Assembly: GCA_964016885.1 (NCBI GenBank)
Contig: OZ024743.1
Span: 53,816,001 to 53,880,000 of the forward strand
Direction of reading: 5' to 3'
Source of the DNA: Eledone cirrhosa
Taxonomy: Eukaryota
Length of the DNA stretch: 64,000 nucleotides
In this document: positions 1 to 64,000 of the stretch, in pieces
Layout of the letters: every line of letters starts with the position of its first letter
How positions within the stretch are numbered: the first letter of the stretch is position 1
The notes under the pieces: model-generated
Databases searched by the model: none
What the model saw: the letters and a program-made list of their open reading frames with translations, nothing else
What the model was told of the DNA's origin: nothing
Position numbers and translations under genes: made by a program

Positions 1-97
1 AGGGTCGATATAATAAAGTACCAGTAATACACTGGAGTCGACTTTCCCCTCCCCCAAAATTGCTGGCCTTGCGCCTATATAAGAAACCATTATTATA
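1..97 (+). mobile_element. 3' portion of the abundant tRNA-derived SINE (family also at 20103-20480, 45455-45792 etc.)
   Basis: GGGTCGATA..AATAAAGTACCAGT...CCCCTCCCCCAAAATTGCTGGCCTTGCGCC..AGAAACCATTATT matches the 3' half of the copies at 45500-45600 and 45720-45790. Confidence 0.75.
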
Positions 98-104
98 GAA
101 ATGA

Positions 105-198
105 AATGACTTCTACAGGACTAGAACTGTTGCATTCGTGTGAAATCATCATGAATGGTCACACGAATGAAGCAGTTCTAGTCCCATAGAAGTTATTT
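105..198. repeat. Imperfect inverted repeat, related to 62797-62885
   Basis: ACTTCTACAGGACTAGAACTG..CATTCGTGTGA versus TCACACGAATG..CAGTTCTAGTCCCATAGAAGT; same left arm ACTTCTACAGGACTAG recurs near 62800. Confidence 0.6.
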
Positions 199-309
199 CT
201 ATAATAATAATGATGTTTACACTCTCCTACTCTACTAATGTATTGAGTACCTTTTAATCCATGGTTACCCTCGATTTAACTTGGGATCTACTGACACCCA
301 CACCCACAC

Positions 310-355
<46 letters not shown>

Positions 356-1515
356 CAGGCCTCTGTGGTTTCCGTTTAGCAAATTTCTCATATTTCAGTC
401 ATTGGTCAAACTAAAGCTATAAGGATATAGTACAAGATAATTGCTTAAAGTGAGAGAAGCCAGAATCTCTTAGTTGAGAAACGAACTACTTAACCACACA
501 GCCAATCCTGCAACTATATGTAAAATCGAAAGTGAGAAGCTATGCAGTGTTTATGTAACTTTTCTTACACCCAAAACAATATCGAATATTTTTACATTTT
601 ATTGCTGTTCTGCCACAACGAATAGTCTGCTTACATTAGATTGTTTTTAACAAGCAATGTAATTTCACTGACATAGTAAAACATCGCCATATTAATTGCC
701 TTGTCTTATGATATTCAGAGTCAGCTGACCGAAAAGTTAGAACGGATTTTACAGGCGCCAGTTTTAGAAATACAAAAATAAATGAAATAGTAAAAGAGAA
801 TGATGCAAATAAAGAAACATGAATCCAACCCAATAATTTAATAATACGCTCATACAACAACTCATTAAATTAAACTATATTAATATTTTACCAGCTGTTC
901 CTGACAAAACTTTTCAGATGACTATAGGTTTAACACTGGTTTTAACAATATGTCTCCGTGCAATGGACGTGGTTGAAATGGTGGGGGCGAATGAAATACA
1001 TTACAATATTCATTTTCAGTTAACGTGGCTCCTGGCCTTAATCTAGATAAAGTTCTCTTTAACTTTCGTCACTAAAAAAATAATCGATAAATGTAGTTTT
1101 AGTTTTTCACAGATGTATGCAGTCAATTTCTTTTTTCTCGCTCTGATTTTTTTTTTATTGTTTAGTCAGAGAGAAGAGCAGGGTCTCCGTGACTGGCTGG
1201 AGGGGTGAAAGTGAGGAGACATTTTTTAAATCAAGGACCTAGTCCAAATATTTGCCACAGAGTGAATTTACCTAAAGGTATCCAAGAACCAAGTGGTGGT
1301 GTTAAACCAAGCAACAGTTTATGACGGACCCCTCATATAACTACAGAGGGATTTGATCGCAAAACCCACACAAATAACAAAACAAAACAAACAGAACAAA
1401 TACTCCGCGGCAACTCGTCTGACATTGTAACAATTACACTAATCCACCGCCTTTAACCGACACTTTAATGTATCGACTCAGAAACAATGAGAGACAAAGT
1501 AGAACACAGTCTCAT

Positions 1516-3730
1516 CTCTACCACACAAATATACCAAAACATATCCATCCCAACATTATATCTACCTCAAATATATACCTCAACATTAGGTATGTCCACC
1601 TCAAATATGTACCTGAACATTAGGTATGTCTACCTCAAATAACTACCTCAACATTATATCTACCGCACATATCTACCACAACATAGTATCTACCACAATA
1701 TTATATCTACCACAACATAATATCTACCACAAAATTATATCTACCACAACATAATATCTACCACAACATTATATCTACCTCAACATAATATCAACCACAA
1801 CATTATATCTACCACAACATAATATCTACCACAAAATTATATCTACCTCAACATAATATCTACCACGACATTATATCTACCACAGCAATATATCTACCAC
1901 AACATTATATCTACCTCAACATAATATCTACCACAACATTATATCTACCTGAACATAATATCTACCACAACATAATATCTACCACAACATTATATCTACC
2001 TCAACATTATATCTACCACAACATGATATCTACCATAACATTATATCTATCACAGCACAATATCTACCACAACATAATATCTACCACAACATAATATCTA
2101 CCACAATATTATATCTACCTCAACATAATATCTACCACAGCATGATATCTACCACAACATTATATCTACCACAACATTATATATACCTCACCATAATATC
2201 TACCACAACATAATATCTACCACAACATTATATCTACCACAACATAATATCTACCACAACATAATGTCTTCTACCACAACATAATATCTACCACAACATA
2301 ATATCTACCACAACATAATATCTACCACAACATTATATCTACCTCAACATAGTATCTACCCCGACATTATATCTACCACAACCTAATATCTACCACAACA
2401 TGATATTTACCACAACATTATATCTACCTCAACATTACATCTACCACAGCAATATATCTACCACAGCAATATATCTACCACAACATAATATCTACCACAA
2501 CATTATATCTACCACAACATTATATCTACCTCAACATAATATCTACCACAACATTATATTTACCACAACCTAATATCTACCACAACATTATATATACCAC
2601 AACATTATATCTACCACAACATTATATCTACCACAACATTATATCTACCACAACATTATATCTACCACAACATTATATCTACCTCAACATAATATCTACC
2701 ACAACATTATATCTACCACAACATAATATCTACCACAACATTATATCTACCACAACATAATATCTACCACAACATAATATCTACCACAACATTATATCTA
2801 CCTCAACTTAATATCAACCACAACATAATATTTACCACAACATAATACATAATATATACCTCAACATTATATCTACCTCAACATAATATCTACCACAACA
2901 TTATATCTACCACAACATTATATCTACCACAACATAATATCTACCTCAACATTATACCTACCACAACATCATATCTACCACAGCATTATATTTACCACAA
3001 CATAATATCTACCACAGCATAATATCTACCACAACATAATATCTACCACAACATTATATCTACCTCAGACATAAAATCTACCACAACATTATATCTACCA
3101 CAACATTATATCTACCACAACATAATATCTACCTCAACATAATATCTACCACAACATAATATCTACCACAACATTATATCTACCACAACATAATATCTAC
3201 CACAACATTATATCTACCACAACATTATATCTACCACAACATTATATCTACCTCAAGATAATATCTGCCACAACATAATATCTACCACAACATAATACAT
3301 AATATACACCTCAACATTATATCTACCTCAACATAATATCTACCACAACATTATATCTACCACAACATTATATCTACCACAACATAATATCTACCTCAAC
3401 ATTATACCTACCACAACATAATATCTACCACAACATTATATCTACCTCAACATAATATCTACCACAACATTATATCTACCACAACATAATATCTACCACA
3501 ACATTATATCTACCTCAACATAATATCTACCACAACATAATATCTACCACAACATAATATCTACCACAACATAATATCTACCACAACATTATATTTACCA
3601 CAACATAATATCTACCACAACATAATATCTACAACAACATAATATCTACCTCAACTAAATATCTACCACAGCATGATATCTACCACAACCTTATATCTAC
3701 CACAACATTATATTTACCACAACATTATGT
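1516..3730. repeat. 17-bp tandem satellite/minisatellite, consensus ACAT(A/T)ATATCTACC(A/T)CA, roughly 125-130 units
   Basis: Direct periodic repetition; degenerate at the left edge (1516-1680), homogeneous afterwards. Confidence 0.97.
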
Positions 3731-3744
3731 AACACATGTAAATT

Positions 3745-4040
3745 GTCAGCAATAGGTACTAGATAAATGTGGTTTCAGTCTCTGACCGTTGTCGACCAAC
3801 CACTTCAGCAATATGTACCAGGTGAATGTGGCTCTCCCAGACCGTTGTCCACTAACCACTCCAGTAATAGGTACCAGATCAATGTGGTTTCAGTCTTAGA
3901 CCACTGTTGACCTAGCACTCTGCAATATGTACGAGAGCAATGCGGTTCAGTCTTAGACCAAAGTCCACCAATTAGTCTACATTGCTGATAAAAATAAGTA
4001 CCAGATCAATGTGGTTCTGACTCAGACTACAATCCATACT
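3745..4040. repeat. Diverged ~55-60 bp tandem repeat, about 5 units
   Basis: Recurrent CAGCAATA(G/T)GTACCAGATCAATGTGGTTTCAGTCTTAGACC..GTCCAC.AACCACT. Confidence 0.75.
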
Positions 4041-4330
4041 AATTTGCATATAATTAGTGCCTGTATTGCTAATTAATTAAGATATATATTAAGAAATGCG
4101 CTAGCAGCTGAAGTGTATAATCAATTTATATCTGTATATATACAGAGTAGGTACTCGAAACTATATGCAAATTAGTTCGTCAATTTCAGTATAATACTAA
4201 GAGTGAATGGGTAAGTCCTTTAAATACATGTTTGTGGTTGTTTGTTTAGATATATATACAAACGTACAAACATGCTTTTAAAAATATACTGACACACACA
4301 TAAATTTATAAGCAGGCAGACAATGACATG

Positions 4331-4590
4331 TGGAGCCGCGTGACCAAGTGTTGGACTAACGATCATAATGTTGTGGGTTCGATTCCTGGGCCGTGTTATG
4401 TGTTGTGTTCTTGAGGAAAGCAGTATTTCACGTTGCTTCAGTATACTCAGCTTAAAATGAGTACCAGTAATAGTTGGTTTAACCCTGCGATGGACTGGCG
4501 TCCTGTCCAGGGGGACGTCTTGGCCTCTTAATCCCATAACACCACGAAAGCAGGATAAACACCAACATGACGAGCTTCCTGGCTTGAGAC
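4331..4590 (+). mobile_element. tRNA-derived CORE-like SINE
   Basis: B-box GGTTCGATTCC at ~4376; CORE-like TTGTGTTCTTGAGGAAAGCA...CTCAGCT.AAAATGAGTACC; tail AACCCTGCGATGGACTGGCGTCCTGTCCAGGGG typical of metazoan SINE2 elements. Confidence 0.65.
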
Positions 4591-4799
4591 AGACCTTTTT
4601 TTTTAAAGAAAGATTGACATTCACACATACACAAATAACATACGTTTCAAAATACATAAACTTCACACCCACACATCAAACGTTGACAACGTTGCATTTT
4701 TATGAGACCTCTAAATGAAAGGAAGTATTTTTGCACTTTTATCATTGCACATGCGTAACCGGAAGTTTCAGAAAAAAGTATTCCTATATCTTAGTAAGA

Positions 4800-5690
<891 letters not shown>

Positions 5691-6010
5691 CTAGAGAAAG
5701 AAAACTGTACAGAATGTTTGTGGACTTGTAATTAAGAATGTTGATATATTAAAAGTATTCGAGGGTGTAATGTTTCGTTGGATTAGCAAACATCATAGTT
5801 TGTGAAACGGCCGCCATTTTCAAGTGTTGATTTACATTGCTCTGATGATAGAAATTAAAGGCAACCGGATATTGTTTTGTACGGAAAGGAGGAGGTTATT
5901 TTTTTCTTCAAAATACTTACTGAACGTGAAAGTTGAAAACCACACCGATAAAAGTGTAAACTAAAAACTTTTGACAAAATCTACTAAACAAACAAACAAA
6001 TAAATAAATA

Positions 6011-6057
<47 letters not shown>

Positions 6058-6305
6058 TTTCTTTATTAACCACAAGGGTTTACATAAAGTAGACATTAAG
6101 GACAGTGCAGGACAATGCAGGACGGTACAAATGGGCATTTCTGCGTGTAAAAAACAAAAACAGAGGATGTAACAAAAAATAACAATGAAAAATTCCCCAA
6201 TAGGGGGCAGACTTCGGAGGGACATTTGTGGAGAAAGCCCAGTAAAAAGCCACAATGACCCTGACCACCAAGGCAAGTGCCCTCTCCCAGTTTTCCACCT
6301 TTAAT

Positions 6306-9300
6306 TTACAGATATATACTCAGAGTAGACCCATTCACTCGGGCCATTCTTGCTTCTCTCACCCATCTTTCAACAAAATGCTGGGAAGAGAGCACTTCCC
6401 TCTCTACTCTGATTTTCCTTTTCAAATGAAATTTGAAAAAGTCAATCAGAGCATCACCGAAGAGGTAAGTGCTCGTCTTCAGCCCTTTCAAACGTGTCCA
6501 CCATACTATCTCTTTCACCATGGCGACCAGGCAGATAAAAACTGCCTGCCCTTCCCGGCTAAAGGAGGAGGGCGGGGCAATCCTCACGATGGACTCAGAT
6601 GATAGCCGGATCCGTCCTAAACGCGACAGCAGGTGTTCGACATAAACCCACAAGTCAGCAATTTTCGGACACTGGACGAGTGCGTGCAGGACGGTTTCGT
6701 CGCCCTGCGCGCATCTCGGACATGCCCGGCTGACGACACCTCCATGCCTGTAGAGTTTATCCCGAACTGGCAAGGCTCCTCGGTAGCACTGCCAGGCCAG
6801 AGATTTCTGGAAGTTGTCCATAGGCCCTGGCCCGAAAGTTCTTCCGAAGAGATTGGCTAGTTGATTTTCGTCGACGCCTAGAGTTTCCCCAAGTACGTCG
6901 TCGCTCTTCCCCTCCACTAATCCTCTATAGAACGCCGAGGTGGAGTTTCCACCGATCACATTGCCCGATTGGTCGAGGGCTGTGAGCGCCTGAAAACATT
7001 CCAGTCTCCAGGCGCTCCCTCTAGGTCTTCGCTTGACCCAGGACTGCAGCTCCGTCAAGGAAACGAGCTGGGGAAAAACGCGTCTAGCAAACGGCGACCA
7101 CACCTGATCACCGTCGAGGAAGAGGTGGAGATGTCGTAGCCTGAGCGCGTGCCTGCGCATCATCAGCCACGGCCTGCCCAGCCCTCCACGTAGCGGGTGT
7201 TGACAACAGATGGACGGCCTGACCATCGGAGCACGTCCCTTCCACAAAAAGCGAAAGAGCAAACGCTCCAGCGCAGTCAGGCGAGGCTTAGGACAAGGTA
7301 CGACGGTTAGGCGGTAGCAGATGACAGACGCGATGTACGCGTTAGCCACCTCCGCTCGACCTTTCAGGGATAGCTTCCTCTCGGCCCATTTCTTGGTGAG
7401 AGAAGCCACCCTGCTCGTCACCTCGTCCCAGTTTTTGTCCGTCTGGAGGTCCGGACCGAACCAGACCCCTAGCAATTTAACCGGTCCGTCCGTCCAGCGC
7501 CCGACGACGCTGTTGGACGGCATGGACCTGCCTCTCCAGGTGCCGAGCTGCAGGCCCACCGACTTTTCCTGGTTGATCATTGCTCCTGTCACCGCTTCGT
7601 ATTCTCTTAGTGTAGTGCCGATCGCCTCGATGTGTTTGGCGTTCGACACCACTACGGTGACATCGTCCGCATATGCTGACACGGATCTTCCGCATCCTAG
7701 TTCGCGCGGGACTCCCCTCAACGTCTCCAGTTTGTGCAGTAATGGCTCGAGAGTCAATACGTACAAGAGGGACGAGAGGGGACATCCTTGGCGGACCGAG
7801 CGCATGATGTTGAACGGTTCCGACAGGTGACCGTTCACTCTCACCACAGAGCAGATGTCGCTGTGCATGGCAGCGATCCAGCCTCTGAAGACGGGCCCAA
7901 AGCCAGCCGCCCTCAGGACTGCCGCTAGGTAACGATGGTCGACCCTATCGAAAGCTTTCGACTGATCTAAATTGATCAAGGACCCACCCGTGCCAGGTTC
8001 CTTAGCTACCCTCTCTATGATGTATCGCATGAGGTGGAGGTTGTCGTGGATGGATCTGTCGGGAATGGCGCATGTCTGCGCCTCTCCCACCAGACTACCA
8101 ACGACAAGCGCCAACCTCTTTGCTAGCACCTTGGCCAAAATCTTGAACTCTGTGTTTAGCAGAGTTATGGGCCGGAAATTGTCTATGTTATCCCCCTTGT
8201 TCGGATCCTTTCTCAGCAGTGCCACCGCTCCTCGGCTCACAGAACTGGGAATTCTCCCGTTCTGTTGCCAGTTGCAGTAGACGTCCGCCAAGAGGCCTCC
8301 GAACAAGTCTGGCATCTGTACGTAAAGTTCATAGGGCAGACCATCCAAACCAGGCGATTTACCCCTTGTGCAGCCAGTCATTGCCTCCCTTACTTCAGCG
8401 GCTGTTATCGGCTTTTCGCAACACTTCGCCTCAGTGGCCGAGAGCCGCGGCAGTCCGTCGAGGTAGACACTAAAGTCCATCCCTCTACCCGGCCCCCCCG
8501 CTGCCCCCGAACAGCTGAGCGAAGTGTCGCTGAAAAGCTTCACACATTTGCCCGGGATCGAGTAGCATGCGCCCGTCGTGGTCCACCAAAGACCGGATCG
8601 TGGCTTTGTTGCCACGACGCGCCTCCGCCACTCAGGCCCATTGAACGGCTTTCGTCCCCTCGTGTCTGAGAGCACGCACCCTAGCTCTGACAACGCAGCC
8701 TTCGTGCTTTGCATTGAAGAATTGGTCAAGGGCCAATTTCGCCGCAAGCACGTCGGTCGCAATGCCTTTGCTAAGCGCCTCGTCTAATTTTCTAACTAGT
8801 TCTCCCTCTGCTCTATTTTTCTCTATTGCTAAAGCCTTACTAAACCTAATCGATTCTATTCTAATCGCTCTTTTCAGAGCAAACCACCACTTGTTGTTGA
8901 CGATGGCCCACGTCAACGCCCGCTTAACTAGTTCGCTAATCCGGTCTCTGTAGGCCTTGCGCGCTGGTAAGGACGCGTTTAGCTTCCAGTAGCCGGGTCC
9001 TCGTCTATGAAGCCTATCTAAGTCAAGCACACAGGTCACGAATTTGTGATCCGTGTAGCTGACTATCTTGAATTGTGGACAGCCTATGCTAGACCTATCT
9101 ATTTCCCTACAAAATACTCTATCTAGATATGATCTGGATGACCCTATGCGGTTTGTCCAAGTCCACATTGGCACATTCGGGAAATCCAATCGGTACCTGT
9201 CAGACAGTTCAAAACGCCTGAGCAGGTTGGTGAGGCTCTTGCACCCTCCACCCCTATCCGCTAATCTCACACAGTCCCAGCGTGCATCTAAGATCCCGTT

Positions 9301-9726
9301 CCAGTCGCCCACTAACACTAAAGAGCGGGACGTTCCAAGAAAGGTCTCCAGACGCCGGAAGAAATCAGGCCGCCCTGCTCCTGTCGGGGCATAGACGGCC
9401 ACTAGCCTGAAAGCTTGCCCGTCTCCGCTGGTCACGTCCAGCACCACCAGCTTACCCTCTGGGTCCAGGAAGATGGCCCGTATGGCGAGATCCAAACCTC
9501 TCCGAAAAAGCACAGCAACTCCTCCACCGGATCCAGGACGGCTGGGAGATGCGTACACATCGTAGCCGCCGAAGATCGGTGCGAAGGCCCGTGCTTCGGA
9601 GATTCTGGTCTCGCTGATGGCCACTACATCTATGTTTAGTGACCTGAGGTCGTTGAGCAGGTGACCCTGCTTCCATGACGACCCCAAGCCACGCGCATTT
9701 ATGCTGCCTATTCTGAGTGAGGTCAT
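6306..9726 (-). pseudogene. ORF2 of copy A (APE endonuclease-RT-Cys/His domain), disrupted
   Basis: CGA>TGA nonsense at 8632-8634 (CGA in copy B) plus +1 frameshift in the C-run at ~8493-8499; pieces 8632..9726 and 6306..8762 match the intact 1139-aa ORF. Confidence 0.93.
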
Positions 9727-9761
9727 GTTTAAAATAGAGTGGAAAAGATGGGAAAGACCAC

Positions 9762-11893
9762 TTACCGTACTTTTGGTAGAGGAGGGATGGTTTTTACATC
9801 CCTTTTCACTTGATCGTCTGGTGAAGGGACCGTTGAATCGTCCCTTCGGCTGGTCGTCGGCTCTTCTAAGAGAATGTCTGAATATACTCTTCGATTGATG
9901 GTTCCTCCTAGGTCCCTGAAATCACCAACTGCGTTGGGGAATTTCGTTTTAATGTTTGTGTATTGTTTCTGTGCTATTTTTAGCAGTCTTATGTTAGTTG
10001 GCGTTTTGATTGGTGCTGGTATTATGTAGTCCTGTTGTGAAATGTCTGTGTGTTCAATTATGTAAGTCATTAGTTTCTTGTTGTGTGTGTTTATTGCCGT
10101 GCATTTGTTTTTCTGGGGGTGGGTGTGGTTCTGCTATTTTCTTGTCGTTGTTGCTGGGTGTGTGTGTTTTGTTGTTGTGTTTGCGATGTTGGTGCTTGTG
10201 GTGGTGGTGTTGAAGGTGTTGTTGGCGGTGGGGTTGTCGCCGGTGGTGATGGTGGTGCTGGTGTGGGTGGTGATGGTGTTGGTGGTGTTGCTGCTGTGGG
10301 TCTCTTTGCAGTAGACTTTACCCTTTTCTCATTTCTTTCCTCCCTTTTCAAAGGCGACGATGCGCTGCTTCTGCGTTTGTGCCTTCTTGCGACCTTTTGC
10401 CATCCCTCTCCCACCTCACACTCCATGTCTGATTCTGTAAGGTCGGGGAGGGGTACCAGCTCCACTCTTTCACTTGTTGTTGTTGGTGATGTTTGCACTG
10501 GAGTCTCTGTTGCAGCTGCATTTGGTATTGCTGTTGTTGTTGTTAATATTTCCACTGCTGCTGCTGTCTTTGATTTCCGTGGAGTGGGTATGGGTGCCAC
10601 GGACCTATCGTTCCTGGTTGCCGCTTGTCCTGTTGCTGGTAGCCGTGGAGCCGGATTCGGAAGGAGGGGGGTTTTCTCCTTTCTCAGGGTCTTCTCGTTG
10701 CAGAAGGCCCTGAGGTGAGTCTTCGATCCACAGCGAAAGCATTTCGGGCGTTTGCCCTCAACACTTATGGGCAGTTGAGTGCCGTTATCGAAGTCTATCA
10801 CATCCGGGATAGCTTCGATGCACTCCTGGTTGGTTTGGATTAGCATCTCAATGGAGGAGCCGACCCAATCTTCTCTTACTTTTTTCTGTACTTGCAGTAC
10901 AGTTGTTTTGTCCTCGATTCCGACGAGGACAGACGCGGCCAGCCAAGAAGGGGTCATTCCGGGGGGGACGTGGGTCAGTTTGACCCTCACAATTTTTTGC
11001 CCGCAGTAGGAGGGCACCAACACCATTTCCTCGCTCCTTAGGGTCACTACTGATTGGGCCTTTGCCTCCTGGGGTGTGGCAAAAAGTAAGTCTACGGTGG
11101 CGTATTTTTTGCCTCGGGTGATGTGCGTTTTCCGCTGCCACACAGACCCCAAGGCTTTTTGTATTTGGGCCTCTGTGGCTCTTTCCACCCTACGGGATTT
11201 TGTACTTACTGTACGGTACGTGACCGTACAGTGCTCTTGGGTTTCGAAAAAATTTTTCGCTGCCTTGCAGATTGCTCGGTGTCCGTTCTTTGTCACCATC
11301 TTCTTCGCTTCCTCTAATTCCTCATTTGTTATGAGGATTGTTTCCAAGTTTTTCGCAATACCTGCAAATGAGATTGGTTTTTCTCTGCTGTTGTTGTTGT
11401 CGTCAGAGCTGCTGGTACTTTTGTTGTTGCTGCAGGTACTACGACTACTGCCTCCGCCGCTGTTGCTGTGGTTGTTGTTGGTGTTGCTGCTGCTAATGCT
11501 GTTGTTGTTTATGCTGCTGGTGATGCTGTTGCGGCTGCTACTGTTGTTTTCATTGTCACTGTTGCTGTTGTTATTACGGCTGCTACTGCTATTATTCCTG
11601 ACGTCAGACGAATGAACTGGGTTTTCGTATTTCCCGCACACCTGTTTCGTCGCTGTCGTCGTCGTCGTGGAGAAACCTTGCACGCTTTGCACGAGACTTT
11701 TCTTTTCTTTCGTCACTTGCGAAAGAGAAGGGAGGGAGAGAGACACATTTAAAGAAGGGAGGGAGAGAGACAATCTTCTCTCTGCTGTAGTGATGATTGA
11801 GGAAGAAGAAGACGGAATGAGTGGGAGTGACGTATGAAATTTCTTTTTCGTAGCCATGTTGTTTTTTTGTTTAAAATGAAATTTTGGGTACAA
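9762..11893 (-). pseudogene. ORF1 of copy A, frameshifted
   Basis: One G missing at ~10121 relative to copy B splits the 710-aa ORF into 600 aa + 102 aa. Confidence 0.88.
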
Positions 11894-12073
11894 AACCCCA
11901 ATAACTGGTTATTTAACCCCGAAGGGCCAAATAACGGACAGAAACACCCCTCTCACGAGGAGGAGGGTGTCTTTATCAACAATTTGGTTCAAGTTTTAAA
12001 CAATTTACAATTGTTTTAACGGTTAAAAATTACTATACCTTACAGAGCCGAGCCTCCGTCAACCATGGCATTC

Positions 12074-12108
<35 letters not shown>

Positions 12109-12115
12109 TAATGAT
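12074..12115. repeat. 42-bp direct repeat (putative target-site duplication), left copy
   Basis: (AAT)10 AAA AAT AAT GAT identical to 18144-18185, including the diagnostic AAA interruption. Confidence 0.8.
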
Positions 12116-12375
12116 TTCTTTATTGACCACAAGGGTTTACATAAAGTAGACATTAAGGACAGTGCAGGACAATGCAGGACGGTACAAATGGGCATTTCTG
12201 CGTGTAAAAAAACAAAAACAGAGGATGTAACAAAAATAACAATGAAAATAACAATGAAAAAATTCCCCAATAGGGGGGAGACTTCGGAGGGACATTTGTG
12301 GAGAAAGCCCAGTAAAAAGCCACAATGACCCTGACCACCAAGGCAAGTGCCCTCTCCCAGTTTTCCACCTTTAGT

Positions 12376-15300
12376 TTACAGATATATACTCAGAGTCGGC
12401 CCATTCACTCGGGCCATTCTTGCTTCTCTCACCCATTTTTCAACAAAATGCTGGGAAGAGAGCACTTCCTTCTCTACTCTGATTTTCCTTTTCAAATGAA
12501 ATTTGAAAAAGTCAATCAGAGCATCACCGAAGAGGTAAGTGCTCGTCTTCAGCCCTTTCAAACGTGTCCACCATACTATCTCTTTCGCCATGGCCACCAG
12601 ACAGATAAAAACTGCCTGCCCTTCCCGGCTAAAGGAGGAGGGCGGGGCAATCCTCACGATAGACTCAGATGATAGCTGGATCCGTCCTAAACGCGACAGC
12701 AGGTGTTCGACATAAACCCACAAGTCAGCAATTTTCGGACACTGGACGAGTGCGTGCAGGACGGTTTCGTCGCCCTGCGCGCATCTCGGACATGCCCGGC
12801 TGACGGCACCTCCATGCCTGTAGAGTTTATCCCGAACTGGCAAGGCTCCTCGGTAGCACTGCCAGGCCAGAGATTTCTGGAAGTTGTCCATAGGCCCCGG
12901 CCCGAAAGTTCTTCCGAAGAGATTGGCTAGTTGATTTTCGTCGACGCCTAGAGTTTCCCCAAGTACGTCGTCGCTCTTCCCCTCCACTAATCCTCTATAG
13001 AACGCCGAGGTGGAGTTTCCACCGATCACATTGCCCGATTGGTCGAGGGCTGTGAGCGCCTGAAGACATTCCAGTCTCCAGGCGCTCCCTCTCGGTCTTC
13101 GCTTGACCCAGGACTGCAGCTCCGTCAAGGAAACGAGCTGGGGAAAAACGCGTCTAGCAAACGGCGACCACACCTGATCACCGTCGAGGAAGAGGTGGAG
13201 ATGTCGTAGCCTGAGCGCGTGCCTGCGCATCATCAGCCACGGCATGCCCAGCCCTCCACGTAGCGGGTGTTGACAACAGATGGACCGCCTGACCATCGGA
13301 GCGCGTCCCTTCCACAAAAAGCGAAAGAGCAAACGCTCCAGCGCAGTCAGGCGAGGCTTAGGACAAGGTACGACGGTTAGGCGGTAGCAGATGACAGACG
13401 CGATGTACGCGTTAGCCACCTCCGCTCGACCTTTCAGGGATAGCTTCCTCTCCGCCCATTTCTGGGTGAGAGAAGCCACCCTGCTCGTCACCTCGTCCCA
13501 GTTTTTGTCCGTCTGGAGGTCCGGACCGAACCAGACCCCTAGCAATTTAACCGGTCCGTCCGTCCAGCGTCCGACGACGCTGTTGGACGGCATGGACCTG
13601 CCTCTCCAGGTGCCGAGCTGCAGGCCCACTGACTTTTCCTGGTTGATCATTGCTCCTGTCACCGCTTCGTATTCTCTTAGTGTAGTGCCGATCGCCTCGA
13701 TGTGTTTGGCGTTCGACACCACTACGGTGACATCGTCCGCATATGCTGATACGGATCTTCCGCATCCTAGTTCGCGCGGGACCCCCCTCAACGTCTCCAG
13801 TTTGTGCAGTAATGGCTCGAGAGTCAATACGTACAAGAGGGACGAGAGGGGACATCCTTGGCGGACCGAGCGCATGATGTTGAACGGTTCCGACAGGTGA
13901 CCGTTCACTCTCACCACAGAGCAGATGTCGCTGTGCATGGCAGCGATCCAGCCTCTGAAGACGGGCCCAAAGCCAGCCGCCCTCAGGACTGCCGCTAGGT
14001 AACGATGGTCGACCCTATCGAAAGCTTTCGACTGATCTAAATTGATCAAGGACCCACCCGTGCCAGGTTCCCTAGCTACCCTCTCTACGATGTATCGCAT
14101 GAGGTGGAGGTTGTCGTGGATGGATCTGTCGGGAATGGCGCATGTCTGCGCCTCTCCCACCAGACCACCAACGACAAGCGCCAACCTCTTTGCTAGCACC
14201 TTGGCCAAAATCTTAAACTCTGTGTTTAGCAGAGTTATGGGCCGGAAATTGTCTATGTTATCCCCCTTGTTCGGATCCTTTCTCAGCAGTGCCACCGCTC
14301 CTCGGCTCACAGAACTGGGAATTCTCCCGTTCTGTTGCCAGTTGCAGTAGACGTCCGCCAAGAGGCCTCCGAACAAGTTTGGCATTTGTACGTAAAGTTC
14401 ATAGGGCAGACCATCCAAACCAGGCGATTTACCCCTTGTGCAGCCACTCATTGCCTCCCTTACTTCAGCGGCTGTTATCGGCTTTTCGCAACACCTCGCC
14501 TCAGTGGCCGAGAGCCGCGGCAGTCCGTCGAGGTAGACACTAAAGTCCATCCCTCTACCCGGCCCACCGCTGCCCCCGAACAGCTGAGCGAAGTGTCGCT
14601 GAAAAGCTTCACACATTTGCCCGGGATCGAGTAGCATGCGCCCGTCGTGGTCCACCAAAGACCGGATCGTGGCTTTGTTGCCACGACGCGCCTCCGCCAC
14701 TCGGGCCCATTGAACGGCTTTCGTCCCCTCGTGTCTGAGAGCACGCACCCTTGCTCTGACAACGCAGCCTTCGTGCTTTGCATTGAAGAATTGGTCAAGG
14801 GCCAATTTCGCCGCAAGCACGTCGGTCGCAATGCCTTTGCTAAGCGCCTCGTCTAATTTTGTAACTAGTTCTCCCTCTGCTCTATTTTTCTCTATTGCTA
14901 AAGCCTTACTAAATCTAATCGATTCTATTCTAATCGCTCTTTTCAGAGCAAACCACCACTTGTTGTTGACGATGGCCCCCGTCAACGCCCGCTTAACTAG
15001 TTCGCTAATTCGGTCTCTGTAGGCCTTGCGCGCTGGTAAGGACGCGTTTAGCTTCCAGTAGCCGGGTCCTCGTCTATGAAGCCTATCTAAGTCAAGCACA
15101 CAGATCACGAATTTGTGGTCCGTGTAGCTGACTATCTTGAATTGTGGACAGCCTATGCTAGACCTATCTATTTCCCTACAAAATACTCTATCTAGATATG
15201 ATCTGGATGACCCTATGCGGTTTGTCCAAGTCCACATTGGCACATTCGGGAAATCCAATCGGTACCTGTCAGACAGTTCAAAACGCCTGAGCAGGTTGGT

Positions 15301-15795
15301 GAGGCTCTTGCACCCTCCACCCCTATCCGCTAATCCCACACAGTCCCAGCGTGCATCTAAGATCCCGTTCCAGTCGCCCACTAACACTAAAGAGCGCGAC
15401 GTTCCAAGAAAGGTCTCCAGACGCCGGAAGAAATCAGGCCGCCCTGCTCCTGTCGGGGCATAGACGGCCACTAGCCTGAAAGCTTGCCCGTCTCCGCTGG
15501 TCACGTCCAGCACCACCAGCTTACCCTCTGGGTCCAGGAAGATGGCCCGTATGGCGAGATCCAAACCTCTCCGAAAAAGTACAGCAACTCCTCCACCGGA
15601 TCCAGGACGGCTGGGAGATGCGTACACATCGTAGCCGCCGAAGATCGGTGCGAAGGCCCGTGCTTCGGAGATTCTGGTCTCGCTGATGGCCACTACATCT
15701 ATGTTTAGTGACCTGAGGTCGTTGAGCAGGTGACCCTGCTTCCATGACGACCCCAAGCCACGCGCATTTATGCTGCCTATTCTGAGTGAGGTCAT
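12376..15795 (-). CDS. ORF2: AP-like endonuclease + reverse transcriptase + C-terminal zinc-binding motif (Tx1 clade-like), 1139 aa
   Basis: APE motifs SINARGL, ISETR, VYAP, LVGDWN, YLDRVF, TDHK; linker GPGYWKLN; RT motifs PGLDGLP, FRPITLLN, DQSKAFDRVDH, VRQGCPLS, YADD; C-terminal CPRC...ETVLHALVQC. Confidence 0.96.
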   Translation of the reverse strand: MTSLRIGSINARGLGSSWKQGHLLNDLRSLNIDVVAISETRISEARAFAPIFGGYDVYASPSRPGSGGGVAVLFRRGLDLAIRAIFLDPEGKLVVLDVTSGDGQAFRLVAVYAPTGAGRPDFFRRLETFLGTSRSLVLVGDWNGILDARWDCVGLADRGGGCKSLTNLLRRFELSDRYRLDFPNVPMWTWTNRIGSSRSYLDRVFCREIDRSSIGCPQFKIVSYTDHKFVICVLDLDRLHRRGPGYWKLNASLPARKAYRDRISELVKRALTGAIVNNKWWFALKRAIRIESIRFSKALAIEKNRAEGELVTKLDEALSKGIATDVLAAKLALDQFFNAKHEGCVVRARVRALRHEGTKAVQWARVAEARRGNKATIRSLVDHDGRMLLDPGQMCEAFQRHFAQLFGGSGGPGRGMDFSVYLDGLPRLSATEARCCEKPITAAEVREAMSGCTRGKSPGLDGLPYELYVQMPNLFGGLLADVYCNWQQNGRIPSSVSRGAVALLRKDPNKGDNIDNFRPITLLNTEFKILAKVLAKRLALVVGGLVGEAQTCAIPDRSIHDNLHLMRYIVERVAREPGTGGSLINLDQSKAFDRVDHRYLAAVLRAAGFGPVFRGWIAAMHSDICSVVRVNGHLSEPFNIMRSVRQGCPLSSLLYVLTLEPLLHKLETLRGVPRELGCGRSVSAYADDVTVVVSNAKHIEAIGTTLREYEAVTGAMINQEKSVGLQLGTWRGRSMPSNSVVGRWTDGPVKLLGVWFGPDLQTDKNWDEVTSRVASLTQKWAERKLSLKGRAEVANAYIASVICYRLTVVPCPKPRLTALERLLFRFLWKGRAPMVRRSICCQHPLRGGLGMPWLMMRRHALRLRHLHLFLDGDQVWSPFARRVFPQLVSLTELQSWVKRRPRGSAWRLECLQALTALDQSGNVIGGNSTSAFYRGLVEGKSDDVLGETLGVDENQLANLFGRTFGPGPMDNFQKSLAWQCYRGALPVRDKLYRHGGAVSRACPRCAQGDETVLHALVQCPKIADLWVYVEHLLSRLGRIQLSSESIVRIAPPSSFSREGQAVFICLVAMAKEIVWWTRLKGLKTSTYLFGDALIDFFKFHLKRKIRVEKEVLSSQHFVEKWVREARMARVNGPTLSIYL

Positions 15796-15830
15796 GTTTA
15801 AAATAGAGTGGAAAAGATGGGAAAGACCAC

Positions 15831-17963
15831 TTACCGTACTTTTGGTAGAGGAGGGATGGTTTTTACATCCCTTTTCACTTGATCGTCTGGTGAAGGGACC
15901 GTTGAATCGTCCCTTCGGCTGGTCGTCGGCTCTTCTAAGAGAATGTCTGAGTATACTCTTCGATTGATGGTTCCTCCTAGGTTCCTGAAATCACCAACTG
16001 CGTTGGGGAATTTCGTTTTAATATTTGTGTATTGTTTCTGTGCTATTTTTAGCAGTCTTATGTTAGTTGGCGTTTTGATTGGTGCTGGTATTATGTAGTC
16101 CTGTTGTGAAATGTCTGTGTGTTCAATTATGTAAGTCATTAGTTTCTTGTTGTGTGTATTTATTGCCGTGCATTTGTTTTTCTGGGGGTGGGGTGTGGTT
16201 CTGCTATTTTCTTGTCGTTGTTGCTGGGTGTGTGTGTTTTGTTGTTGTGTTTGCGATGTTGGTGCTTGTGGTGGTGGTGTTGAAGGTGTTGTTGCCGGTG
16301 GGGTTGTCGCCGGTGGTGATGGTGGCGCTAGTGTGGGTGGTGATGGTGTTGGTGTTGTTGCTGCTGTGGGTCTCTTTGCAGTAGACTTTACCCTTTTCTC
16401 ATTTCTTTCCTCACTTTTCAAAGGCGACGATGCGCTGCTTCTGCGTTTGTGCCTTCTTACGACCTTTTGCCATCTCTCTCCCACCTCACACTCCATGTCT
16501 GATTCTGTGAGGTCGGGGAGGGGTACCAACTCCACTCTTTCACTTGTTGTTGTTGGTGATGTTTGCACTGGAGTCTCTGTTGCAGCTGCATTTGGTATTG
16601 CTGTTGTTGTTGTTAATATTTCCACTGCTGCTGCTGTTTTTGATTTCCGTGGAGTGGGTATGGGTGCCACGGGCCTATCGTTCCTGGTTGCCGCTTGTCC
16701 TGTTGCTGGTAGCCGTGGAGCCGGATTCGGAAGGAGGGGGGTTTTCTCCTTTCTCAGGGTCTTCTCGTTGCAGAAGGCCCTGAGGTGAGTCTTCGATCCA
16801 CAGCGAAAGCATTTCGGGCGTTTGCCCTCAACACTTATGGGAAGTTGAGTGCCGTTATCGAAGTCTATCACATCCGGGATAGCTTCGATGCACTCCTGGT
16901 TGGTTTGGATTAGCATCTCAATGGAGGAGCCGACCCAATCTTCTCTTACTTTTTTCTGTACTTGCAGTACAGTTGTTTTGTCCTCGATTCCGACGAGGAC
17001 AGACGCGGCCAGCCAAGAAGGGGTCATTCCGGGGGGGACGTGGGTCAGTTTGACCCTCACAATTTTTTGCCCACAGTAGGAGGGCACCAACACCATTTCC
17101 TCGCTCCTTAGGGTCACTACTGATTGGGCCTTTGCCTCCTGGGGTGTGGCAAAAAGTACGTCTACGGTGGCATATTTTTTGCCTCGGGTGATGTGCGTTT
17201 TCCGCTGCCACACAGACCCCAAGGCTTTTTGTATTTGGGCCTCTGTGGCTCTTTCCACCCTACGGGATTTTGTACTTACTGTACGGTACGTGACCGTACA
17301 GTGCTCTTGGGTTTCGAAAAAATTTTTCGCTGCCTTGCAGATTGCTCGGTGTCCGTTCTTTGTCACCATCTTCTTCGCTTCCTCTAATTCCTCATTTGTT
17401 ATGAGGATTGTTTTCAAGTTTTTCGCAATACCTGCAAATGAGATTGGTTTTTCTCTGCTGTTGTTGTTGTCGTCAGAGCTGCTGGTACTTTTGTTGTTGC
17501 TGCAGGTACTACGACTACTGCCTCCGCCGCTGTTGCTGTGGTTGTTGTTGGTGTTGCTGCTGCTAATGCTGTTGTTGTTTATGCTGCTGGTGATGCTGTT
17601 GCGGCTGCTACTGTTGTTTTCATTGTCACTGTTGCTGTTGTTATTACGGCTGCTACTGCTATTATTCCTGACGTCAGACGAATGAACTGGGTTTTCGTAT
17701 TTCCCGCACACCTGTTTCGTCGCTGTCGTCGTCGTCGTGGAGAAACCTTGCACGCTTTGCACGAGACTTTTCTTTTCTTTCGTCGCTTGCGAAAGAGAAG
17801 GGAGGGAGAGAGACACATTTAAAGAAGGGAGGGAGAGAGACAATCTTCTCTCTGCTGTAGTGATGATTGAGGAAGAAGAAGACGGAATGAGTGGGAGTGA
17901 CGTATGAAATTTCTTTTTCGTAGCCATGTTGTTTTTTTGTTTAAAATGAAATTTTGGGTACAA
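15831..17963 (-). CDS. ORF1: gag-like nucleic-acid-binding protein with one CCHC zinc knuckle, 710 aa
   Basis: CFRCGSKTHLRAFC (C-x2-C-x4-H-x4-C); RRM-like segment upstream (YATVDVLF, VRVKLTHVPP); Ser/Asn-rich and Pro/Thr-rich low-complexity flanks; lies upstream of ORF2. Confidence 0.9.
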   Translation of the reverse strand: MYPKFHFKQKNNMATKKKFHTSLPLIPSSSSSIITTAERRLSLSLPSLNVSLSLPSLSQATKEKKSLVQSVQGFSTTTTTATKQVCGKYENPVHSSDVRNNSSSSRNNNSNSDNENNSSSRNSITSSINNNSISSSNTNNNHSNSGGGSSRSTCSNNKSTSSSDDNNNSREKPISFAGIAKNLKTILITNEELEEAKKMVTKNGHRAICKAAKNFFETQEHCTVTYRTVSTKSRRVERATEAQIQKALGSVWQRKTHITRGKKYATVDVLFATPQEAKAQSVVTLRSEEMVLVPSYCGQKIVRVKLTHVPPGMTPSWLAASVLVGIEDKTTVLQVQKKVREDWVGSSIEMLIQTNQECIEAIPDVIDFDNGTQLPISVEGKRPKCFRCGSKTHLRAFCNEKTLRKEKTPLLPNPAPRLPATGQAATRNDRPVAPIPTPRKSKTAAAVEILTTTTAIPNAAATETPVQTSPTTTSERVELVPLPDLTESDMECEVGERWQKVVRRHKRRSSASSPLKSEERNEKRVKSTAKRPTAATTPTPSPPTLAPPSPPATTPPATTPSTPPPQAPTSQTQQQNTHTQQQRQENSRTTPHPQKNKCTAINTHNKKLMTYIIEHTDISQQDYIIPAPIKTPTNIRLLKIAQKQYTNIKTKFPNAVGDFRNLGGTINRRVYSDILLEEPTTSRRDDSTVPSPDDQVKRDVKTIPPLPKVR

Positions 17964-18143
17964 AACCCCAATAACTGGTTATTTAACCCCGAAGGGCCAA
18001 ATAACGGACAGAAAGACCCCTCTCACGAGGAGGAGGGTGTCTTTATCAACAATTTGGTTCAAGTTTTAAACAATTTACAATTGTTTTAACGGTTAAAAAT
18101 TACTATACCTTACAGAGCCGAGCCTCCGTCAACCATGGCATTC

Positions 18144-18178
<35 letters not shown>

Positions 18179-18185
18179 TAATGAT
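18144..18185. repeat. 42-bp direct repeat (putative target-site duplication), right copy
   Basis: Identical to 12074-12115. Confidence 0.8.
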
Positions 18186-18189
18186 AAAA

Positions 18190-18455
18190 CTGTTGGTGGA
18201 AGAGGACTGATAAGTGTTATAGATTGTATCAAGAATAAGTGGCGAGTTATTAATTGCCACCTGATAAATAGAAACAAAAAAACTTCTACAGTGCCTCAAC
18301 AGTGATTAACTTAAACATTGTAAAAGATAGAGTGTAAGAGACGAGTCTCTACGGAGAAAAGAGAAGCAGTAGCTAGACATTGCATGATCAATTTGAACGA
18401 CAAACGTCTGAAATAAAGACTGAAAGATCTTGGGAGTGGTTTTCCCGCAGGGATC
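18190..18455 (+). mobile_element. R4/Dong-clade non-LTR retrotransposon fragment (post-RT region), degraded
   Basis: Translates to VGGRGLISVIDCIKNK and LHDQFERQTSEIKTERSWEW, matching R4/Dong motifs GGRGL and LHGQF....SW.WL. Confidence 0.7.
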
Positions 18456-18814
18456 AAATCTATATTATAATAAGAGCGTTGTTTATCTGTCCGTCCGTTC
18501 GCCCGTCTCTTCGTCCGTCATTCGCACTTTATATAGATAGAGAGAGAAAAGAGAACGCCGTGTGTTTTTCGAGGTGACAGAAAGAGGTAGATAGACAGAA
18601 AGTTATGACCTTCATCCTCATCTATACAGAGGGAGGGTGGTGGCGGCAAGCGAGAGGTGTGTACATATATATATAGAGAAAAGCAACGTCATTTGTTTAG
18701 AGAGAGATTGTGTGTGTGTGTGAAAAAGAGAGAGAAGACGTCGCCCTCGTCTAGTATTAATAATAATACCAACATTATAAAATACCAACAGAATAAAAGT
18801 CGTTTAAACATACA

Positions 18815-18997
18815 AGACATTAAGAAAGAAAAGGAAGCTGTAACAAGGGTGCTGGACACTTTCACTTTGAAGGATTCCCATGGGGCCTTCACGAAGTGGT
18901 TGGAACACTACAACAAAAGATTAGAGTTTGGTACTTCTTTGAAATTAATAAAGGTATCTCTCGAAGCAGTCTCAAAACTTTCTAAATGCACCTTGTA
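18815..18997 (+). mobile_element. mariner transposon 3' fragment with right TIR
   Basis: EAVTRVLDTFTLKDSHGAFTKWLEHYNK resembles a mariner C-terminus; GTCTCAAAACTTTCTAAATGCACCTTGTA is approximately the reverse complement of the TIR at 22412. Confidence 0.7.
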
Positions 18998-19019
18998 CAC
19001 AAAAGAAGGTGTCAGAGAA

Positions 19020-19362
19020 TGATAAAGCAACCATTTCCTGGGATATGTCAATAGACACAGACAACCAACGCAATGTTATAGTCAAAGACCGTAAACAAAA
19101 CATATCTTCTAACTGATGTATCAATCCCTACAGACGACAATATATCTACCAAGGAAATGGAGAAACTATCCAAATATATAGATCTAGAGATAAAAATAAC
19201 CTGATGAAACAGAAACCATTTCTATAATAAGTGCAATGGGAATGATAAAAAACATACGGACAGATACATAACCAAAATCCTAGGACTTACAAATATATAC
19301 AATATACAAAAGCAGCCCCACCTATTACACACCTATTACGAAGAATACTCTTAATTCAATAG
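19020..19362 (+). mobile_element. R4/Dong-clade restriction-like endonuclease C-terminal fragment, degraded
   Basis: Frameshifted translation ATISWDMSIDTD...IVKD...DVSIPTDDNISTKEMEKLSKYIDLEIKI...AMGMIK...NIQKAA...LLRRIL fits the RLE domain of R4/Dong. Confidence 0.75.
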
Positions 19363-20102
19363 AAACAACACTACAAAAAAATCTCACACTGTACATAATC
19401 AAGACGCACAGAGCTGCTCTCTGTAATAGAGTCGATACGCAATAAAAATAAGATTAGTAATCTAAACTATAATAAAGTAAGGACTGCAGGACTGCGTACG
19501 GTTTATTCTTTTAATCCAGTTAGTAAAATAAGTTGGATTACTTTGAATAAATAATGAATGACTATTATATAATTTATGTACTAAATTTCGTAATAATTTA
19601 AAATTGACTTCTTTTCAAAGTTTCATTCACATTTCTACACGGTATATCGTCGCCACCACCACCAGCACCACTTCAACTACCATATATATTGAAAGAGAGA
19701 GTGTGTGATGAGAGAGATAGAGAGATTATGATTTTCTACACGCTGACGCGTATGAGTGTGCACACACATACATCTATATGTATGAGTATATAACTATTAT
19801 GAATATATAACTATAATGGCTCAAAACACAAACTTATAAAAATACACGCTCACGGACAGGACATGCATTCACACAAATACACATACATTCACACATACTT
19901 TCACACAAACATACATACATTCACACATATACATTTACACTAATACACACATACAGTCATGATAGTTCGGTGAATTGGAAATGGGAGGGTAAAACAAGTA
20001 TAACGTTTTATTTATTCATTAACTCTTTATTTATTTATTAACTCTTTTTTTAAAAACTCATTTAATATAATGGTTACAGAACGAAAACACTAACAAATAC
20101 TA

Positions 20103-20480
20103 TTGTTTTTACTTTTGGCACAAGGTCAACAATTATTCCAGTGTATTACTGGTACTTTACTTTATCGACCCCGTAAGGGTGTAAGGCAAAGTTAACCTCG
20201 GTGGGATTTGAACTCAGATCGTAAAAGGCCGTAACTCTATACTGCAAAACATGGCATCCGACCCTGTACCGATACTGCCAATCCACCACCCTTTTAATAA
20301 TTGTTTCTACCTTTGGCACAAGGCTAGCAATTACCCAGTACATTACTGGTACTTTATTTTATCGACCCCGTAAGGATGAAAGGCAAAGTTAAACTTGACG
20401 GGATTTGAACTAGACCGTAAAGGGACGTAACTATGCTGGAAAGCATGGCATCCGACCCTCTACCGATACTGCCAATTCAA
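20103..20480 (-). mobile_element. Two tandem full-length tRNA-derived SINEs (~185 bp each)
   Basis: Reverse complement shows A-box TGGCAGTATCGG, B-box GAGTTCAAATCC and core GCCTTTCATCCTTACGGGGTCGATAAAATAAAGTACCAG twice. Confidence 0.85.
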
Positions 20481-20649
20481 TATAATATATACAAAGGAAA
20501 GGGAAAGGAAAAAAAGAAAGAGAAATACGCAAGCACCTAATACACACATCTTAGACCACATAGACCAAAATGCAGGCGAAAGAGTAAAGAAAACGAGCCG
20601 CTACCAGAGCAAAAGATAGCAATATAGCGAGGAGCACTGGGAAACCTCT

Positions 20650-21090
20650 CTAATAATTTTTTAGGCAAGCCAACACGTTCGCAGCGTTACCTGGGACGAT
20701 GGCGACGCTGAGGCGCTGGAACAACCAAGTGCCCTCACAAGTATCACCAGTTACCTCTGTTTGGCGAGCCGCCAATGAAGATAAGAACCTCGCTGTCAGT
20801 AGCTCGACTCCCCCAAATGTCTCGAACGCCACAGGCTGGATAATGTAGTTAGCTGACAGAACACGGTATTTTAGGATTTTGTTCCGTTCAGCTGTTGATG
20901 CTATAGCTCTCGCCCTTACCTCTGCATCCAGAATGTGTGAAGAAGCAAAAGAGTCACTAACTGTGACGTCCCAGGTAAGGCACCTGCCTCTTGACCAGGA
21001 ACACAGAGTAAGACCGTAAAGTCTTTTCCCATCAATTCAGGACAACCCAGACGGTTCCAAAATTGAGGGGATGTTTGCACCCACGACCCT
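20650..21090 (-). mobile_element. CRE-clade non-LTR retrotransposon 3' fragment (restriction-like endonuclease)
   Basis: IPSILEPSGLS*IDGKRLYGLTLCSWSRGRCLTWDVTVSD...KYRVLSANYIIQPVAFETFG...WLFQRLSVAIVPGNAANVL matches CRE RLE pattern EP.GL.R.DGKRPDG...W..G..L.WD.T...QRLS.A.QRGNA. Confidence 0.8.
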
Positions 21091-21249
21091 TTCAGAAAAA
21101 AGTGGGTGAAGAAGATATTGTCAATTTACTTTTCAATTTACTGTGCCCTCTAAGACATTACTTCAATATTTGCGTATAATACCAATATGCATACTACACA
21201 TGCTAGCAGAAAACCGCCCGAACGGCGGTTTTTCTGCTAGTAGTAATAA

Positions 21250-21465
21250 TGGTTTCTAAATTAGACACAAGGCCAACACTTTTTGGGAATGGCAAATTCG
21301 ATAAAATCGACCCCAGTGCGTTACTAGTACTGTATTTTATCGACCCCGTAAGGATGAATGGCAAATTTGACTTCAATAGGGTTTGAAACTAGAACGTAAA
21401 GAGCTGTGACGAATTACTGCAATGTCTTTCATCCGACACACAAGCGATTCTGCCAAGCCATCGCT
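21250..21465 (-). mobile_element. tRNA-derived SINE, older copy
   Basis: TTTTATCGACCCCGTAAGGATGAA.GGCAAA core in reverse orientation. Confidence 0.75.
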
Positions 21466-22215
21466 CTATAGAAGCTTAAATTATATTACTAAATACCTAA
21501 CAATTCTTGATTATGTTCAAAATAATTTTGAAAATTATAAGTAGTGTTTTCATTAAAAATATGGTAACGAAAGTGTTAAAGTACTAATTAGAAGTATATT
21601 ACAACACAGCTGTTTCACTTTATGCTTCTCTAATTACAGCATCGAACCGAAACGGCAATCAAATATATCACTTATATTCATGTCAAGAAATGCCCACGTC
21701 TCATACGAGACAAACTTGCCGGTACAATCTACAAACTAAACAGTTCCCTATTGATATAGTTTTTATCGTTTATTCAACCAACTATACATAAATGAAAGGC
21801 TGTTACCCAATTATGCACGATCCCACTGTACGAAATCTTGGGCAATTAACTATAACACAGCCTTGTGAGTGAAATTGGATAGACAAAACCTGCATAGAAG
21901 CTATGAAATGTATTGTACCTGTAATTATAAGGGGACAACATTGTCACACTGTATCAAACACATACACACACACATAAAGACCCTCTTCAGTGATGAATGA
22001 CTATGGGATTTGCACCTGGAAAGCTTCCCTTCTGAGACACAAGTCCGGGCAAGGTTGTTTTGAAGAAAACCAGCAGTCGCTCTTGTCCAAGAAAAAGTCA
22101 AAGGTTAATCAATAGAGCTTGGCACCAGTCACGTTGCAACTCGTTTCAACATCTGGGTGAACTGGAGTAACGTGAAATAACATGTCTTGTTCATCCAGAG
22201 AGGACTCGATAAGGG

Positions 22216-22273
<58 letters not shown>

Positions 22274-22411
22274 AAACGAGTTGCAGCGTCACTGATGCCA
22301 AGCTTTATCGATTGACCTTTGACTTTTCCTTGGACAAGAGCGACTGTGTGTGTGTATAAGTATATATAAACCAATGGAGCAAATATTTATTATTAGCACA
22401 GATTAACAGTT

Positions 22412-23195
22412 TACGATGTACATTCAAGAAGTTTTGAGGCTTTTATCAGAGAGATATATATTTAACTCAGATCAATACAAAACTCTAATCTCCCTCAAAG
22501 TAGCATCCTCCAACTTCAACGCATTTGTAACACTCCAGCCACTGGAATGCGCCCTTGTAGTCCTCTAAAGTGAAGATGTTCAAGGTGCTTGTCACAGCCT
22601 CCTTCATCTCCTCTACATCCTGAAAGCAGATACCCCTGAGCCTTTCCTTCAGAAGTCGCATGGGCCTAAGTTTGGATTATAGGGAGGATGATCGACCCCC
22701 AAGTAGTTGGTCACCAATATGGATTTGTGGAAGGGGGAATTGCCACTGACCAGACTTGAAAAGTTCTGGACTCTTGCGACAAAATCTTTTTGTGAACTGC
22801 CTCAAAACCTCTACATAGAACTCTTTGTTGACAGTCTGGCCGTGGATGATCCAGTGGATGTAGATGATGTCCATGCTGTCCAAGAATGGGATCATCATGA
22901 ACTTACCAGATTCCTGCTTTGCCTGGCGTTCTTGGGTCTTCGGGTGTCAAAATGTATTCACTGGGCACTGGACCATAACAGAAGACCCAGCTCTCGTCAC
23001 AGGTCACCGGAGACTCATAGACACTTGGATTCGAAGCGACCCACTCGACCATTCCCTGCTGTCATCAACACGCCTAGGCTTTTGATCTACATTTAACTCC
23101 CTGAGAATAAACTTTGCACAAACTTTGCGCATGTTCAATTTGTTTAGCAATACACTGAAGAGATGCACGATGGTCCTCGTCCAGAAATTTGCGAA
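22412..23195 (-). mobile_element. mariner (DD34D-type) transposon remnant with one TIR
   Basis: Minus-strand VTCDESWVFCY (first catalytic Asp motif) and KFMMIPFLDSMDIIYIHW..GQTVNKEFYVEVL; TIR TACGATGTACATTCAAGAAGTTTTGAG starting with TA. Confidence 0.82.
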
Positions 23196-23502
23196 TTTTC
23201 CGACCAGCTTTGGCGTTCTGATGTCCCCCTCCCTGCCATTTCTCTAGTCGTCCCTCTACCCCTACCCCCACCCATACTACTTCCTTCACCTGAACCCTTG
23301 CCTGTATAGATACGCTTACCATTATCTGCCCCTCCCCGACTTACTTTTCCCATCAGACCAGTTTACAACTAAGATAAACTCAAGCGAAGCAGTGGCAAAA
23401 TCTGTGACCTATTTTTTCACATCCTACAAATAGGACTACACCTATGATAAGGCTTGCTGAACACACAAGCTGAAACTGCTTGGCACCGTGGTCGGGATTG
23501 TA

Positions 23503-23595
<93 letters not shown>

Positions 23596-23622
23596 CATAT
23601 ATATATATATATATATATATAT

Positions 23623-23760
<138 letters not shown>

Positions 23761-23784
23761 ACATATATATATATATATATATAT

Positions 23785-23908
<124 letters not shown>

Positions 23909-23942
23909 GGAGAGAGAGAATAAGAATTGCATTTTTTATTTT

Positions 23943-24109
23943 AAACTTTATTTCATATTACAATTGTTTCTATGTGGATCAGCTCGGGATTGATCAGTCG
24001 TTCAGATCCCGACGCTTAATCGACGCTACATCTGATAAGGGATTTTACATGGGTTTTATCAAACCCGAGCTGATCGATATAGAAACAATTGTAATATGAA
24101 ATAAAGTTT
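23943..24109. mobile_element. Fold-back short element with degenerate hammerhead (CTGATAA 24032 ... GAAACAATTGTA 24082-24093, AATAAA)
   Basis: Arms 23943-23995 and 24058-24109 are reverse complements; related 3' half at 33893-33931. Confidence 0.6.
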
Positions 24110-24265
24110 CACAGAAAGCTGCAATTCTCATTGTCACTTTATATATACACTGCAAACTACAACCCCCTTAAACTTGGAGCACAACCTAATGAGAGACGGA
24201 CCTTGTAACACCATTGAGTGCTTCGACCACCCTCACCCTTAGTACCCTCAGGTTACTCACATGAT

Positions 24266-24327
<62 letters not shown>

Positions 24328-24342
24328 TGTGTGTATGTCTGT

Positions 24343-24383
<41 letters not shown>

Positions 24384-24417
24384 TGTGTGTGTGTACACAC
24401 ACACAGACACACACACG

Positions 24418-24480
<63 letters not shown>

Positions 24481-24524
24481 GAGAGGTATAGAGATTGTTT
24501 AGCAAGAAGCTAACGACATTCTAT

Positions 24525-24555
<31 letters not shown>

Positions 24556-24562
<7 letters not shown>

Positions 24563-24831
24563 GTATATATTCAGTTAAAAACTCAAAATAGTCTCTTGCA
24601 ATTAAATAGCTCAAGGAAAGAGATTTTTCCGAGCCGTATATTATAATTGAATATAAAAGAGAAATAAACACAGATATATACACATATGAGTTCAAATCGT
24701 AAGGGACCAGCATCGCTAGGCTGAAAAAAATACCAACTATAACCAATAGGGTTTGCCAGACTCAATTTAAAAGAATAAATCAAGAAAATAAATACAAACC
24801 GGTATGGGATAACTACCAAACACCCAGACAG
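24556..24831 (-). mobile_element. (TA)n-flanked short element, homologous to 61392-61665 (region downstream of hammerhead)
   Basis: Clear reverse-complement similarity, also visible in the ORF track (24510..24746 versus 61476..61781); TA repeats on both sides. Confidence 0.8.
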
Positions 24832-24897
24832 TATATATTATATATATATTATTTATATATTATATAGATATAGATATATATAATATATATATATATT

Positions 24898-25011
<114 letters not shown>

Positions 25012-25361
25012 ATATATATATATATATATATATATAACACAAGGACGATTTGTTAAGCCTTCATAAACGTAATGAAGGCTTAAGAAATCGTCCTTGTATT
25101 ATTATATCATACTCTGTCTAGCTCTACACCTCGCCACTGACGTGAACCTAACCTCGAGTGCTCACCTGGGTGAATCTACAGTAACTTACCGTTACACTCC
25201 CTGGATATATACATATATATATTTAACTGTTGGTCAATCAATGATAAATATTGATTGCCAACTAAATTAACTACAGGGATATAAAATATACGGACGTGAG
25301 TGTGTTTAATTACATATTTCTGGCTATATTATAACAACATGACCTTCCCCAAATATAATAT

Positions 25362-25452
25362 AGAGGTCTGACGAGCTTTTGATTCCAGAGACGGATTAGA
25401 CCGATAGAGATCGAACCTTGAGCTGATCAATAGCGAAACGCGCGTCACTACT
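25362..25452 (+). ncRNA. Type I hammerhead ribozyme motif with ~45-nt insertion in loop II
   Basis: CTGACGA 25368-25374; stem II GCTTTTGAT/ATCAATAGC; GAAAC 25435; palindromic stem III ACGCGCGT; GTC cleavage triplet ending 25446; stem I AGAGGT/ACTACT; AATAAA follows. Confidence 0.75.
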
Positions 25453-25499
25453 CAATAAACGTAATGATGACATAACATATCATCAGACACCATTGGTTG

Positions 25500-25648
25500 C
25501 AGCATAGAAGTTATCGCCCTTTACGTTCTGAGTTCAAATCTCGCCAGGTTAGCTTTGCCTTTCATCCCTACGGGGTCGATAAAATAAAGTACCAGTAATG
25601 CACTGAAGTAATTGCTGGCCTTGTGCCAAACGTAGAAACATTATTATC
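25500..25648 (+). mobile_element. tRNA-derived SINE (5'-partial); further copies at 27005-27150, 27218-27325, 29685-29900
   Basis: CTGAGTTCAAATC...CTTTGCCTTTCATCC.TACGGGGTCGATAAAATAAAGTACCAGT. Confidence 0.8.
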
Positions 25649-25998
25649 ACTCTGCTTAGTGATACACCTCTACAGTTATTGGAAACTACGCATCGAGTGC
25701 TCACTCTGGTTAACCTAGAGTAACTGTCCGTTACAATCCTTATATATATATAAACATATGACGGGCCTCTCCAATACCCGTTTTCACAAGGCATTAATAA
25801 ATCCAAGACTTTTGTAGAAGAAACTTGCCCAAGTTAGTGGGACTGAACTTAGTACAACGTGGTTGCGAACCGAACTCCGTAACTACTCAGCCATTTCGTC
25901 ACCCATATATTTATGAATTTTACGATAATATATCAAGTCTAGCTCGGAAGCTAAACGAACTGATGTTTGTACTGACATATACACACACACATATACAC

Positions 25999-26128
<130 letters not shown>

Positions 26129-26428
26129 ACACACACATACGCACACACGCATAGACACACGCACACACATATATATATACACACACATATATACATTCAC
26201 TCTCACACACACATACACACATACACACACGCTTACACTCACACACACACACACACGCATATACACACAGACACGTGGAGACATACGCAAGTGTACAGGT
26301 AAATATATACATATATATATGTAGGTGTTTCTTTATTTGTTTGTTTGTCTATGTATGTATACGAACTTCCCCGTGTAAGAATGTGTTTGTGTGTATGTGG
26401 CTATGTGTATTCGTATGTACGTGTGTTC

Positions 26429-26480
<52 letters not shown>

Positions 26481-26488
26481 ACATATGC

Positions 26489-26609
<121 letters not shown>

Positions 26610-28679
26610 ATAGGTCGGTCCAGTCTGGCGAAGACACTAGAATGAAATGTGTTCTCTCTTTTCTGCCATAAAGCTTTCTCTAATGTCAAGGCAAGGGAAA
26701 CCGTAAAACTAGAAAACCTTAAGGAGATTTACGGTGTGTTTAGACAAGTCAGAATATTTACATTCTTTGAAAGGAAGATATGAAGCAGAAAGAATAAAAG
26801 AATAGAAGAATATAAAAGTAAATATATAAAAAACAGAAAGAGAATAATATATCATAAGAATAAAAGATTGAAAGAATAGTAGACTATGGGAACGATAAAA
26901 CAGCGACCGAATGAAATATCAGATTGGATGGACGTGTAAAAGTGCAAAGCAAGCAATCTGAAACTATGTGAAAAGAAAAATAATATAGCTTCTTTATGTT
27001 TAAGGCAGCAAATTGGCAAAGTTCTTAGAAACTCAGATAGAATGCTTTTCGGTATTAGTTTCTTTTAGCTCCGTGCGTTTTGAGTTCAAATCCCGTCGAG
27101 GTTAACTTTGTCTTTCGTCCTTTCAATGTCGATAAATAAAGTACCTATTTAGTAATAGAGTACTTTAATCTACTTCTTCTTAAATTTCTTAAATAAATTA
27201 GAAACCATTATTATCTCTCGCCGAGGTTAACTTTGCCTTTCATCCTTACGGGGTCGATAAAATAAAGTACCAGTAATGTACTGGATAATTGATGGCCTTG
27301 TGCCAAAAATAGAAACAATTATTATCTCTAGCATTCTCTCCTCTTTTTCTGCTCATGTTTTTCAAACAATCGGCTGTATTCAGACCTGGAGAGGAATGGG
27401 CTTCGCCAGGTTTTAAATGACCAAGATACGAGGGTGCCCCTTATTAATGGGTCTTAATTTTTATACACATTGCTCCGTCTATGCTGGAGAATCATCGTTA
27501 TGATTATTTCAGCGATGAGTGTTGATCAAGGACATTAACGTGAAAGTGACTAAGCGTTTCGTAAACAATGTGTACTTTACGTGTACTTAATGTAATTGTC
27601 AAGAAGATTCAGTGTAACACAGGGTGGGGAAAGGCTGGTCTCTCTCTCCCTCTCGTTCCCGGAAGAAATCGGATGTATTCTGACCGAGAAAGAAATCAGC
27701 TCCACCAGGTTTAATACGCGTATATTATAATGTTGCGCATAGGACTACATTAAATGTTTGGAGCCCGTGGATGAAACTTTATTTTTTACACAGATTGCTC
27801 CAACAATGTCGGAGAATCATCGTCATGATAGCTTCTAGAATTTCTCTCTCTTCCCCTATCCCCAGTGAATTAAACGTCAGGTAGAATGCTTTGCAGTATT
27901 CCTTATGACTCGGCGCTCTGAGTTGTCGTGGACAACTTTGCCTTTTATCATTAGGAGATTGATAAATAAAGTCTAGTTCTAGAGTCACCCCTCCCCCCCT
28001 CTCTCTCTCACTCAATCTCTACTATCAGAGGAAGAAATCAGCTGTATTCAGACCTGGATGGGCACAAAAACACACTTAAGCAAACATTAAGTTGACAGGC
28101 TCTCTGACGGTTTCGACGATACATATTACATTTATCTGACCAATGAATGGAACAGCTTACTCATTAAATGAATGGCCAGGTAGCTGAGAATTCCATCGAC
28201 TCGACTACTCCGAACGTCCTTCTTAGAAAGATTCAGTGTCACACAGTTTGTGACAAGGTTTATCCTTTGAATTACAGGTACGATACATTTTTACTCCGTC
28301 CGAATACAGTCGAATTCCTGGAGAGAAAATATAAGAGAGAACAAACGAGGAAGTGAGAAAGAGAGATAGAGGAAGAATCGATGGCTTATTGGACATGCCC
28401 TTATCTTATCGATATCGAAAAGATAAAAAGCAAAGTTGACCTCAGCAGTATTTGAACTCAGAGCACAGAAAGTCAGAATAAATACTCTAGCGAGTTTGCA
28501 ATTTGCATCCATAATTTATTATATACTTAATATATTTCCTGATCACATTGCAGTGTTTTGGTTGTCTTATTTGCATCAATCACTAATTTGGCACTTTGCT
28601 CAGATCCGCAAAGACCAGACGTTTTTAGAGGCGGCCTTTACTCGCCTCATCGTAGCTACATCAATTGTTTTTCAGTCAG

Positions 28680-29370
28680 AACGGGATCGCTGACATGCAC
28701 TTGATAGATTTGTTTTCGAGTGCTGCACGGCACTCTAGATTTAAGCGGAGTTCCATTGAAGTAGGTGGAGAAGTTCAAATATCTCGGGGCTGTGTTCATG
28801 AGTGATGTAAGACAGGAGACTGAATTAGTGCATGAATTACAGGAGCAAGTGATATTTATGTGCCAGTTTCAGCATTCAGTAATCAGAATAATGGAGGTAG
28901 GTGTAAAAGCCAAACTTGCTATCCTCAATTCGCTATTCGTACCAAATTTTACCTATGGTCATGAATCTTGGGTAATGACAAGAAATACAATTGCGAATAC
29001 AAGCATCCGAAATGGAGTTCCTCCGAAGGGTCTTTGAAATAATGTTAAACAATAGATTGTGTAGCTTGGAGATCAGAGAGTCACACCAGATAGAGCAGCT
29101 AGTTCTCCGAATTTGTAATCACAGCCTCTATGCTATGGGCATGTGGTTAGAATATCTCAGGCAGAATCGTTGTACTTATTTTACGGGCAAAACCAACCGA
29201 TAGGAAACCCAGGGGTAGATCCCAAGCAAGATGTTTAGATAATATCCATGAGCTCGGCTGGTCTCACTTGCGGATTCAGCCAGATGAATTGGAGACGGTT
29301 GCTTCTGACAGGATCCGCTGGAAGGAGTGATTGAGGCCTCTGTTCCCACGACCCCCCAGGAATAAGTAGG
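28680..29370 (+). mobile_element. RTE-clade (Expander/Rex3-like) LINE 3' fragment, degraded
   Basis: VEKFKYLG, FTYGHESWVMT, RIQASEMEFLRRV, RKPRGRSQARCLDNI motifs across frameshifts. Confidence 0.85.
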
Positions 29371-30978
29371 CTAAGAAGAAGACCTCATATATTTGGCAAG
29401 TACAGTTGATGACTACCAATTCGGAACCTCCTTTGACATTATATGTGATCTTCATAAGCCTTGTTGTGACTTTTAGCACCAACAAGTAAGAGTCACGCTA
29501 TTCTTTATAATTCATGGATGCTGGTTTATTCCCTTTATATTCAAATCTAATTAATGAGTGAACCATATGGATTAACCCTTTCGTGAATATAATTCTAACG
29601 AAATACAATCAATATCAATTAACCGATGAAGAAGTTTGTGGCATTTACTAAAATTATTAATACTTTCATAATGAAGATAGTAAGGGCGATGGATTAGCAG
29701 TATCGGAAGGGATCGGACAACATGCTTTGCGACAAAGAGTTACGGTCCTCTACGTTCTCAGTTCAAATCCCTCTGAGGTTAGCTTTGCCTTTTATCTTTA
29801 TGGGATCGATAAAAGAAAGTACCAGTAACGTACTGGGATCGATTTAATCAACTTTCCCCATCCCTTCAAATTGCTGGTCTTGTGCCAAGTGTAGCAACAA
29901 CTGTCAAGATAGTAACTTTACATATGGGTCTTATATAAACTTATATGAGTTTCATAGAAGCAGACTCTGTTTTCACCAGGTTGGCATCAACAGGGTTAAA
30001 TCTGAAGTATGTTAAACTAGTCAATTCTAGTATATTGATTCCTGGCATATAAGAAAACTACGGATTTATAGCGAGATGTTAATGAGACTGTGTTACACTC
30101 AATGTTTCTTCAATGACTTCATTTGCATAACTGAAGTAAAATGCTTTGACAATGGGTTAAAGTCGAATAACTGATTTGTCTCATCCATATATAACAGTTG
30201 CGATGGCTATATTATCTTATAAAAGTATTTGTCGAAAGATGAAGCATTTCCTGGCTTAGAAATGTATGTCACAAACAATTATTTAACCTTTTTGATACAG
30301 AATCGCTGAAACCACTCCTGGTTCTATGACCCAATGCCGTTTGTTTTATAGAGTCTATATTTATCTAAAAACTTTCCATCATAATTTTATATAAGAACCT
30401 CTGTTAAATTGTGTCCCAAACATCAGTTTAATAATTAGAAAATTATATTATGAAACCCTTACAAATTCTTGATTATTTTCTAAACTATTTACAAACTATA
30501 GACAGTGTCTTTCATTAGAAATGTAGCTAGGAAAGGGTTAATATTTTTATACCTATCGAAAAACATTACATCATCATTTTATGGAAGAACCTTTGTTAAA
30601 TTATGTTCCAAATAACATTAATAATGAGAAAGTAAGTTTTTCTTTAGAAAGATAGTAATGAAAGAGTTCACGGTCATCTCATGCTTCTAAAATGTATTGT
30701 TTAATTTGTCTTTTGGAAGTACTATAGATACTTTATATATTGCCCACCTTATTCATCATACGAGTCTGGGCTGACGATGAAGAAGTGATGCTAGAGGTGT
30801 GAAATTTTGCATGCATTAATTTCAACATTTTTTATCAATAACTGTATTGTTTCACTCCAGGGAGTATGTTGAAAAATAGAACCTCATTTGGTCATTCCAT
30901 GAGAGCATCTTAGTAAGCCTATAAACGTTTCAGTCGACCTTCATATTATTTATTGGTTTCAAAATGTTCGTCGCATTG

Positions 30979-31112
30979 TTTGCGACTTGGTTACTTACAT
31001 AGTTTTGCGACTTGGTTACTTACTTACATAGTTTTGCGACTTGGTTACTTAGATAGTTTTGCGACTTGGTTACTTAGATAGTTTTGCGACTTGGTTACTT
31101 AGATAGTTTTGC
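30979..31112. repeat. 25-bp tandem repeat, 5 copies (TTTTGCGACTTGGTTACTTA(C/G)ATAG)
   Basis: Direct inspection. Confidence 0.93.
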
Positions 31113-31313
31113 TGCAAATGAAGTTATTAAATAAATAAAGTGAAGTTAACAGTTTTTCTATATTGGCTTCAGTCTTAATTAATACACGGTTTCAGATCAT
31201 GTCAGTTGCCAGACAAGTACAATTGTGAGTACATTGACACTTTCATGATATAATTGCTATAGTGGAGACTTCTGGGGTTCTTGGCCCTAGGGCATCTACA
31301 CAGAGTTGGCTAC

Positions 31314-31519
31314 CTGCAGGTTTGAACCTCGCGAGCTGGAATGGCTCTTCCAGCGCGTCTCTCTCGTCATCCTCCGAGGAAACACCTTCTCTATTCTGTC
31401 CGCCGAGGCCACGGGGCGGCCAACATGTGGACCCCCATTTGCTCATAATAGTGACAGATGGGGAAAGTAGGAGAGACCCAGACAGTGACAGTGGGAGTTT
31501 GGTTCCTTTGTGTTGGAAC
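31314..31519 (-). other. Candidate host exon containing an ATG at 31446 (MSKWGSTCWPPRGLGGQNREGVSSEDDERDALEEPFQLARFKPA)
   Basis: GC-rich island with no other copy seen in the window; minus-strand CAG|GTTCC acceptor-like and CAG|GTAGCC donor-like boundaries; no secure homology. Confidence 0.3.
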
Positions 31520-32177
31520 CTGGTGTATATGTTTCATGGACACACACACACACTGAGGCAGTGTAACTATTTATTTGTTTAGTTTATACCTCTAGCAGTT
31601 AGTACTGTTTTCTACCAAATCAATGTATCTCGCCATTGCTATAGTTTCAACACACAGTCACAGATTAAGACACATACAAATCCTAGATAATTAATATTTC
31701 GAAATAACAAGAATTCAGCAAGTAAAAATGTATTCTTTGAATTCGTCAAGCATGATATGAAAATACATTTATTAATCCCAATGTGTAAAAACTAATGCTT
31801 GGTTATTTACCACCGTAAGCTAGCCCCATAATGTGCGCCTTCTTCGTCTAGTTAATGATCCCATTTTCTCAAAGAAAACAGCTTCGGCTTGCAGTTTGGC
31901 AAGCAGACGAGCTTAGTTTTTGATACTTCTTGCTCTGACCACAATAAGAATTTTCTACTACCCAGGTCACATTCACCCATGCCAAATCATGGGGAAGATT
32001 ATAACACCTTACTACCCTATCCCCCGCTTTGGATATCCCCATAGCATTGCTACGCGGCAAAAATATTTAGTGACAAATTTGTAAAAACACAGTGATCCTT
32101 TAATGCCCAGTAATGTGTCTCTCTGCAGTCTGCGCGCTAAGTGGCTGTCTAGTTAGCCTTAATCGTACGCCAACTCG

Positions 32178-32243
<66 letters not shown>

Positions 32244-32278
32244 ACACACACACATATATATATAATAGTAATAAACGA

Positions 32279-32325
<47 letters not shown>

Positions 32326-32521
32326 GTAATAAACGAAAAATATATACTCTATATCATCTCTATTTATTTCATTATATATATTTCGAAGATGTAAAGTTTC
32401 ATGTATAATATAAAGCAAAACCTGTGCTCTTCAGACAGAATACAAAATACATAGATGTATAATTTTTTCCTGATATGCTGGTAGACAAACGAGCTGGACA
32501 CATCGGTGACCACCAAGCACA

Positions 32522-32606
<85 letters not shown>

Positions 32607-32648
32607 TTGCGAGGTTTTTGATATGAAATCGTGTGTCGAAACAAATAT

Positions 32649-33185
32649 TGTTATACTTGGGGAGGGTCATATTTGTGTAATAATATTGCCAGAATTAATA
32701 ACAGAACACACTCACTGTTTGGTTGGTTTTCGCTTCTGTGTCTTTTATATCGGTTAATTTAATTTATTCGGTCCTCAATGTTGCCATTGACTGACCAACG
32801 GTCAAAAATACAGATACAATATAGACACAAACACATATATATAGTCTATCAAAGTTCTTTCGTTGCACATCTGCAAACAAATAAATAAACAGACTAAATA
32901 AAGATGGCGTAAGAATACATTGCAACGGGAGGAAACATAATAGCAACACTGACGATGTTGCAGATGTGCAACGAAAGAAATTTGATAGACTATATATATG
33001 TGTTTGTGTCTATATTGTATCTGTATTTTTGACCGTTGGTCAGTCAATGGCAACATTGAGGACCGAATAAATTAAATTAACCGATATAAAAGACACAGAA
33101 GCGAAAACCAACCAAACAGTGAGTGTGTTCTGTTATTAATTCTGGCAATAATATTACACAAATATGACCCTCCCCAAGTATAACA
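32649..33185. repeat. 228-bp-arm inverted repeat with 81-bp spacer, between (TA)n tracts
   Basis: 32649-32876 is the reverse complement of 32958-33185, one mismatch seen; hammerhead-like CTGACGA-T-GTTGCA/TGCAAC-GAAA at 32949-32977. Confidence 0.95.
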
Positions 33186-33706
33186 GTATATATATATATA
33201 TATATATAAACATATATATATACTAATACCTATATATATACTAATACCTATTAAATATTTCCACAATACTGATACATATCATAAATATTCAGCGATTAAT
33301 TTATCGAATACAGGCAATTGTTATAATTTCAAGTTTATTATACAAGTCTGAATCCTTTAAGGATCAATAATACACCTTACTATGCTCTAGGCAACAACCA
33401 AGCTGGCTTAATAGTAACGCCGGCCCTGCTTAGAAGTACAATTCTGAATAATAATATATATTTAAGAAGTAGAAATGTATTCCTCGATTAAGTCAGGCAT
33501 ACTATGAACATAATTAATTATTCCCACAGAGGTATCACTCATTAAATCCAATATGGCAGTTTGTGAAATGTTATGTCGAAAATTCCAGATGGATTTCAAA
33601 CACCTTGAAGGATGTCACTACTTCTTCACATAAGTTTCTCTATTTGCTTTATGGTAATGATGAGACCACTCTCAGAGAAATGCTCGGGCATGCACAAAGA
33701 CATACG

Positions 33707-33823
<117 letters not shown>

Positions 33824-34000
33824 AAGGCACTGTGTGGGAGGGCATATTGTATATAGGTTGATATATATATCTATATATCATATATATCTATATCGTGCCT
33901 CGAGCTGGTCGCCCGAGAAACAATTGTAATATGTCCAATAAATTCCTTTCGTCGCTACACTGATTCTCTTTTTTCTGTGATATATATATATATATTGTGT

Positions 34001-34345
<345 letters not shown>

Positions 34346-34380
34346 TTACTGTGGTTACCTCCGACTCAACCCGGAATAAC

Positions 34381-34418
<38 letters not shown>

Positions 34419-34803
34419 AGTTATTTTATTTGTTGGTTATTCAATAAAATTAGTTTATAACAGATTAGAACCACTCTACAAATTTCTTCTGGAGTATAAT
34501 ATCAATAATATTAATAAATTGAAACTATCTTTATAAAACCATATTTATTTTTTTATATATATTTCAAAGGTACCAACATTTTTGGTACGCACTCATCAGA
34601 TAAAATACTCTTCACGTAAAATATAATACTAATAATTATTTAAATTTACTTAGTGTCTAAATATAACGATCTTGATCAATTTCAACGTGACCCTCATGAG
34701 CATATTCATTCCATGTTTTGAAGTTCTTTTTCATTATTCAAACAGAACTCAAGACACTAAGTTCTTGTCTTGAATATGTCACTATCTGTAAAACAACTTT
34801 TGT

Positions 34804-34863
34804 ATTTTATCTGATGAGAGCGTACCAAAAATGTTGGTACCCTTGAAATATATATAATGAAAT
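34804..34863 (+). ncRNA. Type I minimal hammerhead ribozyme motif (family C)
   Basis: Stem I ATTTTAT/ATGAAAT; CTGATGA 34811; stem II GAG.GTACCA/TGGTAC.CTT; GAAAT-ATAT-ATA; inverted partner at 34500-34607; other copies (minus strand) with core at 50295, 59726, 61907, 63687. Confidence 0.8.
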
Positions 34864-34905
34864 AAATATGGTTTTATAAAGATAGTTTACATTTATTAAT
34901 ATTAT

Positions 34906-34969
<64 letters not shown>

Positions 34970-34974
<5 letters not shown>

Positions 34975-35275
34975 TGTATATAGTGTATTTTGCAATACAC
35001 TGTATGCTTAATTAAAAGCATTTCGAAGACCTTACGCTATTGTTTTAGAGTAGTGACAGTCTCACTTACTTTAATTTTCAGCAAACAGGGGAGCTAAAGC
35101 TGACAGAGCTATGTTTCGCACTTTTTGGTGCTTATCAAAGCTAAGTACTCCGCTTGTTTGCTGAAAATCATGAATGTTTGATTCTTATAGAATTCTAGTA
35201 ATAATCAGGAACTGATTATACAGAGCGGTTGCCGGTCAAGCAGAAAATTAGAATTGGTGCTCTGAAATAGCGATA
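34970..35275 (-). mobile_element. (TA)n-associated short element (family D) with variant hammerhead at 35098-35142
   Basis: Homologous to 63028-63535 and 60630-60955; minus-strand AGCT-TTGATAA-GCAC/GTGC-GAAAC...GTC-AGCT. Confidence 0.75.
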
Positions 35276-35279
35276 TATA

Positions 35280-35665
35280 AGTAATAGATAAGTAATACAC
35301 ATGTAAAGTTTGAAAAAAGTCGGTTGGGTATTTCTCGAGTTTTAGGGATTCAAACTCACACACACAGACATACATCCTCAGGGAAGTGACGTAATGCAGA
35401 CAGCCAGACATACATACAGATATTATAAGGGCACGACGTTATATGTATGTATCTATCTAAAAAGAGAAAGACTAAGAATTATAGAGAGATGTCGCTAAAT
35501 CGCCTAATGCCGTTCCTAGGGCATTGACAATTTTAAATTTTTGCTCAGAACACTCCCTGAAACATAAGTATTACATGTGTAAAGTTTGAAAATAGTCGGT
35601 TGGGTGTTTCTCGAGTTTTAGGGATTCAAACTCTCTCACACACATACAGACATCCTCAGGTTTAT
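35280..35665. mobile_element. Non-autonomous Helitron/Helentron-like element with ~95-bp internal direct repeat
   Basis: TGTAAAGTTTGAAAA.AGTCGGTTGGGT.TTTCTCGAGTTTTAGGGATTCAAACTC...CATCCTCAGG at 35300-35382 and 35578-35660; style resembles DINE-1/Lep1-type elements (inference). Confidence 0.4.
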
Positions 35666-35667
35666 AA

Positions 35668-35730
<63 letters not shown>

Positions 35731-35734
<4 letters not shown>

Positions 35735-35960
35735 AACGAGTAGGACCCCGACGGCTGAGCTCGAGCCGTTTCGACGGCTAATTCTGGACTAAATGAACAT
35801 TTTTATCGGATAAAAATTTAGTCCAGAATTAGCGGTCGAAACGGCTTCAGCTCAGCCGTCGGGGCCCTACTCGTTCCTATTACCCACTCTACTACCCTAA
35901 GTATTGAGTACTTTGGTGCGTTATGGTCCATATGGTTCCTTACCACATTTCCTTCGTTAT
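35731..35960 (+). mobile_element. Fold-back short element (family E) in (TA)n with 3' half of a hammerhead
   Basis: Arms 35731-35794 and 35816-35879; GAAACGGC...GCCGTC stem III; shared tail TTACCCACTCTACTACCC...CCTTCGTTATA also at 41815-42012, 50892-50940 and 51198-51325. Confidence 0.8.
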
Positions 35961-36218
35961 ATATATATATATATATATATATACCCACTTACATACAATA
36001 TGCTGTCACACACAGTGCCTAATATATGTATAGTCTATGTGTTTATGTATATATACATAATACCTATATATATGTGTGTGTATGTGTGTGTGTGTGTGTG
36101 TGTATTAACTCTAGACGAAAATGTATTAACTTTTCGACTCATGGAGTGCTTTGATAGCGCCTCAAACAATTCGATTGGTATCTCCGACTACAACTTCGAT
36201 GTATAGCTAATATATATA

Positions 36219-36330
<112 letters not shown>

Positions 36331-36901
36331 TCAGGCGGTCAATAAACAGTGACGTTGACGGCCAGATTTATTGCCTCGGTATATGTTCTGGCCCTGTTTT
36401 CTGAGTTCAAACCCTCAACTTCTATCTGACAAGAATTGCAAGTCACAGAGCATAAAAAATGAAAAGATCACAATGTGCGTAGTTCTAGGTATATAAATGC
36501 ATCGTGGCGGCTTCTCAAATACCAAACACTTTTCAAAATTTTTCCCGATGTGCTGTAAACTAACTAAATGTTGTTTACTTTTAGCTTATCATTTGAAACT
36601 TCTGAAAAAAAACGGTAATTAGCGGTTAGATGTGCTTTAGGGTAATGGTTAAACGCAGTCGTTCGGTCTATGGAAAATGCGTGGTTCGATTACCCCAAAC
36701 ATTTCTGCCAATGTATTTTCTCTCTCCAAGCATATTTTACTCGACTTATTCAACTATTATTTATAGTTCTCTACATCATGGCGGTTTCCAAAAACTTAAA
36801 TAGATTCTCATATTTCCGTAATGCTTCGAAAACGAATTAATGTTTTTTTTTTTATAGATATGTGTTTGTTTGTTTGTGTATGTGGGTGATTACAATACAT
36901 A

Positions 36902-36985
<84 letters not shown>

Positions 36986-36994
36986 TTATTTTAA

Positions 36995-38007
36995 AAAGAC
37001 TTAGCTTCTACCTTCAATGAGTTAGGACTTAGGATAACAGTACCTACCAACCGCTCTAGCGTAGATTTCTTGGACATTAATTTAGACCTTCGCACACACA
37101 CCTACAGACCCTTCCATAAGCTAAACGAAAAACTCAATTACCTTCACAAGGACTCATGCCACCTTCCCACTGTTTTTAGAAACTTCCTAAATAATATCAG
37201 TACTAGAATCTCAAACCTCTCCTCTAAGGCTATCTTTGACAGGGCGGCACCCTATATAACACGGCGTTAGCTAACAGCGGCTTCTCGCAACCTATCATTT
37301 ACTCTCCCACTATCAACAACAGCACTAAGAAAAGAAAGCGTAACAATAGACAAACCATCTGGTTCTCTCCTCCCTTCTCACTCAACGTTAAAACCAATGT
37401 AGGCAAAACATTTCTAGCCCTCTTAGATAGACACTTTCCCATAGGTCATAAATACCGCTCCATCTTTAACCGACACAAAGTAAAACTAGGATACTCCTAC
37501 GCTAAGAACATGAAGGCCCACATCACCAACAGCCCTAAGAGCAACATCCCACCAGAATGCTCTTGTCGTAGGCCCGAAGCTTGTCCCCTTCAACAACAAT
37601 GCAACACACCCGCTGTAGTTTATGAAGCTGTGTTCACTTCCAACCGACCAAATCAACCACAAGAGGTCAACTTCTATGTGGGTATGGCGGAGGGCCGATT
37701 TAAGGAACGCTTCCTGAACCACCAGTCGACCTTTAGGTATCCGGACAGACGTTCATCCACGAAACTCGCGAGCCACGTATGGTCCCTCAAGGACTCAAGT
37801 ATAGACTACTCCATTCAATGGAAAGCCATCACTAAGTCCAAGCCATACGCAAGGGGAAATCCGTCGTGTGGACTATGTATTGATGAACGAATAAATATTC
37901 TAAAGAGGTTATGCAATAGCGATTGCCTAAACACGAGCAATGAATTCTTCACACGTTGTCCACAGGTCTCGATACATCGCCTACGTAACTACAAAGCTCC
38001 GGATTGA
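36995..38007 (+). pseudogene. Naiad-type RT thumb + GIY-YIG endonuclease, truncated, one frameshift near 37255
   Basis: ORFs 37070..37270 and 37510..38007 join via the open stretch YNTALANSGF...YSYAKNMK. Confidence 0.85.
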
Positions 38008-38164
38008 ATTACAACAACACCCTAATTTTCTTATCAACTAGAAACTTTTCGGACTTTCGCAGTTATCTCCCTTACACCTCTCGCACGCATTTTAGTATTG
38101 CCTGTGTGAAGTGTTCGTTTCTGCGCATGCGCGTTCGTACGGTTGTCCTTCCTGTTCCGTATAA

Positions 38165-38214
38165 CCATTACGAGCTGAGGATCCACTAAGGTGAAACAAT
38201 TGTTCTCGGTATGG
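38165..38214 (+). ncRNA. Type I minimal hammerhead ribozyme motif in the Naiad 3' pLTR
   Basis: Stem I CCAT.. CGAG / CTCG.. ATGG; CTGAGGA 38175; short stem II; GAAAC-AATT-GT-T with palindromic ACAATTGT; second copy at 34225-34274. Confidence 0.82.
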
Positions 38215-38303
38215 TGAACTAACTGTTGTGTAACCACTTCTACCTAACTCGTCCCATGGACTGAGTGCTCTACCACCACGGATATTACCTTCCAGTGTTC
38301 TAC

Positions 38304-38364
<61 letters not shown>

Positions 38365-38367
<3 letters not shown>

Positions 38368-39110
38368 CCTGAGTTGCCTTCTCCTAGAAGAATGCCCTGA
38401 CAAAGTTTAGGGGCCCTTCACTCCCAGTGGTTTGACCGCGCGGTACATGTGTATATATATATTTACAGACTTTTGGATGGCCGTCGATTCTTACGGGTTC
38501 TTCCGCCCTTTGTCAGGTTTTGTTTTTTGTCCTGCAGAGTGTCCAAAATCCCCCTCCTCACCAAGTAAACTTGGTGGGGTTGCCGGTTTAGTCGCCGACG
38601 ACCCGACCATGCGACATACATACATGCATACATACATACTTACATAAATGCCCAGGTAACACAGCTACTATGGCATTATATGTCTACATACACAGATACA
38701 TGGATGCATACTTACCTAGAATTACATATATATATATATATATATATATGTAATTCTAGGTAAGTATGCATCCATGTATCTGTGTATGTAGACATATAAT
38801 GCCATAGTAGCTGTGTTACCTGGGCATTTATGTAAGTATGTATGTATGTATGTATGTATGTCGTATGGTCGGGTCGTCGGCGACTAAACGGGCAACCCCA
38901 CCAAGTTTACTTGGTGAGGAGAGGGATTTTGGACACTCTGCAGGACAAAAAACAAAACCTGACAAAGGGCGGAAGAACCCGTAAGAATCGACGGCCATCC
39001 AAAAGTCTGTAAATATATATATACACATGTACCGCGCGGTTAAACCACTGGGAGTGAAGGGCCCCTAAACTTTGTCAGGGCATTCTTCTAGGAGAAGGCA
39101 ACTCAGGAAA
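38365..39110. repeat. 746-bp spacer-less palindrome centred on (TA)n at ~38737
   Basis: Left and right halves are reverse complements with about 5 mismatches seen. Confidence 0.95.
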
Positions 39111-39715
39111 CTGGCATAACTCCGATATAAAACCTGCGGTTCAGTAGTTACCGATGATGTTGATCTTTTCTTCTTTTCAGGTTATGGCTACTGTCGCTCA
39201 GAGAGTGGGATTGGCTCAGTGCACAGTCTTTCCTCACTTTAAAAAATATCTTCACGCATAGGTATTGCACGATTGAATTAATTAATAATTATTAATAATT
39301 GTATATCCTGCAATGGCCATACTCGATAACGAGGGGCCAGCCATTATCATGTATGTATGTATGTATGTATGTATGTAAGAAGACACTATTTGCTGACTTC
39401 CTCCGCCCTTTGCCGGGTCTTGTATTTCATCCCGCAGGGTGTCCAAATATCACCCTTCTCACCAAGCAAGCTCGGTGGAGTTGCCGTTTTTTTTTTTCGC
39501 CTGCGAGTCAAAGACCCCCAGTTGTTGTCACAACACCTTTCTAAGAGAGGGAAACTCTTGAAATAAAACCTGCGGCTTCGGAAGCATCCGATGATGTTGA
39601 CCAGTTCTCCTTTTCAGGGAGTGTTTTCGATTATCAGAGAGTGGATTGGTCGACTGCAAAGCTTTTCCCCACTTAAAAAAATCTTCAAAGCACAGGCATT
39701 GCTTGGTCAGGTTAT
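38860..39715. mobile_element. Fragments of an RTE-like 5'UTR family adjoining (TATG)n
   Basis: 39125-39270 resembles 39562-39700; 38500-38590 resembles 39400-39490; GGCGACTAAA and GGAGAAGGCAACTC resemble RTE 5'UTR motifs (from recall). Confidence 0.4.
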
Positions 39716-40544
39716 GTTACAGATTCTGTGACTGGCCGTAGCCTAAATGTGCACCAGTTTCTGTAATCTGACAAGCGATTGCAATACTCTTAGCAGAGTT
39801 TGCAGCCATCATGTACGTATGTAGGCATATATATATGTAGGCATGTATGTATGTTTGTATGTATGTATGTATCAATGTATGCATGTATGTATATATGTAT
39901 GTAGGCATGTATGTATATATGTATGTATGCATGTATGTATATATGCATGCATGTATGTATGTATATATGTATGTGTGTAGACATGTATGTATGTATGTAT
40001 TCAGCAATCAATTTACGACATGTGACATGCTGCTGGTAATATTAATGAAAGCAATACCGTTCTCTTAAATCGTCCAGTGTAAACGATTGTAACTATTGTA
40101 TCGTTGACTTGCAGTAAAGACAGTTTTATGTTACTGCCTCGATGACTATAACATAACATGGAAATTGACTGTTAGACGGCGGGTCCTCATCATATAACAT
40201 ATATCAAGGACTTCATTGATATATGTCTGTTTTAACTCGTCTGAACCCTTCTCTCGTCTATTTCTCCTTTGTTCTTTCTCTTTGTCCCCCTTTACCCTCT
40301 CCAGCTCTCTCTGTTTTCCTCACTATCTCTCCCTACGTTTTTTTTTTGTTTGGCTTTAGACTTACCCTTTGGTATTTTGCTTTCTAACCTTTGTAGGTAG
40401 CAGATGATTTTTCTTCATTTTCCTCACCCAGCCACATTGACCTGACGAAAGTCAAAATTTTCAACTTTTCACTCCTTCCTACGTTAACATGTTTCATATT
40501 TTACAAATCCGTTGTCTATTTGTTTCTAGCCGTAATTTGTTACG

Positions 40545-40876
40545 TACTCAGGGGTCTCGAACAATCGTCCCTCCCCCATGCTTATTCTACACCTCCCCTG
40601 CTTATTAAATTTTGCTAATCTATCTTCGGCGAAATTTTATTTTAAGTAGTAACATTCCTGCAAAAATTAAATTTCTTTATAGATTATGCATGACAAAAAA
40701 AGTACATTACTAGAAATCCCAAATAGGATGGGTCGAGGGGGGAGGGATCTCAACATGTAAACTAAACGACTAATTCTGGTTTTTAAAAAAGTCAATGGAG
40801 ACATCCTAGAAAAATTACCGATTTTCCAACACTCTCCGCTTATTCCAACCTCCCTATTGTTTAAGACCCGAGAGTA
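40545..40876. mobile_element. MITE with TA ends (TIR ~TACTCTCGGGTC); other copies at 45345-45809 (interrupted), 45900-46228, 52620-52959
   Basis: Left TACTCAGGGGTCTCGAACAAT versus right ATTGTTTAAGACCCGAGAGTA; shared internal CTGGTTTTTAAAAAA.TCAA.GGAGACA.CCTAGAAAAAT. Confidence 0.7.
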
Positions 40877-41059
40877 TGAATCTCTGTTTTGGTCGACAGT
40901 CACCCACAAATTTCCCCGACCATTCTTAGTTTTGTTATCGTCTGGCAATCCTCTTACAATGTATTACCACCTTAATGCACGAAATTACATTATAGCAATG
41001 TGGCTGACGAAATAAAGATACAGCTCTCTCTACTGAGACTATAATCATATATATATATA

Positions 41060-41790
41060 TTAAAGCTTACATACAACCCTTTCATGATAGACGAGACATG
41101 TAGGGATACAGTTGAAGTGGTCTTTAACAACAAAGGAGCGGCCGCTTGGTTCTATAAGGGTGATGAAACTGCATGTGTAGCAGTGAGCTGGGTTGCAGGA
41201 ATGAAGTAAAGAACTGTGGACGGGGAGTTTCCAACACACATCGATATATGTACATTTCCTAATTGTCCCAGCAACAATGCAAAACTGTGCATGGTACCAT
41301 ATTTGGTCGATAAGATCACGTGTAAAAAATGTAGCTCCTCGTACATTGCAAGTTCCAATAGGAGGCTACACATAGGGATGAAGGACCACGTAACAATGAG
41401 AGCCTCTTCGGCTAAAAAACATCTTGACAGATGCTGCAACCAAGACATAGACGTCACCATAGAGGCGAATGAAAGGAATATGGGAATTTTAAGGATTAAG
41501 GAAGACATTTTCATCAACCTAATAAAACCAGAGATAAATATTGGGTCAGAAATGCACGCGGCAGAATCGTTACTGTAGTGACCCGTGCATGCACATGCAT
41601 TTTGCAAACACCAGTTAGGGAAACTCTGATGACTCGTTTGTTTTGTCTTGGACTGGTTCAGCTTAGCATCTGAAAAGAGGGTATTAACCCTGAAATATGC
41701 TAAAATACACTGGGTATAACATTACTTTGTTTTGTTTTGTTTCATTTGTCCTTACTTGCCCTTCATATTTTTCTACCTCATTGTACAGCT
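41060..41790 (+). mobile_element. Second Penelope-like remnant: degenerate GIY-YIG endonuclease plus decayed hammerhead
   Basis: C..PNCP....LCMVPYLVDKITCKKCSSSYIASSNRRLHIGMKDH...ILRIKEDIFINLIKPEIN; TTAGCAT-CTGAAAA-GAGGG/CCCT-GAAAT-ATGCTAA at 41663-41703 (stem III lost); short TA tracts on both sides. Confidence 0.75.
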
Positions 41791-42009
41791 TTTAAATATA
41801 TATATATATATATGAAAAAAGTCAAAACCCCGACGGCAGAGCTCAAGCCGTTACGACAGCTATTTCTGGACTCTAGAAATAGCTGTCGAAACGGCTTGAG
41901 CTCTGCCGTCAGGGTTCTGACTTTTTTTCCTATTACCCACTCTACTACCCAAAGTATCGAGTATTCTGGTCTGTTATGGTCCATCTGGTTCCTTACCACA
42001 CTTCCTTCG

Positions 42010-42072
<63 letters not shown>

Positions 42073-42368
42073 TAACAGATTAAAGTTTAAGCAAAGAATC
42101 GCTGCTTTCACCCTTAACGGGATCTTCTGAAACTAAAAATATCAATCTGTGAACGCAGAAGTAAATATTTCGAAAAATGTTGCAACCGAAGTAAAAAAGG
42201 AAGACGATACTTTGGTTCGTGAAGACGTTCCCTGGCAATGAACGGAAAAAGCGAAGATAATACGTCATTATGTGGATCGTGGAGAACAGTTACACGCAAA
42301 GACAAAACCACGTAGACTAATATTCTATTTAGGAAACCGAATGATTCTCGGCTTCAGAGTTAAGAATA

Positions 42369-42548
42369 ATTGTTTCTACTTTTGGCACAAGGCCAACAAT
42401 TACCCAGTACATTACTGGTACTTTATTTTATCGGCCCCGTAAGGATGAAAGGCAAAGTTAACCTCGGCAGGATTTGAACTCAGACCGTAAAGGGACGTAA
42501 CTATGCTGGAAAGCATGGCGTCGGACCCTCTACCGATACTGCCAATCC
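42369..42548 (-). mobile_element. Full-length tRNA-derived SINE; others at 44010-44218 and 44983-45100 (-), 45225-45330 (+)
   Basis: Same A/B boxes and core as 20103-20480. Confidence 0.85.
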
Positions 42549-43376
42549 AGAGTTAAGAATAATGTAAATAAATTAGTAGAACGTATATACGTACATGCAT
42601 CCATATACGTACATACACATGCATACGCGAAAACACCCGTCATGCATGCATATACAAGCACGTACACATAAACATGCGCACACATACATAAACCAGCGTG
42701 ACACCTGTACCCGCACACATACGAGCGTATACACCAAATACACATAAAAAATATATGTGTGTGTGTGTATATACATATAATTATATAAACGTATATAAAT
42801 ATACACACATAAATACGTATATAACGCACGGACACACATACCTACAGGTAAATACACATATGTTCACTAAACGTACGTCAACCAAGAAACAAAGTACACA
42901 TATACAAACCTTACATACGTGCAAACATGCATACACACACACAAACACAAAATACACATATATACATAACCATATACACATGTAACAGTATATATAATAT
43001 AATAAATACACCTATAACAAATACAAGCAAATATACGCACGAGAAAGTATACGTACCTTCACAAAACGTACGGGTAATATATACTTACCTATACAAATAA
43101 GTAATGGTATAAACATAAAATATACTTAGCTACCACATCAAGACGTAAATTAACCGCGTATAATGTGGGGCTGTAATACAGAACAGTTTTATGCAATTTA
43201 TGTTTACATAGCCGAAAACATCGAGTGCTCACCTGGATGAACCTACAGTAACTTCGCGTTACACTCCCTGCTTTGATAGGCTTTGGCCAGTATTGGCCCG
43301 GGCCATGTCTAACTTAAAAGCACCCCCCATATATAAATATATTTATTTATTAAAATAACAGATTAAAGTTTAAGAT

Positions 43377-43440
<64 letters not shown>

Positions 43441-43638
43441 CTTTTCCTGAGTCCTGTATTTTCGTTGGTGTGGTAATGCGGCTGGGCTGCCGATCGCTAT
43501 ATTTGATTTGCTAAGCTGTCTAAACGTATTGTTATTACTCTGGGGTACTATCCCCATCCGAGTGCTAAAGCTACATACCGAATTTGCATTCGTTAGCTTG
43601 GCCGCAAACTAAAGCTTTGTTAATGCTGTACTAAAGTT

Positions 43639-43685
<47 letters not shown>

Positions 43686-45454
43686 GGAGGGGAGAGAGAG
43701 TTATACATAGATAGATAGATAGATAACACAGCAAATTCCCAAATTTGAATGTGAATTTACCGCTCACCTATAGATCTTTTATATGCGCACCGTATCTGAG
43801 GAGCACATATCTTTGATAATCTTCTGGTAGAGACAGTTGTTTTTCCCTGAACTGTCCCTGTTCTAAATTAGAAAAGTATGGAAAAAGAAAGTTAAAAGAT
43901 CGAGTGAGTAACAGTGAGTTAAGAGTACGAAGGAGAAAACAGAGTAAAGGGATGTACAAAAAACTCTAAAAACATAAGAAGACAACAGTTGTTGGATAGA
44001 AGAATATCATGATTTCTACTATAGGCATAAGGCTAGCAATTTGGAGAGAGGGGAATGTCCATTAAATTGACTCCATTTAATTACTGATACTTTATTTTAT
44101 CGACCATGTAAGGATGAAAGGCAAAGCTAAACTCGGTGGGATTTGAACTCAGAAGGTAAAGGGCCATAACTCTATACAGCAAAGCATGTTGCTCGACGCT
44201 CCACCGATACTGCCACCTTGAAGAATATAATGTACGGCATTGGGAAACAAAATATTTACGTTGAAATTCAAATGATTTAAAATGTTAGATCAGGTGTTAG
44301 AAGCGTGTGTAATATTTCAATGGCTGTTTGCTTATTCCGGCGGTGCTGAGTACATTTCCAAAAATGTAGGTGATAATTATCGAAGAGGAGGCATTGTGTG
44401 AAAAATTCTGATCTGCCAGGTCGGTTTGTTGTTATTAAATAAAAAGTATTTTCTCAGCGTTTCATTTTATCCCATTGATGTATTGTCTGTATTGTTTTAG
44501 TTCATTCCATTTGAAAACAAAATAATACCATGTTCTTTAAATGCCGCTGTAATTTGATAATCTTGTTGTACTCTCATATTTTTATAATGTTGAAGGATGA
44601 TGTATGGTCGAAAGACCGTTGTTAAAACCTATCTCTAACCATACTGATATAGTGTTTACACTCTATGGTGAGGTTCAGTTAGTGAAGGTTATTTCTGCTA
44701 TATATATATTATCACTACAGCATTGCATGACTTTGCATACATAGTTGTGTGGGCATGTGTTAACTTTGTTGATTTATGTTTTTAGTGTGAGTATAAATGT
44801 CACTCATGTTTATACTGTTCCTGTTGTGTGTGGTTGAGTATTTTAGTGAGTGTGTCAAGTATATATGAATTTTTTATCTGCTGGTTGTGTATATTAATGA
44901 ATCTGTCAAGTTAGTCTGTTGGTAGAATATGTTTTTCCATTGGCTGTGTATATTGGTGTGTATAACAGATGTCTGTAATAGTTGTTTCTACTTTTGGCAC
45001 AAGGCCAGCTATTACCCCAGTGTATTACTGGTACTTTATTTTATGGACCCCGTAAGGATGAAAGGCAAAGTTAACCTCGGCGGGATTTGAACTCAGACCA
45101 TGAGATGTCTGTAATAATGGTATCTCTATAACGTAAGACGGACGCATGTATAAGTATTATATGGGTTGGTGTCCTTTTTTATTCTCTCTGTGTTAGCTTT
45201 GTATTTACTTGAACTATTTTGGCGCTGGTTTGGCAGTATCGGTAGAGCGTCGGACAACATGCTTTGCGGCATATAGTTACTTCCCTTTACGTTCTCAGTT
45301 CAAATCCCGCCGAGATTAGCTTTAATTTTCATTGTTGCTGACGAATTCTGGTTTTTCAAAAAATCAACCGAGACAACCTAGAAAAATTAGCGATTGTTCA
45401 ACCCACATCCGCTTATTCCAACCCCACCGCCCTATTAGTTGGGACCCGAATTAT

Positions 45455-45792
45455 CTGAGTTCAAATCGCGCCGAGGTTAACTTTGCTTTTCATCCTTACA
45501 GAGTCGATCAAATAAAGTACCAGTCACGCAGTGGGGTCGATTTAGTCGACTGTCCCCCTTCCCCAAAAAATTGCTGGCCTTGTGCCTATATAAGAAACCA
45601 TTATTTGGGTGAATTGGCAGTATCGGTAGAGGGTCGGACACCATGCTTTCCAGCATAGTTACGTCCCTCTACGGTCTGAGTTCAAATCCCGTCGAGGTTA
45701 ACTTTGCCTTTCATCCTTACGGGGTCGATAAAATAAAGTACCAGTAATGTACTGAGTATTTGCTGGCCTTGTGCCAAAAGTAGAAACAATTA
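45455..45792 (+). mobile_element. SINE dimer (5'-truncated + full-length) inserted in a MITE end
   Basis: Full copy 45607-45792 with TGGCAGTATCGG and GAGTTCAAATCC; flanked by ATTA(G/T)TTGGGACCCGA on both sides. Confidence 0.8.
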
Positions 45793-46329
45793 TTTGGGAC
45801 CCGAGAGTATGTCAACTGTGTTAGTTATGTTTATGGTGTATGTATATATATATATTAGAAGCATGTGAATAATGTGATAGTGATTATGTGTATGTTTGAG
45901 TGTGTATGCCAGCTACAAGGGGGTGGGAGGAATAAGTTGGATGGGGGCGGGAAATTGGTAATCGTATAGTGTAAGCTCGTAAATACGGTATTTCTTGTAA
46001 TGTTCTTTTGTGTCATATATAATGTTTTTTAAATGTAAAATAAAATAATTATTAGATTCTCCAGCTACTGTATCGATATGAATCACTTACAACATTTCGC
46101 CTGAGATAGATTAACAAAATTTAATAAGCGGGGAAGTTGGAATGAGAGGGGTGGGGGGAATCTGAAAACTTGAGAATGGTGTGGGGGTAGGGGTGGGGTG
46201 AGGGGCGATTATTCAAGACCTGAGAGTATGTGTGTGTTTAGTATTGTTTTAGTGAACTGTGTTGGTGTATATGGTGTATATGTGCGTGTTGCCGTTTAGT
46301 GTTTTTTTTTCTGTTTTAACTCGCCTGAC

Positions 46330-46685
46330 CCCTTCTCTCGTCTATGTCTCCTTTGTCCTCTCTCCTTCTCCCTTCACTCTCACATTCCCACTTCACTCTC
46401 TCCTTCCCCTTCACTCTCTCATTCCCCTTCATACTCTCCTTCCCCTTTCATTCCCCCTTCCCCTTTCACTCTCCCCATTCTCCTTCACTCCCCCCTTCCT
46501 CCTTCACTCTCTCCTCCCCGCTTCACTCTCTCCTCCACCTTTCACTCTCACCTTCCTCCTTCACTTTCTCCTTCTCCCTTCATTCGCTCCTTCCCTTTCA
46601 CTCTCCCCTCCCCCCTTCACTCTCTCCTCCAACCTTCACTCTCTCTTTTCCCCTTCACTCACTCCTCTTTCTGTTTTCCTCTCTA
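46330..46685. repeat. Pyrimidine-rich ~17-18-bp minisatellite (CCTTCACTCTCTCCTCCC-like)
   Basis: Recurring TTCACTCTC. Confidence 0.85.
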
Positions 46686-47780
46686 GAGTGTTTTTGTTGT
46701 GTTAGTTGTCTATGTTGATGTGGACTTTCTATTGTATGCCTGTGCGCCTGTGTATGCGTATGCATATGTGTAAGTGTGTGTGTGAGTTATTGTGTGCGAT
46801 TGTGTGCACGAGCGTGTATGTGTGTGTGAATGAGTATGTGTGAGTTAATATGTGTGTATATGTGTGTATGCCTGTGTACCTGTGTATATGCGTGTATGTA
46901 TGTGTGAGTGAGAGAGTTAGTGAGTGTGTTTGGCGTGAATATGTGTGTGTTTCAATGTGTGAGTGTGTGTGTTTCAATGTGTGAGTGTGTGTGTGAGTTA
47001 CTGTGCGCGCTAGTGTGTGTGTGTATGTGCGTGTATGCATGTGTATGAGTCTGTGTGAGTGTTTGAGTGTGTGTGTCTGTGTGTGAGTGTGTGTGTCGAT
47101 ATGTGTGTATGGGTGAATGTGTGAGTATGTATGAGAGTAAGTGTTTGTGTGTGTATGGGTATGAGTGTGTCTGTGTGTGTGTGTATATGTATGTATATGG
47201 GTGTCTGTGTATGTGTGTGTGTCAGTGCGAGAGTGTGAGAGTGTGTGTGTGAGTGTGTGTGGATATGTGTGTATGCATGTGTATGAGTGTATGTGTGAGT
47301 GTGTATGAGTGTGTATATGTACTTATGTATGTGAGAGAGAGGGAGAGAGAGATGTATGTCTGCCCTATGTGAAATGTAGCTGTGATCTAGTTTATAAGTC
47401 TTTGTTACTGTAGAATATCACTAACATCACTAATCACATCCAATGAATAAGTAAAACATTAAATATTCTAACATTGTCACGGATTCAAACATAGACAATG
47501 GCATTTCAACAAAACAATTTATAAATAAAACCGCTTTTGAAATTCTCCCAGGTGTTACCTTGACAAAATAAAGTCTCTTAACATCAATACTTTACAGGTA
47601 TGTTTTTGTATTTTACAGCTTATATTATAAGCTTTGTTTGTATAGCGTAACTAATAATGGTTCTATTAAATCATAGCCTTCTGATATATTTCTAATCTTT
47701 AGAAAATCCTACATAAATTCTCCATAGAAATTAGCGACTTATCTGCCAATATCAAATGAATAATTGTATGCTTAATGCCG

Positions 47781-47878
<98 letters not shown>

Positions 47879-47920
47879 ACCCACACACATATATATATAT
47901 ATATACAAAATATAAAAAAA

Positions 47921-47951
<31 letters not shown>

Positions 47952-47954
47952 AAA

Positions 47955-47993
<39 letters not shown>

Positions 47994-48093
47994 CGCACGT
48001 CCACTATACATACACTCTACTTTCCTAAGTATCGAGTACTTAGCTGAACATGGTCTTACTAGTCTAAATTAGTAACTCTCACTCTCTCTCTCT

Positions 48094-48156
<63 letters not shown>

Positions 48157-50495
48157 TAAAAGGAAAAGAAAATGCTGACAAATTGTTCCCAGTGAAAAAT
48201 AGTTTAATTAGGAATAAGTAAAAATTAGTAATAAGTATTGGTTAGTATTCAGTTTTAGTTTTAAGTTTTTACCCGTTGCGCATTTCTAATGCTTTTCAAA
48301 AATAATTTTGAGATAGTGCGCCCGTGATGTTTGCTCTAATCTGATCAGTTTTGGAAATTCTACCTGTTTTATGTGAAAAAAGTGGCCCCAGAGGTATTAA
48401 AATAAGTTTCGCGCCAATTCGTGTTGCAAAAATTCTTGTGATCAAAACAATATTGATTGGTCGGTAGAGATCACGTGAATGTTAAAAATTGATTTTGCTC
48501 CAAATGTAGGTTTGTCGAAGAGTGTCCTTTTTCGCCTGATTGAGAAGTCACTGAAAAATAAGTCTTTTAAGACAAATATATATATATAATTACTTTCAAT
48601 TACTTATAATTATATAGTGATAGAAATATAATACAGTCTATATAAACTTTAAATACTAGATACGGCAGTGAATTATATATGCAATTGTAATTAAATGTAT
48701 GAAGTAATAACATTAGATATATATAGGATTGGTTTATTAACATAAGGGATCTGTCTAACTTATATGTAGTGTGGTGCAATGAATTATATATGAATTATAT
48801 ATGCATGTATAACTTGATGGATAGATTAATGACATTGTAAATGAGGGATGTATTTGTCTACCCAAGAGATGTATTTGGTTTTGTCCTGCAAACAGCCATA
48901 CACTGCTCCATAACTTACCAGGGGTTATGTAGACAAAATCCTAATAGGTCCTCTGATATGTTTTGAGAGTAGACTGTATTTACAGTGAACTTTGATATAA
49001 AGATATGGCACTTTGTATGGAAAATTCAATTATAGCACTATATAATAAAGAGTGATCAACTTCCTATAGATACCTTTAATACATTACGATAGAGTAGACT
49101 GTATTTAAAATTAAAAATAAGATATAAATATAACCTTTTATATAAAGGACTCAATTGAGGCACCATATATTGTATGTTAGAACAATGAATTTAGTTATGA
49201 GTATCAGCTAATTACCTCCCCTTACGCATTAACTCCCCTTAGTTACACACCTACTTCCGGGTAATAAACCACTGTAAATTCTCGCAGCAGAAAGAACCTA
49301 TTCTATAAATATGGATTAAATAACACTGAGCCTCAATACGCTACAATAATTTAATGCATCAAACATTCAATACGGAATCATCGTAACTTATGTGATGGAT
49401 GTAAAAACTATTTCTTCCTTTTTCTGAATGTGAAAATGGTGGTGGATGCGAAAACTATAACTTTCTTTTTCTTTTTCTTTTTCTTTTTCTTTTTCTTTTT
49501 CTTTTTCCTTTTCTTTTTCTTTTTCTTTTTCTGCACACATACTTTTTTGATCTAAACAAAAAGTACCCTACCACTACAACCACCATAATACTCTTGCTTA
49601 CCCGCTTAAAGTGCTTGCATTACATATAACACTTTGCCACACAATAATAGTATATAAATGAGACATGCTCCATGTGTAACTAACGCATACACTACCTACT
49701 AGATTTGACTATCAAACTATCCTCTTGCATTATCTGTGTTATCTGCCGAATGTATTTTAATTTTAATTTTAATTTTAATTTTGATTTTGATTTTGAATTT
49801 GAATTGCTGTACAAATATAGTATAGTATAATATATGTCACTCCACTATATGTCACTCTACTATACATCAATATATATATATGTATCTGTATGTCTCTTGC
49901 GTTGGATAGGAGGTCAATTATATGTACAAACATTGAAAAATGCTCCGCAGACTCCAAGCCTAGGTTTGGATGAAACAATTGTAAGTGAATAAATGCTTTG
50001 AACATAGCTTTGATTCTTGTGAATTCTATATAACTGCTCTGTAGAACAACTGATGTTATTACATTGAGCTATTTATCTTACTGGTAATAAGGTAGTAATA
50101 AATTACTGACCTTCACTGTTTATGGTTTAAAATATACATAACTATAAAAAGTTTAAAATATACATAACTATAAATAGTATCCTTAATAGTATATATATAG
50201 ACAATATATTAATACATGGAAACTATATTTATAAAACCATATTTATTTTATTATATATATTTCAAGAGGAACCAATGCAAATTGTGGTGCGCTTTCATCA
50301 GATAAAATACAGATTTGTTTTATAAATAAATATTGACATACCCGGAAAAAAGACAACCTTAACGGTTGGAGCATCCTGGATAGTGGAGATAATATTTTAT
50401 TGAGGGTAATACAAAGTTATGAGTGAGTATGCAAATGAGTGTCCGAAAAGTTGAAAAGATAACGGTTTATTTAAATTAAACTGTTGGAAGAAGAG

Positions 50496-50529
<34 letters not shown>

Positions 50530-50535
50530 ATATAT

Positions 50536-50567
<32 letters not shown>

Positions 50568-50862
50568 ATATATTATATATATATATATATATTATATATA
50601 TATATATATTATATATATATATATTATATATATATATATCATATATATATATATTATATATATATTATATATATATATATCATATATATATATATTATAT
50701 ATATATATATTATATATATATATATTATATATATATATATTATATATATATATATATTATATATATATTATATATATATATATCATATATATATATATTG
50801 TATATATATATATTATATATATATATATTATATATATATATATTATATATATATTATACATA

Positions 50863-50893
<31 letters not shown>

Positions 50894-50947
50894 ACGAAGG
50901 AAGTGTGGTAAGGAACCAGATGGACCATAACACACCAGAGTAAACAT

Positions 50948-50991
<44 letters not shown>

Positions 50992-51161
50992 TGTACAAAA
51001 ACTATAACGACCCAGACAATTAGATATCATCTAGGATCGCCGTTCACCACTCACTCCATGACTTTATAAAAATTGTTTGTTGTAAATACGAATGATTTAA
51101 TTATCAGACTGGAGAAGTACGTTACATAGTGGATAAACGGCTTCATGTGGGTCCCCCCCCC

Positions 51162-51192
<31 letters not shown>

Positions 51193-51344
51193 CATATATA
51201 ACAAAGAGGGCGTGGTAAGATACCATGTGGACCATAACGTACCAGAGTACTTCATACTTGGGATAGTTGAGTGGGTAATATGAAAAGACCGCGACGGATG
51301 AGCTCCGGCTGTTTCGACATCTAGTTTTTCATATCTATGAATCT

Positions 51345-51387
<43 letters not shown>

Positions 51388-53389
51388 CTGTCAGTTTAGA
51401 TTTGATGGTCGCAGATGAATAATGTTTATAAGTTTCACCCGTGTGTTCACCTGTGTTTAACAGAGCAATGATACACGATCTAAATGCAAGTACACTAACA
51501 CCCCCCCCCCCCCCCCCCCACCCCCCACCCACACACACAATATATATATATATATAAGAAAGGAGTCGATCGTCAGATTGGACCAAGGAAACAATGTTTC
51601 CATTCGAGTCTCTGTTGCGGATAGTATCTACCAGTGGCAACTCCCCGCAGAAGGTACAATGTAAAAGGCAATATTTTAGTCAAGAACATAATGCGACGCC
51701 CGCTCTAGGAATTGAAACTCCGACCTGATGATCGTGATTCCATCACTGTAACCATCAAGCCACTCACCTATGTGTTCTCCGTTCCCACTGCCATTCACTA
51801 AAACGTTATAAATGAATTAAATATGTAATCCCATGTACTCATTGGTTACCTGTCATTGCGTATGTTAGGTTGTATGTATGTGAGTGTGTGTATGTATATA
51901 GTCATTCGAGTATGTGAGTTTATATCGACATGTGAGTGTGTGTGTGTATATATATAGACATGTGAATGTGTGTGAGTGTATGCTAGTATTTTTATGTAAA
52001 TTTTTGTTATTAAAAATAAAAACTAGTACATGCAGACATGTTTACTTTGTTCCTTTGTGAGTCGATATCCGTGTGTGTGAAGTGTGATGACACAAAGGTT
52101 GTTAAAACGACGAACAAGCTAAGAAAAGCAAAAGAGTGTGTTATACAAAGACAAATTGTTGAAGGCAACGAGAAGTATATTTACATGACAGTGTTTAACG
52201 TTGTTTGAAGTTTTACTCAGTTGACAAGCTGTCACTCACTTTAACCAAAGTGTTGGCTTCACAAAGAGCAAACAATAAAACAGAACTTTGACCATATGCT
52301 ACTGAAGCGATCTAACAAGCTATGGTGGTTGTAGTGACTGTAGCTCGCTCACCTGTAAGGTTTACTGCTTTGTTTAAACAGATTGACGACAACAACGTAC
52401 AACAACATTGTGAAGTAGCTTCTGTTTATTACATATTCAATCTATGGATTTGATACCTCCTGTCGCCTTGTCTATATTTTACTGATGTGATGACACACTT
52501 CATATATTAACGCTGAAACCTGTACCGGATTAGTTTAGCCCGAAGCCTGTAGAATAAACTATAAAAGGGGTCCTAAAGTTAAAAAAAAAGCATAAAGGTT
52601 CAAGATAGTATAAAACAAGTAGTCCCAGTTCTCGAATAATCATCCGTCGTCCCGCTTATTAAATCTGCTAATCTATATCCGGCGAAACTTTAAGTCATGT
52701 GATAGCATTCCTGTGACAATTTTCTTTATACATTAAAAAGAACAACATTTATACATGACAAGAAAAATAAAATTACTAGAAATCCTATACGTTATAAAAT
52801 GAATATGATGGATTGGGATCTCAATATTTAAACTAAACAACTAATCCTGGTTTTTAAAAAAATCAACGGAGACAACCTAGAAAAATAACCGATCCCTTCC
52901 CCTCACTTATCCCCTCCCCCCTCGCTTATTCCACCCCTATTATTTTGGACCCGAGAGTAGCTTCTGTTCATTACATATTCCATCTATGGACTTCATTCCT
53001 TCTTTCATCTTGTCTACGATGTTTTACTGATGTGACACGCACCCCGATATACTAACGATGTATCCAGTGTCAGATTAGGTTGGTCCAGGGCCTGTAAAGG
53101 TTAAAGGCAGTATACAGTTATGAAGCATTTATTGCGAGGCCTCAGAAAATGCGGGCCACGTAGCAAATGCTACTCTCGTTTCTAGGTTAAACAGCACTGA
53201 CTGGTATCTTAGATATGACACCTTACAAAACTAAAAGCGACTTAACAAGGAAGCGTAGTCACGTGACATTCTAAAAATAGCAACTAAATCTACCTCATAC
53301 AACATTCTATCGTCTTAAAAGGAAGGATATATTAAATAATTGTTTCTATCTTTTTTTTCTTCTATTTTTCTCTAATGGCAGCAACTCTT

Positions 53390-53700
53390 AGATGTTATCC
53401 AACCATCTTGCCCGGGGTCTACCCATGGAACTCCTGCTGGTCAGTTTTGCTCGTAAAATCTGTCCAGCGATTCTTTCCTGGGGCATTCGAACTACATGCT
53501 CGTCGTATCAGAGTTATGTTTGTAAAAGAAGCAGATCTACCTGGAGTGACTCTCTGATCACCGAGCTATGCATTCTATCAAGTAACGTTGCTCCAAAGAC
53601 CATTCGGGGAGCTTCATTTCGGCCGCTGTATTCGCGATTACATTCTTTCGGTCATTACCCAATATTCATGATCATAGGTAAGAGTTGGCACGAAGAGCTC
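53390..53700 (-). mobile_element. RTE/Expander-like LINE fragment, same family as 28680-29370
   Basis: Reverse complement gives LFVPTLTYDHEYWVMTER and PMGRPRARWLDN. Confidence 0.75.
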
Positions 53701-53899
53701 GACTAATGTCGTTTGGGATCCAGCTGGATTAATTGGTTTTGGTTGCTTCTGACGAAATCCACCAGAAGGAGTGTTTGAGGATTCTGCCACTACCACTTTC
53801 CTCTTAGGAATAAGTGGGCGAATTTTAAATATAGTCGCTTTCGTCTAGACAAATGGAATGAAATAGAGAGAAAGTGAGAAATTGAAATAGAAGAAGAAT

Positions 53900-54200
53900 C
53901 TATCCCAAGTATTCGTACGCTAACCCACATAGGCAACGAAAGCATTCTCACAATAATCAGGCAACATGAAGAACTTATAATCATAAAGAAGAGAAAAAAC
54001 ATGAAATGGTACGGTCAAGATCTGTTGGATTGACAAAGATGACCCTCCAAAGCACAAATCAGAGAAGAGAAGGTGTCAGAAAGAAGGCAAGAGTGGATAA
54101 TATCAGGGGATGAAGAAGTAAACGCTTCGCGACGACCCAAGTCCTGGCTGTCAGTAGAGATTGAGAGAGGGAGTTGGTACACTGCTCCACCCTGCAGTAC
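53900..54200 (+). mobile_element. RTE-clade LINE 3' fragment, degraded
   Basis: ELIIIKKR..MKWYGQ...GLTKMTLQ...RRRCQK...VDNIRG resembles an RTE C-terminus. Confidence 0.55.
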
Positions 54201-55477
54201 CCCGTGACAAGAATGGTTCGTGGGAAAAGTGATGTGATGAAATGAAGTGATCTCAGTTTTCTAGTTTTTGCTGCTGTTGCTTAACTCCAGCTTGGTCCTA
54301 CAATTATAGACCATGCTAGCCATGATCATACCGTCTTTCTCTCTATAGTAGTGTACATTGGGCAATATTTTCCAGTGTAACAGTAGGGTGCAATTGGAGA
54401 TTTGGCTGTTATTTCTAGCAGGTTGAGCAACCAGATGGAGAATCCTTCCTCGGTACGAGTTTTCTAATTTTCACAAATAAGCACAAAAGTCATGTACAAT
54501 AGTATACTAGCTACCTTTGAAGAAATAGGGATTTGGTAAAAGATCTTAGGGGCTTTCAGTAGGTTAAATACTCTAAAATTAGACCATTGCATACTTATAA
54601 CAGATCTTAAAATCACAGTTCCATATACAGAAACAATCATTAATTGATGTAGCTCTGATATAATGTTGAACTTAGATTAACTGCATCAAAAGACTGAGGT
54701 GTTTCTGAATCAACTATCACCAGTTACTCAAAGCTGGTCACACATTCTAAACAGGTCTATAAACACTAACATTTACCTACTGTATCCATAAGACTGGATC
54801 TTTTTTGTTATTAGCCAATATTTGTATCTCCACAAGTCTATCAATACTAAAATACATACTGTACTCACACAAACATTAAAATAGTTACTATCTCAACACC
54901 AGCTTACAAACTGACATTTATATACACAGGAAAGAAAGACATACGTGGCTAAAAGTGACAAGCAGCCATTTTCACGTGTGTAGTAGATTCTATCAATATT
55001 ATTGAAGATGATTCTCGAAATATAAACCCATCTCACAGGTTTTTATTACTAATAATTCTCTCCCTCATAATCTTAATTTAGTAGAACATTTCCACATTGA
55101 TGATTTTTACAGAGAAAACAAATAACAGACTGGTGTTTCCTTTATTACTAATTGGTTGTTTATATTCTTCTGGCATTACTCGATAGAAAACTTCCATTTA
55201 AAGCGCCACGTCAACTGGAAATCCGTCTACCAACAATCAAGATTACGTCAATTTTGCAAAACATTGATACGAATGCATCCTCCATTTCATTCACTCGGCT
55301 CTTTCGGGCTTATCATGACATCACTTCCGCCTGAAATATCCTACCAACTGTCAGAAACGTTAATAAAACAGACGAGCTTTACGAAGCATCGTAAATCAAA
55401 CAGAAACGTATCGTATTTGACAGCAACCAGCCTATGATGCTATGATGTATTTGTAATGGCCGACACATCTTCAAGAA

Positions 55478-55537
<60 letters not shown>

Positions 55538-55936
55538 CTAAACCCCATAGAGTGTGGTCATTCGTGTCGGTGGCACACTGATAAGCCGTCTGTAAATGTC
55601 TCGGACCAGATGACTTCACTAACAGCTTAAATTACCCCTCATCCATCAAAACAACGACCGATCAATGATCTGTAAACGTGGAACGAGAGAATGTTGTTGA
55701 AAATTCAACTAAAATCGCGCTAACGCCGGCATCATAAGAGTAATAATACCACATATAGTAAAGTGAAAGAGTATGTAGGGCGATATACCGAGAGAAAGCC
55801 GTTACTATTCCCGACAGCTTCTCAATTTATTTAGGCGTGTATTTGAAAGATAAAAATGAATAATGGGGACCCTTATACAGAGATAACAGTATATAGCCGA
55901 AATAATACATTCACATGTATTTATACTTAACAATAC

Positions 55937-55983
<47 letters not shown>

Positions 55984-56185
55984 TGTGTGTATAGTAAGGT
56001 TTATTGTAGGGCGTAAGAATTAGGTAGAGAAAGTCAATGTTTAAGCCTGTGTATATTATTGGCTGATAAATTTAAAGGTAACTTTCTGCTATATAATTCC
56101 TCAAACTTTCATGTTGATAACTGGCTTTTGAATATATTTACCATCTCTCTTATATTTCTCTATATATTTCTACGTGTACACACAA

Positions 56186-56216
<31 letters not shown>

Positions 56217-57749
56217 AATACATATATACATGTATATGTATACAAACGCATACGTAGACCAATATCTGTTATATATTTAACAATCTGTTATATTAAATTT
56301 CAAATTCATTTAGAGAGAGAGAGAGAGGGGTGGGGATAAAGTAAGGTTTTTCCGCCATCATTGAATATAGCTATTGATATATAGTTAATAGTCTTATTGG
56401 CCGTATCTGCTTTCCCAATTTAATGTTTATCATATATCAATAGGCAAAACCGTCACCTGGGTTTTAGTACTCTGGCTAGCCCTACCACGTGCACGTCCTT
56501 CTCCCAAATTAAATAATTACAGCTTGGTAGCTCACAAGCCTAAGCTTGACACCGAGAAAATTACGAAGCCTACATTTTCTACGACGCAGTTCAAACTCAC
56601 GCTCGCTAAATCACGTGGCAGGTCATAATACCATACGGCAGTCTCTACGCCTCTATGAAGTAAATATCTCCAGTAATTTTTTTTATTGATCTAAGGAAAT
56701 TATTATATATTTAATTTAATTATGCAAGTTTGTATAAAACTGTGATTAATTAAGGTCCAGTAATACACCTCTCTGAAATCTGCGCTCTAGGCGGTTGTTT
56801 CGTTCGTTAAATGGTAGCGCCGGTGATGTCAATTTGAAATATCTACATACTCCTAGGAGGTCAGTCTCTTTCCACCAGTGATTTATATCTTATTCTTTGT
56901 CCTCATAAAAGACACACAAGACATGGATCTGAAGATTTTGAAGTCTGGTCAACAATGGTCAATGTAAGCGGGGTTCAAATATGAACATTAGCTCATTTTT
57001 ATATTTGGATGCATTATAAAGATTTGGAGCACAACATTGTCGAATGATTAAGAAATTCGCTTAGAATGGTTAAGTAATCCGCGTTTTATCCGACTGTGTG
57101 GCATCTTGGGCAAGCACCATACCCTGTGAATGAAATTGGTTAGACGGAAATCGTTTGACGCCTATCTGATAGACTGTAACTCTAATTCTAAACGCCAGCC
57201 TTATTTCTAATTCCCACCTAATCTCACTGAAAACTACGTTAAAGGTGTATGTGTCTATGGAATGCTTAACCACTGGCACATTAATATCTTGAACAGGCTG
57301 TTCTGCTGTTCGAAAAATTGGAAATCTCGTCATAGAAACCGACGGAAGTCCAACATGTATGTAATGAATGCATATCTTTATGAGTATATATGTGTTTGTA
57401 AGTATAATATGTATGTATATATGTATGTTTGTAAGTACAAAATGTATATATGTATATATGTATGTTTGTAAGTACAATATGTGTGTATGTATGTTTGTAT
57501 GTATGTAGTGAAAGAAGCCTGAAAGAAAAGTTCCGATGTCAATTTTATGGTGATGGAAATATTGCGAAAGTTCCAGTATTATTTGAGTGACAAGCAGAGT
57601 TTGAACATCACGTCGTGAACTAACTAAAAATGCAATATATATATATATATATATATATATAAGCGTTAAACTAATATATTTCTTCAATGTACTGTGTCGT
57701 TTGTTTTGTTATTTCTGTTTACTTTTTACACACACGCACGTACACGCAC

Positions 57750-57885
<136 letters not shown>

Positions 57886-57892
57886 TTTACAG

Positions 57893-58114
57893 GTTTCTTT
57901 CATATGACTGCATTGCAGAAGCACATCTATATGTATAGTACAATTTATATAAAATATACACCACAAGCGAGCAAGCAAGGGAACAAATATACCAAAAAAA
58001 TTGAAGACAACATGAAACGGAATTTTCTTTCTAATGGGGCGAGGATGGAGCGGCTGAGCGCCGGTGGTAGGGTCGGGGCAACAAACATCAAACAAATCTG
58101 CGAAAATACATCAG
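57893..58114 (+). other. Candidate host exon (222 bp, open frame, ATG at 58012)
   Basis: TTTTACAG acceptor and CAG|GTAAGT consensus donor; GC-richer 3' half; no recognisable homology. Confidence 0.3.
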
Positions 58115-58755
58115 GTAAGTGAGACTTTCTCAACTTGTTGAAAGATACGATGCGATGATGTTTTCTTTCTCTTTTTTGGCTCTAATAGAAGAAACACAAC
58201 TACATTAACCAAAGTAGTTTGTTCCACTCAATTTCAACATTACAGAAACTCCATTTGCTACCATTAGAAGAAAAACTGGACTAGCTGTCTGTCAGGTAGG
58301 TTACACAATATTACCGACACCAAACTATGTAAGAGAACTATCTTATGAAAGTGATTCCAAGATAGATGGATGGATTTCTAGTCATGTTTTATGTAATGGA
58401 AGATGAAATACACAATACGGCTCTGGGTTACCATCTATTTTCTTTTTTTTTTTTCATTTAAATATTGTACACATGCACACATCATATACATACATACGAC
58501 ATCTGTGTCACTGGGTGTGTGTGTTTGTGTGTGAGACGTGACATATGGAATAGCCAAATGCATGCATCAGCTGTGAGTGTAAGAATGGAGTTATGCACTA
58601 ACAGCTTGTATTCAATACATCAGCAATCAATATCATACATAATGCTACGCTTCTACTTATTTATATTAATATTATTATTGCAATTACTATTATCTACTCC
58701 ATGCATGTTTGACTAAAATATCGATGACGAGCTTCATCACACACACAGACACAGG

Positions 58756-58835
<80 letters not shown>

Positions 58836-59190
58836 TATATATATATGTCAATATTTGACATATAAACATTGAGGAGCTGTCGAAAATACTGTCTCTCTCT
58901 CTCTCCACAGTATTCTTTGTTCTCTTAGGTGCAGAGTTTGTAGGGTCTAGGCGTTGGCAGCTATCAATATATACATGCAATCGTGTTAAGGGTATCACTA
59001 CAGCTTTTGAAACGGGTGGGGAGTTGGTGAACAAAATGTTAAGGTATGAAAATACAAATCATTGTGAGATGATGGCTTGATCAGATGTATATTGTATACT
59101 ATAAAATAAGGCCGACAGCTAAAGTGACTAACGACAGAAAATGGTGGCGCAGAAGTCACTATTGGAGCACATCATTTTGTTTTACCTATG

Positions 59191-59241
<51 letters not shown>

Positions 59242-59242
59242 G

Positions 59243-59324
<82 letters not shown>

Positions 59325-59613
59325 GAAGGAGAGACATATATTCAAGCATTCTCACACTTATACAGAATATATGTGTATGAATATATGTGGGTTTACAGCC
59401 AAACAAATACACATATACACACATGCATATATATTGAATTTTAAAGATACAGAGTTCGATTCTCTGTAGCGGTTGATGCCCACGTTTTTCCGTCAATAGG
59501 GGTATTCTACTCGAATGTCTATGCTATCATTTATGGCAATATGCAATTATTTTTAGCGTTTGAGATTTACTACATTTACTAAGAATATATAATATATGTG
59601 TGTGTGTGTGTGT

Positions 59614-59645
<32 letters not shown>

Positions 59646-59920
59646 ATACAATGATATTAAAGAAATGGAAACTATATTTATTCTATTATATATATTTCAA
59701 GGGTACCAAAAACTTTGGTACGCTTTCATCAGATAAAATACAAAGTGTGTTTTATAAATTTTGACATAGCCAAGGAACATACCTTATCAGTTGAATTTTC
59801 CTATCATTGAATATTTACTCCAGAAACTGTCGAGTGCTCTGAATCAGTTATAAACATTTATATTTGTTGAATTACCAAACAAATTAAATATCCCTTCTGC
59901 TTATATAGATATATATAAAA

Positions 59921-60168
59921 TTTATTTTGTTAATATTCATAAACGAAACAAAAGCTTTAACCAAGGTTTCACGGCCCAATATTGACCACACCTCCAAAAT
60001 ACAAGAGGCATCAAAATTGTCACCTATTGTCAGGTGCTTATACTCGTATAAGCGCTTGAAGATAGGTCACAATTTTGATCCTTCTTGTATTCTGGAGGTG
60101 TGGTCAATATTGGGCCTTGAAACCTTGGTTAAAGCTTTTGTTCCGTTTATGAATATTAATAAATAATA
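59921..60168. repeat. ~120-bp-arm fold-back with decayed hammerhead-like motif
   Basis: Arms meet at CTTATA-CTCG-TATAAG (~60044); right arm TTGAAGA...long stem...GAAAC-CTTG-GTT. Confidence 0.85.
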
Positions 60169-60268
60169 TAATATTTCTGGTCTCTTCCCGATTGTGCACT
60201 GTTTCTTCCTTTGTCCTTTTAACACATTCCGATATTGCTACATATACACACACACAAACATACACGCA

Positions 60269-60321
<53 letters not shown>

Positions 60322-60350
60322 GACTGCTTCGGAAACGTAATCTTTTACTC

Positions 60351-60435
60351 AATGCTGCTGTCTGATGAGAACACGTGAATGGTTAAATAACCAAGTGACC
60401 AAGATCGTCATTGAAATATGTATCACAGCTGTATT
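60351..60435 (+). ncRNA. Type I hammerhead ribozyme motif with enlarged stem II
   Basis: Stem I AATGCTGCTGT/ACAGCTGTATT; CTGATGA 60362; GAAAT-ATGT-ATC 60413-60424. Confidence 0.68.
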
Positions 60436-60560
60436 AATAACGAACTCTTTAACATCTACAACTTATTATAAGAACAGATTACAGTTTAAGCAAAGAATCG
60501 CTGCTTTCACCCTTAACGGGATCTTCTGAAAGCAGTGATTCTTTAATGTTTAATCTGTTC

Positions 60561-60632
<72 letters not shown>

Positions 60633-61320
60633 GATTGGTGCTCTGAAATAGCGATGTAAACATGAATGTATGTATAGTATATTTGGCAATATACCGTATG
60701 TTTAATTAAAAACATTTTGAAGACCATACGCTATCAGTTTTAAAGTAGTGACTATGTCCCTTACTGCTTTTCGACGAAAGAAGGAAGAGAAGCTAACAGT
60801 CTGTTCACGCTGTTGGCGATCATCAGAGCCACGCACCGAAAATTATAGAAGCTGGATTCTTATAGAATTCCAGTAATAGTCAGGAGCTGATTATACAAAG
60901 CGGTTGCCGGTCCACCAAAAATTAGGTATTAGGATTGGTGCTCTGAAATAACGATGTATGTATAGTATATTTGGCAATATACCGTATGTTTAATTAAAAA
61001 CATATATATAGTATAATTGAATATAAAAGAGAGATAAACACAGATATATACATATACGGCTCGGAAAAATCTCTTTCCTTGAGCTATCTTGAGCTATTTA
61101 ATTGTAAAAGACTATTTTGAGTTTCTGACTCAATATATACCTTTGATATATTCGGCTCCTTCAATTTGTTGAGCTAATTTAAATGTCGACTAAACTTGGC
61201 TGCTATTTTTTAGTAGTATACGTTTATGACACGCTATGTTCTGATGCCATGTGCGTTATTTTATATACGCACACTATTCAGTTTTCTGAGATACTTAGAA
61301 GTGATAAGTTTGCTAATTTT

Positions 61321-61403
61321 ACATCCACTGATGAGCAAAAAGAATTGGTAATTCTCTTCACAATTAAATTGCGAAACAGCATCACCAAACGCTGTCTGGG
61401 TGT
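61321..61403 (+). ncRNA. Canonical type I hammerhead ribozyme motif
   Basis: Stem I ACATCCA/TGGGTGT; CTGATGA 61328; stem II GCAA/TTGC; GAAAC 61373; stem III ACAGC/GCTGT; GTC triplet 61394-61396. Confidence 0.85.
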
Positions 61404-61660
61404 CTGGTAGTTTCCACAATTCCGGTTTGTATTTATTTTCTTGATTTATTCTTAAATTGAGTCTGGCAAACCCTATTGTTCATAGTTAGTATCTTATTCA
61501 CCCTAGCAAACCTGGTCCCTTACGATTTGAACACATATGTCTATATATCTGTGTTTATCTCTCTTTTATATTCAATTATAATGTACGGCTCGGAAAAATC
61601 TCTTTCCTTGAGCTATTTAATTGTAAGAGACTATTTTGAGTTTCTAACTAAATATATACC

Positions 61661-61729
<69 letters not shown>

Positions 61730-62088
61730 ACAGTTCTATTTAAATTGTTGGGATACAACAAGCAAATATTTTTATAACTGATATAAAGCACTCGACAAGT
61801 ATTTGGAGTAGATATACGATATTAACAAATGGAAACTATATTTATAAAACCATATTTATTTCATTATACATATTTCAAGGATACCAAGTTAAATGATGGT
61901 ATACCTTCATCAGACAAAATACAATATATACCAGTTTTATAAATAAACATTGACGTACCCTTTCAAAATGCAACCGTTACTTTTGGAAGACATCAGGATA
62001 TCCTGACGTCTTGTAACTTGGTATCCTTGAAATATGTATAATGAAATAAATATGGTTTTATAAATATAGTTTCCATTTGTTAATATCG

Positions 62089-62183
<95 letters not shown>

Positions 62184-62505
62184 TCATCATCATCATCTTC
62201 GTTTAACGTCCATCTCCCACGCTAGCATGGGTTAGATATATATATATATATATAATGCTTGACACGTCCAACTCTGGAAGAAAGCTGAGATAGAGATACA
62301 TCTTTTGGAATCAAATCACAATCTATTTCGAATAAACTGGCTCTCTGTATGGTAATAAAGAGTATTTCACCACCCCTCTATATAAATTACAACACATGCC
62401 ACACATATACTGATGTTATACATGTAAACATTTTGAAATTTATTTTAACAGTTGACCACTTAACCCATATTGGTCAACCTTTGCGAGAAAATTATATCTG
62501 GATGA

Positions 62506-62550
<45 letters not shown>

Positions 62551-62973
62551 TGTGCGTGCGTGTGTGTGTGTGTGTGTGTATCTATTTATGTGCACGTGTG
62601 CGTGCATGTGTGCGTGATCGTACGTATGTGTGAATGTGTGTGTGAGTGCGTGAGCGTGTATGTGTGTGTGTGCGTGTGTGTGTACAGAAAGAGACCACAG
62701 TTAAATACAGTACTCAATAGATTAAGGGAAACAAAAGTAGGGATAATGATGGCGAGAGGAGTAGGAGGAGACAGGACAATATATTTCATGTATAAATAAC
62801 TTCTACAGGACTAGGACTGTTTCATTCGGTTGAAATCACAAGGAAAGTCCTGATGAGTTGAACTGAATGAAACCATTTCTATAAGAAATAAATTATATGT
62901 AAAAATGAAATGATAGAAGCCAATAATATATATCTGTGTATAATTGCCTCCTGTGTTTTGTTTGTTCATTTTC

Positions 62974-63027
<54 letters not shown>

Positions 63028-63032
<5 letters not shown>

Positions 63033-63535
63033 TGTATATACAGTGTATTTTGCAATACACTGTATGCTTAATTAAAATCATTTCGAAGAACTTACGCTAT
63101 TGTTTTAGAGTAGTGACAGTCTCACTTACTTCAATTTTCAGCAAATAAGGGAGATAAAGCTGACAGAGCTCTGTTTCGCACTTTTTGGTTATCAAAGCTA
63201 GCTAATCAGGAATTGATTATACAATTTCTGCTTGACCGGCAACCGCTCTGTATAATCAGTTCCTGATTTGACAGGAATTCTATAAGAATCAAACATTCAT
63301 AATTTTCAGCAAACAGGCGGAGTAGTTAGCTTTGATAAGCACCAAAAAGTGCGAAACAGAGCTCTGTCAGCTTTATCTCCCCTATTTGCTGAAAATTGAA
63401 GTAAGTGAGACTGTCACTACTCTAAAACAACAGCGTAAGGTCTTCGAAATGCGTTTAATTAAGCATACAGTGTATTGCAAAATACATTATATATACATTC
63501 ATATATATATGGCTATTTCAGAGCTCCAATTCTAA
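63028..63535. mobile_element. Family D fold-back element in (TA)n
   Basis: 63028-63200 is the reverse complement of ~63328-63505. Confidence 0.85.
63303..63395 (+). ncRNA. Hammerhead motif with U3-A8 core variant and long stem I
   Basis: AGCT-TTGATAA(63332)-GCAC-CAAAAA-GTGC-GAAAC-AGAGCTCT-GTC-AGCT; stem I extended by TTTTCAGCAAA.AGG.GGAG/CTCCCCT.TTTGCTGAAAA. Confidence 0.72.
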
Positions 63536-63540
63536 TATAC

Positions 63541-63600
<60 letters not shown>

Positions 63601-63785
63601 ATATTAAATAAATGGAAACTATATTTATAAAACCATATTTATTCTGTTATATATATTTCAAGGGTACCAACAATTTTGGTACGCTATCATCAGATAAAAT
63701 AAACTGTTGAGTGCTCTGAATCAGTTATAAACACTTATATTTGTTGAATTACCAACAAATTGAATATCTCTTCTGCATACACACA

Positions 63786-63834
<49 letters not shown>

Positions 63835-64000
63835 TGACCCCTCGTTATCGAGTATGGCCATTGCACGAGAAAAAAAAGACTTAATAATAACAATAATAAT
63901 AATAATAACAACAATAATAATAACGACAACAACAACAATAATAATATACATATATATATATAGACACACATGCACGCAAATAAACATATCTATACACACA

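Follow-up and report, generated by a model that had tools for sequence, protein, structure and literature searches.

The stretch of DNA analysed (the window) comprises 64,000 nucleotides from Eledone cirrhosa (assembly GCA_964016885.1, contig OZ024743.1, positions 53,816,001 to 53,880,000 of the forward strand), and all positions below are counted from its first letter. Close to its 3' end is a non-coding repeat unit, D1, with a putative type I hammerhead ribozyme in which core positions 3 and 8 read U and A. C3-G8 is a known tertiary pair of the hammerhead core. The unit occurs four times in the window (296-310 nt, 36-38% GC, hammerhead in the middle): D1, D2 and D3 make up family D, and the fourth copy is a diverged relative. 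No reading frame of 150 amino acids was found over the unit. The features are as follows.

63223..63536 (+): repeat unit D1, about 310 nt, 36% GC, non-coding, ending in a tail of about 25 nt (63512-63536) and then (TA)n; circular fold z -4.9
63303..63395 (+): putative type I hammerhead D1, the only one of the window's copies in which all three stems are intact
63304..63331 (+): stem I 5' strand, made up of a distal helix, an internal loop and 4 proximal bases (from the fold)
63332..63338 (+): core positions 3-9, U3 U4 G5 A6 U7 A8 A9 (from the sequence and the HH9 alignment)
63339..63352 (+): stem II, 4 bp, G10.1-C11.1, with the 6-nt loop CAAAAA (from the HH9 alignment and pairing; two pairs covary in reads)
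63353..63368 (+): G12 A13 A14, the 12-nt palindromic stem III (A15.1 at 63356 to U16.1 at 63367) and C17 at 63368 (from the descriptor and pairing)
63369..63394 (+): stem I 3' strand (from the fold and pairing)
63449..63488 (+): two hairpins 3' of the ribozyme; in each, one pair differs at both bases, in a compensatory way, when family D is compared with the relative (not significant against shuffles with three rows)
34970..35272 (-): D2, a full unit with its tail at the 5' end, U3-A8 core at 35138-35132 and one stem III mismatch, running into (TA)n at 34908-34969
63030..63225 (-): D3, inverted and 5'-truncated, directly next to the 5' end of D1; part of its interior is deleted, its stem II is broken, and it runs into (TA)n at 62977-63029
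60627..61003 (-): the relative, a partial tandem of about 1.25 units with a C3-G8 core at 60826-60820 and a damaged hammerhead, running into (TA)n

The core word TTGATAA was found at 63332-63338 (plus strand, D1), 35138-35132 (minus, D2) and 63195-63189 (minus, D3), and CTGATGA, the C3-G8 form, at 60826-60820 (minus) in the relative, just where the earlier note had placed them. The heptamer is common by itself, with 12 occurrences over both strands of the window. A full type I descriptor (stem II of at least 4 bp, stem III of at least 3 bp and stem I of at least 4 bp) was passed by two of the 12, compared with a mean of 0.01 and a maximum of 1 in 100 local shuffles, none of which reached two.

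Every consensus core position is kept in D1 apart from the paired swap at 3 and 8. When the cores were examined for a Watson-Crick 3:8 pair with all other positions present, D1, D2 and D3 passed with U3-A8 and the relative was found to be without one A. When the three helices were examined (an open stem I, A15.1-U16.1 and H17), D1 passed, D2 had one mismatch in stem III, and D3 and the relative failed. The 5' arm of stem II in D3 is without 3 nt, so that A9 is separated from G12 by 11 nt rather than 14, and the distal 5' arm of its stem I is missing. The lesions of the relative are the loss of one A of GAAA, U.U at the base of stem II, U17 for C17 and a gap of about 13 nt in the 5' arm of stem I; no hammerhead was matched by Rfam in 60690-61500 at E ≤ 10. 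The earlier statement that the family D copies all lie within good stems thus fails for D2 and D3. A U.U pair at the base of stem II is present in an axolotl hammerhead (PMC7229834), and the relative was considered as an intact variant; despite this precedent, the missing A and the gap in stem I argue against it, and a homopolymer assembly error is possible.

D1 aligned with the entire Rfam model Hammerhead_HH9 (RF02275, clan CL00010) over 63315-63390 at 28.1 bits, below the gathering score of 52, with E values of 3e-05 on a 271-nt stretch and 0.0072 on the entire window; D2 scored 25.9 bits, again under 52. The type I topology is that of HH9 and loop II is identical to its consensus, whereas proximal stem I has 4 Watson-Crick pairs, not 6, and the spacing of the 3' bulge is unlike HH9. 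In the public reads described below, about half have C at 63325, which gives UAC in the 5' bulge, as in HH9. These loop and bulge features were compared with a view to the loop I-loop II tertiary signature of canonical motifs. Compared with shuffles, the folds gave z values of -5.5 (D1), -5.1 (D2), +0.4 (D3) and +1.2 (relative). On this evidence the motif at 63332-63338 (plus strand) is a real type I hammerhead motif with a U3-A8 core, and likely to be self-cutting; from the hammerhead consensus, the cut is predicted to fall between 63368 and 63369.

Natural covariation of C3-G8 to U3-A8 was reported by Perreault et al. in 2011, with in vitro activity cited from earlier work (PMC3088659), in agreement with the description of U3-A8 in the earlier note as a functional natural variant. 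The active core variants given in the legend of their Figure S6 come from phage and bacterial gene contexts, not from a eukaryotic repeat. In Schistosoma mansoni, about 1,300 minimal hammerheads with U3-A8 were described in Cercyon Penelope elements, where a CUGANGA descriptor had missed them (Cervera and de la Pena 2014, PMC4209133). Family D is like the Cercyon motifs in its U3-A8 core, in belonging to an animal Penelope-related repeat, in being missed by CUGANGA and in occurring mostly as single copies. The Cercyon motifs, however, are described as having a stem II of 7-8 bp, an added base following A9 and hardly any stem III, and family D has none of these: the test for a minimal hammerhead (min-HHR) failed, positions 9 and 10.1 being adjacent, stem II being 4 bp long and stem III 12 nt. 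The swap itself is thus already published (phages in 2011, schistosome Penelope elements in 2014), and family D is mostly a further example. A literature search turned up no mention of U3-A8 for canonical type I retrozyme hammerheads; figures and supplements may contain cases. Two degenerate-motif scans of metagenome contigs gave 0 matches. A scan of viral contigs for the canonical motif with U3-A8 gave one match, which had no stem II pairing and was taken as chance.

The 3' ends of all four copies of the unit run into (TA)n. The terminal tail of about 25 nt of D1 stands at the start of D2, so the two copies are circular permutations of each other. D1 and D3 together form one inverted structure, whose 170-nt arms are 96% complementary. 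Head to tail, the window holds monomers and one 1.25-mer, without a true dimer. An inverted 5'-truncated copy, a partial tandem, a tail at one end and a (TA)n target are all present here, in line with the insertion pattern of Penelope-like elements, for which PMC8557442 lists partial tandems, an adjacent inverted truncated copy, a one-end tail and (TA)n targets; the tail is about 25 nt here and 30-40 bp in that description.

Metazoan non-LTR retrozymes have been described as repeats of 150-450 bp with less than 50% GC and a canonical type I hammerhead, occurring together with Penelope elements (Cervera and de la Pena 2020, PMC7229834). The present unit is likewise non-coding, within these limits of length and GC content, and carries one type I hammerhead with a 4-bp stem II; its circle is predicted to be self-paired and it, too, co-occurs with Penelope elements. 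A Penelope-type endonuclease fragment in the same window was counted in favour of the retrozyme reading. The unit differs from the retrozymes of that description in its U3-A8 core, in its 12-nt stem III palindrome where 1-2 bp is usual, and in the lack of a multimeric array in the window; its circular RNA is a prediction. Monomer-rich retrozyme families do exist (bioRxiv 10.64898/2026.07.22.740005).

The insertion hallmarks are the same as those of Penelope-like elements, and the unit could instead be a solo terminal repeat (pLTR) of an autonomous element of this kind, left after 5' truncation, which would leave the ribozyme reading unchanged. The first animal U3-A8 hammerheads were found in Penelope terminal repeats, mostly as single motifs (PMC4209133), and a 2026 preprint argues that retrozymes are themselves derived from such repeats (bioRxiv 10.64898/2026.07.22.740005). 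The segment 63223-63265 has about twice the depth of the hammerhead region in RAD reads and runs into other sequence on both sides, so it is common to another repeat family, which was counted in favour of the solo terminal repeat. Against a solo terminal repeat, D1 is a circular permutation of D2, the end of the unit is joined back to its start in 4 reads from two runs, and the sequence upstream of the 1.25-mer relative is its own 3' end, not coding sequence. In having a stem II of 4 bp, a long stem I and nothing inserted after A9, the hammerhead is canonical and not of the minimal Penelope type. No reading frame for a reverse transcriptase with GIY-YIG was found beside the unit at any of the four copies in the window. 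Blast of the unit against the terminal repeat of the window's one Penelope-type element gave no similarity, which counts against the preferred reading given below. A solo terminal repeat is considered unlikely, and the retrozyme reading is kept in what follows.

The Penelope-type element just mentioned is a 5'-truncated copy at about 37000-38305 (plus strand). Its frame at 37240-38007 has a CxC..C motif and, by atlas features, a GIY-YIG-like domain; a Pfam search of this frame gave 0 families. Its terminal repeat has a minimal hammerhead with the core at about 38175, it is flanked by (TA)n, and an inverted pair of the same terminal repeat lies at 34101-34306. A second hammerhead family, with C3-G8 and an AT-only palindromic stem III, occurs at 34811 (plus), 50301 (minus), 59732 (minus) and 61913 (minus), with related pieces at 34536-34608, 61737-62087 and 63592-63776; this family, too, lies beside (TA)n and partly in inverted pairs. 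The sequence TTCAGAGCAC, found at 35265, 60946, 60646, 63518 (one mismatch), 59842 and 63719, is common to the tail of family D and to this second family; in three copies it is on the same strand as the core and 100-120 nt upstream of it, and it is possibly a promoter or a signal of the helper element. A third hammerhead family at 61328 (plus) has C3-G8, a long loop II and a 5-bp stem III within a partial-tandem repeat of about 500 nt, and has a relative at 24552-24831. The minus strand of 6306-17978 holds two tandem LINE copies of about 6 kb with ORF1 and an ORF2 for endonuclease, reverse transcriptase and zinc finger (1,204 aa), one ORF2 being intact and the other split over two frames. Long, near-perfect inverted repeats at about 38480-39000 (centred on (TA)n), 35735-35880 and 59940-60150 are probably inverted insertions of other repeats. 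Rfam microRNA matches across the window were on simple repeats and were set aside.

Public DNA data gave better evidence than the copies in the window. A contig set and three runs of RAD-seq DNA that share one species label were aligned to 63222-63495 at an identity of at least 80%; the best-matching read set shared 36% of sampled words and may be from this species or a close one. On the 274-nt stretch there were 1,938 contigs and 5,441, 4,224 and 3,388 reads, of mixed identities, and family D is a high-copy family. Piles of read ends at 63276, 63397 and 63457-63464 coincide with GAATTC and TTAA sites and were rejected as RAD restriction sites, not biology.

Two of the four pairs of stem II are switched from C-G to U-A in these reads. 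At the first pair, C>T at 63340 was seen in 68-69% of reads across the three runs and G>A at its partner 63351 in 67-68%; at the second, C>T at 63342 and G>A at 63349 were each seen in 17-19%. Neither switch is at a CpG, and the partner shares track each other across six run and strand splits (r 0.999 and 0.993). These matched shares are evidence of linkage, not of selection, and the chance of two full pairs among four stem II variants is 0.086. The positions of loop II vary freely among the reads, and A>G at 63384, in 93-96% of reads, closes a mismatch in distal stem I.

None of the 13 core positions was among the best 40 of 324 changes, the weakest of which is at about 16-18%; the other 284 could include mixed states at 3 and 8. 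Changes at 3 or 8 are therefore probably rarer than about 16-18%, and so most reads with switched stem II pairs should be U3-A8. The comparison of core with non-core positions among the best 40 of the 324 changes (0/13 and 7/32, P 0.09) was not significant. U3-A8 and the second switched stem II pair were seen together in one read type (2 reads). A loose end from 4 contigs, gapless to 63316-63345, has C3-G8, and is a second witness of the consensus state in a sister subfamily. Only matched states, U3-A8 or C3-G8, were found in every copy or read that could be viewed. At the closing pair of stem II (63339/63352), the U3-A8 subfamily has G10.1-C11.1, the C3-G8 sister from the reads has A at 10.1 and the relative has U.U (60819/60807); the subfamily with the weaker core pair is the one with the stronger closing pair.

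The three D copies are 4.4-8.8% apart from each other and 27-30% from the relative. At this distance the three U3-A8 cores represent one mutation event, and the earlier use of them as separate pieces of evidence has to be given up. For two chosen sites, the chance that both change and still keep a Watson-Crick pair at about 28% divergence is 3-4%, so that the comparison of U3-A8 with C3-G8 inside the window, in which the comparator is damaged, is weak evidence, suggestive but not strong. Of 23 chosen pairs compared between D2 and the relative, 5 have changed at both bases, 4 of them with Watson-Crick pairing kept (expected 1.5, P 0.0005 for at least 5); this test is post hoc, as the helices were picked after viewing and a hairpin of 8 pairs, one of them broken in the relative, was left out. 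A count of pairs over three rows was equalled by 59 of 500 shuffles and was not significant. The word compensatory, as the earlier note applied it to the double change, is nevertheless likely to be right, given the published covariation and the matched states. The claim of selection can stand for the source copies, where the stem II pairs in the reads and the hairpins between subfamilies point to, without proving, a structure kept under selection, also after the swap. It does not extend to the genomic copies themselves, most of which, D3 and the relative included, are probably dead or decaying insertions.

The terminal repeats of the relative match almost perfectly (50/50 and 31/32 positions, with periods of 288 and 300) but its hammerhead has several lesions; the copy is either a recently mobilised defective template or an assembly error. 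A young-looking copy with a damaged hammerhead implies that insertion may not need an intact ribozyme, unless the assembly is locally wrong. The ribozyme of family D might similarly have been dead or dispensable by the time U3-A8 spread, two neutral transitions having hitch-hiked in a successful source copy that was copied by Penelope proteins whatever its cleavage. The young-looking relative fits this, as do the 3-4% chance of keeping the pair in a single event, the predicted misfolding of the monomer (below) and the Naiad Penelope elements, which are described as thriving without canonical hammerheads (PMC8557442). A dead ribozyme would not readily explain two two-sided stem II changes that keep pairing in reads that are mostly U3-A8, next to a freely variable loop, nor the finding that the CpG at C11.1-G12 is absent from the common changes while three other CpGs of the stretch are present. 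Loss of function before the spread is therefore held to be quite unlikely. It is very improbable that the paired changes came from hairpin repair or template switching at the DNA level, with the hammerhead look incidental. The unit is indeed a palindrome-rich chain of short hairpins, but the 3:8 pair is tertiary and hence beyond hairpin repair, the other core positions are all present and the descriptor match is far above chance.

The preferred reading, with a probability of about 70%, is that a type I hammerhead motif with U3-A8 lies in a high-copy non-coding repeat of about 300 nt, likely a non-LTR retrozyme, a non-autonomous element that is likely copied by the proteins of Penelope-like elements; a single change from C3-G8 in a source copy likely gave rise to the swap, and the ribozyme is likely still able to cut. 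The anatomy of the sequence, the structure and high number of the copies and the paired stem II changes in the reads are observed, and we infer transcription, cleavage, circles, a helper element and selection on the core itself. A transcript longer than the unit, or a tandem one, would fold into the hammerhead, for which a double form joined by the 12-nt palindromic stem III is probably the best. Cutting after C17 would release unit RNAs that would then be circularised; a Penelope reverse transcriptase and GIY-YIG endonuclease, provided in trans, would copy the circles into DNA and insert them at (TA)n. Self-cutting of a tandem transcript to unit RNAs, circles and reinsertion by Penelope proteins is a published model (PMC4209133).

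Folding calculations suggest a possible reason for the swap. Between the segments 63328-63334 and 63360-63366 the only difference is at position 3, which allows the 5' arm of stem III to base-pair with the core in place of its own partner. The predicted lowest-energy fold of the monomer is inactive and lies 3.3-4.4 kcal/mol below the active fold. With C3, the core would be closed off by this arm in an inactive helix of 7 perfect pairs; with U3 this helix would have one G.U wobble, lowering the penalty from about 6.7 to 3.7 kcal/mol (the calculated advantage of the inactive fold over the active monomer), and A8 would restore the tertiary pair. The difference of 3.0-3.3 kcal/mol between U3 and C3 persisted for both the linear and the circular form of the entire unit, at 20 °C as at 37 °C, and with the read-majority version. 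When the same swap was applied to 7 C3-G8 hammerheads of the window, the relative included, the energy needed to free the core changed by -1.1 to +1.4 kcal/mol, and in D2, where stem III is mutated, it changed by +0.6. A double hammerhead was better than two locked monomers by 9.5 kcal/mol with U3-A8 and by 4.3 with C3-G8. These are nearest-neighbour energies, excluding tertiary terms and concentration, and they bear on one evolutionary event, so the folding explanation is put forward as a hypothesis. What is new here is the prediction that the core would be locked by the palindromic stem III more tightly with C3 than with U3, by about 3 kcal/mol. It is possible, though doubtful, that U3-A8 was fixed in family D as a folding fix and not by neutral drift, giving a tuned switch in which the monomeric circle is locked and the multimer is opened as a double hammerhead. 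If true, a rare core would beat the consensus core in its own context.

If the ribozyme cuts, family D would be a high-copy, retrozyme-like animal family that is overlooked by CUGANGA descriptors and by Rfam gathering scores, and surveys that use these would undercount such elements. The earlier note was correct that CUGANGA searches miss the family, although this caveat has been in print since 2014 for the roughly 1,300 schistosome motifs (PMC4209133) and Rfam HH9 still matches D1 below its threshold. The more useful point is that the swap may have a testable cause: the consensus core is predicted to make this ribozyme worse, which bears on how rare core variants persist.
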